Positions 1-64,000 of a stretch of 64,000 bases of DNA are shown in pieces. The notes below the pieces were generated by a model. It was not told where the DNA came from. It saw nothing but the letters and a program-made list of their open reading frames with translations, and made no database searches. Source of the stretch: Candidatus Latescibacterota bacterium (GTDB taxonomy: Bacteria > Latescibacterota > UBA2968 > UBA8231); contig CBDFJF010000001.1 of assembly GCA_965248265.1 (NCBI GenBank), positions 1,760,001 through 1,824,000 of the forward strand, written 5' to 3'. How positions within the stretch are numbered: the first letter of the stretch is position 1; each line of letters begins with the position of its first letter. The position numbers were made by a program, and so were the translations under genes.

Positions 1-3
1 CAG

Positions 4-53
4 ACCCGCGCACCTTTGGCAGGGTGCAATCTCCCTGTGCGGGTTTTTTTTTT
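4..53 (+). terminator. Putative intrinsic terminator
   Basis: ACCCGCGCA (4-12) pairs with TGTGCGGGT (36-44, one G-U), followed by 10 T (44-53). Confidence 0.5.
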
Positions 54-180
54 CGGGCGTACCAGAATCTTGGCAACGCATAATCGAGCTTCTCAAGCGG
101 GCGGGCTTTACGCCAGGGCACGATGAGGCTGAGGCTATATACGGAGGGGGGCTGGCCTCGGTGGAACCATTGGCGGCGGC

Positions 181-420
181 ATGGCAGGCTTGTACGGTGT
201 TGGGGTGGTGAAGAAGGCACGACGGCAAGGCATTGGAACTGCCGTAACAGCCGGTGCATGCTCATTTGCCCACGAATTGGGTTATCGTGCAGCGACATTG
301 TTTGCTTCGGGTCAAGGCAAGTACTTGTATCCACATCTCGGCTTCGAGTTTATAGGCACATTCAGCCATTGGTCATATTCCAAGACGCGACAAAGAAAAC
401 ATCAGGGGCTGAAGGCATGA
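181..420 (+). pseudogene. GNAT acetyltransferase, C-terminal fragment
   Basis: Acetyl-CoA motif VVKKARRQGIG and LYPHLGF; in-frame stops at 124-132 cut off the N-terminal part. Confidence 0.6.
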
Positions 421-424
421 GGAC

Positions 425-454
425 GCCTAACAAAGCGGATAGTTACTATCCGTT
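425..454 (+). mobile_element. Degenerate attC-like remnant
   Basis: GCCTAAC (RYYYAAC) 4 nt after the GNAT stop, followed by perfect 8-bp inverted repeat CGGATAGT-T-ACTATCCG; no canonical R' box. Confidence 0.35.
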
Positions 455-481
455 CACAAGCCTGAAAGGGGCCCTCCAAAA

Positions 482-946
482 ATGGCGAAACGAAAAATCA
501 GGGTTATTCATCCTACCGACCCCATAAATATCACCTTCGGAGCAGGCGATGAATATCGGTATCTTGCCACCGGAGACCACACGGACGGTGAATATTTCCT
601 TGTTGAAGCCACTGTACCACCTGGTGGTGGCCCTCCCCCCCATATTCAAACCCGAGAGGAAGAAGCGTTCTATATTTTAGAAGGCGAGCTTACGTTTTAC
701 AGCGAAGAGGGAGAGATTGTCGCCGGACCCGGAACCTATTTAAACATCCCCAAAGGGGCCACGCATCGTTTTCGCAACAACGGGAATCAGACGGCCAAGA
801 TGCTCTTTTTCTTTGCGCCCGCCGGTATTGAAAAGCTCTTTGACGAGTTCAGTAAAATGGATGCCCCCGAAGACGACTTGAAAGCTGCAATCAAAGCCAT
901 GAACACCTTGGGCCAAGAGTATGGTGTCGAGTACTTGGGAGAATAA
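482..946 (+). CDS. Cupin domain protein (quercetin dioxygenase-like)
   Basis: PPPHIQTREEEAFYILEGEL and IPKGATHRFRN cupin motifs. Confidence 0.85.
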   Translation: MAKRKIRVIHPTDPINITFGAGDEYRYLATGDHTDGEYFLVEATVPPGGGPPPHIQTREEEAFYILEGELTFYSEEGEIVAGPGTYLNIPKGATHRFRNNGNQTAKMLFFFAPAGIEKLFDEFSKMDAPEDDLKAAIKAMNTLGQEYGVEYLGE

Positions 947-1024
947 GCTAGACAGGCGTGCCATCTTGGAACAACCGCTCGATAACCGAGTCGCATTATG
1001 ACTCTCCATCGAACGGAGACGCTC

Positions 1025-1639
1025 ATGAAGCTCACGAGTCTCTTCACGTCTCCTCAGATCGACATTCTCGCTGACCTTCACGAACGGGATAGCCGAGAAC
1101 GGCAGGAAGGGATACGAGAGGAGTCCAGTCTCAAGGCCCTTGCGCCGGCGGTCGCGCAGTTGCTTTACCTTCTCATTGTCCGAAAAAGCGCAAAGACGAT
1201 CGTCGAATTTGGCACCTCACACGGCTACTCAACGATTCACCTGGCCGCGGGGGCCGACAGGACGGATGGTCGCGTCTACACGGTGGACATGATTCCCGAG
1301 AAGACAACATCGGCTAGGGACAACCTCGCAGCGGCTGACCTCCTGCATCGGGTTACACTGGCGACTTGTGATGGAGCCGCCTTCGCTACGTCGCTGCCCG
1401 AGAGCATCGACTTCGTCCTGGTCGACTACGGCATCCCAGCGTTTGCGCCTGCCTGGGACGCGCTGCGCGGCAAGACTGAACCAGGGTGTCTAATTTTTTT
1501 CGATGGCGGCCCAAAGGGTTACTGGGAATCGGGGGCAGCAATGGGCTTCAAGGCGCTTCTTGAAGACGACCCCGCGTTCATTGTCTCGATCCTGCCGATG
1601 GAGAAGGACCAGTTGATCGGCGTAAGAATCGCGGAGTGA
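1025..1639 (+). CDS. Class I SAM-dependent O-methyltransferase
   Basis: IVEFGTSHGYSTIHLA motif I and IDFVLVD; GGAGA RBS before ATG 1025. Confidence 0.85.
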   Translation: MKLTSLFTSPQIDILADLHERDSRERQEGIREESSLKALAPAVAQLLYLLIVRKSAKTIVEFGTSHGYSTIHLAAGADRTDGRVYTVDMIPEKTTSARDNLAAADLLHRVTLATCDGAAFATSLPESIDFVLVDYGIPAFAPAWDALRGKTEPGCLIFFDGGPKGYWESGAAMGFKALLEDDPAFIVSILPMEKDQLIGVRIAE

Positions 1640-1700
1640 TCAACCTTCAGTCTCCGTGAGGCTACCGCGACTGGGATGCGAATCAGATTAAGTGCGACCG

Positions 1701-1775
1701 ATGTATACAGCAGCACTTGCGGATCAGGCCTGCGGGCCTTCGGCAAGTTCGCGAATGGGCGGAACGTTATATGAC
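1701..1775 (+). mobile_element. Degenerate attC-like site
   Basis: Imperfect hairpin ACTTGCGGA/TCGGCAAGT with inner AGGCC/GGCCT, ending in GTTATAT (R'-like GTT core) at 1766. Confidence 0.5.
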
Positions 1776-1823
1776 ATATAAGATCCAAATGCATATAGAC
1801 ATCAGCAGGTCTATGTAAGGACG

Positions 1824-2875
1824 ATGGGGTTCCTGATGAGATCGGCGATATATGGTTTTCTTCTGGTGTGCGGCTGGACCGTTGGCAGCGAAGCGGAGGA
1901 GCGTAAACTCGGCGTGACGGTGGATCCCCGCATAGAATTGCTGTCGGTAGTTGGTGTTTTGGCGGGGCACCAGGGGCTTACCAACTATGACATCAGATAC
2001 AAGCAAGAGATTCTGAACCACTTTTCAGGGCATAGGGATCACCATGCCGTCAGGTTTCTGCGGGGCGTTATGGCCAGAGCCCTTGCTTCTGATGCTTACG
2101 CGATGGTGATGATTCATTTGTCTCAACCGCCAGCATTAGTCTTCGAGAGCCCAATCATCGATGACGAAATGGAAGACTATATTACGCGAGCGTTTGGTGG
2201 CGACATCAACATCATTGCATTCGTGGAAGGGCTCCGAGGCTTCGCCAACGACGCCAATTTCAATGAGTTTTTCGCCTCTAACGAGGACTTCTACCAATCT
2301 CTGCTCTCGGAAACTCTCGCCAAGCTTGGCAACACGGATTACATGGCTGCGCTCGAAGAGTCCTTGGACCAGTACTGCATCATGGCGGATTTGGGCCAAG
2401 TATCGTGCGTGATACAGGGATGATCGACCTTTTCAGTATTATCGGCCCTGTCGCAGAGAATGACGGTATTCCCGATTTCGGAGACGTTGCCAGACTTCAA
2501 GATGTCTTATGGCATGAGTTCGCCCATTCGTTTGTCGATCCCATAACCGCAGAGCATCTTGAAAGCGTCGAGAAATACTCAACCTTGTATGTCCCTATTG
2601 CAGATGAAATGATGAACGCCGGGGGGTATATGAACTGGCAAACCTGCGTTAACGAGCACATAATCAGGGCCATTACATGTCGATTGTTTCACGCTGAGAT
2701 TGGGCCAGCTGCCGGCGAGAAGGCGCTGGAAGCCGAAAGAGAGAAGGGCTTCAAGTACATCGACTCGATTTACTCTAGTCTGCTTATCTACGAAGCCAAT
2801 CGGTCCACGTACTCCTCCTTCGAGAGTTACTACCCCCAAATTGTTGCATCTTTCGGAGAGATTGCTGGAGAATGA
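1824..2875 (+). pseudogene. DUF4932-family secreted protein, split by a frameshifting deletion near 2360
   Basis: Signal peptide and VDPRIELLSVV in the first ORF; the second frame continues VLGPVLHHGGFGP...WHEFAHSFVDP (HExxH) and NEHIIRA. Confidence 0.7.
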
Positions 2876-3124
2876 AAGACCCGATGTCCGTCGGTGTACT
2901 GTGCTCCAACGTCACATAACAACACTGTTTCGCAAGGAGTGATCGCTTTCACTATTGGGTATCCTTTTCTGGTTTCCAAATCTTGCTCATATCTATTAGT
3001 CTAAGACTGCACTTGGCCTTCTCTTTCACGGTGTTCGCTCTTAGCAGTTTCGAATCTCGAATTCACCTATGGAGTGTTGGTAGTGAATGAATCTGAAAGT
3101 TACGGCCCCGGCCCCGGACCGGGC

Positions 3125-4072
3125 ATGCTGCTATCGACTGCACAGCTTGACGAGTTCAAAGCAGAGGGAGCGGTCGCGATTCCGGCATTGATACCTCCTG
3201 ATGTGCTTGCCGGATGGCAGGCTCAGATACGAGCCGCTTGCTCCGATGGCGTCGACTTTGACGACCCGGACACCTGGAAGCCCACTGGGCGCTACGCACC
3301 CGAGGGTGGCTGGCCCGAGTTCAGCCCCTGCCTGTATGATGTACCGAGTCTGCAGTCCATCGTGGAGCAGATCGGCGGCGGCGCCTTTGCCCCTTCCCAC
3401 CCAGCGGGGACGCGATGGACGCCGCAGGTACCGATGACACGGGTGATCCTGCCGAATGACCCGGACAAGGATTGGACCCCCCCGCACAACGGCCACCTCG
3501 ATGGCTACGCGTCAAGCTGGGGCGGGGGGTTCATGGCGATCTTCGTTGTGCTGCTCTGGGACGTCAGCAGCCCTACCGGCGGCGGCACAGCCTACTGGCC
3601 AAGGTCGCACCTGACCAATCACCGCTACTTCCTCAAGCACCCTGAGCAGTTCGACGGCTCGTACATGTTCTCTGAGCCTGTGAAGAGCGGTGGGCACCTG
3701 GCACTGTTGGAGGGGGACGACAGTGTGGGTGAGGTGGTATGCATGACGGCGCGAGCTGGCGACGCCATGCTGCTCCATGGCCTCACCACGCACATCGGTT
3801 CAGCTAACGCCCCGGGGACGAGGCAGGCACGGGTAGCGCAGTTTGCCCGGTACTGCTGCAGGGAAATGCGCGAGCAGGCACCGGCAGTCATGTTCCCTGA
3901 CAAGGATGGCACGCCATGGTCGCCGGACAAGGACGACCCCGCTGACGAACGAGCGAGGGCAACAGGATTTCTACCGCTGGATCACCCTGGCCGGCAGCTC
4001 TCACGATATGATGTGCCGGAAAACCTCTGGAAGTATTGGGGCCCTGCTGTCAACACAGAGCTCGCTGAATAA
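3125..4072 (+). CDS. Phytanoyl-CoA dioxygenase (PhyH) family protein
   Basis: LSTAQLDEFKAEG start, HLD and RAGDAMLLHGLTTHIG (HxD...H iron triad); start could extend to 3074. Confidence 0.75.
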   Translation: MLLSTAQLDEFKAEGAVAIPALIPPDVLAGWQAQIRAACSDGVDFDDPDTWKPTGRYAPEGGWPEFSPCLYDVPSLQSIVEQIGGGAFAPSHPAGTRWTPQVPMTRVILPNDPDKDWTPPHNGHLDGYASSWGGGFMAIFVVLLWDVSSPTGGGTAYWPRSHLTNHRYFLKHPEQFDGSYMFSEPVKSGGHLALLEGDDSVGEVVCMTARAGDAMLLHGLTTHIGSANAPGTRQARVAQFARYCCREMREQAPAVMFPDKDGTPWSPDKDDPADERARATGFLPLDHPGRQLSRYDVPENLWKYWGPAVNTELAE

Positions 4073-4388
4073 GTGAAGACCGATCTACTGCAGCGTGTGG
4101 TTGAGGTGTTTGCACGTGGATTCTGCTTTACGCGCAGTTTTACACACCCCTATCTGGCTGATGACGTCGGGCATGCAACCTGGTGCTCTAACATGTATGT
4201 GGATCCAAAATTTCGCCGTCGCGGAATCGGTCGAGCGATGATGTCTGCAATGCTGCGTGACGACCACACGAACGGCTCTGCGTTGGCCGTACTTACCGCC
4301 AGCCACACGGGTGCTAAACTCTATCCGGTTGTGGGGTACAAGCAAATCGGTACACTCTTTGTTGTTTACACCGAAGAAGAAGCAATAG
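4073..4388 (+). pseudogene. GNAT acetyltransferase, short and frameshifted near 4358
   Basis: MYVDPKFRRRGIGRA and LYPVVGY motifs; removing one T from CTCTTTGTTG gives a natural end GTLLLFTPKKKQ-stop (TAG 4386-4388). Confidence 0.55.
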
Positions 4389-4440
4389 CAGCACAGCGAG
4401 TGCTCGATTCAGTCCCAAGTTCCAGTATCACAACTGAGAT

Positions 4441-4905
4441 ATGTCAACCCGACGGAAACCCAAGGTTGGAGTCCAGGCGCTCATCGTTCGTGACGGCTGC
4501 CTGCTGGCCATCGTCAAGGAATACCCTGAAGGTACCTCGTACATCCTCCCTGGTGGTGGTCAAGAGCATGGTGAAACACTGGCCATCGCGATCCAGCGCG
4601 AATACGAGGAAGAGCTTGGGGTGAAGGTGGAGGTTGAGAAACTCCTGTTTGTCCGCGAATACATTGGAAAGAACCACGAGAATGCTGTCGCAGACAGGGA
4701 TATTCACGTCGTAAACATCGTTTTCGCCTGCAGCGTACCTGAGGATTACCTCGCGGCCGTGGGGCCAGCACCCGATCCTGACCAGGTGGGTGTCACCTGG
4801 CTACCTATTGAGAAACTGAATCAATATCGATTCTATCCTGGTGCGCTTCGAGAAGCTCTGCTTGACATTGCTCAATGTCAGGTCTATCTGGGAGACGTCA
4901 ACTGA
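4441..4905 (+). CDS. NUDIX hydrolase
   Basis: Nudix box GGGQEHGETLAIAIQREYEEELG. Confidence 0.9.
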   Translation: MSTRRKPKVGVQALIVRDGCLLAIVKEYPEGTSYILPGGGQEHGETLAIAIQREYEEELGVKVEVEKLLFVREYIGKNHENAVADRDIHVVNIVFACSVPEDYLAAVGPAPDPDQVGVTWLPIEKLNQYRFYPGALREALLDIAQCQVYLGDVN

Positions 4906-4953
4906 GCCCTTGAGTGCAGGCCAGTTCGCCAACCAGACACAGGAGGCACAACA

Positions 4954-5505
4954 ATGGCTGCACAACATGCGACGATGAACCGACTGCAGCGCCGGGCAAG
5001 GAAACCTGGCGAACAACGCATCAGCGGCGCAGAAATCTGGCGACTGGTCGACCTTTCAAAGAGCAAGGACCCCGAAGACCGGTTGGAAGCCGCCGACAAT
5101 CTTTGTCCGTGCCACGTTCGACGGCGGATTGATGAAGTATGGGAGGCACTCTACCGGCTGCTCGAAGACTCGGACGTAAAGGTGCGCAAAGCCGCTTTCC
5201 ACACGCTCCACGACGGTGGCGATCTGAGTGACCCCGCTCTGGACCCGATCCTGGAGCGCGGAAGCAGGAATGAGACTGATCGAAAGCTCAAACGGACGAT
5301 CACGAGGCTGCTGAAGGAACGTGGCGTCAAGACGAGAGAACGAGCCGAACTCACCCAACAGGTACAAGTGACGGTCGGAGCATATCCCGAGCAAGGCAAG
5401 TGTGACTTCTGTGGAGAGACAGGCCCGGTCAAAAAGGACTTCGACACCACGATACCGGATCAAGGCGGCTCCAGACCGGCCATGATCTGCGCGGCCTGCG
5501 ATTGA
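4954..5505 (+). CDS. HEAT-repeat protein with C-terminal Zn-ribbon-like CxxC pair
   Basis: LLEDSDVKVRKAAFHTL HEAT motif, CPCH, CDFC...CAAC; AGGAGG RBS. Confidence 0.7.
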   Translation: MAAQHATMNRLQRRARKPGEQRISGAEIWRLVDLSKSKDPEDRLEAADNLCPCHVRRRIDEVWEALYRLLEDSDVKVRKAAFHTLHDGGDLSDPALDPILERGSRNETDRKLKRTITRLLKERGVKTRERAELTQQVQVTVGAYPEQGKCDFCGETGPVKKDFDTTIPDQGGSRPAMICAACD

Positions 5506-5592
5506 AATGAAAGCGCAACGTGGGGCTCTTGCCCAGCTTCCTTCTTTCAAGCCTGTAGCGCGGACGCCAGGCGTAGTGCGAAAGGAGGCCGT

Positions 5593-6744
5593 GTGCCTAC
5601 TTCAAATTTACCTTCCTCTCCCAGTATTGAAAATCTCCGGAAACAAGCCAAGGGGCTTCTACGAGATCACAAGGCTGATAAAGCGGAAGCCCTGTCGCGA
5701 ATCAAGCAATCTCATCCAGATTTCTCGAAATCTGAATCCGCAGCACTTGACAGAGGGCAGTTCACACTTCAAGACGCACAGCTCGTCGTCGCCATCGAAT
5801 ACGGATTTCGCAATTGGCCAGAGCTTGCGCAGACCGCACAGGTCAGCGGTGAACGAATGGGACTCGTAAGAGACGCCATTGATGAGGACGACGACAGCAG
5901 CCTGAAGAGGTTGCTCGACGACGATCCGACTCTTGTTCAGGCAGAGTTCGCGTGGACGGATCGCAAGGATCGCTCCAGGTCAATTACGCCCTTCCGGTAC
6001 GCTCACATGCGCAACGCGCTCGGCTGCATGGAAGTCCTGAAGAGCGCCGGGGCGGATACGCGTTTTCTCGGCCACATGCTCTGGTGTAATGCCTACAACC
6101 TGAAGCTGACGCAGATCAGGAGATTTCTGTCACTTGGCGTTGATCCCAATCGATCTGGTGTGATGAGTGCTGCCATCGGATCCCATTGGGTCTTCGATGT
6201 TCGTCGACGCCACGAATGCATCAATACGCTCATTGAAGCTGGAGCCGTCTATGAGGATGGCCCCGTGATGGACATCCATCGAGGTCGCCTCGATGCGCTT
6301 GAAGACAGAATCAGCCGTGATCGGTCACTGCTTTCCAGCCATTTCGACTACAGGTCTGTAGACAACATGGTAACCGGAGTCACCTTACTCCACATCGCAG
6401 CGGCTCACAATGAAGTCAGGTGTGCGCAACTGCTTGTCGAGCTTGGTGCCGGTATCGATACAAAGGCCCGGATCCGTGAGGATGGCTCGGGCGGACAGAC
6501 ACCGCTCTATCACACCATCGGCTCACCTCGCGGCTCCTGCTACGATGTGTTCGAGTGCCTCCTCGAGATGGGGCCTGATCTGACTGTTCGCGCCAGCATC
6601 GATCATGATGGCGAGATTCGCCAACTCACACCGCTGGGTTACGCGCGTGCCCGGTTGGACTTCTATTCCAGGCACAAGCCAGTTACGCGACACTCATTGG
6701 CCCGCGAGATCGAAAAACTACGCCAACTTGGAGCACCGGAATGA
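5593..6744 (+). CDS. Ankyrin repeat protein with N-terminal ENLRKQAK domain
   Basis: GVTLLHIAAAHN and GQTPLYH ankyrin motifs; AGGAGG RBS before GTG. Confidence 0.8.
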   Translation: MPTSNLPSSPSIENLRKQAKGLLRDHKADKAEALSRIKQSHPDFSKSESAALDRGQFTLQDAQLVVAIEYGFRNWPELAQTAQVSGERMGLVRDAIDEDDDSSLKRLLDDDPTLVQAEFAWTDRKDRSRSITPFRYAHMRNALGCMEVLKSAGADTRFLGHMLWCNAYNLKLTQIRRFLSLGVDPNRSGVMSAAIGSHWVFDVRRRHECINTLIEAGAVYEDGPVMDIHRGRLDALEDRISRDRSLLSSHFDYRSVDNMVTGVTLLHIAAAHNEVRCAQLLVELGAGIDTKARIREDGSGGQTPLYHTIGSPRGSCYDVFECLLEMGPDLTVRASIDHDGEIRQLTPLGYARARLDFYSRHKPVTRHSLAREIEKLRQLGAPE

Positions 6745-7463
6745 ACCCCATCGACTCACCTCAGACGCTGTCTGGTTGGCCCATTCCGTGGCCGGCGTTC
6801 GAGATAGAATGGACACGTACGGCTCTCATCGTAGTCGATTATCAGAACTACAGTTCCAATCCGGATGTAGGACTGGTCAAGATGCTGGCTGAACAATTCC
6901 CCGAAATAGCCGGATACTACAAGCCTCGCCTGGCCGAGATAGCCATCCCCAACACCCGCCGCCTGATCGAAGCCTTTCGTGCAGCCGAAAGAGAGGTCAT
7001 CTACACCCGCCACGGAGCCCTGCTGCCAGATGGGCGGGACATGATTCTGCGCCGCCAGCGCCGGGACATCGACGCCATGGAAGCGACTGACCGGCCACAC
7101 CTGTGGTCTCGCGGCAGTTTCGAACATGATATCATCGAACCGTTGGCTCCGCTGGCCGGCGAGCTGGTCATCGACAAGAATGCCTCCAGCGCCTTCAATG
7201 GCAGTGCCATCGACCAGCTGTTGCGCAACATGGGCGTCGACACCCTGATCGTGACCGGAATGGCGACGGACATGTGTGTGGAGACGACGAGCCGCGATGC
7301 TGCTGACCGCGGCTACAACGTGGTACTGGTTGAAGACGCCACCGCCACCTTCGTCGAGGAGCATCATCAAGCTGCCCTGTCATCCCTCGCGCGAGTTTAT
7401 GGCCAGGTATGGGATACCCAGGGCGTGATATCAGCGCTCGAGGCGCGGGAGTCCTCTGTTTGA
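6741..7463 (+). CDS. Isochorismatase-family cysteine hydrolase
   Basis: ALIVVDYQN, IDKNASSAF and GMATDMCVETT (D-K-C triad). Confidence 0.9.
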   Translation: MNPIDSPQTLSGWPIPWPAFEIEWTRTALIVVDYQNYSSNPDVGLVKMLAEQFPEIAGYYKPRLAEIAIPNTRRLIEAFRAAEREVIYTRHGALLPDGRDMILRRQRRDIDAMEATDRPHLWSRGSFEHDIIEPLAPLAGELVIDKNASSAFNGSAIDQLLRNMGVDTLIVTGMATDMCVETTSRDAADRGYNVVLVEDATATFVEEHHQAALSSLARVYGQVWDTQGVISALEARESSV

Positions 7464-8290
7464 CCAGATTCCATGATCAGCATTTGCATTCAAGGTTCTC
7501 CGGGGATTCGAAGGCCGATCCCAGGGCCAACTGCCTCCACGCCATCGATCAGGGACTCAGTGGACTCACCTTCACCGAGCACTACGACAGACACCCGACG
7601 GAGCGGGATTCATGCATATGGGATTATGCTGTCAACGCCGATTCCGTCTCGGCACTGCGTGAGGAATTCTCAGATCGTTTGACGGTAAATCTGGGTATCG
7701 AAGTCTGCTACCAACCCGACGCCATGCCCGAGATTCTCGACCATCTGCAGAGCAACCACTTCGATCTTGTCCTTCTCAGCATTCACTGGTGCGGCGGCCG
7801 GCCGCTGCACGTCAAGAAGGAATGGAGCGGAATCGACCACAGAGCAGCAACCCGGACCTATTTCGAGACCGCCCTCGAAGCCATGCAGTTTTGTTTGAAA
7901 TTGAAGAACACCGGCCAACGAGCTTTCGACGTACTCGGCCACATGGATCTGGTCAAGCGCTATGCCAGACGGTATTGGGATGCCTTCGACATTCACGAAT
8001 GCGAAGACCTCGTAGACGAGATCTGGCGCACAGTCATCGCAGCGGATATCCTTCCAGAGATCAACACCAGCACCCTGCGGGATCGCGTCGGTGAACCCAT
8101 GCCGGGCGAGTGGACGATTGGACGCTACGTGGAATCAGGGGGCAAGGTCATGAGCATTGGCAGCGACTCCCACAGAAGCGATCATATCGGGGCTGGGTTC
8201 GACACTGCCAAAGCAACACTACTGCGTGCAGGCATTGAGGCCGCGGCCGTTTTCACCAACCGCGAAATGGAGGTTATTCCTCTTGCTTAG
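7460..8290 (+). CDS. Histidinol-phosphatase HisJ family (PHP domain)
   Basis: DQHLHS, FTEH, GHMDLV, EINTS and GSDSH motifs; TTG start overlaps the upstream TGA. Confidence 0.85.
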   Translation: MTRFHDQHLHSRFSGDSKADPRANCLHAIDQGLSGLTFTEHYDRHPTERDSCIWDYAVNADSVSALREEFSDRLTVNLGIEVCYQPDAMPEILDHLQSNHFDLVLLSIHWCGGRPLHVKKEWSGIDHRAATRTYFETALEAMQFCLKLKNTGQRAFDVLGHMDLVKRYARRYWDAFDIHECEDLVDEIWRTVIAADILPEINTSTLRDRVGEPMPGEWTIGRYVESGGKVMSIGSDSHRSDHIGAGFDTAKATLLRAGIEAAAVFTNREMEVIPLA

Positions 8291-8652
8291 ATCGCAGTGT
8301 TTGACCGCTTCAGCAGTCTTGCTGGTCTACTTCGCTGCCGGTTGCTCAAGCGACAAGACCATCACCATCGCCGGGCCCGGCGATCCCGCGGTAACGATCG
8401 TCCCCGGTGACACGCTCCCGATCGACACCCACGGCAGCCGTGGAAAGCAGTGGTGACTACGAGCTGCCCGACGACGCCGTCCGGCTGAGTTGGCGCTGCA
8501 CTGGAAGTGCCTCGGTCGAGGTTCAATCAACGTCGGGCTCATCCAGCCAGACCTGCCTCGATTCACAGCAGAGTGTGACGGTCCAGAGTCCGGGATCAGT
8601 CACCGTTGAACTTGCGGAGAGTGCCTCTTTGGTGATTCTGGCAGCGAGCTGA
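8283..8652 (+). pseudogene. Small lipoprotein with +1 frameshift in the CCC run at 8428-8430 (possibly a sequencing error)
   Basis: GGAGG RBS and lipobox FAAGC; deleting one C joins ...PIDT to TAAVESSGDYELP... Confidence 0.5.
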
Positions 8653-8674
8653 AAACACCTTACGGAGCAACCTC

Positions 8675-9019
8675 ATGCCCAGTGTTTCATTCCTGAAGGA
8701 GTTCGCCGACGCCTGGAACAGGCACGATCTCGACGCGCTGATGGAACACATGGCCGAGGACGGTGTGTTCATCTCATCAAGCGGTTCGAGGGTGGAGGGT
8801 CGCGAAGCCGTGTACGAGGCCTTCGCTTCCGTGTTTGAGGCCTTCCCCGATGCTCGCTGGGAATCCGGCACCCACTTCGTCAGCGGCAACCGCGGTCTAT
8901 CTGAGTGGATATTCTCGGGGACTGACGACGAGGATGGCGCAGTTGTAAAAGAAAAAGGCTGCGACGTTTTCACCTTCGAAAACGGCAAGATCCTGATCAA
9001 GGATACGTACTTGAAGTAA
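8675..9019 (+). CDS. SnoaL-like / NTF2 family protein
   Basis: FADAWNRHDLDALM and GCDVFTFENGKILIKDTY. Confidence 0.9.
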   Translation: MPSVSFLKEFADAWNRHDLDALMEHMAEDGVFISSSGSRVEGREAVYEAFASVFEAFPDARWESGTHFVSGNRGLSEWIFSGTDDEDGAVVKEKGCDVFTFENGKILIKDTYLK

Positions 9020-9030
9020 CCCCAGGGCAC

Positions 9031-10164
9031 CTACTGCCAGAGCGGCTCCCCGTTTTCCATCTGCCTCTGCAGAAATTCCTGGTTGAGCTCCACTCCCAGG
9101 CCCGGTCTCTCTGACAGCACCACATGCCCCTGCTGAATTGCCGGCTCCTCTGAGACGATCACGTCATTCCAGGTCGGATCATCGTAACGGTGGAACTCCA
9201 GGGCCAGGAAGTTCGGCACACTGGCGCACACATGCGCGTCCCCTACCGTGCTCAGGGCGCTTGAGTTGTTGTGCGGGGCGAACGGGATGTAGTAGATCTC
9301 AGCCATGTTGGCGATCTTCCGGCACTCGGAGAGCCCTCCGCATTTGGAGATGTCCGGCATGATGATGTCGACGGCCTGCTCCTCCAGCAGATCGCGAAAG
9401 CCGTAGCGCAGATAAAGATTCTCACCCGCACAGATCGGCGTGCTCGTCGACTCGGTTATGCGCCCGAGGGCATCGACGTTTTCGGGTGGCACCGGCTCTT
9501 CCAACCACATCAGGTTCAGATCCTCGATGGCCTGGGCCACCTTGAGGCCGGCCGTGGCATCGTAGCGGCCGTGCAGGTCGATGGCCAGATCCATCTCGGG
9601 TCCCACGGCCTCGCGAATCTCGTGGGCCTGATCGACCATGATCTCCAGCTCACCCGGTGACACGGACCAGTTCCAGGGATCGAGTTTGTGAGGATTGCCG
9701 GCGTCGTCGAGATCGAACTTGATCGCGGTGAAGCCATCGGCACGCACCTGCTCTGCTCTCTTCGCCGTGTCCTCATGAGCGCTGTCGACATATAACCGCA
9801 CGCGGTCGCGGAACTTGCCTCCCAGCAGGCGGTACACCGGCACGCCCTGCGCCTTTCCGGCCAGATCCCAAAGCGCGATCTCCAGACCGGTCAATGCCGA
9901 TATACCCAGCCCCGAGAACCCACCGCGGAAGAGGTAGCTGCGGCGAATACCCTCGAAGCAGGCATCGACATCACGCGGATCCTTGCCGATGAGTTGAGGA
10001 ACCATGGAACGGGTAGTTCCCCTCCAACCGCCGTCCACGTGGCTGGCCTCGCCAGTTCCATAAACGCCTTCATCCGTATGAATACGCACGTAGTAGTATG
10101 TATAGTGTGGCACGCCATCGACCTTGACGCGGACCTCGGCGGTTTTGATGTCGGTGATTTTCAT
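9031..10164 (-). CDS. Mandelate racemase/muconate lactonizing enzyme family (sugar-acid dehydratase)
   Basis: ALWDLAGK, GGKFRD, DLHG, WLEEP, GEN and APHN motifs. Confidence 0.9.
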   Translation of the reverse strand: MKITDIKTAEVRVKVDGVPHYTYYYVRIHTDEGVYGTGEASHVDGGWRGTTRSMVPQLIGKDPRDVDACFEGIRRSYLFRGGFSGLGISALTGLEIALWDLAGKAQGVPVYRLLGGKFRDRVRLYVDSAHEDTAKRAEQVRADGFTAIKFDLDDAGNPHKLDPWNWSVSPGELEIMVDQAHEIREAVGPEMDLAIDLHGRYDATAGLKVAQAIEDLNLMWLEEPVPPENVDALGRITESTSTPICAGENLYLRYGFRDLLEEQAVDIIMPDISKCGGLSECRKIANMAEIYYIPFAPHNNSSALSTVGDAHVCASVPNFLALEFHRYDDPTWNDVIVSEEPAIQQGHVVLSERPGLGVELNQEFLQRQMENGEPLWQ

Positions 10165-10252
10165 CCTGTCTCCTTTTGCTTGCGAAGGCCCTACATTATC
10201 CTACGACAACCATCCTCATCGCGTCAGCTCTCCGGGAGGAAGCACCTTCCCC

Positions 10253-10762
10253 ATGAATGAAAGTCTGGTAATGACGGTAATCGGCGATGACCGACCGGGG
10301 CTTGTCGAAGCACTAGCCCGCACGGTGTCAGCCCATGAAGGCAGCTGGCTCGAGAGTCGCATGGCGCGGCTCGGGGGCAAGTTCGCCGGCATTCTTCGCG
10401 TCACCGTTCCAGAGGACAAGGTCGACCCACTGCTGGAAACTCTGCGTGAGTTGGACGCCCAGGGCCTCCGGGTCACTTCGGAGCGCGGCACGGCCCCGGA
10501 GGAGCGATCGCAGCCAGTACGACTGGAGTTGATGGGAGCTGATCACCTCGGCATCGTCCGCGACATATCCGCTCTGCTCACCAGTCAGCACATCAACGTC
10601 GATGAGTTCACGACCGACTGCGAGCCCGCACCGATGTCTGGACAGCCGCTGTTCAAGGCAACGGCACTGCTGCACCTGCCCCCAGGAGTCTCCGAGGACG
10701 AGTTGCGCGCGAGCCTCGAAAATCTGGCCTCCGACCTGATGGTCGACATCAGTCTGGGCTGA
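10253..10762 (+). CDS. gcvR: Glycine cleavage system regulator (tandem ACT domains)
   Basis: GDDRPGLV, ESRMARLGGKFAG and GADHLGIVRDIS; GGGAGGA RBS. Confidence 0.8.
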   Translation: MNESLVMTVIGDDRPGLVEALARTVSAHEGSWLESRMARLGGKFAGILRVTVPEDKVDPLLETLRELDAQGLRVTSERGTAPEERSQPVRLELMGADHLGIVRDISALLTSQHINVDEFTTDCEPAPMSGQPLFKATALLHLPPGVSEDELRASLENLASDLMVDISLG

Positions 10763-10785
10763 GCCGTTTTCCGACGAGCCTGCAT

Positions 10786-11097
10786 TCACACTTCGTCCGG
10801 ATTCTCCCGCTCCTGCCGTCTCTTTTGTCGACTGCGCCGCCGCTTCTCAATCCGTTCGTGCCTCCGGGCTCCGCGGCCCTGCCGCTGCGGTTGCACCTTG
10901 ATATGCCCTTGCGGCTCGGGAACCGGATGGCCGTCCTCCGTCGCTTCATCGATCCAGTCAGCCACTGACTTGTCGACCGCCGCCAGGGCGGCTTCCTGAG
11001 TCGGCCCCTCGGCGATACAACTCGACAACTCCGGCACCTCGGCGACGAATACCTCGTCTTCCTCAACCCAGTAAATGACGACCTGATACCTGTGCAT
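10786..11097 (-). CDS. HicB-like antitoxin with Arg-rich tail
   Basis: FVAEVPELSSCIAEGPTQEAAL...WIDEATEDGHPVPEP. Confidence 0.8.
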   Translation of the reverse strand: MHRYQVVIYWVEEDEVFVAEVPELSSCIAEGPTQEAALAAVDKSVADWIDEATEDGHPVPEPQGHIKVQPQRQGRGARRHERIEKRRRSRQKRRQERENPDEV

Positions 11098-11233
11098 GCG
11101 AATGCTCTTAGATCCTGGAGTGCGTTTCAGACGGCAATCTGCAAGCAGTACTGTATAGTGCCGGCGAGTGTTCCGTCAACTCCCACACACACCCTTGCCC
11201 ACCCGGCCTCGCCCCTCTAACTTCGCCGTCACG

Positions 11234-12034
11234 ATGGCCGAGCCCCTACCACTAAACGCCTTCACAACACTCGAAGAGCAGGCTGAAGCCCTCTTCCGTG
11301 ACGGCTACGTCTACCTGCCTGGCGTGCTCGATGCCGATCAGGTCTCACACCTGCGCGATCGCATGGACGCGCTCGACGCCATTCCGGAGTGTTTCGACAA
11401 GCACACCGATCCGGCCAAGCACGGTTTCCTGAACAAGTCCATCAACAACACCTTCAATCGGCACGTGCGTTTCCTGCAGTTCCTGGACTGGCCGGGGGTA
11501 ATCGAAATCGCTGAAGCCGTCCACGGGGAGGACTGCCACTGCATCGGCATGACTGCCTGGATGACCGGTGATGGACGCCCGGACCAGACCCTCCACGTGG
11601 ATTGGTTGCCGGTCAGCCTGCCGCAAGACGTCCTGGCCGACCCGCGCGTTCGTCTGCCGATTTTCATCACCACCGCACACTTCTACTTGGACGACCTGAC
11701 ACAGGAGCTTGGTCCGACCAATTTCGTCCCGGGCAGCCATCTTTCGGGTCAGGGGCCCGAACACGAAACCACCTGGCAGGGGCAGAGTGAGAAATCGATT
11801 CTGTGCAATGCCGGTGATGTCGTCATATTTCGCAGTGAAGTTTGGCATCGCGGAACCGCCAACACCAGCGGTCGCACCCGCTACCTGTTGCAGGTCCATT
11901 ACGCCAAGCGCATGATTACGCAGAAATATCCGCCCTACTTGAACCGCTTTCAGTTCGACCCGCATGTTCTCGAACAGGCGTCACCGCGGCAGCTACGCCT
12001 GATGGGCGACCACCGACGCAGCAACTACGACTAG
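11234..12034 (+). CDS. PhyH family dioxygenase
   Basis: FRDGYVYLPGVL, LHVDW, GPTNFVPGSH and EVWHRG. Confidence 0.85.
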   Translation: MAEPLPLNAFTTLEEQAEALFRDGYVYLPGVLDADQVSHLRDRMDALDAIPECFDKHTDPAKHGFLNKSINNTFNRHVRFLQFLDWPGVIEIAEAVHGEDCHCIGMTAWMTGDGRPDQTLHVDWLPVSLPQDVLADPRVRLPIFITTAHFYLDDLTQELGPTNFVPGSHLSGQGPEHETTWQGQSEKSILCNAGDVVIFRSEVWHRGTANTSGRTRYLLQVHYAKRMITQKYPPYLNRFQFDPHVLEQASPRQLRLMGDHRRSNYD

Positions 12035-12043
12035 GACTTCACC

Positions 12044-12589
12044 GTGCCTGATCCCGCACAGATTCCGCATCTGCTGAGACTGATCGACGATGACTCGGAA
12101 CCCGTCCGCCTGGCCGTCGCCAGCGCGCTGGCAGCGTTTGGTCCCTCGTTGCCGGACGAGTTGGCCCGCCTCACCGAGCCACCCAGTGACGCTCAGATGC
12201 AGATGATCCAGGACCTGCTCGAAAATCATGGCAGGCAAAGCCACGGCGCCCAGGCTGTTGAAGAGAAGGATGCAACCGAACCGCGGTTCGAACCCGGTCA
12301 ACTGGTCGTGCATCGTCGTTATGGCTACCGCGGTGTAGTCGTCGCCTTCGACGTCACCTGTGAGGCGGAGGATGACTGGTACCTGACCAACCAGACCCAA
12401 CCTAGTCGTGACCAGCCCTGGTATCACGTCCTCGTCCACGACTCAGAGCAGATCACCTATGCCGCCCAGACCAGCCTCCAGGCTGACGACTCCGATCAGC
12501 AGATCAGTCACCCGCTGGTCGAGCACTTCTTCTCTTCCTTCAGCGACGGCCACTACTTCAGAAACGACGAGGCCTGGCCGCCAACCTGA
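12044..12589 (+). CDS. HspQ/YccV-domain protein with N-terminal HEAT-like segment
   Basis: FEPGQLVVHRRYGYRGVV, QPWYHVLV and TYAAQ are YccV signatures. Confidence 0.8.
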   Translation: MPDPAQIPHLLRLIDDDSEPVRLAVASALAAFGPSLPDELARLTEPPSDAQMQMIQDLLENHGRQSHGAQAVEEKDATEPRFEPGQLVVHRRYGYRGVVVAFDVTCEAEDDWYLTNQTQPSRDQPWYHVLVHDSEQITYAAQTSLQADDSDQQISHPLVEHFFSSFSDGHYFRNDEAWPPT

Positions 12590-12647
12590 AGTCATCGGGG
12601 AACGGGATCCTGGCCTGGAAGTCCAGGAATTCAGAGAGGAATGGATC

Positions 12648-13196
12648 ATGAGAGGAGCATCTCCGAGAGTAGCCCCCTCGGTGTTGGTGCTGAGTCTGGC
12701 GCTCTCGGGAGCGGTGCCCTCCGGCGCCGGTGAGGCGCTTCAGTTCGTACTGCCCGATATCGATGGCCGGGAATTCTCACTGAAGAAGGAGGTGGGCGCC
12801 GGACCTCTGGTCCTCGATTTTTGGGCTACCTGGTGCAAACCCTGTATCAAGGAACTGCCCGTATTGCAGGAAATCTCCACCGATTACGAGAAGCGAGGCG
12901 TCAGGGTCGTCACCATCAATATTGACGGACCACACAACCAGGCCAAGATTCGACCCTTCATGCATCGTCACCGCTTGCAGCTACCCGTACTCCTCGACAA
13001 GACAGGTAGTGTCATCAAGCAGTTTCAGTTGATATCGGTCCCTTCTACCGTGATCATCTCTTCCGCTGGCGAGGTGGTGTACAAACACTCGGGATATAAA
13101 CCTGGCGATGAGAAGGTATTGCGAAGCAAATTGGATGAATTGCTCGACCACGGTGCACCAATTAACACGAACCAGGAAGTCGAGGCTGGTTCGTGA
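12648..13196 (+). CDS. TlpA-family thiol-disulfide oxidoreductase, exported
   Basis: Signal peptide, LDFWATWCKPC and VPST cis-Pro; GAGAGGA RBS. Confidence 0.9.
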   Translation: MRGASPRVAPSVLVLSLALSGAVPSGAGEALQFVLPDIDGREFSLKKEVGAGPLVLDFWATWCKPCIKELPVLQEISTDYEKRGVRVVTINIDGPHNQAKIRPFMHRHRLQLPVLLDKTGSVIKQFQLISVPSTVIISSAGEVVYKHSGYKPGDEKVLRSKLDELLDHGAPINTNQEVEAGS

Positions 13197-13215
13197 CCTA
13201 TTTCGGAGGCATCCC

Positions 13216-13899
13216 GTGCACTACTGGTCGCTGGCCGTTGCGGCCGCTTGCTCGATAACTCTCGCGACATCACCTTGCGCTGCAATCCCGCAGCTGGGTG
13301 AGCAGGCCCCGGACTTTACCCTGGAACAGTTGGATGGTGGATCGGTCTCGCTGAGCGACTTCGACAGCAAGGTCATCTTCATCAACTTCTTCGGTTACAT
13401 CTGAAGCCAGTGTCTCGCGGAGGCCGCGAATATCGAGCAGATCTGGCAGGATTACCGCGAAAACGAGGATTTTGTCACCATCGGAGTGGACGCGTGGGAC
13501 GGGGCCGCCAATCAGGTAGAAAACCTCTTTCGCGTCCGCACCGGCACGACCTATCCCCTGTTGCTCATGGGCAGACAGGTGGCTCGAGGTTACGGCTTCG
13601 ACCGCCACAATTACGCCGTCGTCGATCACGATCGAGTGCTCCGATATCGATCGACGGGCTCTATCAGCTCACGCTTCGATCCGGACGCCATTCGCGGTGC
13701 CATCGACCTGGCTCTGGCCGCTTTGCCTGGGGCCATGGCCTCTCCTGACTTCGACGGCGACGGCCACGTCAGCTTCACCGATTTCTTCCTCTTCATCGAT
13801 GCCTATGGCACGACCGACCCTCGTTTCGACATGAATGGCAGTGGGGGAGCGGTTGATGCCGAAGATTTCTTCCTCTTTGCCGATCAGTTCGGACGTTAG
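13216..13899 (+). CDS. Selenocysteine-containing AhpC/TSA-TlpA redoxin (UxxC) with C-terminal dockerin-like tail
   Basis: GGAGG RBS and GTG 13216; signal peptide; APDFTL...FINFFGYI-TGA(13402)-SQC continues in frame into the 13486 ORF; hairpin follows the TGA. Confidence 0.85.
13405..13429 (+). promoter_or_regulatory. Putative bacterial SECIS element
   Basis: TCGCGG-AGG-CCGCGA perfect stem (13415-13429) with a G-rich apex about 16-17 nt after the in-frame TGA. Confidence 0.65.
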
Positions 13900-13906
13900 T
13901 CAGCGA

Positions 13907-15469
13907 ATGAGATTGCGCCGAAGTTTCCGCCGGGCACGGCCTGTGGTTGCCCTATCGGTGCTGTTGGCCACTCCACCCACCGACGCGCAGGAGCACCTGC
14001 ACCTGACGGCGCTGACCGAGGTGCAGGTGGGCAACCTGCCGGATCGAGCACCACGGGATCTGCGCACCATCTACCAGCAGTTGAATCTCGACTATACGGC
14101 ATCCGGATTTCAGGCAGGTCTGCGCAGCGAGAACTTTGGCACTGACACCTCGGGGCGTGACTACAACCATCTGGCGCAGCGTTTCGTCCGCTACAACCAA
14201 GGCAACCTGCAGGTCACGGCCGGTCATTTCTTCTCAATTCTCGGCAACGGCCTGCTCATGCACGCCTTCGAGCTGCCCTCCGTGATCACGGAGGACCGGG
14301 GCTGGCGCCGGCGTTACCAGCTGACCCGTGACCTGGATGGTCTACAGATCGGTTACAGGTGGAACAGCACCGAAGTCACCCTGCTGCGAGGCACCCCAGT
14401 CAACAGCGCCCTCCCTCCCGGTGACCTGGGTGGACCTGAGCGTCGCGACGGTACCCTCCAGGGGGGCTCGATCGAGATCCATCCGGTCGATTACTTCAGC
14501 GGCGGCATCGGATTGCTGCAAATCAAGGCAGCCGATGGGGACAAGCTGGGCGCCACCCTTCACGGACGCTGGCGACTGGCTCCTCTGATACAGCGCCTGG
14601 GCCTGGCAGATGTGTACGCCGATCTCTATGGCGAGTACGCCCAGCGCGATTTCGAGGCTGGACGCTGGTTCTCCCTGGATCGCGATTTTCCTCGCGCCCT
14701 ATACCTTTCCAGCACCGTCACGGCCGGTCCCTGGGGATTGAGTCTGGAGTACAAGGATTATTGGGACTTCCTGATCGCGGAGGTCAACAATCCCCCCACC
14801 TTGATCAGGGAACACGAGGCTTTCCTCCTCAACCGCGATACCCATGTACTGCTGGCTGACGACGAGTCCGGAATCCAGGCTGAATTGAGCTACTACTTCA
14901 CGATCGGTCAGGCCCTGACAGCCAACTTCACCAGAGCCGAGCGCCGACAGGGACCAGGGGCGGACGACAACATGGACCTGCAGACGCTCTTTTTACAGGC
15001 GGACTCTCCGCTCGGAGAAAACCTGAGTGGCCAGCTGTGGGCCGATTTCAGCCGCGACCACATTTTTGCCCACGACAACCGCAAATCCGTCGGCACGGTC
15101 GTGGACTGGCAGATCGACGGTACTTATAGCCTCAACACGGACCTCCAGTTCCAGACTGTCGACCGCTCATTCGGCGATCTGGTTTTTCCTTACAAGAACC
15201 TCTACCTGGGATTGGAACTGCACCGGTCCCCAGGTCTATCCGGAGCCCTCCTCGTGCAGCGCTCCACCGATACCCTCGAGACCGGGGCCTCCGAAACGGG
15301 TCCAACCTACTGGTACGGTGGCAGCATCGGCTGGCAGGTCCGCGAAGGCCACAGCCTCAACCTCTTTGGCGGCAAGCGCCGCACCGGGTTGGCCTGCACC
15401 GCCGGCACCTGCTACGAGCTGCTCGGCTTCGAGGGGGTGGAGGTTCGCCTGATCAACCAGTTCCTGTAG
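13907..15469 (+). CDS. DUF6029-like outer-membrane beta-barrel protein
   Basis: Signal peptide, VTAGHFFSILGNGL, SLEYKDY, NNPPTL; C-terminal GKRRTGLACTAGTC and terminal aromatic residue. Confidence 0.7.
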   Translation: MRLRRSFRRARPVVALSVLLATPPTDAQEHLHLTALTEVQVGNLPDRAPRDLRTIYQQLNLDYTASGFQAGLRSENFGTDTSGRDYNHLAQRFVRYNQGNLQVTAGHFFSILGNGLLMHAFELPSVITEDRGWRRRYQLTRDLDGLQIGYRWNSTEVTLLRGTPVNSALPPGDLGGPERRDGTLQGGSIEIHPVDYFSGGIGLLQIKAADGDKLGATLHGRWRLAPLIQRLGLADVYADLYGEYAQRDFEAGRWFSLDRDFPRALYLSSTVTAGPWGLSLEYKDYWDFLIAEVNNPPTLIREHEAFLLNRDTHVLLADDESGIQAELSYYFTIGQALTANFTRAERRQGPGADDNMDLQTLFLQADSPLGENLSGQLWADFSRDHIFAHDNRKSVGTVVDWQIDGTYSLNTDLQFQTVDRSFGDLVFPYKNLYLGLELHRSPGLSGALLVQRSTDTLETGASETGPTYWYGGSIGWQVREGHSLNLFGGKRRTGLACTAGTCYELLGFEGVEVRLINQFL

Positions 15470-15609
15470 ATTTTAGTCGCCCGCCCGGAACAGGCTGGCC
15501 CTACCACGGATAGTTTTCCGATATTTGGTATTGTGGTGTGCGGCAAGGATTACGACCTTTTTTGCCGCACCATTTCGCCATCCCATTTCATCTCTGGACC
15601 AATTGCAGC

Positions 15610-15945
15610 ATGACAGAACTCATACCCTACATGTTCCTGATTCTGGCGGCGGGACTTGGCGGCATCAGCATGAGGATGATGCTGGAATACAAGAAGCGCG
15701 CAGCCCGCTTTGAACGCGAGCATGTGAAGATCCGCCGGCGCAGGGATGAACACGTAGCGGTTATCGAGGAGCAGGAGGCCAAAATCAAGGAGATGGAAAG
15801 CGAAATTGAGAAGGACCAGACTGCCTTGACGGAGCTCCAGATGCAACAGCGGGAGGCGACGACGCGCTTGACTGAACTGGAAGAAATACAGGAGCGGCTC
15901 AGTCCCTCGTCTCGCCGCGTCGAGACCGACCGGGAGCAACAATAG
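15610..15945 (+). CDS. Hypothetical protein, N-terminal TM helix plus coiled coil
   Basis: Hydrophobic N-terminus followed by an E/K/Q/R-rich heptad region. Confidence 0.7.
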   Translation: MTELIPYMFLILAAGLGGISMRMMLEYKKRAARFEREHVKIRRRRDEHVAVIEEQEAKIKEMESEIEKDQTALTELQMQQREATTRLTELEEIQERLSPSSRRVETDREQQ

Positions 15946-16248
15946 ATGCTGATTCTTACGGTCGCTCTGTGCGTCGGCATGATGACCGTGTGCGCCCTGG
16001 TCAAAGGCTTTACGAGCCGCCGGCTGTCGGAGCTGAAGCGGGAATTGTCCACCCTGAACATCGAAGAGGGGCGCCTCAAGGAAGAACGTGGGAGGATCGA
16101 AATTCGGCTCGAGAGTGCCGAGGCTCGCAACAACAACCTGACCTTCGAACTCGAGAAGGGCAATAAAGAGCTGGAAGACCTGTCGGAGCTGGTCGGCGAG
16201 TTGGAGACCAAGATGTCGAGGGCGGAAGCCAACGACGAAGACGCCTGA
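15946..16248 (+). CDS. Hypothetical protein, N-terminal TM helix plus coiled coil
   Basis: Same architecture as the upstream gene; TAG-ATG abutting. Confidence 0.7.
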   Translation: MLILTVALCVGMMTVCALVKGFTSRRLSELKRELSTLNIEEGRLKEERGRIEIRLESAEARNNNLTFELEKGNKELEDLSELVGELETKMSRAEANDEDA

Positions 16249-16321
16249 TTTCCGGGTTTACCGACCACCCCCTATATTATTTTGTCTCTGTTTTGCGGCT
16301 CATTATCAAGGATTTGGTTCC

Positions 16322-17194
16322 ATGCTGACCCAAGCTCAAATCGACGAATACCGCGCCAGGGGCTTTCTCGCCGTCGACGATGTTCTCACTCCAACCGAGG
16401 TGCAGGAACTGAAGGACGTCACCGATGAGTTCATCGACAAATCACGCGCCTTCACCGAACACACTGACGTGTTCGATCTGGAGCCCGATCACACCGCGGA
16501 TGCTCCCAAGTTGCGACGCCTGGTCAATCCCGCCAGCAACCACGAGGCCTACGACCGCACCCTGCGACATGACAGGATTCTCGACATGGTCTCCCAGTTG
16601 GTCGGCACGGCATCCGTTCGCACCAACGGTGACAAGCTCAACATGAAGGCAAGCGAGGCGGGTAGTCCAGTCGAATGGCACCAGGACTGGGCTTTTTATC
16701 CCCACACCAATGACGACCTGTTGGCGGTCGGCGTGGCCATCGACGACATGACCCAGCAGAACGGGTGTCTGCTGGTAATTCCCGGATCGCATAAGGGTAA
16801 GGTGTACGACCACCACCAGGACGGCCGATTCGTCGGCGCCGTGACCGAGCCGAATTTCGACGACTCCAGTGCAGAGGCAATCGAGGTAAGAGCGGGGGGC
16901 ATATCCATTCACCATGTTCGCACCCTGCACGGCTCCATGCCCAACACCTCGTCCAATCCACGTCGGCTTTTCCTGCTCATGTACTGCTCTGGGGACTCCT
17001 TCTCCCTGACCGCGACCCCGGGCCAGATAACGGATTGGGAAGACTACGAGAAATCCTTCCTTCGAGGAGGGCCCTCCCAGGATGTACGCATCGAGGCATG
17101 CCCCGTGCGCCTGCCACTTCCCGGGCCCTTGAAGCCGGGATCGATCTTCGAGAACCAGACGGTTCTCAGACAATCGAACATCAAGACGGCCTGA
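16322..17194 (+). CDS. PhyH family dioxygenase
   Basis: LTQAQIDEYRARG, WHQDW, NGCLLVIPGSH and LHGS. Confidence 0.9.
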   Translation: MLTQAQIDEYRARGFLAVDDVLTPTEVQELKDVTDEFIDKSRAFTEHTDVFDLEPDHTADAPKLRRLVNPASNHEAYDRTLRHDRILDMVSQLVGTASVRTNGDKLNMKASEAGSPVEWHQDWAFYPHTNDDLLAVGVAIDDMTQQNGCLLVIPGSHKGKVYDHHQDGRFVGAVTEPNFDDSSAEAIEVRAGGISIHHVRTLHGSMPNTSSNPRRLFLLMYCSGDSFSLTATPGQITDWEDYEKSFLRGGPSQDVRIEACPVRLPLPGPLKPGSIFENQTVLRQSNIKTA

Positions 17195-17287
17195 GAACTA
17201 CACGGCGGCCGCTTCTGACCCTGATTGGGTTGGACATCAGTCCAGTCACCGACTGGGCCGCCACGACTCCATCCTGACAGGATCTCC

Positions 17288-18376
17288 ATGAAAACCTACC
17301 GCACTGCCCTCATCGGCTGCAGCCGCATGGGCGCCTTCATCGACAACGAGACACCGCCCGATCACCTGGCGTACTCTCACGCTGCCGGCTACGAGGAATG
17401 CGCACGCACGGAGATGGTGGCCTGCGCGGACCTGCGAGAGGATCTCATGGAACAGGTCGGCATCCGCTACGGTGTGCCCAAAGAAAGACAGTACCTCGAC
17501 TACCGCGAGATGATCGAAGCGGAAAAGCCAGACATCGTCAGCGTCGCCACCCAGCCTGAACCCCGGGCCCAGATGGTCGTCTACGCTGCCGAACATGGGG
17601 TCCCGGCGATCTACTGCGAGAAGGCCATGGCCGCTTCCCTGGCCGACGCGGATGCCATGGTGGAGGCCGTCGAACGCAACGGGGTATTCCTCAACATGGG
17701 TACCAACCGGCGTTGGGACCCTGGATATGATGCGTTGAAGGCGGTCATCGACGGTGGTCGACTTGGCGACCTGAAAAGCGCCATCAGCCACTCCTGTGGG
17801 CCGCTCTTCAACTCCGCCAGTCACATGTTCGACCTGCTCCTGCGTGTCAACGACGACGTGCCGGTGGCCTGGGTGCAGGCGCACCTCACCGACGCGGACG
17901 AGATCATCGACGGGGAACTTCTGCGCGGCGATCCTGTCGGCGAGGGCATCATACAGGCTGAGAATGGCGTCACCCTCTACGCCTTGAACTCCAACCGGGG
18001 GGTCGAGCTGGAGGCCATATGCGAGCGTGGCACCCTTGAGGGATGGAACAACGCTACCTCCTGGTTCCTGCGCGAGTCGGGAGGCCTCGACTATACCCGC
18101 CGCCGCCACATCCTGGTCCCCGGAGAATTTCCGCCCTTCGAAGATGCCAGTTCCACGGTGCGGCTGATCGAAGACCTGGTGCATTCCCTCGATACCAGCG
18201 AGCCTCCTCGCGGCGGCGTGCGTGTGGCCCGCGCCAACATGGAGTTGATCTTCGCCTTCGTGGAATCGCACGCCCGTGGAGGCCAACGCGTGGAACTACC
18301 GTTGGCAGACAGTGCCTACCGCCTGCAGATACCGCCGAGGACAGCACGACCCAGGCTGGAGCGGACAGACTCCTGA
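17288..18376 (+). CDS. Gfo/Idh/MocA family oxidoreductase
   Basis: ALIGCSRMG, PDIVSVAT, YCEKAM and NRRW. Confidence 0.85.
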   Translation: MKTYRTALIGCSRMGAFIDNETPPDHLAYSHAAGYEECARTEMVACADLREDLMEQVGIRYGVPKERQYLDYREMIEAEKPDIVSVATQPEPRAQMVVYAAEHGVPAIYCEKAMAASLADADAMVEAVERNGVFLNMGTNRRWDPGYDALKAVIDGGRLGDLKSAISHSCGPLFNSASHMFDLLLRVNDDVPVAWVQAHLTDADEIIDGELLRGDPVGEGIIQAENGVTLYALNSNRGVELEAICERGTLEGWNNATSWFLRESGGLDYTRRRHILVPGEFPPFEDASSTVRLIEDLVHSLDTSEPPRGGVRVARANMELIFAFVESHARGGQRVELPLADSAYRLQIPPRTARPRLERTDS

Positions 18377-18399
18377 CCCGTCGGTAACCTGGCACGGCC

Positions 18400-19314
18400 T
18401 CACCGCTGTACCTTCACTTCTACTCCCATCACCCTTTCCCACACCTTCACCATCGCCGCCTTGCTCTCGTCACCATGTCCTTGAGCCAGGGCCATCTGAT
18501 AGGTCTGCATGGCCGCGGACGCCACCGGCAGCGGCACCCGGCGTTCGTTCGCTCTGGCCATGATGTTGTCCATGTCCTTGTAGGCCAGATGCATCTTGTA
18601 ACCGGTCTCAAAATCGCCCTGAAGAATCCGCTCTGAAAAGAAATCGAAACCGAAACTTTGCCCTGAGCTGGTACCGACAACCGCTCTGACCTTTTCGGGA
18701 TCGAGCCCCAGCCTGGTCGCGAAGGGGAGCATCTCAGCCAGTGCTGCACAGGAAATATTGAACAATACGTTATTCGTCATCTTCATCAGCTGCCCGTTGC
18801 CGGCGGGTCCCATGTGCACGACGAGCTCGCCAATCGTATGCAAAAGTGGCAGGACTTTTTCGAAGGCACCCTCATCTCCACCCACCATGATGGTCAGGGT
18901 GCCGTCCTCGGCACGCGCATCCAGGCCAGACACCGGCGCGTCCAGCCAAAAAACACCACTGGCGGCCTGCTCCTCCGCCAGCTCACAGGTCTGCGTGGGA
19001 TCCGTGGTGCCACAGTCGATGATGATCTGACCCCGACGCAGCGCCTGGCTCATCCCCCCATCGCCGTGGAGGACCTCGTTGACTGACTTGCCATCCGGGA
19101 GGGATAGGATTAGCCAATCGCACTGCTCCGCGACATAGCGTGGACTGTCGGCGGCATGGGCGCCGGCGCGGACGATCGGGTCTAGCGCCTCGGCCCGCAC
19201 ATCGTAAGCCCACAGGTCATAGCCCTGTTCGATGACGTTGCGTGCCATTCGTCCACCCATGGCGCCTACTCCGATGAAGCCGATGACTCCGTCGACGTCG
19301 ACACTCTCTTTCAT
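18400..19314 (-). CDS. 3-hydroxyisobutyrate dehydrogenase / tartronate semialdehyde reductase family
   Basis: IGFIGVGAMG, DAPVSG, GTLTIMVGG and KMTNN. Confidence 0.9.
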   Translation of the reverse strand: MKESVDVDGVIGFIGVGAMGGRMARNVIEQGYDLWAYDVRAEALDPIVRAGAHAADSPRYVAEQCDWLILSLPDGKSVNEVLHGDGGMSQALRRGQIIIDCGTTDPTQTCELAEEQAASGVFWLDAPVSGLDARAEDGTLTIMVGGDEGAFEKVLPLLHTIGELVVHMGPAGNGQLMKMTNNVLFNISCAALAEMLPFATRLGLDPEKVRAVVGTSSGQSFGFDFFSERILQGDFETGYKMHLAYKDMDNIMARANERRVPLPVASAAMQTYQMALAQGHGDESKAAMVKVWERVMGVEVKVQR

Positions 19315-19387
19315 TACCCAATTCTCCTGAGTAGATTTCTGCCCTTGCTATTGCTGTTAGACGATTTGCCACGACGAGGAGGTTGTT

Positions 19388-19951
19388 GTGCCGACCCGAA
19401 TTCCACAGTTGGACAGATCAGACCTCCATGAGAGCCACCGCCCCATCTACGATTCCGTCGTCGCCAGCCGGGGTACGATCAGCGGGCCCTTCCGCATCTG
19501 GCTGCACAGCCCCGAGTTCGCGGACCGGGCTCAGCGCCTCGGACAGTTCGTGCGCTATGACACCAGCCTGCCGGCCAGGCTCAGCGAACTGGCCATTCTG
19601 GTCTGTGCCCGCTTCATGGACTGCCAGGTGGAGTGGAGTCTGCATGAACAAGCGGCCCTGGACGGCGGCCTGGCCGTTGATGTCGTCGACGCGATTCGCG
19701 AGCGGCGTGTTCCGGCATTCGGTTCGGAGGACGAACGTGCGGTGTACAATTTTACCGGCGAACTACTGGAATCCCGGTCCGTCGAGGACCACACCTTCGC
19801 CAACACCCGCAGCCACCTGGCGGATGCCCAACTGGTCGAACTCACCGGACTCATCGGTTACTACTGCACCGTCGCCATGACCCTCAACGCCTTCCAGGTG
19901 CCACTTCCCGAGGGTACCCTGCCCACGCTGGTCGATTGCCCGACCTTCTGA
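19388..19951 (+). CDS. Carboxymuconolactone decarboxylase family protein
   Basis: GPFRIWLHSP, ELAIL, EWSLH and GYY motifs; GAGGAGG RBS. Confidence 0.85.
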   Translation: MPTRIPQLDRSDLHESHRPIYDSVVASRGTISGPFRIWLHSPEFADRAQRLGQFVRYDTSLPARLSELAILVCARFMDCQVEWSLHEQAALDGGLAVDVVDAIRERRVPAFGSEDERAVYNFTGELLESRSVEDHTFANTRSHLADAQLVELTGLIGYYCTVAMTLNAFQVPLPEGTLPTLVDCPTF

Positions 19952-19990
19952 CCTCCGGAAGACCCCAGCATGGTGATCAGTTTATTGCAA

Positions 19991-20884
19991 TCAGTTCTTT
20001 ATGAACGTCCCGTTGTTCAATTCGGCGTACGCCGCGCGCAATTCCTCTTGCGTATTCATCACAATCGGACCGCGCCAGGCGACCGGCTCCTCCAGCGGTT
20101 GACCCGATACCAGTAGAAAGCGAATTCCGGATTCACCGGCCTGTACGGTGACCTCGTCGCCCCGATCGAAGAGCACCAGCGATCGATTCACAACCAGGCT
20201 CCCATCAGCCGCGCCTACGCCTTCCGTCAACACCTCCTGCGGCTCGGAGGCGTCGCGGAAGGTGCCCGCTCCGTTGAAGACGTAGGCGAAGGCATGCCGC
20301 GACGTCTCAACGGGAAGCGTCTTGCGTTGGCCCGGCGGCACCCACACATCGAGATAGCGCGGATCCGTGGCGATGCCATCTACGGGGCCGGTCTTGCCCC
20401 AGAATTCCCCGCAGATGATGCGGACACTGGTGCCGTCGTCGTCGGTAACCTCCGGGACATCTCCTGAAATGACGTCCTGGTACCTGGGGGCCGTCATCTT
20501 CTCGCTTGCCGGCAGATTGGCCCACAGCTGAAAGCCGTGCATGCGACCCTGGGGATCGCCCTGGGGCATCTCCTGATGCAGGATCCCTCGTCCCGCAGTC
20601 ATCCACTGCACGTCACCAGCCGCCAACGCCCCCCGGTTGCCCAGACTGTCGCCGTGGGAGACCGTGCCGGCCAGCACATAGGTGATGGTCTCTATGCCGC
20701 GGTGAGGGTGCCAGGGGAAACCGGCGAGATAATCATTGGGGTCGTCGTTGCGAAAATCGTCGAACAGCAGAAAAGGGTCGAACTCCTCGGTCTCGCCGAA
20801 GCCGAAGGCGCGGTGCAGCCGCACTCCGGCGCCTTCTACGGTGGGTTTGCCCGCGATGACTCGCTTGACTGGTCGGATGGACAC
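19991..20884 (-). CDS. Pirin family protein
   Basis: DPFLLFD, HPHRGIETITY, WMTAGRGILHQE and GPIVMNT. Confidence 0.95.
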   Translation of the reverse strand: MSIRPVKRVIAGKPTVEGAGVRLHRAFGFGETEEFDPFLLFDDFRNDDPNDYLAGFPWHPHRGIETITYVLAGTVSHGDSLGNRGALAAGDVQWMTAGRGILHQEMPQGDPQGRMHGFQLWANLPASEKMTAPRYQDVISGDVPEVTDDDGTSVRIICGEFWGKTGPVDGIATDPRYLDVWVPPGQRKTLPVETSRHAFAYVFNGAGTFRDASEPQEVLTEGVGAADGSLVVNRSLVLFDRGDEVTVQAGESGIRFLLVSGQPLEEPVAWRGPIVMNTQEELRAAYAELNNGTFIKN

Positions 20885-21054
20885 GTGTGTTACCTCGTAA
20901 AGGAGAATGGACGTTGGCTTTTTGACGCGCGACGCCAGCTGGCTACCTTCGAATGGTAGCAGTCAGCTATTAGTATGTCGGATGCCACACCAGTTGTCGA
21001 GGGCCGGTCCCCCCACACCCGACGATCTCACGATTGTCCATGAGAAAGAGCGCG

Positions 21055-22104
21055 ATGCCCAACTTCACTGAAGAGCAGTTGACGGAAACCATGACCAAAA
21101 TCCTTGCCGCCGTCGGACTGTCAGAGGAAAATGCCCGGTTGGTGGCGCAGCTGTTGGCCGAGGCCAATAGCATGGGCCACGATTCCCATGGAATCATCCG
21201 TATCCCGCAGTACCTCGATTTGGTCGAGAAGGGTGAAATCGTTGCGGATGCCGAGGTCGAGGTGCTTCAGGATAGCATGCTCACTCCGATCGTCGACGGG
21301 AATTGGGGATTCGGACAGGTCACCATGAACCGGGCGGTTGAGATCGGCCTCGAAAAAGCCAGCCAAAGCGGCCTCGCGGCCGTCGCCGTGCGCGGCTCCA
21401 ACCACATTGGGCGCCTTGGCAGCTACGTCGATCGCATCGCCCGTCAGGGGATGATCGGTCTGATGTTCGTCAATGCCGTGGGCACCCCCGCCTTCAGAAT
21501 GGCTCCCTGGGGAGGGACCGAGCCACGGCTGGTGACGGACCCACTGGCCTTCGGCATCCCGTCCCCATCTGGTGAACCCATCGTCATGGACATGACGACG
21601 ACGGTTGTTGCCGAGGGCAAAGTCAGAGTCAAACGCAACCGCGGCGAGCAGACACCGGATGGCTGGTTGCTCGACTCCGATGGGAACCCCACCAATGACC
21701 CCAACGACCTCTACGGGGATCCGCCCGGCAGCATCCTGCCGCTGGGAGGTGCTACGGCTGGCCACAAGGGCTACGGACTCAATATTGCCATCGAACTTCT
21801 CGCCGGCGTGCTGACCGGAACCGGATCCACCGGCACTGGTGAGCGGCTGGCCAATGGTGTCCTCCTCATCATCCTCGACATCGCCCAGTTCCTGCCGCTG
21901 GATGAATTCCACCAGCAGGCGAATTCCTTCATCGCCCACGTCAAATCCTCACCGCCAGCCCCCGGATTCGACGAGATCCTGCTCCCCGGAGAAATAGAGC
22001 ATAAGGTGAGGGAACAACGCACCCAGGACGGCATCTTCGTCGAGGATGAAACCTGGGAGCAGATCATCGAATGGGGAAACAAGCTCGGAGTCAGCCTGTC
22101 GTAG
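21055..22104 (+). CDS. Ldh_2 family (malate/L-lactate/ureidoglycolate) dehydrogenase
   Basis: GHDSHG, NHIGRLG, DMTT, HKGYGL and LLPGE. Confidence 0.9.
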   Translation: MPNFTEEQLTETMTKILAAVGLSEENARLVAQLLAEANSMGHDSHGIIRIPQYLDLVEKGEIVADAEVEVLQDSMLTPIVDGNWGFGQVTMNRAVEIGLEKASQSGLAAVAVRGSNHIGRLGSYVDRIARQGMIGLMFVNAVGTPAFRMAPWGGTEPRLVTDPLAFGIPSPSGEPIVMDMTTTVVAEGKVRVKRNRGEQTPDGWLLDSDGNPTNDPNDLYGDPPGSILPLGGATAGHKGYGLNIAIELLAGVLTGTGSTGTGERLANGVLLIILDIAQFLPLDEFHQQANSFIAHVKSSPPAPGFDEILLPGEIEHKVREQRTQDGIFVEDETWEQIIEWGNKLGVSLS

Positions 22105-22140
22105 CAACGCTGACGGCCATCTTCCGCGGGTAACAGGACC

Positions 22141-22698
22141 CTACTCAGCGGGCGCGTCGTCCGCTGGCTCCGCCGGGGCTTCCTCTGCCGCATCCTCCGC
22201 GGGAGTCTCCTCGGTATCTGCGTCCTCGATCTCCTCCGACATGGCTTCTTTCCCTATTCTGCCACCACCCTTTTCCGGGACGGCCAGGACCGGGACGGGT
22301 GAAGCGCGCATGACCTTATCCACGACGCTGCCGATCATGAGCCGTTTGAGCCCGCTCAGTCCGTGTGTCCCCATGACGATGAGGTCCGCTTTTTCCTTCT
22401 TGGCCAGGTAGACGACCTGGGCAGCCGGCAGGCCCGGAACAATTCGCTTTTCTACTTTCCTGCTCTTTGGCAGGCACTTCTTGACGAAGTCGTCCATCAT
22501 CTTGTGCGCCGCTTCGTCCAGGTTTCGCAGCACCTTCTTTCCGGGTTTTTTCGAGGCGTAGAAACCCGGAGAGTTGGCGGGGTCATGGATGACGTGCAGG
22601 AGAATCATCTTGGTGTTGAACTTCGTGGCGATCTTGTCGGCGAACGCCAGAGCCTTGCGGGACCCCTGGGAGAAATCAACTGCGACGAGGATCTTCAT
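22141..22698 (-). CDS. Universal stress protein with acidic tail
   Basis: KILVAVDFS and DLIVMGTHG...GSVVDKV. Confidence 0.9.
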   Translation of the reverse strand: MKILVAVDFSQGSRKALAFADKIATKFNTKMILLHVIHDPANSPGFYASKKPGKKVLRNLDEAAHKMMDDFVKKCLPKSRKVEKRIVPGLPAAQVVYLAKKEKADLIVMGTHGLSGLKRLMIGSVVDKVMRASPVPVLAVPEKGGGRIGKEAMSEEIEDADTEETPAEDAAEEAPAEPADDAPAE

Positions 22699-22728
22699 GG
22701 TCCATGTCTCCTTGCTGGACTGTTCGAA

Positions 22729-24585
22729 CTACGACTGCTGCTGCGTGGCAGCCAACGGTTGCGGCCCGCCCTTCTTACGCTCGCCGCCTCGGGTATCGAG
22801 ATAACCCTCGAGCATGGTGTAAGCAATCGTTTCCGCGTATGAATTGATGCGCTGCAGGTAATCGGCCACGTCGAGATACAGGTGGTTGACCTCGCGCGAC
22901 CCTTCCTGAACGCTGCTCAGCTCGCCGAAGTGCGTCATCTCGTAGCGGTGGCCCAGATCGGTCAGGGCCTCCCTTGACCGAATGACCTGACGTGCTTCCT
23001 CCGGGCTGTTGCGCTCGAAGGCCTGCATGACTGTCTCAAAATTCCGCAGCACGCCCCGGTGATACCCGCGCAGTTGCTCGTTACCCTCGTCCGAAAACTC
23101 GATGCCCGCTTCCCCTTTTCGCCGTAGCAGTGGTACGAGATCTCTGCGGACAAGATCGCTGATGTGCTCCAGATCGGTGGCGATATTCATCAACTGCGTG
23201 CCGAACGCTGATTGCTCCTGGTTCAGAGGCCGGCGTGAAATCTCAAGCAGGTAGTTGTCGATTTCCTCAGCGACATATTCGACCTCGTCCTGCCGTTTGA
23301 GAATATCGTCGCCGACACTGACATGGTTGGCAATAAAAGCCGGAACGATGTCTTCGACGATGCCCCGAACCATTTCGGCGATTCGCGCTATCTCGCCGCG
23401 GGTTTGCTCGAGCGCGATCGAAGGCACCGCGAACAGGTCGGGGTCGAGGTGAATGGTCGTCCACTCCCGTCGAGTCACATCGGCAACCGCCTCCTCTTCC
23501 CTATCGGGCAGCAAGAACTCGACGATGCGAGCAAACTGACCGGCAAACGGTAAGAACACGATGGTGTTGACGACGTTGAAAATCGTGTGTGCGTTGGCGA
23601 TCTGGCGCGGAGTCTCAGCTGCCGTTTTCTCCACCCCCGAGAGACCGGCCGCAACCGGGGATATCCACACCACGATTTTTCCCAGCTGGTCAATCAAGCC
23701 CACCCACAGCAATACCCCGATGACGTTGAAGAGGATGTGGACGAGGCTGGCACGTACCGCCTCACGCGGTTTGCCGATGGATGCCAATATCGCTGTAATG
23801 CAGGTGCCGATGTTGGCGCCGAACGCCAGGGCAATGCCCGCCGGCAGGCTGATCAACCCCTGACCTGCCATGACGATTACGATACCCGTGGTCGCAGCCG
23901 AGGACTGGATAAGGCCCGTGAACGCGGCCGCTACCGTAATCGCCAGCAGGGGCGACTCCATTTGGGTCATGAGCTCGAGGAAGGGTCCGTAGGAGCGCAG
24001 GGGATGCATGGCGCTGCTCATCATCCCCATGCCCATACACATGAAGCCGTATTGCTTGAGCTCTTCCTTCTTGCCCAGGAAGGATGCGGCAAAACCCACG
24101 GCCACCAGCAGCAAGGCGTACTTGGTTACCTTGAAAGCGATGATCTGAGCCGTGACAGTGCTGCCAATATTGGCGCCGAAGATGACACTGACGGATTGGG
24201 ACAGGGACATGATGTTGGCGGTGATGAAACCCACCACGAGCACCGTGGTCACCGAGGAGGACTGTACGCAGGCGGTGACGAAGGCTCCGGTCAGCGCTCC
24301 GGTGACGCGGTTGGTAGTCAGCCTGGCGAGAACGTCTTTCAGGCTGTCGCCAGCGCGGGCCTTCAGCGCATCTGCCAGCTGTTCCATGCCGAACAGAAAA
24401 AGGGCCAGTCCGCCCACCAGCCCCATACCCATGGTGAAGATGTCGAGTTGACTCGGTGCGGCCGCATCTTCCTTACTCAAGGCGAAGACCCGGATGCTGA
24501 CCAGACCCACCAGAAGGCTGGACAGGAAGAGCAGCCTCAGAATCGGCTGGCGTCGTATGAAACTGAAGACCCCGATCGTACTCAT
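22729..24585 (-). CDS. Na/Pi cotransporter family protein with PhoU-like C-terminus
   Basis: Two QSSS/QSSA + GANIG repeats, IANAHTIFN and DLEHISD. Confidence 0.9.
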   Translation of the reverse strand: MSTIGVFSFIRRQPILRLLFLSSLLVGLVSIRVFALSKEDAAAPSQLDIFTMGMGLVGGLALFLFGMEQLADALKARAGDSLKDVLARLTTNRVTGALTGAFVTACVQSSSVTTVLVVGFITANIMSLSQSVSVIFGANIGSTVTAQIIAFKVTKYALLLVAVGFAASFLGKKEELKQYGFMCMGMGMMSSAMHPLRSYGPFLELMTQMESPLLAITVAAAFTGLIQSSAATTGIVIVMAGQGLISLPAGIALAFGANIGTCITAILASIGKPREAVRASLVHILFNVIGVLLWVGLIDQLGKIVVWISPVAAGLSGVEKTAAETPRQIANAHTIFNVVNTIVFLPFAGQFARIVEFLLPDREEEAVADVTRREWTTIHLDPDLFAVPSIALEQTRGEIARIAEMVRGIVEDIVPAFIANHVSVGDDILKRQDEVEYVAEEIDNYLLEISRRPLNQEQSAFGTQLMNIATDLEHISDLVRRDLVPLLRRKGEAGIEFSDEGNEQLRGYHRGVLRNFETVMQAFERNSPEEARQVIRSREALTDLGHRYEMTHFGELSSVQEGSREVNHLYLDVADYLQRINSYAETIAYTMLEGYLDTRGGERKKGGPQPLAATQQQS

Positions 24586-24843
24586 CGTTGCCCCCCTTGT
24601 CGGAGATGGACCATCAGTATTTGCACCCCCAAATCAACAGAACTTGGACCTGGCCATAGAGGAGGCCAGGTCTCGCAAAACGCCTAAAGCCTACAAAGTC
24701 CTCGAATAAGGTAGCAAAGTGAGACCGCCGTGACACATCCCGTCCGAACCTGGCTGCAGCGACTGGGAACAGGGATCATCCGTTGCGTAATCCGGGCGCC
24801 TTGACCACACGCCGGAGAATGGGCTTAATCCACTGTAATACAC

Positions 24844-24858
24844 GAGTACCAGGTACTC
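24844..24858. promoter_or_regulatory. Putative operator palindrome upstream of the molybdoenzyme operon
   Basis: GAGTACC-A-GGTACTC perfect dyad, downstream of TTGACC-N17-CTTAAT (24801-24829). Confidence 0.45.
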
Positions 24859-24873
24859 ATTAACCCAACGAAA

Positions 24874-27180
24874 TTGGATACTGTTGTGATCGATTACGAA
24901 CCCAACGCGGTCCTGTCGACGGTGGAATACCGGGTCGTCGGCAAACGCCCGGTGCGTCATGACGGGGCCGACAAAGTGACCGGTAAGGCGCGTTACGGGG
25001 CAGATATGGGACTGCCCGGCATGCTCTACGGCGCCATCCTGCGCAGTCCGCACGCCCACGCTCGGATTGTCAGCATCGACACCAGCCGGGCTGAGGCGGC
25101 GGCGGTCAAAGCAGTAGTTACGGCGGCGGACTTTCCTGACCCAGGACCGGCCCCCGGCAGTTTCCAGCTGCTCAACCTGATGGCTCGAGACAAGGTTCAC
25201 TACAAGGGCCATGCGCTGGCGGCTGTGGCAGCGGTGAGTCAGCAAGCGGCGTGGGATGCACTGGCGTTAATCCAGGTCGAATATGAAGCCCTGCCGATCG
25301 TCATCGACGCCGAGGACGCCATGGCGGATGGGGCGACCACGCTGTTCGAAGACCTGCAGGCGATGATGGATCCGGAAAGCGTCGACCTCGAGACCTGGCC
25401 TCCCAATGTGGCCAATCACCTCGAGCAGGAAATCGGTGATGTCACCGAGGGCTTCTCCCGCGCTGAGATCACCGTGGAAAGACACACGCGCACGTGCGCT
25501 GTTCATCAGGGATACATAGAACCCCACGCCGGCACCGCTGTATGGCACGAGGATGGGCGCCTGACCGTCTACAGCAGCAGTCAAGGGCACTTCTCGGTCA
25601 GGGATCTGACCGCCCGGGTATGTGGAGTGCCGGTATCCCAGGTGCGTGCCGTGCCGCTTGAGATCGGCGGCGGTTTTGGCGCCAAGCTGCGGGCTTACGT
25701 CGAACCGGTGGCGGCCTTGCTGGCGCGCAAAGCCGGCGCGGCAGTGAAAATCGTGATGACTCGCGCAGAGGTCTTCGAAGGCACCGGGCCGACCTCGGGA
25801 ACCCGGGTAGAGGTAAAGCTTGGAGCCACTCTCGACGGGCGGATCACGGCCGCGTCGGCACGCCTGGTGTACGAAGCGGGCGGCTTTCCCGGATCATCCG
25901 TCGGCGGTGGAGTCCGTGGCATATTCTCGCCCTACGACATCCCCAACGCCCGCATCGAGGGTTTTGACGTCGTCGTCAACCGGCCAAAAACATCGGCGTA
26001 TCGTGCCCCGGGCACTCCCGCGGCCGCCTTTGCCATGGAAACAGCCCTGGACGAGTTGGCCGAGCGCCTCGACATGGATCCGCTCGAGTTGCGCCTGAAA
26101 AACTGCGCTCGCGAGGGCACCCGTCTCGTGTCCGGAGTACAGCTGCCGAAGGTCGGCTTCACGGAAGTGCTCGAAGCGGCGCGTGCGCACCCACATTACA
26201 GCGCCCCCCTCGAAGGTCCGTGGCGCGGTCGCGGTGTCGCCAGCGGCTACTGGAGCAACGGCAGCGGCCCCTCGAGTGCGGTGGCTGTCGTTCACCCGGA
26301 CGGCACCGTCCACCTGGCAGAGGGCTCTCCCGACATCGGCGGCTCTCGCACCGCCGTGGCACAGCAGTTCGCCGAGACCCTGGGTATCGCTGTCGAGGAT
26401 GTCCATCCGGAGGTCGTCGACACCGACTCAGTGGGGTTCACCTCGAACACCGGCGGCAGCGGCGTCGCCTTCAAGACCGGGTTCGCCGCGATCACGGCAG
26501 CCGAGGACATCAAGGGGCAGCTGATCCAGCGCGCCGCCCTGATCTGGGAGTGCGATGCAAATGAGGTGCATTACCTCGACGGCACTCTGCGGAACAAGGT
26601 TGATCCCAACCGTCAGCTCACGATCCAGGATATCTCCTCGAGGGCGACCGCTACCGGTGGCGCCATAGTCGGCCGCGCCGGCGTTAACCCATCGGGCGCG
26701 GGACCGACCATCGCCACTCACATCGTCGACGTCGAGGTCGATCCGGAAACAGGCAAGGTGACCGTGCTGCGTTATACCGCGTTGCAGGACGCAGGCAAGG
26801 CCATTCACCCCAGCTACGTCGAGGGCCAGATGCAAGGAGCAGTGGCTCAGGGTGTCGGCTGGGCGTTGAACGAAGAGTATTTTACCAACGATGCCGGCGT
26901 CATGGAGAACTCGACATTCCTCGACTATCGGATGCCGACGAGCCTGGACCTGCCCATGATCGACACCGTCATCGTCGAGGTCGCCAATCCCAACCACCCT
27001 TTCGGCGTGCGCGGCGTCGGTGAGGTGCCGATCGTGCCTCCCGTGGCCGCAATGGCAAATGCCATCCACGCCGCCACCGGCGTGCGCCTGAACCAGCTGC
27101 CAATGAAGCCGTCTGCCGTGGTGGCCGCCCTTGCCCGGCGCGACGAGTCGTCAGCCGGGGCTGCCGGCGGAGGCAGCTGA
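24874..27180 (+). CDS. Xanthine dehydrogenase family molybdopterin-binding subunit
   Basis: KVTGKARYGAD, RSPHAHA, IGGGFGAK, AYRAPG, EGQMQG and GVRGVGE. Confidence 0.95.
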   Translation: MDTVVIDYEPNAVLSTVEYRVVGKRPVRHDGADKVTGKARYGADMGLPGMLYGAILRSPHAHARIVSIDTSRAEAAAVKAVVTAADFPDPGPAPGSFQLLNLMARDKVHYKGHALAAVAAVSQQAAWDALALIQVEYEALPIVIDAEDAMADGATTLFEDLQAMMDPESVDLETWPPNVANHLEQEIGDVTEGFSRAEITVERHTRTCAVHQGYIEPHAGTAVWHEDGRLTVYSSSQGHFSVRDLTARVCGVPVSQVRAVPLEIGGGFGAKLRAYVEPVAALLARKAGAAVKIVMTRAEVFEGTGPTSGTRVEVKLGATLDGRITAASARLVYEAGGFPGSSVGGGVRGIFSPYDIPNARIEGFDVVVNRPKTSAYRAPGTPAAAFAMETALDELAERLDMDPLELRLKNCAREGTRLVSGVQLPKVGFTEVLEAARAHPHYSAPLEGPWRGRGVASGYWSNGSGPSSAVAVVHPDGTVHLAEGSPDIGGSRTAVAQQFAETLGIAVEDVHPEVVDTDSVGFTSNTGGSGVAFKTGFAAITAAEDIKGQLIQRAALIWECDANEVHYLDGTLRNKVDPNRQLTIQDISSRATATGGAIVGRAGVNPSGAGPTIATHIVDVEVDPETGKVTVLRYTALQDAGKAIHPSYVEGQMQGAVAQGVGWALNEEYFTNDAGVMENSTFLDYRMPTSLDLPMIDTVIVEVANPNHPFGVRGVGEVPIVPPVAAMANAIHAATGVRLNQLPMKPSAVVAALARRDESSAGAAGGGS

Positions 27181-27185
27181 ACATC

Positions 27186-27455
27186 GTGGCCCTGGTCTGG
27201 ATCCCGCCTCGGCTACAGCCGCTCACCGAGGGCCGCAAGCAGGTCGAGGTCTCAGGATCGACCGTGCGCCAGATCATCGACGCGCTCGATGATCACTTCC
27301 CCGGACTCAAAGCCAAACTCTACGATGCTGAGCGCGACAGCCTGGTCCGCGGCATCGCGGTCACAGTCGATGCCATGACCAGTGAGGTGGGCTTGCTGGA
27401 GAAGGTCGGCGAGGACAGTGAAGTGCACTTCCTTGCCGCCATCGCAGGTGGTTGA
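27186..27455 (+). CDS. MoaD/ThiS family sulfur carrier
   Basis: Ubiquitin-like size with C-terminal AIAGG. Confidence 0.9.
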   Translation: MALVWIPPRLQPLTEGRKQVEVSGSTVRQIIDALDDHFPGLKAKLYDAERDSLVRGIAVTVDAMTSEVGLLEKVGEDSEVHFLAAIAGG

Positions 27456-27456
27456 G

Positions 27457-29091
27457 ATGACGGCAGCCGACCTCCTCGTCGACGAACTGAAGGCCCGAGG
27501 CGTTCCCTTCATCTCCACCCTCAATGGCCATGGACTGGATCCCTTCTACCTGGCGTGCCGCCGCGCCGGCATGCGCATGATCGATGTGCGCAACGAACAG
27601 GCGGCCAGTTACATGGCCGAAGTGACCGGCCGGCTCAGTCGTTGTGTCGGTGTTTGTGCGGTCAGCGGCGCCGTCGCCCACGCCAACGGCCTTACCGGGG
27701 TGCTCAATGCCTGGTTCGACGGGGCTCCCATGCTGTTGATTACTGGTATGACCCCGCTGGCTCGTCTGGGGTATGGCGATTTCCAGGACTTCAATCCGGT
27801 GCCGATGGCGTCCCCGATTTGCAAGTACGCCCGGGTCATCGACGTCCCAGAATTGACCAGGCAGATCGTCCACGAGGCGTTCGAGGCGGCGACCTCCGGC
27901 CGCCCCGGCCCGGTTCATCTGGCGTTGCCAATGGACGTGGCCGCAGCTGAGGTCGATGACGCGCAGATTCCGCAGTCGAGAGTCAGAAGTGGTCAGGTCC
28001 GTCCTGGTGGCGCAGCCGAGCAAGTCCTGATCGAAGATGCCGTCCAACGGTTGCTTCGCTCAAAACGCCCCGTCCTGATCGCCGGCAGCGGCGTATACTA
28101 CTCGCGAGGCGAGACCGTGCTGGCCGACTTCATGCGCCAGCAACAGATCCCAACTCTGGTACCCAACTGGGACCGGGGCAGCATTGTCGGTCGGCTGGAG
28201 CCCTTCGTGGGGGTCGTCGGCTCAGCTTCGGGCAGTCCCGCCATATTGCCGGATGCCGATCTCGTCATCCTGGCCGGGGTTGAGTTCGACTATCGCATCG
28301 GACAGCTCGATCCGCCCACGGTCAGCGCGGACGCCGATATCATCCGGATCCATGCGGATGCATCTCGTTTACGCCAGGGCTCCGATGCTGGATTGTCGAT
28401 TCAGGCCTCGCCGGCCGTTGCCCTGGATCAGCTGACCCGGGCGTGTCTCGAGTTGCCGTGTCCGCCTTGCGGCGAGTGGCTGGCCGAGGCAAAGCAGCGA
28501 CGCAACGACTTCCGTGAGCGATGCCGCGTCGCTGCCGACAAGCTTCCTCCGGGGATTTCAGGACGCGATGTGGTGGATGTACTTGCCAATGTCCTCACGG
28601 ACGATACGGTCGTCCTTGTCGATGGCGGCAACATAGGACAATGGTTTCACCAGCTCCTGGACCGCTACCCTGGCCACTGGGTCAGCTGCGGAGCCAGCGG
28701 CGTCATCGGCTGGGGCTTGCCCGGCGCGATGGCGGCCCGCGCCCTGTACCCGGAACGCCCAGTGATCCTGCTCTCCGGCGATGGCTCCTTCACCTTCACG
28801 GTCGCTGAATTGGAATGCGCGGCACGGCAGAGGTTATCGTTCGTGGCCGTGGTTGCCGACGATGAGTGTTGGGGCATATCGGTGACCGGCCAGCAGCAGC
28901 GTTACGGCGAACCGCTCTACAGCGACCTTGGACCGACGCGACTGGATCTGGTCGCCGAGGGCTTCGGGTGCCGCGGCGTCAGAGTCGAACAGATCGACCT
29001 CCTTCAGGATGAGATCGAAGCAGGGCTTGCAGCTGATCGGCCGACAGTTATCCAGGTCCCCATCGTGCATGGTGGACCGGGTGGCCAGTGA
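27457..29091 (+). CDS. Thiamine pyrophosphate-binding enzyme (acetolactate synthase-like)
   Basis: DVRNEQAASYMA, RPGPVHLALP and GDGSF TPP motif. Confidence 0.9.
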   Translation: MTAADLLVDELKARGVPFISTLNGHGLDPFYLACRRAGMRMIDVRNEQAASYMAEVTGRLSRCVGVCAVSGAVAHANGLTGVLNAWFDGAPMLLITGMTPLARLGYGDFQDFNPVPMASPICKYARVIDVPELTRQIVHEAFEAATSGRPGPVHLALPMDVAAAEVDDAQIPQSRVRSGQVRPGGAAEQVLIEDAVQRLLRSKRPVLIAGSGVYYSRGETVLADFMRQQQIPTLVPNWDRGSIVGRLEPFVGVVGSASGSPAILPDADLVILAGVEFDYRIGQLDPPTVSADADIIRIHADASRLRQGSDAGLSIQASPAVALDQLTRACLELPCPPCGEWLAEAKQRRNDFRERCRVAADKLPPGISGRDVVDVLANVLTDDTVVLVDGGNIGQWFHQLLDRYPGHWVSCGASGVIGWGLPGAMAARALYPERPVILLSGDGSFTFTVAELECAARQRLSFVAVVADDECWGISVTGQQQRYGEPLYSDLGPTRLDLVAEGFGCRGVRVEQIDLLQDEIEAGLAADRPTVIQVPIVHGGPGGQ

Positions 29092-29120
29092 CGAGCCGCG
29101 TTTCTGACGCCGCCGAACTC

Positions 29121-29693
29121 CTACTTGCCCTTGTCGACGACGAGGCTGAGGTTGACGTTGCGCAGTGGCAGGAACACACCCAGGTAGTGCTCCATCATCT
29201 TGGACTTTTTTGCCAGCCGAAAAAGTGCCCGCGCTAACGGTCCGGGCCGGATGCCAAAACAGTCGAGGCTTCCGGCCGCAATCGTAAACGGAATCGGCGG
29301 CACACTCTGGGCAAAGTAGCCGTAGGTAGCGCCGTACTTCGTGGTCGGATCGAAGTGATCGAATGCCCTGCAACCGAGAAACTTGCGGTGGGTGATATCG
29401 TTGTGAGCACCCGGCGAGCTGTAGTGCGGGAAGCGCACCGTGACGAGTGCCTGATCAGTGGCAACACGGTGAATTTCCTCAAGCAAGGCAGCGATGTCGG
29501 AGACGTGTTCGACAAAGTCCTGCAGGTTGATGCGGGTGAAGGAGCCGTCTCTGAAAGGGATGTGTGTGCCCGGATCATAGCAGTAGCGCACGTCGATGCC
29601 GGAAAGACTGGGATGCATGTCGACACCGATGGAGCCGGGCAACTTGCTCTGCCCGCATCCCAAATCGAGTATGCGTTCTGCTGTTTGTGACAT
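29121..29693 (-). CDS. Class I SAM-dependent methyltransferase
   Basis: ILDLGCG, IPFRDGSF, VEHV and LLEEIHRV. Confidence 0.85.
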   Translation of the reverse strand: MSQTAERILDLGCGQSKLPGSIGVDMHPSLSGIDVRYCYDPGTHIPFRDGSFTRINLQDFVEHVSDIAALLEEIHRVATDQALVTVRFPHYSSPGAHNDITHRKFLGCRAFDHFDPTTKYGATYGYFAQSVPPIPFTIAAGSLDCFGIRPGPLARALFRLAKKSKMMEHYLGVFLPLRNVNLSLVVDKGK

Positions 29694-29957
29694 GCTGCTT
29701 CCCTTTGACTCGTGCGATTGACGAGCCCCTCGTGTTTCAGAGTGTGACAACCGCCTGATTCGGTCAAGGTCGCATCGAACGCAGTCTCATCCCTCGCTCC
29801 CAGATGCCTTATATTTTGCGGGAACCGGCATTCCGATAGTACGTGTCCGGAGTAACCCCTTGCTAAAAGGCACCTCCAAATGATCGCAATTCAAGAGCCC
29901 TCCGCGGGCTCGCCGTCCATTCACTTCTTCACGTGCTGGTAGTCGTGTCAGGACCCG

Positions 29958-31520
29958 GTGACATTGCCCACCGTTGACACCCAGACACACGCATCTCGCG
30001 AAGAGCTGGACGCGGACATAAGCGACCTGACCCGAGGCTCGCTGGTCACCTTCGTCGGCAAGTTGGGACGCCTGTCTAGGGGGGCCTTCATCTGGGTCAT
30101 TACTCTGCTGTGCGGAACCGAGGTGCAGGGTCTGTATTCCGCCGCATGGGGTTTGGTCTCAACCGTAAACCGAGTTGCTCACTTCGGCATGGAGCGTGGC
30201 GTCGTTCGTTTCCTGACAGCTGCCAGACGCGGCGACGGTGACGAGGGGGAAAGCGCCGTCATAGGTGCAGCGCTTCGAATCGGATTGACGGCCAGCATAC
30301 TCACATCGCTAACCTTGTTTCTGACAGCAGACTACCTGGAAGCCTATTTCGACGAACCTATCGGCACTGCCATATTGATTGTCGCATTCACGGCACCATT
30401 TACGGCGTTAACCGGTATTTTCGTCGCCGCCACGCGCGCCTTACGGATCATGCGCTACGATGTATACGTCACGTCCATTGCCGGCCCGCTCATTCTCCTG
30501 GTTGGCGGTGTCGCGGCCGGACTGACTGGAGCGGGGTTGCACGGTGTGATGTACGCTCAGCTCGCCATGACCATTGGAGCATGTCTGTTATCGGTCGTGT
30601 ATTTTCGTCACTTCTTCCGGTTGGGGGCTTCTGTTCGTCGCATCTGGAATACTCCATGGCGTCCACTTGCCAGCTTCTCTTCTCCGGTCATGCTCGCCGA
30701 TGTGTTGTCGGGAATCCTGACTCAACTCGACGGGATCATGTTGTTGAAGATGGCATCTGCCCACGATGTGGGCATCTTCGTGTTGGCACGGCGACTGGCG
30801 AGCACGATGCTCAAACCGTTGCAGTCGGTCGACCCTATTTTCAGCTCTGTGGTCAGCGATCTGTCGGCCGGCGGCAAGCACGCCGAACTCCAGCATCGCT
30901 TCGGGGTCGTATCCAGATGGGTCCTCATCATCAATCTGCCGATTCTGGCGATTCTGCTACTGATAGGCTACGAGCTGCTACCGCTGGTAGATAAGACAGG
31001 CCAGATGGCCGGGATGGCCGATGTCGAACTGGGTTTCTCAATCCTGCTAGTTCTGTGCGTCGGCATGCTGATTCAGGGTATCTACGGAATTGCCGAACCG
31101 CTGATCGCCATGTGCGGCCGGCCGCAACTCAACCTCTACAACAACATCGTCTGGTTGATCGCCAACTTCGGTCTCAATCTTTGGCTGATCTCTGCGTACG
31201 GGATCATGGGTGCTGCGATCGGAGCGACTGTGGCCGTCGTGCTCGTAAACATCATTCGGGTCCTGCAGCTGTACTGGATACAGAAGTTCAAACCATTCGA
31301 CAGAACACAGCTCAAGCCTGTCTTCGCTGCCGCCTCGAGTGGCCTGCTCACATGGCTGGTGTCAGCCCAGCTTCCCTCTGGCGTCCTTTGGGCCGTAGCC
31401 ACCCTGCTTTTGTTTCTCGCTTCCTATTTGCTGGTGCTGCGGGCACTGGGACTGGAAGAAGAGGACAGGCTGGCAATGAGCCGAATCCGCGAACGTCTGC
31501 GCCGGAGTCCTCCCAAATGA
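29958..31520 (+). CDS. Oligosaccharide flippase (Wzx/MATE-like)
   Basis: Many TM helices and LNLWLISAYGIMGAAIG motif. Confidence 0.85.
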   Translation: MTLPTVDTQTHASREELDADISDLTRGSLVTFVGKLGRLSRGAFIWVITLLCGTEVQGLYSAAWGLVSTVNRVAHFGMERGVVRFLTAARRGDGDEGESAVIGAALRIGLTASILTSLTLFLTADYLEAYFDEPIGTAILIVAFTAPFTALTGIFVAATRALRIMRYDVYVTSIAGPLILLVGGVAAGLTGAGLHGVMYAQLAMTIGACLLSVVYFRHFFRLGASVRRIWNTPWRPLASFSSPVMLADVLSGILTQLDGIMLLKMASAHDVGIFVLARRLASTMLKPLQSVDPIFSSVVSDLSAGGKHAELQHRFGVVSRWVLIINLPILAILLLIGYELLPLVDKTGQMAGMADVELGFSILLVLCVGMLIQGIYGIAEPLIAMCGRPQLNLYNNIVWLIANFGLNLWLISAYGIMGAAIGATVAVVLVNIIRVLQLYWIQKFKPFDRTQLKPVFAAASSGLLTWLVSAQLPSGVLWAVATLLLFLASYLLVLRALGLEEEDRLAMSRIRERLRRSPPK

Positions 31521-32632
31521 GAATCTGCCTGGACGCCCGCCAGATTCGCCGTTACCCGACCGGCCTGGGCAGCTATGCCAGGTACCTGGTCCAGCATCTG
31601 GCAGCCATCGACGATGACCATGACTACGTCGTCCTGCGCCACGACGCAGATTCCCCTGTCGTCGAAAAGCACAATTTCACGGAGATCACCCTTCCCTACA
31701 CCATCTTCACCTTGCGCAACATGCTCGCTGGAGCAGGTGCGGTGCACCGCGTCGAGGCCGACATCTACCACTCCCTGTTCCACTTCCTACCACTCGGAGG
31801 CGGATTGCCGAGAACGGTCGTAACGCTGCACGACCTCATCGCCGTCGAACACAGCAAGCTGTCACTCGACTCTCCAGCGAAACGGTGGTGGAAGAGCAAC
31901 TGCGTGCGTCCTCTGCTGCGTCATGCTCTCAGCAAGGCGGACCACATCGTGGCTGATTCTGATAGCACGCGCAGTGCGGCGCTGGCTCGCTACCAGCTGG
32001 AACCTGGACGCATCACTACCGTTCAGCCGGGCGTTGACACCCATCGGTGGAATGCGACAGGTAGCGTCACGCCGCCCGACGTCGCGCGTTCTGCCAACAG
32101 ACGTTTCATTTTCAGCCTGGGTAATACGCACCCTTACAAGAACGTACCGAGGTTGCTTCACGCCTTTGCCAGCATCGCCCCGTCCTTCCCGGAGGTCGAT
32201 CTCGTCGTCTCCGGGCACGGCCGCGCTTACGCGACATTGCAACGGCTCGCTGATCGCGCCGGCATCAGTGCTCGCGTCAAGTTCACTGGAACCGCCAGTG
32301 ATGAGGAGGTGAAGGGTTGTTTCAAGGAAGCCCTGTTCTTCGCCTTCCCTTCCCTGGTTGAGGGCTTCGGGCTGCCCGTCCTGGAGGCCATGGCCTGTGG
32401 TTGCCCAGTCCTGACCTCCGACTGCTCCGCACTCAAGGAAGTCGCCGAGGGCGCCGCCGAGTTGGTCGATCCCACGGACGTCAATGCCATAGCAGCCGGG
32501 ATGTCCAAACTGATTCAGCAGGAGGGGTTGAGGCGTGGTCTTATCGAGCGTGGTAAGACGCGAGCCAGTGGGATGACGTGGGAGCAGACAGCCCGCCAGA
32601 TGGTCGCCGTCTACCGGGAACTGGCCGCCTGA
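31517..32632 (+). CDS. Glycosyltransferase family 4
   Basis: VVTLHDLI, HPYKN and FPSLVEGFGLPVLEAMACG. Confidence 0.95.
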   Translation: MRICLDARQIRRYPTGLGSYARYLVQHLAAIDDDHDYVVLRHDADSPVVEKHNFTEITLPYTIFTLRNMLAGAGAVHRVEADIYHSLFHFLPLGGGLPRTVVTLHDLIAVEHSKLSLDSPAKRWWKSNCVRPLLRHALSKADHIVADSDSTRSAALARYQLEPGRITTVQPGVDTHRWNATGSVTPPDVARSANRRFIFSLGNTHPYKNVPRLLHAFASIAPSFPEVDLVVSGHGRAYATLQRLADRAGISARVKFTGTASDEEVKGCFKEALFFAFPSLVEGFGLPVLEAMACGCPVLTSDCSALKEVAEGAAELVDPTDVNAIAAGMSKLIQQEGLRRGLIERGKTRASGMTWEQTARQMVAVYRELAA

Positions 32633-32641
32633 GTAGCCCCG

Positions 32642-32711
32642 TCATGTTGATTGCAATAGTCGCAGCGATCGCCCTCCGCTCATGTTGATTGCAATAGTCG
32701 CAGCGATCGCC
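32642..32711 (+). repeat. Two perfect 32-bp direct repeats spanning a start codon
   Basis: TCATGTTGATTGCAATAGTCGCAGCGATCGCC at 32642-32673 and 32680-32711. Confidence 0.9.
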
Positions 32712-33716
32712 ATCGCCATCGCCATCGGCGTAGCCGCTTTCATCGGCTACCGAGCCCGCGTGAACGGGCCGTTCGAACCGACACATTACATATGGTTTCG
32801 CGGCCTCGGACTGCTGTGCGACAAGAACGGGGGCCTGGACTTCCTCAAGCGCCAGCGCGGCAGCCGCGAATCCATGCCCCTCGACCTCGACGAGTACGCC
32901 AACATCAGGGACGGCGATCTGGTCTGGGTCCGCCACCTCGCCCTGCCGCAGTTTGCCGACCTCGTGTTGCCGACCATCAGTGCCCGCTTCGGACTGGTAT
33001 CAGGCGACGAAGATTGGGGAATACCCTCAGGATTCTCCGACGCTGACAGGATCCTCGAATGCCAGCACCTCGTGCACTGGTTCACGCAGAACTACGATGG
33101 CACCGATACCAGCGGCAAGATATCAGGCCTGCCACTAGGCCTGGACTTTCACACCATCAGCAATCGGCGCAAGTGGGGACACTGGCCGATGACGCCACGA
33201 CAACAGGAGACCCAGCTCAAGGAGATCGTCGTCAGCATGCCGCCGACGGCCGCCCGCACCCGGCTGGTACACGCGGACTTTCACCTCAACAAGCTTAAGA
33301 AGCAGGTCTGGGGTGAAGGACGCATCGAGGTGGAGGCAACCCTGCGCGGCAATCAGTCTATCTATTTCGAGGAGCGCAAGATTCGGCGGCTGGATTCGTG
33401 GAAGAAGAAGACGACCTTCGCCTTCGAAGTGAGCCCCCACGGCAACGGTCTCGACTGCTTGCGCACCTGGGAGTCCCTCGTCCTCGGCAACATCGTCATC
33501 GTCAAGCGCTCTTCATTGGACCCGTTGTACGAAGGGTTGCCCGTCGTCATCCTGGAGGATTGGGACGAGATAACGGAGGCCAATCTGGATCGTTGGCTGG
33601 AACTACACGCGACTGCCTTTGACGATCCGGCCATGCAGGAACGGCTCACCAACAAGCACTGGATCGAATACATGAGAGGGAAGATGCGATCGCTGATGGA
33701 TAGCGCGTCCTCGTAG
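32682..33716 (+). CDS. Membrane-anchored glycosyltransferase-like protein (exostosin-like C-terminus)
   Basis: N-terminal TM, HWFTQN, LPLGLD and FEVSPHGNGLDCLRTWESLVLG. Confidence 0.65.
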   Translation: MLIAIVAAIAIAIAIGVAAFIGYRARVNGPFEPTHYIWFRGLGLLCDKNGGLDFLKRQRGSRESMPLDLDEYANIRDGDLVWVRHLALPQFADLVLPTISARFGLVSGDEDWGIPSGFSDADRILECQHLVHWFTQNYDGTDTSGKISGLPLGLDFHTISNRRKWGHWPMTPRQQETQLKEIVVSMPPTAARTRLVHADFHLNKLKKQVWGEGRIEVEATLRGNQSIYFEERKIRRLDSWKKKTTFAFEVSPHGNGLDCLRTWESLVLGNIVIVKRSSLDPLYEGLPVVILEDWDEITEANLDRWLELHATAFDDPAMQERLTNKHWIEYMRGKMRSLMDSASS

Positions 33717-33764
33717 ACGTGGCCATGCTGAAAATCGGTGGCTGACACAGCGACCACCTGGCCT

Positions 33765-34238
33765 TCAATCATGTTGCGATTGCTGATCACTCTGCCTGCG
33801 ACCCTCGCTACGCACCCCGCCACCGACGACGAGAGCCGCGCTCACGAGAGCAAGGTTCTTGATGATGTACTGCCCTTCCAGGGTCAACCCGTACGGCACG
33901 CTGGTGAAGCAGATGTCAGGAAGCAGGATCAGAGGCAGCACCGTTCCCGGCATCTGAATGAAGAGCAACAGGATGCCGGCGCGTATCAGCGGCCGCACGA
34001 TCAGGCACACCCCAATCGCCACCTCCCACCAGCCTAAAACGGGGACGAAGACCTCCGAGGGAAACCAGTAGACGGTCGCCTCGACCAGGCCCTGCGCCGG
34101 GCTGATTCCGAACAGCTTGAGAATCCCGAACCAGATGAAGATGACGCCCAGCGATACACGCAGCGCCGGCGACCCCCAGCGGGACATGAAATTGGCGATG
34201 GCCAGGTCCCACCGGGCTATGAGTTGAGGATCGATCAA
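33765..34238 (-). CDS. DoxX family membrane protein
   Basis: LRVSLGVIFIWFGILK and EGQYIIKNL. Confidence 0.85.
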   Translation of the reverse strand: MIDPQLIARWDLAIANFMSRWGSPALRVSLGVIFIWFGILKLFGISPAQGLVEATVYWFPSEVFVPVLGWWEVAIGVCLIVRPLIRAGILLLFIQMPGTVLPLILLPDICFTSVPYGLTLEGQYIIKNLALVSAALVVGGGVRSEGRRQSDQQSQHD

Positions 34239-35041
34239 ACCCTTCTGTTCGCCAATACTTCAACGTGCCGTTGCCAGGTTCCGGCGATGGGCTCTCCGTG
34301 TTCGGCCGTACCGTCTGAGGCGCCTGGACCAGTAAGAATTGGATTGGGAAACCCTTCCCTCCTGGGCTCGGGCTTGCGGAAATGGTCGACGTGCAGGAAG
34401 TGGTAGGCCGCTCCCGCCCGTGGACTATCTGTGGTGTTGGCCCTGGTGCAGTGGGGCGTTCCATAGCAGAAGAACACGACACCGCCCGCCTTGATCTCGC
34501 ACGCCACGGCCTGCGCTTCATCGACCTCGCAATGGATGTGGTGATCGCTATTCAGATCTCGCCCATGCTCGAGGTTTTCTTTAAAGGCATCCGGCAGTAC
34601 ATGTAATGTCCCGTTGGCGATGGTCCCGTCGTGGATGGCGATCCACATCGCCGTTCCCTTCAACGGATCCTCGATCTTGAAGTAACCGTTGTCCTGGTGC
34701 CAGCCCGTGCCCGCACCATGCCTTGGCGGTTTGAGGAATACTTGATCCAGATGCAACACGAACGGCGAGCCGATCAATGCGGTCACCGCCTCCAACACCT
34801 TGGACTCGAACGGCAGCGCTCGGAACAGATCGCTGTGTGGCGACATCGGGCAAAGCTGCAGGTTCGCTTTTGCGCTGGATGGTGTTTGACCGTCCCCGTC
34901 CGTACTCACGTTTCTGATCAGCTGGTCCTTTTCGAAGCGCTCGATCTCTGTCCACATCGCCGCCACTTCAACGGGCGTGAAGAAATCTTCGACGATGACG
35001 TACCCATGACTTCGAAAGTGGTCTACCTGTTCAGTTTGCAT
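34235..35041 (-). CDS. PhyH family dioxygenase
   Basis: EQVDHFRSHGY, FLKPP, WHQDN and TPHCT. Confidence 0.9.
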   Translation of the reverse strand: MQTEQVDHFRSHGYVIVEDFFTPVEVAAMWTEIERFEKDQLIRNVSTDGDGQTPSSAKANLQLCPMSPHSDLFRALPFESKVLEAVTALIGSPFVLHLDQVFLKPPRHGAGTGWHQDNGYFKIEDPLKGTAMWIAIHDGTIANGTLHVLPDAFKENLEHGRDLNSDHHIHCEVDEAQAVACEIKAGGVVFFCYGTPHCTRANTTDSPRAGAAYHFLHVDHFRKPEPRREGFPNPILTGPGASDGTAEHGEPIAGTWQRHVEVLANRRV

Positions 35042-35199
35042 GCGCTTGGTTCCGTGTTTGGTCCGAGGACGAGATTTGGTGGAAACTTGAGGCCGGAGTT
35101 CCTGACGCGCAACCGCCTCGACAGCTGGAATCGGCTTTACCACACTCTCCAATCACAGTCTAATACACCTATCAAGGGCCAACCGGCGGCAGAGGAACT

Positions 35200-35929
35200 A
35201 TGGCAGACCGCACATCGCTCGTCCCCCACTACACATTTTCCCGGTACCCTCGAGGAGCAGGAAGCCGCGCTGGCCACCAACCCGCTAATGCAACGGTTGA
35301 TTGAGTCGCGGGCAACCTATGCCGATGACCCTCATCGCCCCGCCTACCACTACGTCAACCCGGAGGCAATGCTCAACGACCCCAACGGCCTGTGCTACTG
35401 GCAGGGGCATTGGCACCTGTTCTATCAGGCCTATCCGCCTGAGGATACTCGTCAGCACTGGGGCCACGCCATCTCGAAGGACCTGGTCCACTGGCGCGAC
35501 CTGCCCTATTGCATCTACCCGGACCCAGAGGACAAGTGTTTCTCGGGGGCTGCGTTGGTGGAGGAGAACCGGGTCATCGCTATGTACCATGGGACAGAAG
35601 CCGGCAACATGGTCGCGATCTCCGACGACCCGCTGCTGCTGAACTGGACCAAGGTCGGTGACAGGGCCGTCATTCCGATGCCGGAACCCGATTCAAATGC
35701 GCCATATCGTGTGTTCGATCCCTGTATCTGGAAAAAGGACGGGCGCTACTATTCGCTGTCAGCCGGCACCAAGCCCGAGGGACCGGCCGGCAAGCCGGTG
35801 CGCGCCAACTTTCTCTTCAAATCAGAGGACCTGGAACATTGGACCTACCTGCACCCCTTCGTCGAAGACGACGCCTTCACTCTGGTTGGGGATGACGGCG
35901 CCTGTCCCTACTTCTGGCCGATCGGTGAC
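35200..35929 (+). pseudogene. Glycoside hydrolase family 32, 5' frameshift and 3' truncation
   Basis: NDPNG, WHLFYQ, WGHAISKDLVHW and CFSG; AGAGGA RBS before ATG 35200, which is out of frame by +1 at TTTTCCC (35236-35242); family-like sequence stops after CPYFWPIGD. Confidence 0.75.
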
Positions 35930-36135
35930 GCGTCTACCCCGAGCGCAGCGACAGTCTTGGAGTGTCCTTTCGCTCTCAGGGAACCACCAGCAGCATCCAC
36001 TCGCTCGACGCCTGGCAGATGAAGTCGATCTGGTGATCGCAACTGGGGAAATTCCTGATCACATTCAGCAACCACTAAGAGAACGGAGTTCTCCGCGTGC
36101 AGAGCTGTAATTGATTCTGATGGGCTAATAGAGCC

Positions 36136-37536
36136 TCAACAGGCCCGAAAACGGATCGAGAACAGGTCCGCGTCCTTGAGCACAAACCGCAGGTGCACGG
36201 CCTTCCCGGCGAGTCGACTCACGTCGCTGCCGCCGCGCCAGGTGACGGCGTGTTCGATCTCGTCACCGTAGATTTCCGGACACTCACGCAGTGTGTACCC
36301 GGGTACCGGCTTGCCGGCAGCATCGCGTATCTCGACTCGCACACTGCCGGCCGCGGAGGTCGCATAGTTCATAACCAGCTCACGCCCGGTAAAGCGCAGG
36401 GTCTTTGTGAGCAGCTCGCCCCCACGATTGGACGCATGCACCGCAACGAAGCCATCGAGCCGCAGGGTGTGACGTCGCAACCGGCATGGACCGGTCACGT
36501 AGTTCTCGTGGGAGTAGAGTGACAGCTCCGTCGGCATACTGGACAGTTCCGGCGCCGTCTCGAGTATACCCCACGCCATCAGGTTGGTGCGTTGAGACCA
36601 CCGTTCGCGCATGGGACCGGGACGCAGGAATGCCTCGCCCCAGCGATGCCAGTGCTTGCCGCCGTCGCGGCTTGTCATGTACAAACTGTCAGACACCCCG
36701 GGGAAAGGGTGCTCGGTAACCTTCGTGCGCTCTTTCAGAAAGCGCATGGGAAACCCCATCAGGATGTGCGGAGCGCGGAAGTACGCCACCGTCGCGTTGG
36801 TGTAGAGTTCCTCGCTCGGCGCGTCCCCAAATTCCACCCACTCCGGATCCGTCCAGTTGACGAAGTCGGATGACGTACAGACCATGATGTTGCGGACGCC
36901 GTCACGCCGACAGCGGAGAAACATGGCGTAATGACCGCGCTCTTCATCCCAGAACGCCAGGTTCTGTGAGTCGAACATGTTCGGCAATGTGCCTTTGACG
37001 ACGGGCTGACGACGCAGCAGCTTCCAACGCAAACCGTCCGGTGAGACGTAGGCGAAAAGGGCGTCCTTGCCCTTGCTCCCAAGCGCCTTGTAACGCCGGC
37101 TTGGCGGACAGGCGGGATTCGTGTCCCGGAATGGCGTGAAGTTATGGCTGCCGACCCCGTCCCAGACAACGTTGTTCGCGGTCGAACCGCGGAACTCGCA
37201 AAAACCCAGCTTCGGTCGGACCCAACGGATGCCGTCCTGACTTTCAGCGCAGCACGCGACCTCATGCGCAGCGATGGTGCGCGACTTCATGGTTGCACCG
37301 CGGTAGTAGAGGCGCATTATGTCGCCATCCCTGAACACCGTGTAGAAGGCGCACCCGGGGCCTTCCCACGGCTTGGTGAAGCTGATGACCACCTCGCGCG
37401 GAGTGGGGGCCTGGAGCCTCAGCGAAGCTCCGCGCAAACGCTCAATCAGATAGTCGTCAACGAACAACTCCAGGCGTGAACCGAGGTCAATGACCCCACG
37501 CCGGCTCGCCGGCAAATTTTCCCCCAATGTTGACAT
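36136..37536 (-). CDS. Hypothetical beta-propeller glycosidase-like protein
   Basis: ELFVDDYLI, Asp-box repeats SQDGIRW, SPDGLRW, SSDFVNW, SRDGGKHW and LRLDGF. Confidence 0.75.
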   Translation of the reverse strand: MSTLGENLPASRRGVIDLGSRLELFVDDYLIERLRGASLRLQAPTPREVVISFTKPWEGPGCAFYTVFRDGDIMRLYYRGATMKSRTIAAHEVACCAESQDGIRWVRPKLGFCEFRGSTANNVVWDGVGSHNFTPFRDTNPACPPSRRYKALGSKGKDALFAYVSPDGLRWKLLRRQPVVKGTLPNMFDSQNLAFWDEERGHYAMFLRCRRDGVRNIMVCTSSDFVNWTDPEWVEFGDAPSEELYTNATVAYFRAPHILMGFPMRFLKERTKVTEHPFPGVSDSLYMTSRDGGKHWHRWGEAFLRPGPMRERWSQRTNLMAWGILETAPELSSMPTELSLYSHENYVTGPCRLRRHTLRLDGFVAVHASNRGGELLTKTLRFTGRELVMNYATSAAGSVRVEIRDAAGKPVPGYTLRECPEIYGDEIEHAVTWRGGSDVSRLAGKAVHLRFVLKDADLFSIRFRAC

Positions 37537-38018
37537 GCGGATCCCGCCGAATAGTTGGCTCGCTTACGTGCACTATTGCTTCAGTTGGCCGCTGGTTCAC
37601 AGCTGGGATATTGTGAGATCCACCACCTGACATCCAGCATCACGGCAACACGGAATAAACCTCGTCGACGGATAGGACCGATAGGCAGCAATTGTGGATA
37701 GTTTAGATCTCTCAGGACCTTGGTGTCGAGTGGAATATAGGCTTTCGGGCGGAATGCGTGTTTCGCGGAGCTCGGCGGGCGTGGCGAAATCCCCAACACC
37801 AGTTCGACTTTGCCGCCTGAGACCGACCGGCCGGACACCGCTGAGTCCCGATTTTGTCACTACCGGCTGCCGTTGCGCCCGCAGGCGCTGATCCGGACAC
37901 CCTATCCGCGGCCCCCATCGATCACCAGACGGCGATCAACGCACAAGCACGGCCTCAACGCCCTCGAAAAACCTCAAACGAGCTTGACCGACTCACGATA
38001 ATACCGTTAATAACCACT

Positions 38019-38699
38019 ATGCACCTCTGTGACCATGCCCCGGTTGATATTTTGTCGAACTTGCGATACGCCCTGCTCGCGCTCGCGCTGCTGACAGCGA
38101 CCGCCACCACCTCGGCAGCCGGCCTCGACGACCATCCCGAATTACAGCTACAGGATGTTCAGGAGAACGATCGTTGCCTTGTCTGCGGTGGCGAACTGGA
38201 AAAGGATGGTGGCCTGGCCTTTTTGTACAAAGGGCGCCGCATCACCCTCGATACGCTCCACCTGGAAGAATTTCTGCAGAATCCCTCCGCCTATTTCTCT
38301 CACTTGCAACCGCGTGGTGCGCTGTTCCAGGAAAGTGGCGGCGGCCACCTGAGGAAGGGGTGGTTGTACTTGGGAGTTTGGATTGTTCTCGGCTTGGCCG
38401 GTGCCGCCGTCTGTACCGGCGTGGCTCTGCGCAAAGGCTTGCCACCCACGCGATGGTTCGCGGCGGGATTGGTTGCCAATATCCTCGCCGTCATCGTCGT
38501 CGTCACACGCTCGGCTCCCAAACCGATTCCCCTGCCACCCCGGTTGGCCAAGATACCGACGACGTTGGCCCCGTACCTGTGCGCTCGATGTGGCGCCCAG
38601 AACCACCCATCGGCAACACAATGCATCGACTGCGGCGCTGCCATCGAACCGACCGCTGACTCCGAGGTCAACCATAACGGGCAGAGATCACAGTCATGA
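38019..38699 (+). CDS. Membrane protein with YHS-like exported domain, two TM helices and C-terminal Zn ribbon
   Basis: CLVCG, EEFLQNPSAY and CARCGAQNHPSATQCIDCG. Confidence 0.65.
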   Translation: MHLCDHAPVDILSNLRYALLALALLTATATTSAAGLDDHPELQLQDVQENDRCLVCGGELEKDGGLAFLYKGRRITLDTLHLEEFLQNPSAYFSHLQPRGALFQESGGGHLRKGWLYLGVWIVLGLAGAAVCTGVALRKGLPPTRWFAAGLVANILAVIVVVTRSAPKPIPLPPRLAKIPTTLAPYLCARCGAQNHPSATQCIDCGAAIEPTADSEVNHNGQRSQS

Positions 38700-40990
38700 T
38701 CAAGACTGCGCAGAGCTGGCTCGAAAACAGTCTGTTCGCCTCCGCGGATGGTCCCAGCCGCCGACCCCAGCTGTCGGCGAAATTCGAGAGCAACATCCCG
38801 GGGCTGTTCGTCGTCGGCGACCTGGCTGGCGCGCCCGTGATCAAGCTGGCCATGGAGCAGGGGTACAATGTTATTGAACATATAGCCTCGCTGCCTCAGC
38901 CCACCGCGCCTGAGGGTGTCTCCGAAGACGACTTCCTCGTCGACATCCTCGTCATCGGCGCCGGCGCCGCCGGCCTCAACGCCGCGTTGGCCGCCCGCGA
39001 CCGTGGACTGTCCTGTATCCTGCTCGAGAAAGCCAAGGTCGCCAATACCATCGAGAACTTCCCGGAGGGCAAGTGGGTCTACGCCGAACCCGACAGCACG
39101 GTTCCCAAGGGGAAGCTGTGGCTGGACGGCGCCCGGAAAGAAGACCTGATCGAGCGCTGGCATCAGATCGTCGACGACAACGAAATCGATGTGCGGGTGG
39201 AAGAACCGCTGACCGCAGTTGATAAAGTAGACGGCCTCTTCACCGCCACCACCCCCAAACAGAGCTACCGGGCCCGCTGGATCGTCCTGGCCACGGGTCA
39301 GCGCGGCTATCCCCGCAAACTCGACGTCGAAGGTGAAGACCAGGAACATGTCTATCACCGGCTCTACAGCCCGCGTCACTACAAGGACGAGGACATTCTC
39401 GTCATCGGCGGTGGCAACAGTGCCATCGAGGCGGCGCTGACACTGTGCGAGCAGAACCGGGTGGTTCTGTCCTACCGCAGCGCCGAGTTCTCGCGCTTGT
39501 TCAAGGACAACCGTGAGGCCCTCGATCGCGCCGTCGCCGTCGGCGACATCCGTGTGTTGTTCAACTCCAACGTCAAGAGCTTCGGGACGGATCAAGCCAC
39601 CCTCGCGGTCGCAGCGCAAGGCGAGGACCCGCGCGAGGAAGAAGTCCCCATGCAGCACGCCTTCGTCCTCGTCGGCTCAGAGGTCCCCGTCCGCTTTTTG
39701 AAGTCGCTGGGCATCAAGCTGGAAAACGAATGGAGCGGCTCGCTGGCGCGCTCACTGTGGCTGTCACTGGCTTCGCTCGCGGGACTGTGGCTGTTTGGCG
39801 GTCAAACCGGATGGACCGCGCTCGAGCACCAGTTTATTCCCCCGGTTGGCCTGGTGCTGGCCCTGGTCTCGATTGGGAGCTTGATCCATTTCGGTCGCTC
39901 CGGCGATCGCTGGGCTTGGCTCGGAATCTCCTTCTTGGTGTGGTACGCCATCTACGGCATCAAAGTGGGGACAGGAGAGGAGTTCTGGCCCTTCAAGAAC
40001 TGGGGTTACCAGGCCATGTCGTTCTTCGAGCGGCCCTGGAGCTTCTGGTACACCGTCATCTACACCGGCCTGATGACGGTCTTCGGCATTCAGGCGATCA
40101 AGCGCTGGGGTCTTGAGCGCAAGGACCGCTTCCAGATCTGGCGTTTCGTCAGCCTGCTCGGATTCCAGTGGCTGTTCTTCTTCCTGGTACCTGAGTTCCT
40201 CTTTCAGTGGGCAGTCGAATACCAGTGGGTTGGCGAGTTGGCCCAGGACCCCGCCTTCGCTGATCAGTCCTGGCGCAGTTACGGCATCGTCTACGCCTGG
40301 CCCCTGTTCTTCTACACTTTTTTTTATAACCCGCACCACATCTGGGTGGTGTGGGGGGTGTTATTGACCTTCGTCATCATCCCCATCTTCGTCCTCTTCA
40401 ACGGCAAGCGCTATTGCTCTTGGATCTGCGGTTGCGGCGGCCTGGCCGAGACCTTCGGTGACCGCTGGCGCCACCTGGCGCCCAAGGGCAAAACGGCGAT
40501 TCGCTGGGAGAAAATGAACCTCGGCGTCCTCGTCCTGGCGACGCTCATTACCGTGGTCATGCTGGTGCGGGATGTGTACGGGCTGTTCAACGACGTGGCG
40601 GATTGGTCGATGGCCATCTATCGCATTGGCGTGGACGTCTGGCTCATCGGCATCCTGCCGGTGACCCTCTACCCGTTCCTGGGAGGCAAAGTCTGGTGCC
40701 GCTACTGGTGCCCCCTGGCAAAACTGATGGATCTGATGTCCAACCTCTACGTCAAGCTGGGCATCAGCCGCTACCACATCGAGTCCAACGATAAGTGCAT
40801 CTCGTGCAACGAGTGCTCGCGCAATTGTCTCGTTGGCATCGACGTGATGTCGTTCGCCATGAAACAGGACGTGCTCGACAACAGCAACAGCTCCTGTATC
40901 GGTTGTGGTGTCTGCGTGACGGTCTGTCCGATGGACGTGCTCTCCTTCGAGGCCAAACCGAAACAGACCACTGCGACAGGCGCCGGCTAA
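38696..40990 (+). CDS. FAD/NAD(P)-dependent oxidoreductase fused to a NapH-like membrane 4Fe-4S domain
   Basis: IGAGAAG, LATG, IGGGNSA; many TM helices; CSWICGC, CRYWCP and two CxxCxxCxxxC. Confidence 0.85.
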   Translation: MIKTAQSWLENSLFASADGPSRRPQLSAKFESNIPGLFVVGDLAGAPVIKLAMEQGYNVIEHIASLPQPTAPEGVSEDDFLVDILVIGAGAAGLNAALAARDRGLSCILLEKAKVANTIENFPEGKWVYAEPDSTVPKGKLWLDGARKEDLIERWHQIVDDNEIDVRVEEPLTAVDKVDGLFTATTPKQSYRARWIVLATGQRGYPRKLDVEGEDQEHVYHRLYSPRHYKDEDILVIGGGNSAIEAALTLCEQNRVVLSYRSAEFSRLFKDNREALDRAVAVGDIRVLFNSNVKSFGTDQATLAVAAQGEDPREEEVPMQHAFVLVGSEVPVRFLKSLGIKLENEWSGSLARSLWLSLASLAGLWLFGGQTGWTALEHQFIPPVGLVLALVSIGSLIHFGRSGDRWAWLGISFLVWYAIYGIKVGTGEEFWPFKNWGYQAMSFFERPWSFWYTVIYTGLMTVFGIQAIKRWGLERKDRFQIWRFVSLLGFQWLFFFLVPEFLFQWAVEYQWVGELAQDPAFADQSWRSYGIVYAWPLFFYTFFYNPHHIWVVWGVLLTFVIIPIFVLFNGKRYCSWICGCGGLAETFGDRWRHLAPKGKTAIRWEKMNLGVLVLATLITVVMLVRDVYGLFNDVADWSMAIYRIGVDVWLIGILPVTLYPFLGGKVWCRYWCPLAKLMDLMSNLYVKLGISRYHIESNDKCISCNECSRNCLVGIDVMSFAMKQDVLDNSNSSCIGCGVCVTVCPMDVLSFEAKPKQTTATGAG

Positions 40991-41048
40991 GATCCTCGTC
41001 GCGGCCGCAGCTGCCTCGGCGCGTCTCCCCGACCTCCATTATCCCGAC

Positions 41049-41978
41049 TCAACCCAGCTCACTCACCACCACATCTCCGTACAAGCGTTCAGCGTCCGCC
41101 ATGTGGCAATCCGCGGTTCCTTCCGTGAGTACGACGGCAGCGGAAACAGCTCCTGCCCAGCGCAGGGAGGCCTTCCAGCCGTCCCCTTTCGCCAGGCGCC
41201 AGACCAGTGAGGCCGAAGCGGCGTCACCGGCCCCCGCCGCATTGACCGGCTGCTGCACAGGTGGAGTCACACGAAAGGCCCCCTCGGCACAGAAGGCCAA
41301 CATCCCCTCTGCCCCCATCGTCAACACCAGGGCACCCATCCCGTGAGTCCGGTAGACACGATGCGATTCGGCTAGCCAACCCTCGAATGATTGTGGCCGC
41401 ACTCCGAAGGTCTGCGCAAACTCCTCCAGGTTCATCTTGACGATAGCAGGACGCGCCGGCAGCGAGGCCAGCATCGGTTCGCCGGCACAATCGATGAGCA
41501 CGGGGGTGTCAGCGGCTGCGACTATGAGATCGTGGTAGAAGGTCTGCGGACAACCCGGTGCCAGCGTCCCGGCGCCGATCACCCAGTCCGCCTCGTGGAT
41601 CCGAACACGAAAAAGCCGCATCAATTCCTGCAGATGCTCTTCGCCGACCTTCAGAGCTCCGGCCATGATATGACTGTGGCGCCCATGCGCGGTCTCACAG
41701 ACGACCAGGGCGAGGCGAGTCTCCCCTTCGACCCGGACCGCTTCGGTGGTGATGCCGTAACGACCGGCAACAGCCAGCATTTCGCGACCGGTGGCACCGG
41801 CCTCGAACACCAGGCCCACGGTATCGACACCCAGGTGGGTCAGCACGACAGCGCAGTCCATGCCCTTCCCACCCATGCAGTCGTCGTAGCCATCCGTCCG
41901 CATCACCAACCCGGGCGACCACTCGTCGATGAACAGGATACGGTCGAGGGCCGAGTTAGGCGTTACCGTCAAAATCAT
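41049..41978 (-). CDS. 1-phosphofructokinase/LacC family hexose kinase (PfkB)
   Basis: [21 protein letters not shown] and NAAGAGDA. Confidence 0.9.
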
Positions 41979-42588
41979 ATGGGACCCGGTCCGTTGGCAT
42001 CAGGCTCTGGGAGAGGATGCACCAGGCGTTCCAGTCGATGCGCTCGGTGGCATCGAAGGCCGCCAGAAGATCCTTGCCGGCGACGAACAATCCATGCCGC
42101 GGTGCAATGACGGCGGCCGCCTGGCTACGGATGCAGTCCTCTTTCCCTGACAGACCAGCCACGATGTTGTCGGCCAGAGCCTGGCTGTGAGCCGGGGCGG
42201 CCTGAATGAGGTCGACGCTACCGAATTTCTGCGTCGATTCCAATACCATCTCGATGGAGCGACCAGCGACACAGAAGGGCAACACGTGGAATGGGTGAGC
42301 GTGAACGATGCCGGTCACGTCTGGAAAATTGCGATACACACACAGGTGGATTCTGCTCTCACGCGAGCTGCGGGGATGTTCAAGAAAATCATCCGAGGCG
42401 ATCTCCGCCCTCATGATGTCTTCCGTGCCCAATTTCCAATGCTGGCGGCTGCCGGCAAACCGGGGCGTTATCAACATCGTGTCCCCATTCCTGGCGCTGA
42501 TATTGCCGCCAGACACGTCGGTCAGTTTACGCGCAAACAGTTTGGCGGCGACATCGATGATCAACTCCGCGGTCGTATCCACAGCCAT
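41956..42588 (-). CDS. Class II aldolase/adducin family protein
   Basis: GGNISAR, ITP, SRESRIH, IVHAHP and HG. Confidence 0.9.
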
Positions 42589-42817
42589 CTCCTGTAGTCT
42601 GAATGTAGAAGCCTCGAAAAGAGCAGATCCCCGCTCGCAGGGGTCCAGGCGGATAAAGTAACCTTGGGCGCGCTGTATGGCGATCGTGTCCTTTGCCACC
42701 CTTGAATCCGCTTGAGATCTCGATTAACGTCCGTCCCCAATGACTCCGGCACAGTTAGCATCCCGTTACTCTGGTTTGCACAGTGCCGCGCAATCTCCAC
42801 GACAAGGAACTCCTCCG

Positions 42818-43960
42818 ATGAAAATCGTCAGCGTCGAACAGTTCTTTCCCAAACCCCGCATCCGCCTGGTCAAGATCACGACCGACAACGGCCTGGCAGG
42901 ATGGGGTGAGACCACCCTTGAAGGCCGGCCCAAAAGCACAGCAGGCGCCGTTGACGAGATCGCCGATTACCTCGTCGGCAAAGACCCGCTGCGCATCCAA
43001 CATCACTGGCAGCACGTCTACCGATCGGCCTTCTTCCGCGGCGGTAATGTCTTGATGTCGGCCTTGTCCGGCATCGACCAGGCGTTGTGGGATATCGCCG
43101 GCAAGCACCATAATGTCCCCATCTATCAACTGCTGGGCGGAGCAGTCAGGGATCGGATAAGGGTGTACGCCCATTGGGGAATCGGCAGCCTCGATGAAGA
43201 TGCCTTAACCGCAGCCAGACAGCGGCTGGAGTTTCTGCAGGAAAAAGGCGGTTACACCGCCTTCAAGGCCGGCCCTCACGGCAAGTGGAGAGCCCACGAA
43301 CCGCCCTCACGGATCGATGCCTTCGTCGAGTGCGCCTGCAAGATGCGTGAGTGGGTCGGCCCCGATGTCGAGCTCTGCTTCGATTTTCACGGCAAGATGA
43401 CACCGGCCCTCGCCGTCGAGGTCTGCCACGAGATCAAGGGCATGCGGCCGATGTTCGTGGAGGAGCCGGTACCGCAGGAGAACATCGATGCCCTCGTGGA
43501 AGTCTCTAACAAAGTCCCCTTCCCGATCGCCACGGGAGAACGATTGCTGACGCGCTGGGGATTCCGAGAAATCTTCGAAAAGCGCGCCGTCGCCTACATC
43601 CAGCCCGATACCTCACATGCCGGTGGCATCTCCGAACTCGTCAAGATCGCCAACATGGCCGAGGTCTACTACATGCACATCATGCCCCACTGCGCCATCG
43701 GACCCGTCGCTTTCACCGCCTCGCTACACGTCGATGCCGTCGTGCCGAATTTTCTCATACAGGAGCAGATTGACCAGGGATTGGGAGCGGGGTTGCTAAC
43801 CGAAGACCTGAAGGTCATCGATGGCCACATTGAGTTACCGACCGAACCGGGACTCGGCATCGACATCGATGAGGAGGCGGTGGCTGAAGGATGCGAGTAC
43901 ACCGAAGAGCTGGGGGGCGAGCATTTCTATGAGACGGACGGCAGCGTCGCCGACTGGTAA
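42818..43960 (+). CDS. dgoD: Galactonate dehydratase
   Basis: GWGE, FRGGNVLMSALSGIDQALWDIAGK, DFHG, FVEEP, ATGERL and PHCAIGP. Confidence 0.75.
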   Translation: MKIVSVEQFFPKPRIRLVKITTDNGLAGWGETTLEGRPKSTAGAVDEIADYLVGKDPLRIQHHWQHVYRSAFFRGGNVLMSALSGIDQALWDIAGKHHNVPIYQLLGGAVRDRIRVYAHWGIGSLDEDALTAARQRLEFLQEKGGYTAFKAGPHGKWRAHEPPSRIDAFVECACKMREWVGPDVELCFDFHGKMTPALAVEVCHEIKGMRPMFVEEPVPQENIDALVEVSNKVPFPIATGERLLTRWGFREIFEKRAVAYIQPDTSHAGGISELVKIANMAEVYYMHIMPHCAIGPVAFTASLHVDAVVPNFLIQEQIDQGLGAGLLTEDLKVIDGHIELPTEPGLGIDIDEEAVAEGCEYTEELGGEHFYETDGSVADW

Positions 43961-44113
43961 TCACCGGGCCTTCGTCACAGCACCTCGAAGTTGGAGGAGC
44001 GCTTCAGACTTCGATCGAAGGCAAGCGTGTGCTGGCAACCGGCCCGAGCGCCGATACGCCCGATCAGGTCACCGGCTGGCTGCTGCTGTATTCCGTGCGC
44101 CATCAGCCGTCGA

Positions 44114-45136
44114 TCACAACGCCATCTCCATGAGTAGGGACCCAACCGAACGCCCCCCGACCTCGAACCCGCCCCCCTCTCCGGCGGGCGCGAATCCGAG
44201 CTGCTCGAAACAGACCTGCTTCTCTTCGTCCTCCACGCAAATGTCGGCTCTGCAGCGAGAGATTCCTCGGTCCCTGCTCCAGTCGACTGCAGCCGCGAGC
44301 AACTGCGGCCAGGCAGCGGCATAACGTTTGTGGATGAATCCGTCGACGTGGCTGACACCGTCCGCCGCTATCCGAGTGGTGGATAGCCCTGCGAGGCAAC
44401 CGCCGGTTTCCGTCCAACCCTCAAACCATGTCCCTTCCCTTTCACCCGTGGCCACCGCTTCGTACCGGGGAAACAGTCCCATGCATGACGTGAGTTGAGT
44501 AAAGCGAGTGGAATAAAGGCCTGCATTGGTGTCCAGGACCTGCCAGTCGTGTGGACACACCGCCAAGGGGATCAGGTGACAGCGTGATCGCGGCGACCCG
44601 GGGCTGACCTCGATGGATTCGGTCGCAGTGAAGTAACCTGCCAGAAAATCCTCCGGAGACTCGTCGAAGTTGACCTGCGCCATCAGGGAGGCCGAGGCCA
44701 ATTTGCGAAAGCCCAGACGGCGATAGACCCGCGCCGCTGCCGGGTTTCCCGTGCCCAGGAACAGGGCTGCCCCACCCAGTCGCGCGAACTCGTCGCGAGC
44801 CGTCTCGCACAGCTGCGCGGCTATTCCCCGGCGGCGGAAAGCGGGCGCCGTAGCAACTTCACCGAGCCCCCCGATGATAGAGGATATGTGCGTTGACGAT
44901 GGGGCTGCAGTCTCTGATCCTCGCCCGGCGTAAGCCAGGTGAGTCGTGCCCATCAGTTCGCCGCCGCCAGCATCTCGTTTGAGGTAGATCTTGTGACCGA
45001 TGAAGCCCTCATCAGACCCTGCCAGCACATCCCGAAAATCAAACTCCTCTTCGAAGATGCCTTCCCAGAACGGCGGGAGCTCCGCCTGCAGATCGGCGCT
45101 CAGAGGCGGCTCGAAACAGGAGACCTGCGGTATCAC
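44114..45136 (-). CDS. Tandem GNAT acetyltransferase
   Basis: EVATAPAFRRRGIA and ARVYRRLGF, with a second degenerate domain ending FEQLGF. Confidence 0.8.
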   Translation of the reverse strand: MIPQVSCFEPPLSADLQAELPPFWEGIFEEEFDFRDVLAGSDEGFIGHKIYLKRDAGGGELMGTTHLAYAGRGSETAAPSSTHISSIIGGLGEVATAPAFRRRGIAAQLCETARDEFARLGGAALFLGTGNPAAARVYRRLGFRKLASASLMAQVNFDESPEDFLAGYFTATESIEVSPGSPRSRCHLIPLAVCPHDWQVLDTNAGLYSTRFTQLTSCMGLFPRYEAVATGEREGTWFEGWTETGGCLAGLSTTRIAADGVSHVDGFIHKRYAAAWPQLLAAAVDWSRDRGISRCRADICVEDEEKQVCFEQLGFAPAGEGGGFEVGGRSVGSLLMEMAL

Positions 45137-45182
45137 CGATCCAGGCCCCTCGAGGAGTCTCGTCCGTTCACTCGCCTATCTG

Positions 45183-46271
45183 TCAACGCAGTTTTCCACG
45201 CGCAGCCACCGCCCACACCGCCTCGACCACCTCGTTGCGCATGCCGTAGAGGTAGTCATGCAGGAACGTGGTGGCGTCCGTGTAACCGACGATGAAATCG
45301 AAGGCATCACCGACTTTGACCGTATCATCAGGCGCCGACAAATTGATGATCATGTGCTCGGCTGAGGTTTTGATGGATGAGACATTCTCGAGTCTGAGTG
45401 GGATCGGCTCGCCCGGCCATGCCGGTATCGTCTTGAAGCCACCGTCCAGGATGATGCGTTCGGGAACGGGACGGCTGGTGACCGTGCAGCGGACGAAGGC
45501 ACAGATCTCAGTATCGACTTGCCGGCCGCTGTAGGCGCGGTCATTGAACATGCCTCCGCCAGCCTGTATCTCCGTGATACCGGGTAGAAACGGCGTTACC
45601 CTGAGCGTGCTCGTACCCCCGCAGCTGACGATCGCCACCGGCAGGCCGGCTTCCCGGCACAGATCAGCGCTGTGAGTGAGAGTGCTGACGCAACTCTCAA
45701 TTATCGCACGCTTCTCGTCGAAATCTGTCATGTTGGCCGTGTGCCCCTCCCAGGCCATCAAACCCATGTAGCGCAGGCCTGCGGTCTCATGCACGAACCG
45801 CGACATCTCCACGGTGGCCGCCCCTGGGGTCACACCGGCCCGCGCCATACCGGTATCCAGTTCGATGACGACACCTACCTCGACACCTGCGGCCGCAGCC
45901 GCTTCCCCTATCATTGTCGCATTCGGCCTGCATTCGACGGCGACCTTGATATCGGCGCGGCGACTCAGGTTCACCAATCGGGTGATCTTCTGCGGGGTCA
46001 CGAGCTGGTTGGCAATCAGGATATCCGTTATCCCGGCATCCACCATGACCTCGGCCTCACCCAACTTGGCACAGGTGACTCCGATGGCTCCGGCGTTCAG
46101 CGCCTTGTGGGCGATGGCCGGTACCTTGATCCCCTTGATGTGTGGTCTCCATTGGACACCGGCCTCACTGAAAAGCGTTGCCAGTTGTTTGATGTTGCTC
46201 TCCAGTTTGTCGAGATCCGCCCACAGGAAGGGCGTATCCACGTCGCGTTTGTTCAGTCCAACTTCAGTCAA
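45183..46271 (-). CDS. DSD1 / D-threonine aldolase family PLP enzyme
   Basis: DTP, RPHIK, CAKLGEAE, DTGMARAG, GGT and SAEH. Confidence 0.9.
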   Translation of the reverse strand: MTEVGLNKRDVDTPFLWADLDKLESNIKQLATLFSEAGVQWRPHIKGIKVPAIAHKALNAGAIGVTCAKLGEAEVMVDAGITDILIANQLVTPQKITRLVNLSRRADIKVAVECRPNATMIGEAAAAAGVEVGVVIELDTGMARAGVTPGAATVEMSRFVHETAGLRYMGLMAWEGHTANMTDFDEKRAIIESCVSTLTHSADLCREAGLPVAIVSCGGTSTLRVTPFLPGITEIQAGGGMFNDRAYSGRQVDTEICAFVRCTVTSRPVPERIILDGGFKTIPAWPGEPIPLRLENVSSIKTSAEHMIINLSAPDDTVKVGDAFDFIVGYTDATTFLHDYLYGMRNEVVEAVWAVAARGKLR

Positions 46272-46314
46272 TTTCCATTCCCCCGTAGCGTGTTATGCTC
46301 ATTCAGTTATTCAA

Positions 46315-48246
46315 TTAGTCGCCTGCGACCCAGTTCGGCCGCAGAACGAAAACCCGGTCGTCCCAGATAAATTTGTCCAGACGGGTCGCCCAATGCGCCC
46401 CACCGATGACGTAAAGTCGACCATCCAGGACGGCGGCACCGCCCCAGGACTGCCGGGTAGGCAGATCCGGACCGGAGCGCCACATGCGCTCGGCTGGCGA
46501 GTAGCGCCAGCTCTTCCTGGTGCGGTGATCACCCAGAGCCCAGATCTCGCCCTCGAACGCGGTCACGTAGGAAGCCTGTGGCAAATGCTCGGGGGCCGGC
46601 AGGTCGTCCCAGGTACCTGTGCCGGGATCGTAGGCGAAGGCGCCCTCACGACCGATGACGTAGATGATGTCATCGAGGACACAGCCGGCGAATTGGTGGA
46701 TGGGACGCGGGGTTTCTGCTTCGAAACGCCATGAGTCCTCTCCAGGGCCGATACTTTCGACCGAAGACAACGCATCCTCATTATCGGAGCCGCCGATCGC
46801 GTAGACACGCTCCCCGGAGACCAGCGCAACAGGCTCGGTCCGAGCCGTGTTCAGCGATGGAGCGTCACGCCATGTGCCGCTCGCAGGATCAAAGACGATG
46901 ACCTCATCAAGAGGCACAAGACCTCGGGCGCTGTCAGGCTTATCCGGGTTCACCCTGCCGCCGACGATCCAGACTTCTCCCTCGAAGGTCGTCAATCCAT
47001 TGTGACATCGCGCCGTCGGCATCTGCCCGGCGACGTTCCAGGTGCGTGTCTGCGGATCGAAACGAAAGATCTCGGCGAAAACGCGGCCGGCGGCCGGAAA
47101 GTCCCATCCTGCGGTCAACCCCCCGGCGACGTAGAGCTGACGATCGAGTTCAACGGCAAAGATGTCGTGGTTGCCACCCGGTAGTGGAGCGACTTCCTCC
47201 CACGAGTGCTGCCAGGCTTGGGCAATCGCCTCAATTCTGAAAATCTGCGAGCCGGAGGTGAACCAAATATGACCCAGCGGATCGACGTGAATCAGGTCGA
47301 TCGAACCCGCCCCTTCACCCGCTGGTACGATAGCGTGTGTCGTGAGTGTGTTGGCAGAATCGGCCTCGACCTCCAGTAGCGTGCCGTCGTCAAACCCAAA
47401 AAGGAGGTCCCCGTCAGCGTGCGATCGCGTCATCGCCGTTATGCGGCCGCTCCAGTCAGCGGCTCCAATCGGCGTGTGCCATCCGTCGCCAGGCTGATGC
47501 GGGTCCATGCGGTGGACCCCAAACCCGCCTGCCGAGACCCATACGAATCCGGAGGCATCGATCGCCAGGAGATTGCCGTCCCCGTCAGGCTGTGGATCGA
47601 CGAGTTGCCAAACACTTGGCGTACTGGCCGCGCGCACTACAGCGACGGTCGATCCCCCCTGATCTGGAGCCAACGCCCAATGGTTGTCGTAGAGGTCGTA
47701 CGCGGACGCCATGGGCGCCAGGTTGCCACCGATTCCCTCGGGTTGCGGCAGGTATTCCCCGCTCGAATCGCGAAAATTCGCGCATCCACTGATCCACACA
47801 CTGCCGTCTCTGTTGCCCGCGACCTTGCGATCCGCGACCCTGCGATCGGCTACCGTGCGGTCTGCCTGATTCGAACAGTCGAATTTCGCGCTGACATCGG
47901 TGACGATCCATCCGGCTTCGAGGTCGACCTGGAGGATGGACGCAGAAGATGCCACGAACAGCTTGCCGTCGCGGCTGCCAGAGACGCCGCTGACATGCCC
48001 GGTTATGAATCTACGCGTCTCACTGCGCTCGGCATCCACGACAAACAGACCGGCGCCTTGCTCTCCCGGCACGGAAGCCAGCAAGCGCCCCGTGTGGTCG
48101 CTGTAGAGAGCGGTGGGCGGCGCCGCCAGTGTGGTCACGTGCAAAATAGACTCTCTCCCGGTTGACGCCGTGTCAGCACCCAGGTCGACGGCTAGCAATG
48201 ACAGTAGTACAACCGACGCTTTGAGGAGGTCAGTGAATCGACGCAT
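46315..48246 (-). CDS. Secreted beta-propeller plus Kelch-repeat protein
   Basis: Signal peptide; Kelch repeats LYVAGG, VWIVGG, VYAIGG, IYVIG and LYVIGG. Confidence 0.8.
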   Translation of the reverse strand: MRRFTDLLKASVVLLSLLAVDLGADTASTGRESILHVTTLAAPPTALYSDHTGRLLASVPGEQGAGLFVVDAERSETRRFITGHVSGVSGSRDGKLFVASSASILQVDLEAGWIVTDVSAKFDCSNQADRTVADRRVADRKVAGNRDGSVWISGCANFRDSSGEYLPQPEGIGGNLAPMASAYDLYDNHWALAPDQGGSTVAVVRAASTPSVWQLVDPQPDGDGNLLAIDASGFVWVSAGGFGVHRMDPHQPGDGWHTPIGAADWSGRITAMTRSHADGDLLFGFDDGTLLEVEADSANTLTTHAIVPAGEGAGSIDLIHVDPLGHIWFTSGSQIFRIEAIAQAWQHSWEEVAPLPGGNHDIFAVELDRQLYVAGGLTAGWDFPAAGRVFAEIFRFDPQTRTWNVAGQMPTARCHNGLTTFEGEVWIVGGRVNPDKPDSARGLVPLDEVIVFDPASGTWRDAPSLNTARTEPVALVSGERVYAIGGSDNEDALSSVESIGPGEDSWRFEAETPRPIHQFAGCVLDDIIYVIGREGAFAYDPGTGTWDDLPAPEHLPQASYVTAFEGEIWALGDHRTRKSWRYSPAERMWRSGPDLPTRQSWGGAAVLDGRLYVIGGAHWATRLDKFIWDDRVFVLRPNWVAGD

Positions 48247-48415
48247 GGGATCTCTTCGGCGGCTCAAGGTGAACGAGCTATCTACACGAATTTCTCGCCC
48301 GGTGTCAATTCCGTCCTGCCAGAGCTGGCAGGACCAGCAACATTTCATCAAATTATTTGCTGTTGCGGGTGGCGTTTGCCTGCGTTTTCGACCCATCAAC
48401 ACAGGAGATTTGTTC

Positions 48416-49282
48416 ATGCCAATAGGCGCCGAACCGTACCTCTATGAACCCGTGCCTGGTTGGAGCAGCGGGCCACACGGATGTGAAAAAGGAGTGCTCT
48501 CTGGCGTGGGCATCAGCACCGACGACCGCATCTTCGTCGTCGACCGCGAGCCGAATCCGAGTATCCTGGTATTCGACCGGGACGGGCGCCTCATCGACTC
48601 CTGGGGCCAGGACATTTTCCCGCTGCCGCATGACATCACCCTCACACCCGATGGACGAGCCTTTGTGACAGACTGCCGTGACCATACCGTCCGCATCTGT
48701 AGCCTGGAAGGGGAGGTGCTTCAAACCATCGGTACGCCAGGAATCCCCGGCCCACCCGGCAAGCCTTTCAACAAGCCGACGGGAGTCGCTGTAGCGCCCG
48801 ATTCGGGCGAGTTTTACGTGACCGATGGTTACGGACAGTTCCACGTACACCGCTTTTCCCCCGATGGCGAACTGCTGGAGACCTGGGGGCAAAAGGGATC
48901 AGAGCCTGGGAATTATACTCTGCCCCACAATATTGCCATTTCCAGCAGCGGTATTGTCGCGGTCGCTGACCGAGAGCCCAACAACCGTGTCCAGCTCTTC
49001 GATCTCGACGGCAACTTCAAAAGCCAGTGGCGCGGTCGTCTGTTTCCCTGCGGTCTGTTCATCGACGACGACGATATCGTGTTCGTGGCCGAGGGATTCG
49101 GTGTCAGCGTCTTCAACATGGATGGCGACCTCTTGTTCGTGCTACCCCTGCGGGGCGGCCCTGTCGACGAGAATCACGGCTCCCACGCCATCGCCGTAGA
49201 CCACCACGGAGATATCTACGTCAACGAGGTCGGAGCGCCCAACTTGATGCACAAATTCGCGCGTGTGGAGGGCACCCGGTGA
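48416..49282 (+). CDS. NHL-repeat protein (peptidyl-alpha-hydroxyglycine lyase-like)
   Basis: FNKPTGVAV, YVTDGYG, LPHNIAI and HAIAVDHHGDIYV; CAGGAG RBS. Confidence 0.85.
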   Translation: MPIGAEPYLYEPVPGWSSGPHGCEKGVLSGVGISTDDRIFVVDREPNPSILVFDRDGRLIDSWGQDIFPLPHDITLTPDGRAFVTDCRDHTVRICSLEGEVLQTIGTPGIPGPPGKPFNKPTGVAVAPDSGEFYVTDGYGQFHVHRFSPDGELLETWGQKGSEPGNYTLPHNIAISSSGIVAVADREPNNRVQLFDLDGNFKSQWRGRLFPCGLFIDDDDIVFVAEGFGVSVFNMDGDLLFVLPLRGGPVDENHGSHAIAVDHHGDIYVNEVGAPNLMHKFARVEGTR

Positions 49283-49289
49283 CACTAGC

Positions 49290-50288
49290 ATGAAAGGGAC
49301 GATCCGCATCGGCATCTATGGCGCCGGCAACTTCGCCAACAAACAGCACCTGCCCAACCTGACACGAGTCGAGGGCGTCGAACTCATCGCCATCTGTGAT
49401 GTCAATGCGCAGGCCGCCCACGACACCGCCGCCACTTTCGGCATCCCCGCCGTGTACACGGACGGCCACGAGATGCTCGAGAAGGAATCGATGGACGCGC
49501 TGTGGTCGATCGTCCCGGCCTTCGCCCGGACCGCCGGCGTTGAAGTGGCCGCGGCCACCCGGGGCATCCACCTGTTCAGCGAAAAGCCCCAGGCCCTCGA
49601 GATGTGCGTGGCTCGCGCTATCGACGACGCCGTACGTGAGGCCGGGGTCCTCAGCGCGGTCTGTTTCCGCGAGCGCTACCGGCCCATATTCCAGGAAGCC
49701 AGACGCCTGCTGCAGGGCAAAGACGTCGCGCACATCCGCTTCCAGTCCGTCAGCGGGTTGCCCGGACCGCCTTCCGGCAGCTGGAATGGCGTCATGGAAA
49801 AGGGCGGCGTCGGTTTCTTCGACTGGGGCCCGCACGCGGTGGATTATTCCCGCTTCATGAGTGGACTCGACGTGGTGACGGCACAGGGGTTTTTCAACCA
49901 CCCTGAGCGCTACACTACTCCGCTCTCGGCTTCCTTCAATTTCGCCATGTCCAATGGTGCCACCATGACGATGACCTTCGTCTCAGCCTCACCCAGCCAA
50001 CCGCCCGAAGAGCCCTTCTTCTTGATGTACTACGAGGGCGGCTACCTCGGCGTCCACAGCTACGACCACATCGACATGAACGGAGAGCGGGTCTACGAAG
50101 GCGAGGAGTTCAACCCATGGTTCGAGCTCGACCGGCGATTCTGTGAGGCTGTGCGAAGCGGAGACGGCAGTGACCTCCTCAACGACTACCACGATGGCCT
50201 CAACTCCCTCGCTCCGGTGCTTGCCGGGTGGGAGTCAGCCAAAAGGGGCGGAGAGCCCATCGACATCGCCGAATTCATGCGTTCGTGA
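49290..50288 (+). CDS. Gfo/Idh/MocA family oxidoreductase
   Basis: IGIYGAGNFA, FSEKP and DWGPHAVD. Confidence 0.9.
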   Translation: MKGTIRIGIYGAGNFANKQHLPNLTRVEGVELIAICDVNAQAAHDTAATFGIPAVYTDGHEMLEKESMDALWSIVPAFARTAGVEVAAATRGIHLFSEKPQALEMCVARAIDDAVREAGVLSAVCFRERYRPIFQEARRLLQGKDVAHIRFQSVSGLPGPPSGSWNGVMEKGGVGFFDWGPHAVDYSRFMSGLDVVTAQGFFNHPERYTTPLSASFNFAMSNGATMTMTFVSASPSQPPEEPFFLMYYEGGYLGVHSYDHIDMNGERVYEGEEFNPWFELDRRFCEAVRSGDGSDLLNDYHDGLNSLAPVLAGWESAKRGGEPIDIAEFMRS

Positions 50289-50312
50289 AGAAAATGGAAA
50301 ATCGACCTATAC

Positions 50313-51188
50313 ATGACTGACGTTACCTCCACGGAAAAGACGATTACGACGCAGGATCGCCTGCGTCAACTCGACATGGACGGTTTCTGCGTTGTCGAGG
50401 GGGTTATACCTGCCGGTGTCGTCGACGAGGTCCGCGACAGTGTCGTCGCGGCTCAGGTGCGGCGCAGCGAGGAGTCTGAGAAGCGACTTGCCGCGACCCG
50501 GGCACGTGGCCATCGCACCGGGGTTCCAGGCGTTGCCCCGTTGAAACAGGTCATCAACGAGACCCAGACATTCGCGCCGTACCTTGCCGACCCCCGTATC
50601 ATGGAGGTCGTCGAAGGCCTGTTCGGCCCATTCGCCCGGATCTCCTGCACCGACGTCGTCATCAACAATCCGGGGTGTGGGCGTGGATACTGGCACGCCG
50701 ACTGGCCGTACAACCAGACCAATGCCTCTAACATCCCGGCGCCGTATGCAGACGCACCGCTGCACCTGTCGACGATCTGGATGTTGACGGATTTCCGGCC
50801 CGATAATGGAGCTACCCTGATCGTGCCCGGTAGCCAGCGTGAGTCGAATAATCCGGCCGCTGGCGAAGTCGAGGGTGTCGACGAGGATGCACCCTATCCG
50901 ACTGAGATCCACGCGGTAGGTAAGGCTGGCAGCGTCTACATCGCCGACAGTCGCACGTGGCACGCCGTGGCGCCAAACGACAGCGACGAACCTCGCGTCG
51001 GCATGATCATCCGCTATGCCCCGTGGTGGCTTAACCTCAACCCGACCATGATTGGATCACCTGAGCATGCCATGATGGTGGTGGAGACGAACGGTAAGAA
51101 TTACGAGACCGAACCATTGCGGCGTGAGGTCTTCGAGTCCTTGCCAGAGGATGTCAAGCCGCTCTACCGGCACTGGGTCGGTGACTGA
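50313..51188 (+). CDS. PhyH family dioxygenase
   Basis: DGFCVVEGVI, WHADWP, NGATLIVPGS and TWHA. Confidence 0.9.
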   Translation: MTDVTSTEKTITTQDRLRQLDMDGFCVVEGVIPAGVVDEVRDSVVAAQVRRSEESEKRLAATRARGHRTGVPGVAPLKQVINETQTFAPYLADPRIMEVVEGLFGPFARISCTDVVINNPGCGRGYWHADWPYNQTNASNIPAPYADAPLHLSTIWMLTDFRPDNGATLIVPGSQRESNNPAAGEVEGVDEDAPYPTEIHAVGKAGSVYIADSRTWHAVAPNDSDEPRVGMIIRYAPWWLNLNPTMIGSPEHAMMVVETNGKNYETEPLRREVFESLPEDVKPLYRHWVGD

Positions 51189-51210
51189 AGCTAGCCGCTG
51201 AAACGGCAAC

Positions 51211-51251
51211 AGAAAGGGCCCGGTTGGCTGACAAGCCACCGGGCCTTTTCT
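51211..51251. terminator. Bidirectional intrinsic terminator
   Basis: AGAAAGGGCCCGGTTGGCT-GACA-AGCCACCGGGCCTTTTCT between convergent genes. Confidence 0.85.
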
Positions 51252-51295
51252 ATTGCATCAAACTCGCGGTCTATGCTGAACTCGCGACCGGAGAC

Positions 51296-52633
51296 TTATT
51301 GGGTGTACTGAGTGACGTTGGAAATACCGCCCGGCTGGGTCAGTGCATAGACGATCAGATTCACACCGAATTGCAACCCACGCTCGCGCGCAGTGGCGCC
51401 TGGCTGACCCCAGTACCAACTGACGTTCAGGTCGCTGAAGAGGACGGCAACGCGTCCACGTAGCTCCAGCATTTCGAGATCGAAGACGTTGCCTCCTGCA
51501 GCGCCCCCCATGGGTGGTCCGTCCTGGAAGTCAAAAAACGTGTAGTACAACGAGTGGGACTTGGGGATCTTCTGAAACTTGCCTCCCTCCGTTCCCAGCA
51601 CCATCGGATCCTTCATCAGGGCCTTGAACTGCCGATCGAACGTCGTCCCCACGACTCCTGCCTCGGTGCCGGTGAGGTTGCCCGTCGATGTGTCGTTTTG
51701 TCGAATATCTTCCGCGAACAGAAACCCGCCGCCTCGCAAATAGTCGCCCAGGTTCGTCTTCTCCGTATCACTCAGCTGCACGATCGCACTGTTGCCCGTC
51801 ATGTAGAGGAGCGGTGCTTTGTGAATGCGATCATCACTGAAGCGAAGGGTAGTGCCCTGGATCCTGGCCTTGATCTGCGTGTGATCCCTGACGTACCGCA
51901 TCAACTCTTCGACCGCGAGCGGAAAGCGATCCACGTTTTTGTCCGCCAGATCATAGTCGATGATGGTCATGTTGAAGAACCCGCGGATGTTCTTCTTGTT
52001 CTCGGGATCCGTGATGATGATCGCCTTGAAGCGACCGAAATCCAGATCCCCCACATTCAGGAGTTCGCGCTCGAGACTCAACATTTCCTGAACCGGCGCC
52101 GCCGTCTCGGTGACGTCGATCATCTCGACCCGATCGAAGTCGAGTTCGTCTGCCTTGGCTCCGCTGAAGGTCCCCAGCAGCGAAGCACCCGGCAAAACGG
52201 CACCCAGCAGGTCACTACCGACAGCGCTCACATCCGATATAGCCGTGATGTCGGTTGGCATATCGGGCGGCGTAAGGGCTGCCAGCATCTCCATCTGCAC
52301 TTCAGAGATTTCAGGCTGCTTTGCCAGATCGAAGTTCTTCTCGAGAATGGGCGGGGGCGCCTGAAACCGGATGAGCGTCTCGCCTTCCTCTTCCTCGGTC
52401 AGTCCGAAGACCAGGACGGCTACCCAAGCGACCGCGTGTACGGCCAACGACGCGACCAGGGCAGCATTCAAACCCAAACGCCTGCCGGTCGTGGCCTTCC
52501 ACAAAGCCAGAAGCAGGACCGCGAATCCACCTACGCCGGCCAGAATCGCCACCCACTTGGAGACTATGATCCCGAGATGGAGGAGGACCGCAGACCCGAA
52601 TACGATGTAGAGTATCTTTTTATGCTCTTCCAC
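51296..52633 (-). CDS. DUF4159 domain membrane protein with TonB-like SxxxH helix
   Basis: N-terminal TM helices including ASLAVH; PLLYMTG, LGDYLRGGGFLFAED and GVNLIVYALT. Confidence 0.8.
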   Translation of the reverse strand: MEEHKKILYIVFGSAVLLHLGIIVSKWVAILAGVGGFAVLLLALWKATTGRRLGLNAALVASLAVHAVAWVAVLVFGLTEEEEGETLIRFQAPPPILEKNFDLAKQPEISEVQMEMLAALTPPDMPTDITAISDVSAVGSDLLGAVLPGASLLGTFSGAKADELDFDRVEMIDVTETAAPVQEMLSLERELLNVGDLDFGRFKAIIITDPENKKNIRGFFNMTIIDYDLADKNVDRFPLAVEELMRYVRDHTQIKARIQGTTLRFSDDRIHKAPLLYMTGNSAIVQLSDTEKTNLGDYLRGGGFLFAEDIRQNDTSTGNLTGTEAGVVGTTFDRQFKALMKDPMVLGTEGGKFQKIPKSHSLYYTFFDFQDGPPMGGAAGGNVFDLEMLELRGRVAVLFSDLNVSWYWGQPGATARERGLQFGVNLIVYALTQPGGISNVTQYTQ

Positions 52634-52688
52634 AGTTAATCCTTCGCCGGTTGCTTACAGAGAGGTAACTCGGGGTTAGCCGGGCTAC

Positions 52689-53099
52689 CTATCCCCTGCC
52701 CCTATCGGGCTCTGTGGCGATTACCTGATCGACGATGCCTACCTGTCGTGCGATGTCCATGATCTGGACAATCTGCCCATGAGTGGCACGCTCGTCGCCC
52801 TGAATGATGATCAGGGTGGTGTTGTCCAATATGCCCCTTTTGTATTCCAACTCTTCCTTCAGGTTGGCAAAGGTGACCGTCTTGTGGTTCAGCTTCATGT
52901 TGCCGTCCTGGTCGACGACGATGAAGAGGTTCTCCTTGTCCGGAGCCTGGGCCTCTTCGGCCTCAGGAAGCTTGATGTCCAATCCGGGCGTAATAGCGAA
53001 AACCGCCGTCACCATGAAGAAAATCAGGAGCTGGAAAACAACGTCGATCATCGGTGTGAGATCGGGTCGCTCGTCCGGCTTCGCTTTCTGACGTTGCAT
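52689..53099 (-). CDS. exbD: Biopolymer transporter ExbD
   Basis: LTPMIDVVFQLLIFFMVT, IKLP and IQGD...IMD. Confidence 0.95.
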   Translation of the reverse strand: MQRQKAKPDERPDLTPMIDVVFQLLIFFMVTAVFAITPGLDIKLPEAEEAQAPDKENLFIVVDQDGNMKLNHKTVTFANLKEELEYKRGILDNTTLIIIQGDERATHGQIVQIMDIARQVGIVDQVIATEPDRGRG

Positions 53100-53122
53100 A
53101 GCCTTTTATCTCCTGATTTGTC

Positions 53123-53770
53123 CTACTTGGCGGCTTGCCAGCGACGCAGCAACGCGTCCACGAAGCCCTGGCCGTACGGCTCGAACTGGACGGCTTTGCT
53201 CTCGGCGCGGGTCGTGAAGTAGGTGTAGATGGCGAGAGCGGGCACGGCGATCACGAGACCGGTCACGGTCGTGATCAGGGCTTCTGAGATACCGGCGGCG
53301 ACGATAGTCGGTTCACCGAGACCCTTCTCGGCGATGCCTTCAAACGCCGTGATCATGCCGTTCACCGTTCCCAGCAGTCCCAGTAGCACGACGGAGTTGG
53401 CGACGAACTGGACGACCGCTAGATAGCGCCCCAGATAGCCTATGGCGGCGCGCTCTACCGTGCCGTTCATCTCGGTGCGCATTTCCTCCAAATTGCGCTG
53501 CTCCCTGGAGAGGTGCTCGAAACGCTCGATGCCCTCAGCGTATACCTCACCTTCCAGCCTGCCGACCTCGCGACAGTAGTCCTTCAACTGGTCGAACGAG
53601 GTGCCGGAATCTATACGGCCGTTGATATCGGTGGTGACGTCCGCCAGTTCATCTTCACTGCGCATTCGGGCGTAGGTGACGACGCGTTCGAGAAAAAACC
53701 CGAAGGCCATGATCGACCACAGACTCAGGGGCCACATGAACGGGCCACCGTCTCGGAAGAATTCTAACAT
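53123..53770 (-). CDS. exbB: MotA/TolQ/ExbB proton channel
   Basis: GGPFMWPL, LGLLGTVNGMITAF and GISEALITTVTGL. Confidence 0.9.
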   Translation of the reverse strand: MLEFFRDGGPFMWPLSLWSIMAFGFFLERVVTYARMRSEDELADVTTDINGRIDSGTSFDQLKDYCREVGRLEGEVYAEGIERFEHLSREQRNLEEMRTEMNGTVERAAIGYLGRYLAVVQFVANSVVLLGLLGTVNGMITAFEGIAEKGLGEPTIVAAGISEALITTVTGLVIAVPALAIYTYFTTRAESKAVQFEPYGQGFVDALLRRWQAAK

Positions 53771-53850
53771 TGCTCTGTTTTCCTCCCTCTAGGTTGTGAC
53801 ATTCATTTTCACTTCTTCAGATAGCTTCGTTTGGTACTCGTCTAAATCGC

Positions 53851-56800
53851 CTAAATGACTCGAGCCTCCGCCATGACTTCCAACTGCTGCTTGGCGAAGT
53901 CCACCTGTGGCGAAAACCGCGCTTCGCCGCTGTACTGGTCGACTACCTTCTGGAACTCGGCAGCCGCTTTGCGATAATCCTCCAGCGCCATGTAAGCGGC
54001 TCCGATATTCACCGCCGCATTGACCGTCTGGTCGCTGTCGGGATACTTGGTCTGGACTTCCTTGAAAATCCTAATGGCTTCTTCGAAGTCTTTCGCGTCG
54101 AACAGTTTTTCGCCTTCAGCGTAGATATTGTACGCGTCGATTTCTGACAGGTGACCCAACAGGATCGTCGCTTTGCGACGCAAACCCTTGTCTTCCGCCT
54201 TGAGGTCGGCGTCTTGGTACATGGCGAGAAACTGCTCATAGCTTTCCGTCGCCTTGTCGTAAACCTTCTCGCCGTAGTAGTAATCTCCGAGTGTGAATTG
54301 GCTTCTCGCCCCGTAGCGTCCGTCTCGATGTTCGGCTACGATCTGTTCAAAGATCGGCAGGGCGTCTTCCTTTCGATCCAGATGAATGAGTGCCCATGCT
54401 GTATTGTAGAGGGCATCGTCCACGTAATCGGATTTGGGGTAGCTGGCGATAACGGCCTCGTACTTCTTGGTGGCTTCCCTGAAAATCGGGATCTTCTGCT
54501 CGTGTGAGCGTCCGGTCGCTATGTTGAAAACGGCCTCTCCGGCGCGATACAATGACTCAGGCGCGTAATTCGAGCCCGGAAACTGTCTGACCAGTTCTTC
54601 GAACGTCTCGCTCGCTTCGCGCCATTTTCCCATGCGATAACGGGCCCAGGCGTCGTAGTAGTAGGCGTAAACGGCTTGTTCGTCGTCCGGGTACCTTTCG
54701 TAATAGGTCTGAAACGCTTCCGACAGCTTCGGCAGGTAGGCAATGCCGCCACCGCCGGAAAGCTTGTGTAATGATATACCGATCTGGAACTGCGCGTTCT
54801 TCGCCCAGCCGATCTGCGGATAGTCGTCTATGATCTTCTGGTAGGTGGCGATGGCCTGGTCCATGTCGCCAGCGCGGAAATAACTGTTGCCCTGGACGAA
54901 CAGAGCGTTTGAGATGCTCTCAACGTCGACGGCGAGATCCACCAGCCGCTGCGAGGCCTCGATGCTGCGATCGTACTGCCCGAGCCGGAAGTAGGCGCTG
55001 GCAAGACGAACAAGTACGCGCACCTTGTCTTCCTCAGCCTCGACGCGCGTCAACATTCCTTCATACGTGCGGATGGCGTCAGCTGGATCCTGCTTTTCCG
55101 CCATGGAGATGAGCTGCAGCTGAGCGTTCCTGGCGAGCGTTTCGTCGCCCGAATCTATCACCCGGTTGAGCAGCACCGTCGCCTTGGCGTCGTCTCCCTC
55201 AGCGGCATGGGAAAGCGCCATCGCGAACTCGACCTTGAGTCGCATCGCCGCAGCTATATCGGAATCCAGTAACCGCTGGTAGTCCCCAAGCGCGTTGGAG
55301 TAATACCCGGTGTAGTGATAGGCCAGACCACGTTCGTAGACCGCGTCGCGAATCGTCTCGCTTTCTGGGTAATTCTCGATGACCTTGGTGTACCCTCTTA
55401 CCGCGTCGGCGTAATTCTTGTTGTTCAGATCGAGCTTCGCGATTTGGTAATGGGCGGTAGCCTCCAAATCGCGATCGCCTTCCACGTCAACGAGCATCTG
55501 AGTCAACACACCTCTGGCTTGCTCGGGCCTGCCCGCACCGATATGAATGTTGGCAGCCTGCACCAGTGAGTGCACGTAGATCTCGCGTGCCTCCCTGCCC
55601 ACCTTGGAGAATGAATCGACCGCCTCATCCAATTGGCCCTGGTCTTTGTAGAGAATACCGAGCCAGTAATTCGCGTCCGCCGCGTACTGAGTCTCTCCGT
55701 AGTCCGTGGCTACCCGCCGATAGGCGACCAAGGCCTCGTCAACCAGCTTCTGCTCAGAATTGATCTGACCGATACGCAGCAGACACAGGGGAGCTTCGGT
55801 CGAGCGCGGGAAGTTGTCGACAACGTCATCATATAACTCCAAGGCACTATCGAAATCCTCCAATTTCTCTGCAGACTGACCGGCGCTGTAGAGGGAGGCT
55901 GCACGGAGGGCGGTTTCGCTGTCCGGATAGTTGGCGGGGACGAGCCGGTAATCCTCTCTGGCGCGCCCGTAATCACCCTCGAAGTATCGGGTCTCACCCT
56001 TCTGGTACTGAGCGTTTGGAGGGAAAGGCGTGTCGCCGTACAGTTCGATTACCTGGTTGTAGGCCGCCCACGCGTCGTCGAAACGCTTCCACGCCAGGAA
56101 GTTATCCCCCATGCGCATCTGCACCTTGGCCTTGGAGAACCGCTCCTCCGCTGTTTCCTGTGCAACGATCAGTTCCTCGTAGGCTTCCTGGTACTTCTCC
56201 TGGCCTCGATAGATCTCCGCGACACGCAGCGACGAAGTTTCGAACAATTGCATATAGCGATCGAAATCGACGTTCTTGCCCTCACGCAGTGACCCCTGAA
56301 GCAGCGACCACATGTGCTCGTAGAGATCTCGCACTTCCCGGTACATACCGATGGCATCTTGGCTGCGGCCCATCCGATCGTAAGCTTGTGCCTTGAGGTA
56401 GGTCGCTTCGCCTATGACGAAACTGCCTGGGTGCTGCTCCAACGTGGCCTCTGACTGAGCGACGGCTTTCTCGTACTCGCCTTTCTCGTAGTAGCTGCTG
56501 GCGATCCTGAACTGGGCGTCGGCAGCGTAGCGATCATCCGGGTAGTTCTCGAGGACCACAGAGAGCGATTGTATGGCTTTGTCGTATTGCTGCAGGTTGA
56601 ACTCGCTCCAACCCGCGTAGTACTGAGCCATAGCTGCATCCGACGACGTCGGAAACAAATTGACATAGTGCCGGTATTCGTTCGCAGCCTCCTGGAATTC
56701 CTTTTGTTTGAAACGTGTTTCGCCCACGCGAAGCTGGACGATGGAGCGAAAATCCTCATCCACGATGTCCATGACGGTGACTTTTTTGTATGCCTCTATC

Positions 56801-57093
56801 GCCTTCTCGTGCTGCGAGCTCTCCTTGTAGGCGTCGCCCAGCTTGTACCACGCTGCGGCAACGACGGGAAGCTCCAAGCCACTCTCGAAGTTGATGCGCA
56901 CACTGTCAGTTCGCACCGCCCGGCTGTTAAAACGGACGATCTTCGAGTACTCGATAATAGCGCCTTCATACTCGCCCAAAGCGTAAAGGGACTGCCCGGC
57001 ATCGAAGTTGGTTTTCAATGACTGGGGAACCGGCAAGAACAGGCTGGATCCCAGGCCGATACCCAGGGCGATAAGTCCGATCACGACCGCCAT
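53851..57093 (-). CDS. Large tetratricopeptide repeat protein with N-terminal membrane anchor
   Basis: Repeated A.Y..G...Y / YP.S..A..A TPR units across 1080 aa. Confidence 0.9.
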   Translation of the reverse strand: MAVVIGLIALGIGLGSSLFLPVPQSLKTNFDAGQSLYALGEYEGAIIEYSKIVRFNSRAVRTDSVRINFESGLELPVVAAAWYKLGDAYKESSQHEKAIEAYKKVTVMDIVDEDFRSIVQLRVGETRFKQKEFQEAANEYRHYVNLFPTSSDAAMAQYYAGWSEFNLQQYDKAIQSLSVVLENYPDDRYAADAQFRIASSYYEKGEYEKAVAQSEATLEQHPGSFVIGEATYLKAQAYDRMGRSQDAIGMYREVRDLYEHMWSLLQGSLREGKNVDFDRYMQLFETSSLRVAEIYRGQEKYQEAYEELIVAQETAEERFSKAKVQMRMGDNFLAWKRFDDAWAAYNQVIELYGDTPFPPNAQYQKGETRYFEGDYGRAREDYRLVPANYPDSETALRAASLYSAGQSAEKLEDFDSALELYDDVVDNFPRSTEAPLCLLRIGQINSEQKLVDEALVAYRRVATDYGETQYAADANYWLGILYKDQGQLDEAVDSFSKVGREAREIYVHSLVQAANIHIGAGRPEQARGVLTQMLVDVEGDRDLEATAHYQIAKLDLNNKNYADAVRGYTKVIENYPESETIRDAVYERGLAYHYTGYYSNALGDYQRLLDSDIAAAMRLKVEFAMALSHAAEGDDAKATVLLNRVIDSGDETLARNAQLQLISMAEKQDPADAIRTYEGMLTRVEAEEDKVRVLVRLASAYFRLGQYDRSIEASQRLVDLAVDVESISNALFVQGNSYFRAGDMDQAIATYQKIIDDYPQIGWAKNAQFQIGISLHKLSGGGGIAYLPKLSEAFQTYYERYPDDEQAVYAYYYDAWARYRMGKWREASETFEELVRQFPGSNYAPESLYRAGEAVFNIATGRSHEQKIPIFREATKKYEAVIASYPKSDYVDDALYNTAWALIHLDRKEDALPIFEQIVAEHRDGRYGARSQFTLGDYYYGEKVYDKATESYEQFLAMYQDADLKAEDKGLRRKATILLGHLSEIDAYNIYAEGEKLFDAKDFEEAIRIFKEVQTKYPDSDQTVNAAVNIGAAYMALEDYRKAAAEFQKVVDQYSGEARFSPQVDFAKQQLEVMAEARVI

Positions 57094-57201
57094 ATGCTGA
57101 TCTCCTTGCTCATTCTCCTACGTACTCAACCTAACACCAGATGCCGGGCTCCGAACACCGCTTGTGCCAGCACCGGCACGGCATTCACACGGGCCTCATC
57201 G

Positions 57202-58149
57202 CTAGAACACGTACCCCAATGAGAAGCGGTGCGAACCGTTGGTCTCAGTGAGATCCATCGGAATGTGATATCCGTAATCGAACTGCGTCTTGTTCCACTT
57301 GTAACCGAGGCCGGCGTTGACGTCACCACTGGCTTCGTCTTCGAAGATCTTGCTGCCTCCGGCGCGCAGCATGAAGCCTTCAGCCACCTTGGTCTCGCCA
57401 CCCACCACCAGCCGCTTGTCCACCTCTTCACCGCTCAGATCACGCATCACCCACTGCACGCTCACCATGGAGGCTTCGGCCACACTCGTCGACACGCCGA
57501 TATGCAGGTCCATCGGCACATCGCCGGCATCCGAGCCATCGGTGTTTTTCACACTCCCCTTGGCCACGTTCGGCTGCAGGGCGTTCTTCAGCAACAGACC
57601 GACGCGCGCATCGCGAATCGGGGCCTTCCACAGCAGGCCGATGTCAGCACCGATGGCGCCCTGGCTCTGGTTCGAAAGCGGATCCGGCGCACCCGTCACC
57701 GCGTCGTTGGGAATGTCACCGACACTCCAGAACACGTACTTGGCGGTCAGCCCCACGCTCAGCTTCGAGCTGAACTTGAACCCCAGGGACAGAAAGGCGC
57801 CGTTCTCGCTCAGCAAATCACTGCCGATGCGCTCGTAACCCAGGCCTAAGCTCATCTTGCCGGGACGCGCGTAACTGACCACGTGCTGGCCCAGATTATC
57901 TCCGTCAATGCCCGAGAACAGCAGGGACACGTTGGTGTAGGCCAACTGCGCACCCTTGAGCTGATTTAAGCCCGCCGGGTTGGCGAAGACGGCGTCGGCG
58001 TTGTCCGCCACCGCCACGAAGGCATTGCCCAGCGACGACGCGCGAGCACCCGAACCGATATTCTGGATGTTCACTACCGCATCCGCGGATACAGCCGTCA
58101 GTGCGAGGATCGCGGCACCGGCAACGATGCTATTGATTGCTCTTTTCAT
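57202..58149 (-). CDS. PorV/PorQ (UPF0164) family outer-membrane barrel
   Basis: Signal peptide, GARASSLGNAFVAVADNADAVFANPAGL, and terminal HRFSLGYVF. Confidence 0.85.
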   Translation of the reverse strand: MKRAINSIVAGAAILALTAVSADAVVNIQNIGSGARASSLGNAFVAVADNADAVFANPAGLNQLKGAQLAYTNVSLLFSGIDGDNLGQHVVSYARPGKMSLGLGYERIGSDLLSENGAFLSLGFKFSSKLSVGLTAKYVFWSVGDIPNDAVTGAPDPLSNQSQGAIGADIGLLWKAPIRDARVGLLLKNALQPNVAKGSVKNTDGSDAGDVPMDLHIGVSTSVAEASMVSVQWVMRDLSGEEVDKRLVVGGETKVAEGFMLRAGGSKIFEDEASGDVNAGLGYKWNKTQFDYGYHIPMDLTETNGSHRFSLGYVF

Positions 58150-58174
58150 TGGCTTCCTTACCCTCCTCGTGAAC

Positions 58175-58236
58175 GCGGATCAATCGTCGATGCGGATCGC
58201 ATAGTCGATGCGGATCGATATTCGATCCGACTGATC
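58175..58236. repeat. GATC-rich direct and inverted repeat cluster upstream of the porV-like gene
   Basis: GTCGATGCGGATCG twice (58186, 58204), CGGATCGA-TAT-TCGATCCG dyad (58211-58229), five GATC sites. Confidence 0.7.
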
Positions 58237-58276
58237 AACCCTGCTTAAACTCGCTTGCATCTGAATTCTGAACAGC

Positions 58277-59035
58277 CTAGCGCTCGACTACAATCTCACC
58301 GTTGGCGTATTCCTTGCCGATGTCCCGGACAAACGAATAGGGAATGTCAACATCCTCGACCGGCTCATTGCGGTAGTCGAATCGCAGAACGCAATCCTGT
58401 ACCAGGACCTGGATTTTGCTGACGTCCGGATGCAACGCCTCAAAGACCACGAATCCCTCTACTTCCTGGCCACTGAAGATCTCTTCGTTCTTGAACATGG
58501 TTTGCCTAAGCAAGTCGACGCGAGCCTGGTAACGAGCGTACTCATTACCTCGATAGCCGATCGCATAGGCGCGATAATAGGTATCGAGTTGCTGAAGGTT
58601 CAAACTCCAGTATTCCCTGTCATTTTGCGCCGTCAGGACAATCTTCGCGGGATCGATTCTCACCTTGGGATAGGCGTAGTTCTTGACAGCCAAATGGAAA
58701 ACGGTAAACCGGCTTCGCTTCTTGGCGCCCTCCCAGAATTCCGTGTTGCCGTAGGTGTAAGGATTCGTCGACTTGGGGCCATTCTTTGACTGGGAAGCGA
58801 ACTGCCGGTTGAGTTCCTCATCAGTCAAAGGACGCAGCTTCACCTCGAGACGATCCTGTGTAAACGTCACACTGCCGTCATCGGCCACGGTCATGGCAGT
58901 CCCCTGATCGTCGATCGGCCTCAGAGGGGTGGAGTAGTGGTAATAGCCACATCCGTATGAACCCAAACCCACGGCGAGGGTCACTGCCAGGCGAGTTCCC
59001 CAACGGATCGTGAAATCATTCGCTTTCGTCGCCAT
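58277..59035 (-). CDS. Hypothetical lipoprotein
   Basis: Signal peptide with lipobox-like SYGC; continuous ORF within the operon. Confidence 0.7.
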   Translation of the reverse strand: MATKANDFTIRWGTRLAVTLAVGLGSYGCGYYHYSTPLRPIDDQGTAMTVADDGSVTFTQDRLEVKLRPLTDEELNRQFASQSKNGPKSTNPYTYGNTEFWEGAKKRSRFTVFHLAVKNYAYPKVRIDPAKIVLTAQNDREYWSLNLQQLDTYYRAYAIGYRGNEYARYQARVDLLRQTMFKNEEIFSGQEVEGFVVFEALHPDVSKIQVLVQDCVLRFDYRNEPVEDVDIPYSFVRDIGKEYANGEIVVER

Positions 59036-59078
59036 CGCTCTTGCTAGCTCCTGACTGAACCTGATTCAGTGAATTGTC

Positions 59079-59114
59079 GGACGCTAATATAGTACTATTG
59101 GACGTCAATATAGT
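59079..59114. promoter_or_regulatory. 15-bp imperfect direct repeat (21-bp period) containing TATATT on the minus strand
   Basis: GGACGCTAATATAGT and GGACGTCAATATAGT upstream of the lipoprotein gene. Confidence 0.5.
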
Positions 59115-59141
59115 GTATTTGATGGGGCAAAGGAAGCACTT

Positions 59142-60071
59142 TCACTCCCCCGCGAGGGACGCCTTGATTCGGCCCCACGAACGATCCCGCACGGCGGTTG
59201 GATCAAGGTCGGACTCCATGAGTCGCAAGTCCGAGAAACGCTCCGACAGACGGAACGAATTCTGACCTCCGGACAGTGACCACACCGCCTCAAAAATGGC
59301 CGAATGGCGGTCAAAATCGTTGAAATGCACGTTAAACCCCAGCACTTCCCCGGCCGTCAGATCGTGCCCGATGCTCTGAAACTCGGCCCCCACGTCGATC
59401 CGGTCGTAAGGCACGAGCATCATCTCATAATTGGTCGCCGTCAACCCGTTGACATCCTCTTGAAAGCTGTATGCCGCCGCGGAGAACGGTCCGTCGTGCT
59501 GGGAGTACCACTCGGCCGCCGAGAAACCCAGGAAAAAGTCCTGGTCAGGAGGCGGACCGGCAATAACGAAGTGGTTCGCCTCAGTCCCGTTTCTCCTCAG
59601 TTGCTCCGCTGCGGATAAGTCGGAGAAATCAGCGAACTGACCTCCCGAGTGATCGGCGTCGACGAACACTTCCATGTCGTCGTCCTGCCACATCAGGATC
59701 GCGGACCCTGAAGGGCGATCAATCTGGTGTATGTCGTCGAGCACCCGGGCCGCGATGTACAACCGGTTCTGGATATCGCTCCATCCGACCCACAGGCGGA
59801 CCGAAAAATCATTTTCGTCAACTTCTACTTCAGACACCAAGTCCGTAAACTGGGCAGTATCAACGGTGAACGACTCGTCGACTTCGGACCAGTCCGAGAG
59901 GTTTCCATCCACTACCGGGAGCGCACCTCGCGCGAACCCAAAGGCTGGATAGACCGTGCCGACGGGTAGATGAGCGCCGGCGATCCCGGAATACGTCAGG
60001 ACCAATGCCACGGCCGCACACGCGACGAGACCAACCTGATGTGAAAATTCTTTATGCAAAATCCGCCTCAT
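59142..60071 (-). CDS. Secreted CBM9/DOMON-like protein with C-terminal SWGRIK motif
   Basis: Signal peptide, PVVDGNLSDW, LYIAARVLDD, DDMEVFVDAD and TAVRDRSWGRIKA. Confidence 0.7.
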   Translation of the reverse strand: MRRILHKEFSHQVGLVACAAVALVLTYSGIAGAHLPVGTVYPAFGFARGALPVVDGNLSDWSEVDESFTVDTAQFTDLVSEVEVDENDFSVRLWVGWSDIQNRLYIAARVLDDIHQIDRPSGSAILMWQDDDMEVFVDADHSGGQFADFSDLSAAEQLRRNGTEANHFVIAGPPPDQDFFLGFSAAEWYSQHDGPFSAAAYSFQEDVNGLTATNYEMMLVPYDRIDVGAEFQSIGHDLTAGEVLGFNVHFNDFDRHSAIFEAVWSLSGGQNSFRLSERFSDLRLMESDLDPTAVRDRSWGRIKASLAGE

Positions 60072-60153
60072 GTTACGAAAATAATCCCGCTCTGTCAACG
60101 AGCTTGTCATGTAGGTCTAACACTATATTTTTCAATTGCTTACAAAGCACCCG

Positions 60154-63069
60154 TCAGTACGCCACGGCAATGGTGCCGCCGATTGAGCTGGCAAGTTCCC
60201 GCTGAGAAGTCCGAACGGATATTCGGTAGAGATACAACCCGGGAGCGCACAGCCTGCCCGCGTCATCCAGGCCATCCCATACCAGCGTGGCATCGCCCAC
60301 ACCTTGCAAACTTTCAGTGACGCCGTAAACGGTGTGCCCGGATAGTGAATACACCCTGAGGTTCAGCTGCCCGTGACCCAGAAAGGAGAGGGCCTGCACA
60401 TGGAAACGGACAACGTCGTTGATGTCATCTGCGTTCGGACTGAATGGATTCGGCGCCAACGACGTCAGCCTGACTCCCGGACTCACCTGGCCGGTAGCGA
60501 GAACATCCAGCGTGCTGATCTCACCAGACTGTGATGCGTCTCCGGGTTCGGCTCGTTGCCTCACCCCCTCGGACTGCAGATCGGACCAGACCCAGCTCGG
60601 GAATTGTGTAAGCCTCTGAAAAACAGGGGTTTCGAACCCGAATTCGATGGTGCGACCCTGTCCTTGCGGGAATTCGTCCAGGCCAACTGTGGACATTTTC
60701 ACCGACAACATCGGCGAGCCGTCCCGCGAGCCGTCAACACCAACCACAGCCGCAAAGATCTTCTCCCGTCCATCAAGGCTGAGTCCGTCAAGCCATTCAC
60801 TGTCAGACTGGGGCAGGTCGGGAGGCGTCTCAAGTCGGGTCCACGGCAGGCTGTCCACTCCCAACCAGAGAAGCGTCGTTCGCGATGACGGCACGGCGAT
60901 GTCGATACGATTGAAGCCCTCCGTCGGGGAATCGAACGCCGGAAGCAGAGCGTATGTGTAGGTGGAAACGACCCCCAGTTGAGCCTTGGTAGGTGTGATT
61001 TGAGCCAGGATCCCTCGGCCGGCAACCGGGACTCCATAGTCGAGCTCGATGAAATCGAGGGCGGTTCCGCCCTGCGAGTCCGCGGTGAAATCGACGCGCA
61101 GTTGGACGTAGCGGCTCAAGGGCAGACGGAAGGGAAGAGCAGCGTGAACGATCGACCCAGGGACTCCTGGCGAGAGTTCGAGCGGCGGAGACCATGGCGT
61201 CCATCCTCCCCTGATACCGTCCTCGGAGCCGAATTCGTTCATGGGCAGCGTCTTGAACCTTGCCCGTTGCACCTCGCTGAGCGCTGCGTAGCCGTAAGCG
61301 TCCAGACGGGTGCCGGGTTGAGGCCAGTCGAGGACGATGGAGTCGTCCACGAAGGGCGATTGTGACTCGGGGTTGGTTCCCCTCTGGTAGATGCGAGTGT
61401 GGGGTGAGGTCCCCGATCTGATTCGCATATGCGCATGAGCATGGTCCCCCTCGGCTTGGAGACGATATCGCACATCGCCGAGGATGACGGATTGCCCTGT
61501 GGCTTCCAAATCGACCTGTTGACTCAACGCCGATTGCGCCAGCTCATCGATATCAATGTGGTTGTCCCCATCCATGTCACGGGTGGTGAAGGACTCGAAT
61601 GACACTGGCCTCGTCGAGTCTTCGGCATCGAAAAAACGGTGAACTACCGGACGGGATTGCCCGAGATCGACGATTTCACTCACGAGAGATGCTTCGTGAG
61701 AATAACCGCTGCCGAAGACCTCGAACTCGGCGATCTCCCAGGGAATGCCAGAGTCCATATCCCCACGCAGATCGAGGGCACGCACGTTGGGGGATGGACC
61801 GAACTCGCCACCATCGAAGCGGAATTCCTTGATTGCGGGACGCACCTGGTCGACCTGTTGCGGGATGATGAAGTCGTTGACCAGTAATCGGCTTTGCAGA
61901 CTGCCATTGACCAGGCGCGTCTGCACATGATCCGGGCTGTCACTGGCATAGTGGATCTGGAATGAGGAAGGTGAACGATCGGCAAAGCCCGGCCGTGGAC
62001 GAACCCGGAGCAGATCTACCTGATAGGTTCCCAGCAACTCGACGCGAAATCCCGTGTTCTCAGTGCGCTGTGTCCAAGTCCTGGAGGTGCGGATATCGCC
62101 ATCCACGATCTGCCCGTATCCCGTGTCGCCGTGCCGGTTGGAGCCACGCTCCGCCCCGAAGCGTGCGGTGTTGAAGGGATCCCGGTGACCGTAGATACCA
62201 CTGAGAAAGCGATCGTCCTGCACCCGGTTGAGATTGCGCAGTGAATCCAGACGCACCGGTCTCAACCAGTCGGCAGGTACCAGCAGCCGGGAAACAGGTC
62301 TGGCCAGCACCGGATCACCACCGGAAACGAGTGCTTCGTAGACTCCCCGTTCGGCATCCAGGTGAAAGACCAGAGCTGCGATCTGCTGAGGGTTTAGCCC
62401 CTGCAGGTCGTACTCATACACCATCCGCCGAACGCTTTCCGGCAGAGAGATGGGAGCTGCCGCCGCGTCCTCGTCGACCAGACCGTCGCCATCGTTGTCG
62501 GTGCCATCCAGGGCGTCCTCGTTGAAACGGCCATCGTAGTCATCGTCACCGAATCCGTATCCCGCAAGATCGGCACCCGCCGAAACGGCGGTCGGGGCTC
62601 GATGGAATGGCGCCTGTGCGTAGGCTTGCGCGAGAATGGGATCCCAGAAAACACCCCCAGTGTGGCGACCGTCCTCGTTGAGCAGGCCGTCAGCGTCGTT
62701 GTCCCGCTGCCCGTCGGGACCGTCCTCATCAATCAAGCCGTCTCCGTCGTTGTCCAGGCCGTCAGGGGCGTCCTCGTTGACCAATCCGTCGGCGTCGTCG
62801 TCGACGAGATCAACCGGGTCTTCGTCTATGGCTCCGTCGCCATCGTCATCGACGACGACTTCGGTGGCATGGGATCCACCCCATGCGTAATCCGGTCGAT
62901 AGGACTCACCGGCATCGAACAGCTGGCTCACGGGGTGGAGACGCCATGGATGTTGGGCGTCGCCGAAACGCCAGGCAGTCGTTTGAGCCGATGGTTCTCC
63001 AGGTCGCAGAAGGCAAATCGTCAACCCGATGAGACCGGAACCCACCCTTGAGACGACAGTTGAGCTCAT
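60154..63069 (-). CDS. Large secreted protein with Ca-binding DxDxDG repeats and C-terminal FlgD-Ig-like domain
   Basis: Signal peptide, six DxDxDGxxxED repeats, PNPFSPNAD...VYSLSG...WDGLDDAG...PGLYLYRI. Confidence 0.8.
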   Translation of the reverse strand: MSSTVVSRVGSGLIGLTICLLRPGEPSAQTTAWRFGDAQHPWRLHPVSQLFDAGESYRPDYAWGGSHATEVVVDDDGDGAIDEDPVDLVDDDADGLVNEDAPDGLDNDGDGLIDEDGPDGQRDNDADGLLNEDGRHTGGVFWDPILAQAYAQAPFHRAPTAVSAGADLAGYGFGDDDYDGRFNEDALDGTDNDGDGLVDEDAAAAPISLPESVRRMVYEYDLQGLNPQQIAALVFHLDAERGVYEALVSGGDPVLARPVSRLLVPADWLRPVRLDSLRNLNRVQDDRFLSGIYGHRDPFNTARFGAERGSNRHGDTGYGQIVDGDIRTSRTWTQRTENTGFRVELLGTYQVDLLRVRPRPGFADRSPSSFQIHYASDSPDHVQTRLVNGSLQSRLLVNDFIIPQQVDQVRPAIKEFRFDGGEFGPSPNVRALDLRGDMDSGIPWEIAEFEVFGSGYSHEASLVSEIVDLGQSRPVVHRFFDAEDSTRPVSFESFTTRDMDGDNHIDIDELAQSALSQQVDLEATGQSVILGDVRYRLQAEGDHAHAHMRIRSGTSPHTRIYQRGTNPESQSPFVDDSIVLDWPQPGTRLDAYGYAALSEVQRARFKTLPMNEFGSEDGIRGGWTPWSPPLELSPGVPGSIVHAALPFRLPLSRYVQLRVDFTADSQGGTALDFIELDYGVPVAGRGILAQITPTKAQLGVVSTYTYALLPAFDSPTEGFNRIDIAVPSSRTTLLWLGVDSLPWTRLETPPDLPQSDSEWLDGLSLDGREKIFAAVVGVDGSRDGSPMLSVKMSTVGLDEFPQGQGRTIEFGFETPVFQRLTQFPSWVWSDLQSEGVRQRAEPGDASQSGEISTLDVLATGQVSPGVRLTSLAPNPFSPNADDINDVVRFHVQALSFLGHGQLNLRVYSLSGHTVYGVTESLQGVGDATLVWDGLDDAGRLCAPGLYLYRISVRTSQRELASSIGGTIAVAY

Positions 63070-64000
63070 TTCAATACCGCTCGCTCTTGAACCAACTCGG
63101 CGATCGACTCATCATGCCAGACCACATCGCTGCCATAGGCCTGCCTCAAGCCGTCGATGTAGCGCTCGAACTCATCCGCATTCTTCTCACGTTTGAGCTT
63201 GTATTCGAGGATGGGCCGCACCGATTCGAAGGGACGAGGCCGGGACCCGGTGCGGCCTTCGATGCGAACGATGGCGTACCCGCCCTCCCCCAGCTCGATG
63301 GGCCCGATCAGGGAGTCGACGTCACCCCCCTTTATGGCCTCCCGGATGTGAGCGAGATCGGCATCTTCGTCGGCTCCGGGGAACTCGCTCACGTGACGGT
63401 GACCATGGGATGTTCTCCGGGTGCTGTAGCGGCGCGACAGCTCAACCATGTCTTCGCCTGTCACCACACGCCGCCGCAGCTGCCGTGCCAGTCGCAGACT
63501 GTCGGTGAAAATCTCCGTTATCTCGGTGGCCGGTTGCTCCGAGTACTCATCGATGTCCTGCTCGTAGTGTTGGCGCAGTTCCTCGTCGGTGATGACGATG
63601 CGCTCGATAACCTGCTTTTTTCGAAGATGGGTGACGGCCAGTTTCTCCAAGCGACGTTGGTGGAAACGCACGAAAGCCGAATCCTGGTCGAGGCCCCGTC
63701 TCCGAGCCTCCCAAACAAGGAGACTGTCGGCGAGTATTCGAGTCCGTATGGCCGCGACAAAACTCGAACTGTCTACAATCGCGTCACGGCCCAGGGCACC
63801 GGATCGCAGAAGTCGGATGCCGTCACCGACCCGCAACAACACCATGTCGGCCCCGCGAACCACTAGAGGCTGGCCTAGAGGCTGGCCGGATTGGGGAAAT
63901 ACCTGGCTGCCATCTTGGTGAGCGATATGCTCCTGCAGCTGGACAATGGCGGAGCCATGGTACGCCAGCTCGAAACGGGTCTCCAGACGGATGAGCAACC
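63066..64000 (-). CDS. PpiC-type peptidyl-prolyl isomerase (partial, runs off the window)
   Basis: ITDEELRQHYE, ELSRRYS, IGPIEL and PRPFESVR. Confidence 0.75.
   Translation of the reverse strand, partial: LLIRLETRFELAYHGSAIVQLQEHIAHQDGSQVFPQSGQPLGQPLVVRGADMVLLRVGDGIRLLRSGALGRDAIVDSSSFVAAIRTRILADSLLVWEARRRGLDQDSAFVRFHQRRLEKLAVTHLRKKQVIERIVITDEELRQHYEQDIDEYSEQPATEITEIFTDSLRLARQLRRRVVTGEDMVELSRRYSTRRTSHGHRHVSEFPGADEDADLAHIREAIKGGDVDSLIGPIELGEGGYAIVRIEGRTGSRPRPFESVRPILEYKLKREKNADEFERYIDGLRQAYGSDVVWHDESIAELVQERAVLK

Follow-up and report, generated by a model that had tools for sequence, protein, structure and literature searches.

Thioredoxin-fold selenoproteins with a UxxC motif are of a known kind. 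In the available text of PMC9312934, a 'Prx-like thiol:disulfide oxidoreductase' selenoprotein family is assigned to pfam00578, with UxxC or UxxU motifs, and a TlpA-like selenoprotein (cd02966) named 'Thiol-disulfide isomerase-like protein', with UxxC, appears in the available parts of both PMC13188914 and PMC9312934. The bacterial SECIS model, as given in the accessible part of PMC13188914, comprises four criteria: a 3-9 nt loop on a 4-16 bp stem, a G within the first two nucleotides of the loop, a distance of 16-37 nt from the UGA, and a minimum free energy of -7.5 kcal/mol or lower. The same available texts of the two reviews contain 0 mentions of signal peptides, secretion or Latescibacteria. 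Bacterial proteins that contain selenocysteine (Sec) and face the extracellular milieu have been described (bioRxiv 10.1101/2022.07.06.499078, available part), and our literature search returned no relevant paper joining selenocysteine with type IX secretion or dockerin-like tags. What is fresh in the proteins described below is their secretion tags.

In this study, a single gene was analysed within a stretch of 64,000 nucleotides of a Candidatus Latescibacterota genome, hereafter named the window. It very probably encodes an extracytoplasmic TlpA/ResA-like thiol-disulfide oxidoreductase whose attacking residue is selenocysteine (U63-S-Q-C66), and which belongs to a clade found in Latescibacterota.

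The reading frame, its UGA codon and the decoding signals

The open reading frames 13108-13404 and 13486-13899 lie in a common frame, and direct reading agrees with the preliminary description that TGA 13402-13404 is their sole interruption. Read-through from the GTG at 13216 gives a protein of 227 aa with U63 (VIFINFFGYI-U-SQC-LAEAANIEQIWQDY), the length and Sec position announced there. The features of the locus are the following.

12648..13196, plus strand: upstream Cys-type TlpA/ResA-like redoxin (FWATWCKPC), with its TGA end 19 nt before the selenoprotein start
13205..13209, plus strand: Shine-Dalgarno-like GGAGG, 7 nt 5' of the GTG start, read from the sequence
13216..13899, plus strand: putative selenoprotein gene, 227 codons and a TAG stop, with a single in-frame TGA (translation with TGA as U)
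13216..13284, plus strand: predicted signal peptide, aa 1-23, MHYWSLAVAAACSITLATSPCAA followed by IPQ, proposed from a hydrophobic N-terminus and a small-x-small site
13294..13725, plus strand: TlpA/ResA-like thioredoxin-fold domain, about aa 27-170, from PDB profiles and Foldseek
13402..13404, plus strand: UGA, predicted selenocysteine U63, residue 1 of UxxC in the motif FFGYI-U-SQC
13411..13413, plus strand: TGT, Cys66, resolving cysteine of UxxC, invariant in the family
13415..13429, plus strand: candidate SECIS hairpin TCGCGG-AGG-CCGCGA, stem 13415-13420/13424-13429, loop AGG 13421-13423
13747..13890, plus strand: dockerin-like double EF-hand tail, DFDGDGHVSFTDFFLF ... DMNGSGGAVDAEDFFLF, NCBIfam dockerin_GC at 29 bits for a cut-off of 29
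13907..15469, plus strand: DUF6029 gene, beginning 7 nt past the selenoprotein stop, Pfam DUF6029 1.5e-15

On comparative sequence evidence, the gene is a genuine selenocysteine thiol-disulfide redox enzyme, split at its UGA by gene callers. Between the TGA and the next start codon downstream lie 27 codons (13405-13485) in which the family is most strongly conserved, with C66, A70, E74, W77 and Q78 among the residues encoded; the invariant columns of alignment A2 are G60, C63 (the U), C66, A70 and E74.

The hairpin proposed about 10 nt past the TGA has a 6-bp stem that begins 11 nt after the UGA (gap of 10 nt; 16 nt to the loop), and a folding energy of -9.1 kcal/mol in a 35-nt context. It fits the bacterial SECIS model as anticipated, agreeing with all four criteria in the available text of PMC13188914, with a 16-nt spacing that is the lower limit. 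In the homolog alignment, paired cells amounted to 83.8%, against 33-48% with the partner slid, a comparison in which the tested structure is favoured because it was derived from the same sequences. In four stem pairs both partners change (one such pair is G-C in 36 sequences and U-A in 13), and the covariation score was reached by 0 of 500 shuffles, which related sequences may beat even without a structure. The Ala codons of the stem are frozen (GCG 44/44, GCC 55/60, GCG 40/42); codon use is mixed in another two columns of conserved Ala, at 1.48 and 1.58 bits. Taken as a single sequence, the 65 nt of 13396-13460 fold no better than shuffles (z = -0.15). RNAalifold on alignment A1 did not recover the hairpin and returned only three unrelated pairs, and an Rfam scan of 12500-14500 gave nothing relevant, its one match being a chance snoRNA (E = 0.8). 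A similar hairpin-forming stretch is retained by the Cys paralogs of two genomes, G114 and G116; the hairpin is thus not exclusive to Sec forms, and these paralogs are uninformative as a control.

The complete Sec machinery, whose presence the preliminary description had proposed to verify, was found in the genome: tRNA-Sec (68.9 bits; called SeC with anticodon tca by ARAGORN) and, by profile search, selB (332.8 bits), selA (560.9 bits) and selD (352.2 bits), each above its curated cut-off. The first three are carried by C1, the contig of the window, and selD by the other contig. In 131/168 genomes of this uncultured phylum selA is present, and its widespread use of Sec extends the known map of selenium utilisation. 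A rough search for other TGA-joined ORF pairs in the window returned 178, mostly spurious, with no second UxxC or CxxU. A second TlpA-like candidate with an in-frame stop (G000:C1:837125) was rejected: its stop is not TGA and its frame decays downstream.

Sec and Cys forms across Latescibacterota

Homologous matches with one TGA are frequent in the phylum: 80 of 82 carry it, spread over 58/168 genomes and four families. The TGA column is identical in 59 of the 60 other matches whose frame was read, and in all of the further copies read; within the family, TGA is present in 72/72 of the redoxin-domain matches listed. In the homolog alignment, conserved residues flank the UGA on both sides. All 58 gene-bearing genomes have selA, and in the five family genomes that lack selA the gene is also absent.

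The codon-63 column is occupied by either TGA or Cys, and its proposed equivalence to the first Cys of CxxC is borne out by paralogs and Cys-form relatives alike. G114 has a tandem Cys/Sec pair, GYSCKYC next to GYTUTYC, and G116 has GFRCPVC alongside two Sec copies; these Sec/Cys paralog pairs are ready-made comparisons. An FG-type CxxC motif is found in 100 of the 148 best library representatives, and FG-type Cys forms have C at the UGA column in 106/109 aligned domains. From these alignments, the gene belongs to a clade that extends across Latescibacterota, in which a widespread redoxin family, F-G-[YN]-x-C-x-x-C, has Sec in place of its first Cys. In 58 species-level genomes, the clade amounts to no fewer than 80 genes. 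It has been invisible to protein-based surveys, since close relatives are present in the public protein collection only as C-terminal fragments without a name, and the Sec reading corrects a systematic annotation error.

Four readings of the TGA were weighed. An error of sequencing or assembly, with TGA in place of TGC or TGT, has a practically negligible probability, and nothing was found in its favour: contigs of two runs, X1 and X3, which probably stem from the source sample, assembled independently in Logan with depths of 14.2 and 6.9, match 13100-13801 exactly and so confirm at contig level the TGA that the preliminary description had proposed to check in reads, and 79 further matches in other genomes carry it. 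In a relative from run X6, 71 other letters differ; a change at 13402-13404 is absent among the differences listed, 31 being unlisted. If the TGA were a true stop, the locus would be either a pseudogene or a pair of small genes; such a reading would agree with the way translation table 11 splits the frame, and with the proteins of close relatives in databases, all nameless post-TGA fragments of 131-151 aa. Copies do decay, as indicated by paralog L061, which carries an additional TAG. Independent decay, however, would not be expected to keep the TGA in nearly all matches of four families; nor does a stop at this place fit with the strong conservation of the codons that follow it, the alignment of Cys forms to the same column, and the co-occurrence of the Sec machinery in every gene-bearing genome. 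We consider a true stop very unlikely.

Were the UGA translated as one of the standard amino acids, whether by near-cognate reading (Trp, Cys or Arg) or through a reassigned code, plain read-through would equally yield the full-length protein, yet this is highly improbable. Codon 63 falls on the catalytic Cys column of CxxC, a SECIS-like hairpin stands at the canonical distance, and the genome has a complete Sec system, mostly encoded on the same contig. A reassigned code was ruled out, TGA being the commonest stop: of the 967 long ORFs on the plus strand of contig C1, 570 end in it, as does the upstream tlpA. Decoding of UGA 13402-13404 as Sec is, in this sense, shown by comparative evidence.

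Fold, enzyme class and export

The best Pfam model for the selenoprotein is AhpC-TSA (5.3e-12; 46.2 bits for a cut-off of 26), followed by Redoxin (2.3e-10). Profile matches to the PDB include 3kcm (2.9e-18), 2ls5 and ResA, and Foldseek pointed to ResA (1su9/4nmu) with a target TM of 0.86-0.87. The AlphaFold2 model has a mean pLDDT of 82.8, with block means of at least 90 over residues 21-170, and its helix 64-80 begins directly after U63, which places the redox dyad at the start of helix 1. Curated NCBIfam cut-offs for ResA/TlpA were not reached (PRK03147, 47.9 vs 170 bits; NF047696, 21.2 vs 230), and none of the NCBIfam selenoprotein models attained its cut-off on the window protein.

The active-site surroundings are distinctive. 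At the cis-proline column, Pro is found in 0/59 members of the Sec clade, residue 131 of the window protein being His, against 32/38 non-gap cells in W-type relatives; the neighbouring TlpA also has Pro. The chemistry of the Sec clade, which lacks the TlpA/ResA cis-proline, may therefore differ. An Asp-His pair at residues 137-138 is present in 57/59 members. The peroxidatic motif PxxxTxxC is absent from the window protein (INFFGYIU, Pro missing at -7 and an invariant Gly at -3), and no Arg was found in the Sec clade (0/59) at the column where 80/109 Cys forms have one. By profile and predicted fold, the protein is TlpA/ResA-like and not a peroxiredoxin; peroxiredoxin membership was ruled out, the signature motif being missing. 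Of the earlier attribution to AhpC/TSA or TlpA selenoproteins, the TlpA part stands, and AhpC/TSA survives as the name of a Pfam model only.

The remaining alternative bears on function only: a selenium-dependent, peroxiredoxin-like thiol peroxidase that would clear extracytoplasmic peroxides, and not a reductase or isomerase of disulfides. Peroxidases such as GPx make use of Sec. The rank of AhpC/TSA among Pfam models speaks for this activity, as do the good structural matches to 1-Cys and BCP peroxiredoxins (AhpE, Bcp1, Bcp4) and the missing cis-proline, a trait shared with peroxiredoxins. We nevertheless judge it unlikely: both the peroxidatic motif and the Arg are missing, top profile and fold matches are of the ResA/TlpA type, and UxxC has the spacing seen in thiol-disulfide oxidoreductases.

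The selenoprotein is apparently exported, judging from its N-terminus. Residues 1-20 have a pLDDT of about 50, and homologs have comparable N-termini with an AxA end immediately before a G[DE]xAPDF motif. The preliminary description had also proposed export and called the location uncommon; it is not unprecedented for bacterial selenoproteins, as the available part of bioRxiv 10.1101/2022.07.06.499078 indicates. The C-terminal tail, modelled at a pLDDT of 55-66, shows two DxDxDG-like repeats and scored 17 bits with Pfam Dockerin_1, under its cut-off of 22.9. The genome has 8 cohesin matches above cut-off, and prediction of a cohesin-dockerin complex (score 0.04, mark 0.34) speaks neither for nor against docking. 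Sec homologs end in FlgD_ig in 47/59 cases and in Por_Secre_tail in 36/59, and in the genome Por_Secre_tail is matched 46 times at E <= 0.001, not every time above cut-off. With Pfam profiles, no type IX sorting domain of the Por_Secre_tail type was found in the window protein, which leaves its passage across the outer membrane unexplained. These tails link Sec to proteins with type IX secretion and dockerin-like tags. Should such proteins truly work outside the cell, nature would provide in them a test of why Sec is used over Cys in an oxidising environment.

Neighbouring genes, proposed mechanism and known systems

The upstream Cys-type redoxin matches Pfam AhpC-TSA (1e-22), Redoxin and Thioredoxin_8, and scores 102.9 bits with NCBIfam ResA, below the cut-off of 170. 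A homolog of it adjoins the Sec gene in 23/59 other loci, and it is likely the operon partner of the selenoprotein. DUF6029 homologs lie beside the Sec gene in 32/59 other loci; the atlas clusters of the window's DUF6029 gene are 100% DUF6029. One DsbD_TM match was found in the genome.

We propose that, when a ribosome reaches UGA 13402-13404, the hairpin 13415-13429, located within the coding sequence, would recruit SelB with Sec-tRNA(Sec), so that Sec is inserted and termination does not occur. The pre-protein would leave through the Sec translocon by means of its N-terminal signal peptide. U63, at the N-terminal end of helix 1, might then attack a disulfide, or else some other substrate with oxidised sulfur or selenium, and the resulting U63-C66 selenenylsulfide would be re-reduced by a thiol relay. 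This relay is plausibly the co-transcribed Cys-type TlpA paralog, itself fed by the single DsbD-type membrane reductant of the genome. Redox direction, substrate and re-reducing partner are all inferred here. The dockerin-like tail, which occupies the place of the type IX secretion sorting domain of most relatives, would anchor the enzyme on cohesin-bearing surface proteins.

A wider reading is tentative, and we hold it to be possible rather than probable: the F-G-x-x-U-x-x-C redoxins of Latescibacterota could be the first described bacterial selenoprotein clade beyond the periplasm, mostly as type IX cargo and in some cases, the window protein included, docked through a dockerin-like tail to cohesin scaffolds. 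They might form a conserved redox module of the cell envelope or surface with the Cys-type TlpA and DUF6029, and the switch to Sec would have come with the loss of Asp-Arg and the gain of Asp-His.

Compared by description, from the available parts of the reviews, the Prx-like selenoprotein family shares with the window protein an AhpC-TSA domain, a Sec-first UxxC and a bacterial SECIS that lies inside the coding sequence; the window protein differs from it by its F-G-[YFN]-x-U-x-x-C motif, the lack of cis-proline, and the secretion or anchoring tails. On the same limited basis, the thiol-disulfide isomerase-like selenoprotein has in common the TlpA-like thioredoxin fold, UxxC and an origin in marine metagenome surveys. 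NCBIfam NF041054 (ResA-like WAxxUGC-motif selenoprotein) is also ResA-like, but its motif is another one, as is the place of Sec; at E <= 0.01 it was not matched by the window selenoprotein, and only the neighbouring Cys-type TlpA matched, with 65.3 bits vs a cut-off of 300.

With ResA, TlpA and CcmG (1su9, 4nmu, 3kcm, 2ls5), the window protein shares the fold, a redox motif placed where helix 1 starts, and an export signal at the N-terminus, which is predicted in its case. In contrast to them, it has Sec for the first Cys and F-G-Y-x for the W-x-x-W that precedes the motif, and the Sec clade replaces the cis-proline, has the Asp-His pair, and bears a dockerin-like or type IX tail. The Cys-form F-[FL]-F-G-[YN]-x-C-x-x-C redoxins (among them the library proteins P0042, P0051 and P0075) likewise have the invariant Gly at -3 and no cis-proline, and the same architecture of a redoxin and a sorting domain, with Por_Secre_tail above cut-off in 10/13 tested. 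They differ by Asp-Arg at window residues 131-132 (97/109 and 80/109), where the Sec clade is variable, and by Lys or Gln at residue 138, which is His in the Sec clade.

The redoxin reading frame and its in-frame TGA

The features considered here, in window positions, are as follows.

12648-13196, plus strand: tlpA, a Cys-type TlpA-like gene (FWATWCKPC) upstream of the Sec gene
13108-13404 and 13486-13899, plus strand: two table-11 ORFs in one frame, split by TGA 13402-13404 alone
13205-13209, plus strand: GGAGG, 7 nt ahead of GTG 13216
13216-13899, plus strand: the Sec gene, a redoxin gene read through from its GTG start with TGA as U (selenocysteine, Sec), 227 residues
13415-13429, plus strand: hairpin TCGCGG-AGG-CCGCGA, 6-bp stem and 3-nt loop AGG
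13907-15469, plus strand: DUF6029 gene, downstream of the Sec gene

The preliminary description held that a single TGA splits one frame whose 227-aa product carries Sec at position 63, and the sequence is as it claimed. GTG 13216, 7 nt past GGAGG and 19 nt past the TGA that ends tlpA, is the best start, and with TGA read as U the context of U63 is VIFINFFGYI-U-SQC-LAEAANIEQIWQDY. The “second ORF” cannot be the real gene, because the family's most conserved residues (C66, A70, E74, W77, Q78) are encoded in the 27 codons that follow the TGA and precede the next start codon. The five relatives nearest to the Sec protein in the protein collection, at 74-89% identity, are present only as unnamed 131-151-aa post-TGA fragments. 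Window 13216-13899 is very probably a genuine selenoprotein gene, miscalled as two ORFs.

Confirmation of the TGA in sequencing data had been asked for, and it is kept in assembled contigs of runs X1 and X3. These were assembled independently and are identical to the window over 13100-13801, but both runs probably derive from the window's source sample, and are thus not independent samples. A relative from run X6 covers the full stretch and shows 71 differences, and none of those listed (all but 31) falls at 13402-13404. Comparative evidence is more decisive than these contigs. A six-frame search of 76 genomes of the same family gave an internal TGA in all 72 redoxin-domain matches listed. When all 168 genomes of the phylum were searched with the 176-aa domain (E <= 1e-18), 82 matches were found in 58 genomes, 80 with one TGA and two with none, the latter both being Cys forms, i.e. 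relatives with Cys at the U column. Upon reading through the frames from 59 further fetched loci, U was found in the same column, within the motif [FL]-G-[YFHN]-x-U-x-x-C, in 59 of the 60 other matches. The exception, L061 (G007:C1:4136750-4137226), is broken by TAG. Another copy from genome G007, L078 (G007:C1:3075301-3075645), is truncated downstream, after ~110 residues of domain; two of the four copies of this genome look decayed.

The preliminary description had proposed looking for Cys or TGA at this column among homologs, and both are present. Genome G114 has a tandem pair, with a GYSCKYC copy and a GYTUTYC copy, and genome G116 has one GFRCPVC copy and two Sec copies. When 1.84 billion representative proteins were searched by profile, 58,917 relatives were found at E <= 0.001 (67 at E <= 1e-30). 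Among the 150 best-listed matches, two were proteins already in the set, and 100 of the 148 newly returned proteins had an F-G-type C-x-x-C motif. In the domain alignment, Cys stands at the U column in 106/109 F-G-type Cys domains.

Sec decoding and the hairpin downstream of the TGA

The window's genome (7.32 Mb, 2 contigs, completeness 92%, contamination 4.4%) contains the four Sec genes whose search had been suggested: tRNA-Sec (68.9 bits; ARAGORN: SeC, anticodon tca), selA (560.9 bits), selB (332.8 bits) and selD (352.2 bits). As the first three share the contig of the window, binning error is no issue for them. The selD match (G000:C2:1010876-1011799) holds one in-frame TGA, and in this genome the selenophosphate synthetase is thus probably a selenoprotein too. 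Within the phylum, 131/168 genomes have selA, among them all 58 with the redoxin gene; the five same-family genomes without selA (G001, G002, G003, G062, G063) gave no match to this gene. The genetic code is standard, since TGA ends 570 of the 967 long plus-strand ORFs on the window's contig C1, and upstream tlpA as well.

The hairpin reported after the TGA is indeed found at 13415-13429. Passages of a 2026 review (PMC13188914) describe the consensus bacterial SECIS as having an apical loop of 3-9 nt and a stem of 4-16 bp (section 5 and Fig. 2 legend), G within the first two positions of the loop, a UGA-loop spacing of 16-37 nt and a folding energy no higher than -7.5 kcal/mol. In the window, the AGG loop of 3 nt on a 6-bp stem lies 16 nt from the UGA, which is the lower limit, and the folding energy is -9.1 kcal/mol (35-nt context). 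On the ungapped alignment A1 (51 distinct sequences), 83.8% of the cells of the named 7-pair helix are paired, versus 33-48% with the 3' arm slid by 1-3 columns. Changes on both sides occur at four pairs, one column pair being G-C in 36 and U-A in 13 sequences. The covariation score is 0.182, versus 0.072 +/- 0.012 in shuffles, and was reached by 0/500 of them, for a structure derived from the very sequences scored. The hairpin is at the same place in divergent paralogs, despite the peptides LAEAA, LSRAES, KAEAAS, ISEAPR and RAAAPD. Three Ala codons within the stem are near-fixed (GCG 44/44, GCC 55/60, GCG 40/42), and two other conserved Ala columns have mixed codons (1.48 and 1.58 bits); these synonymous sites agree with the covariation. 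Points against the hairpin are that single-sequence folding was no better than shuffles, that RNAalifold did not recover it, and that the Cys paralogs in both G114 and G116 have a similar stem too.

Protein type, active site and neighbouring genes

Pfam places AhpC-TSA/Redoxin at residues 27-151, and no NCBIfam model reached its cut-off for the redoxin (ResA, 47.9 bits vs 170). With a profile of 39 family members, ResA/TlpA-type structures rank first (3kcm, 2.9e-18, then 2ls5, 3hdc and ResA). The AlphaFold2 model (mean pLDDT 82.8; 10-residue block means of at least 90 over residues 21-170) superposes on ResA with a target TM of 0.86-0.87. In this predicted structure, helix 64-80 starts immediately after U63, the place classically taken by the attacking residue. 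Of the two kinds of UxxC redoxin initially envisaged, AhpC/TSA or TlpA, profile and fold thus retain the ResA/TlpA type; peroxiredoxin membership is rejected, since the protein has no PxxxTxxC signature and Gly at -3 is invariant.

In the alignments, the Sec clade (Latescibacterota F-G-x-x-U-x-x-C redoxins) is not typical TlpA either. The cis-proline column (window residue 131) has Pro in 32 of 38 non-gap cells of W-x-x-W-type relatives and in the neighbouring TlpA, and Asp in 97/109 F-G-type Cys forms; Pro is found there in 0/59 Sec clade members. Arg at residue 132 is likewise found in 0/59, versus 80/109 Cys relatives, and 57/59 have Asp-His at residues 137-138, unlike Cys relatives. Such remodelling of the active site, with loss of the Asp-Arg pair and gain of a near-invariant Asp-His pair, accompanies Sec use.

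The tlpA, Sec and DUF6029 genes are tightly packed. A TlpA homolog adjoins the Sec gene in at least 23 of 59 other loci, and a DUF6029 homolog in at least 32 of 59 (L038-L084 range) with varying orientation, counts that are lower bounds, with fetched flanks of 0.9-1.5 kb only. Close to the C-terminus, the DUF6029 copy of the window carries the cysteine pair CTAGTC. The single DsbD-type gene of the genome is distant (C2:3946776), and any substrate or electron donor assigned to the Sec redoxin would be putative. Elsewhere on C1 (G000:C1:837125-837286), a TlpA-like frame, LLNF*STTCPFC, is interrupted at the first Trp position by a stop other than TGA and decays downstream; it is probably a pseudogene.

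Putative export signals and relation to known selenoproteins

The N-terminus of the Sec protein, MHYWSLAVAAACSITLATSPCAA followed by IPQ, is signal-peptide-like, and the window protein would thus carry a signal peptide; N-termini of homologs are also of this type, ending in AxA a few residues ahead of a conserved G[DE]xAPDF. Its C-terminal 55 residues contain two DxDxDG-like loops, with an FFLF helix after each, and score 29 bits with NCBIfam dockerin_GC, exactly the cut-off, and 17 bits with Pfam Dockerin_1 (cut-off 22.9). No sorting domain was found in the window protein. Among Sec homologs of the same family, C-termini match FlgD_ig in 47/59 and Por_Secre_tail in 36/59, which are type IX secretion sorting domains, and dockerin-like tails recur on Sec homologs of three other families of the phylum. 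Among Cys-form library proteins, 10 of the 13 tested also have Por_Secre_tail over cut-off. At E <= 0.001, 46 Por_Secre_tail matches (some below cut-off) occur in the window's genome, together with 8 cohesin matches over cut-off and six dockerin-like tails (tblastn). From these termini and genomic matches, the redoxin family appears to be built for export, and the window protein may be exported and docked.

Other architectures were observed. An 1824-codon frame (G000:C1:2754934-2760207, minus strand) combines a cohesin over cut-off, one of the six dockerin-like tails and a sub-threshold Por_Secre_tail (24.7 bits), an architecture compatible with a type IX-secreted surface scaffold. Two Sec homologs, L051 and L052 (G022:C206, G023:C25), also contain a beta-lactamase-family domain (PF00144, best E 7.7e-67), fused in after the redoxin domain and ahead of the C-terminal sorting region. 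In paralogs of genus g12 (L072, L080, L081, L070, L083), long acidic linkers made of ETVE/EEAE repeats and differing in length separate redoxin and sorting domains.

The preliminary description saw here an exported selenoenzyme, in an uncommon location. The export-type termini suggest the former, but the location has a precedent: in the part of bioRxiv 10.1101/2022.07.06.499078 concerned, the bacterial selenoproteins SaoB and SaoC are “exposed to the extracellular milieu”, and extracytoplasmic bacterial selenoproteins as such are already published. A full-text literature search combining selenoproteins and type IX secretion gave nothing relevant, and one pairing Latescibacteria with selenocysteine gave nothing on this family in the two Latescibacteria passages of the one paper covered. 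Latescibacteria, signal peptides and secretion have 0 occurrences each in the portions covered of PMC13188914 and PMC9312934. The same portions list a “Thiol-disulfide isomerase-like protein” (UxxC; cd02966, TlpA-like, in the former and pfam13905 in the latter), so that UxxC thioredoxin-fold selenoproteins are an established kind. Set side by side by description only, the listed protein and the Sec clade have UxxC and a TlpA-like type in common. The window gene is a new, uncurated member of this known class, and its clade is distinguished by the absence of the cis-proline, along with active-site remodelling, and by its secretion or anchoring tails.
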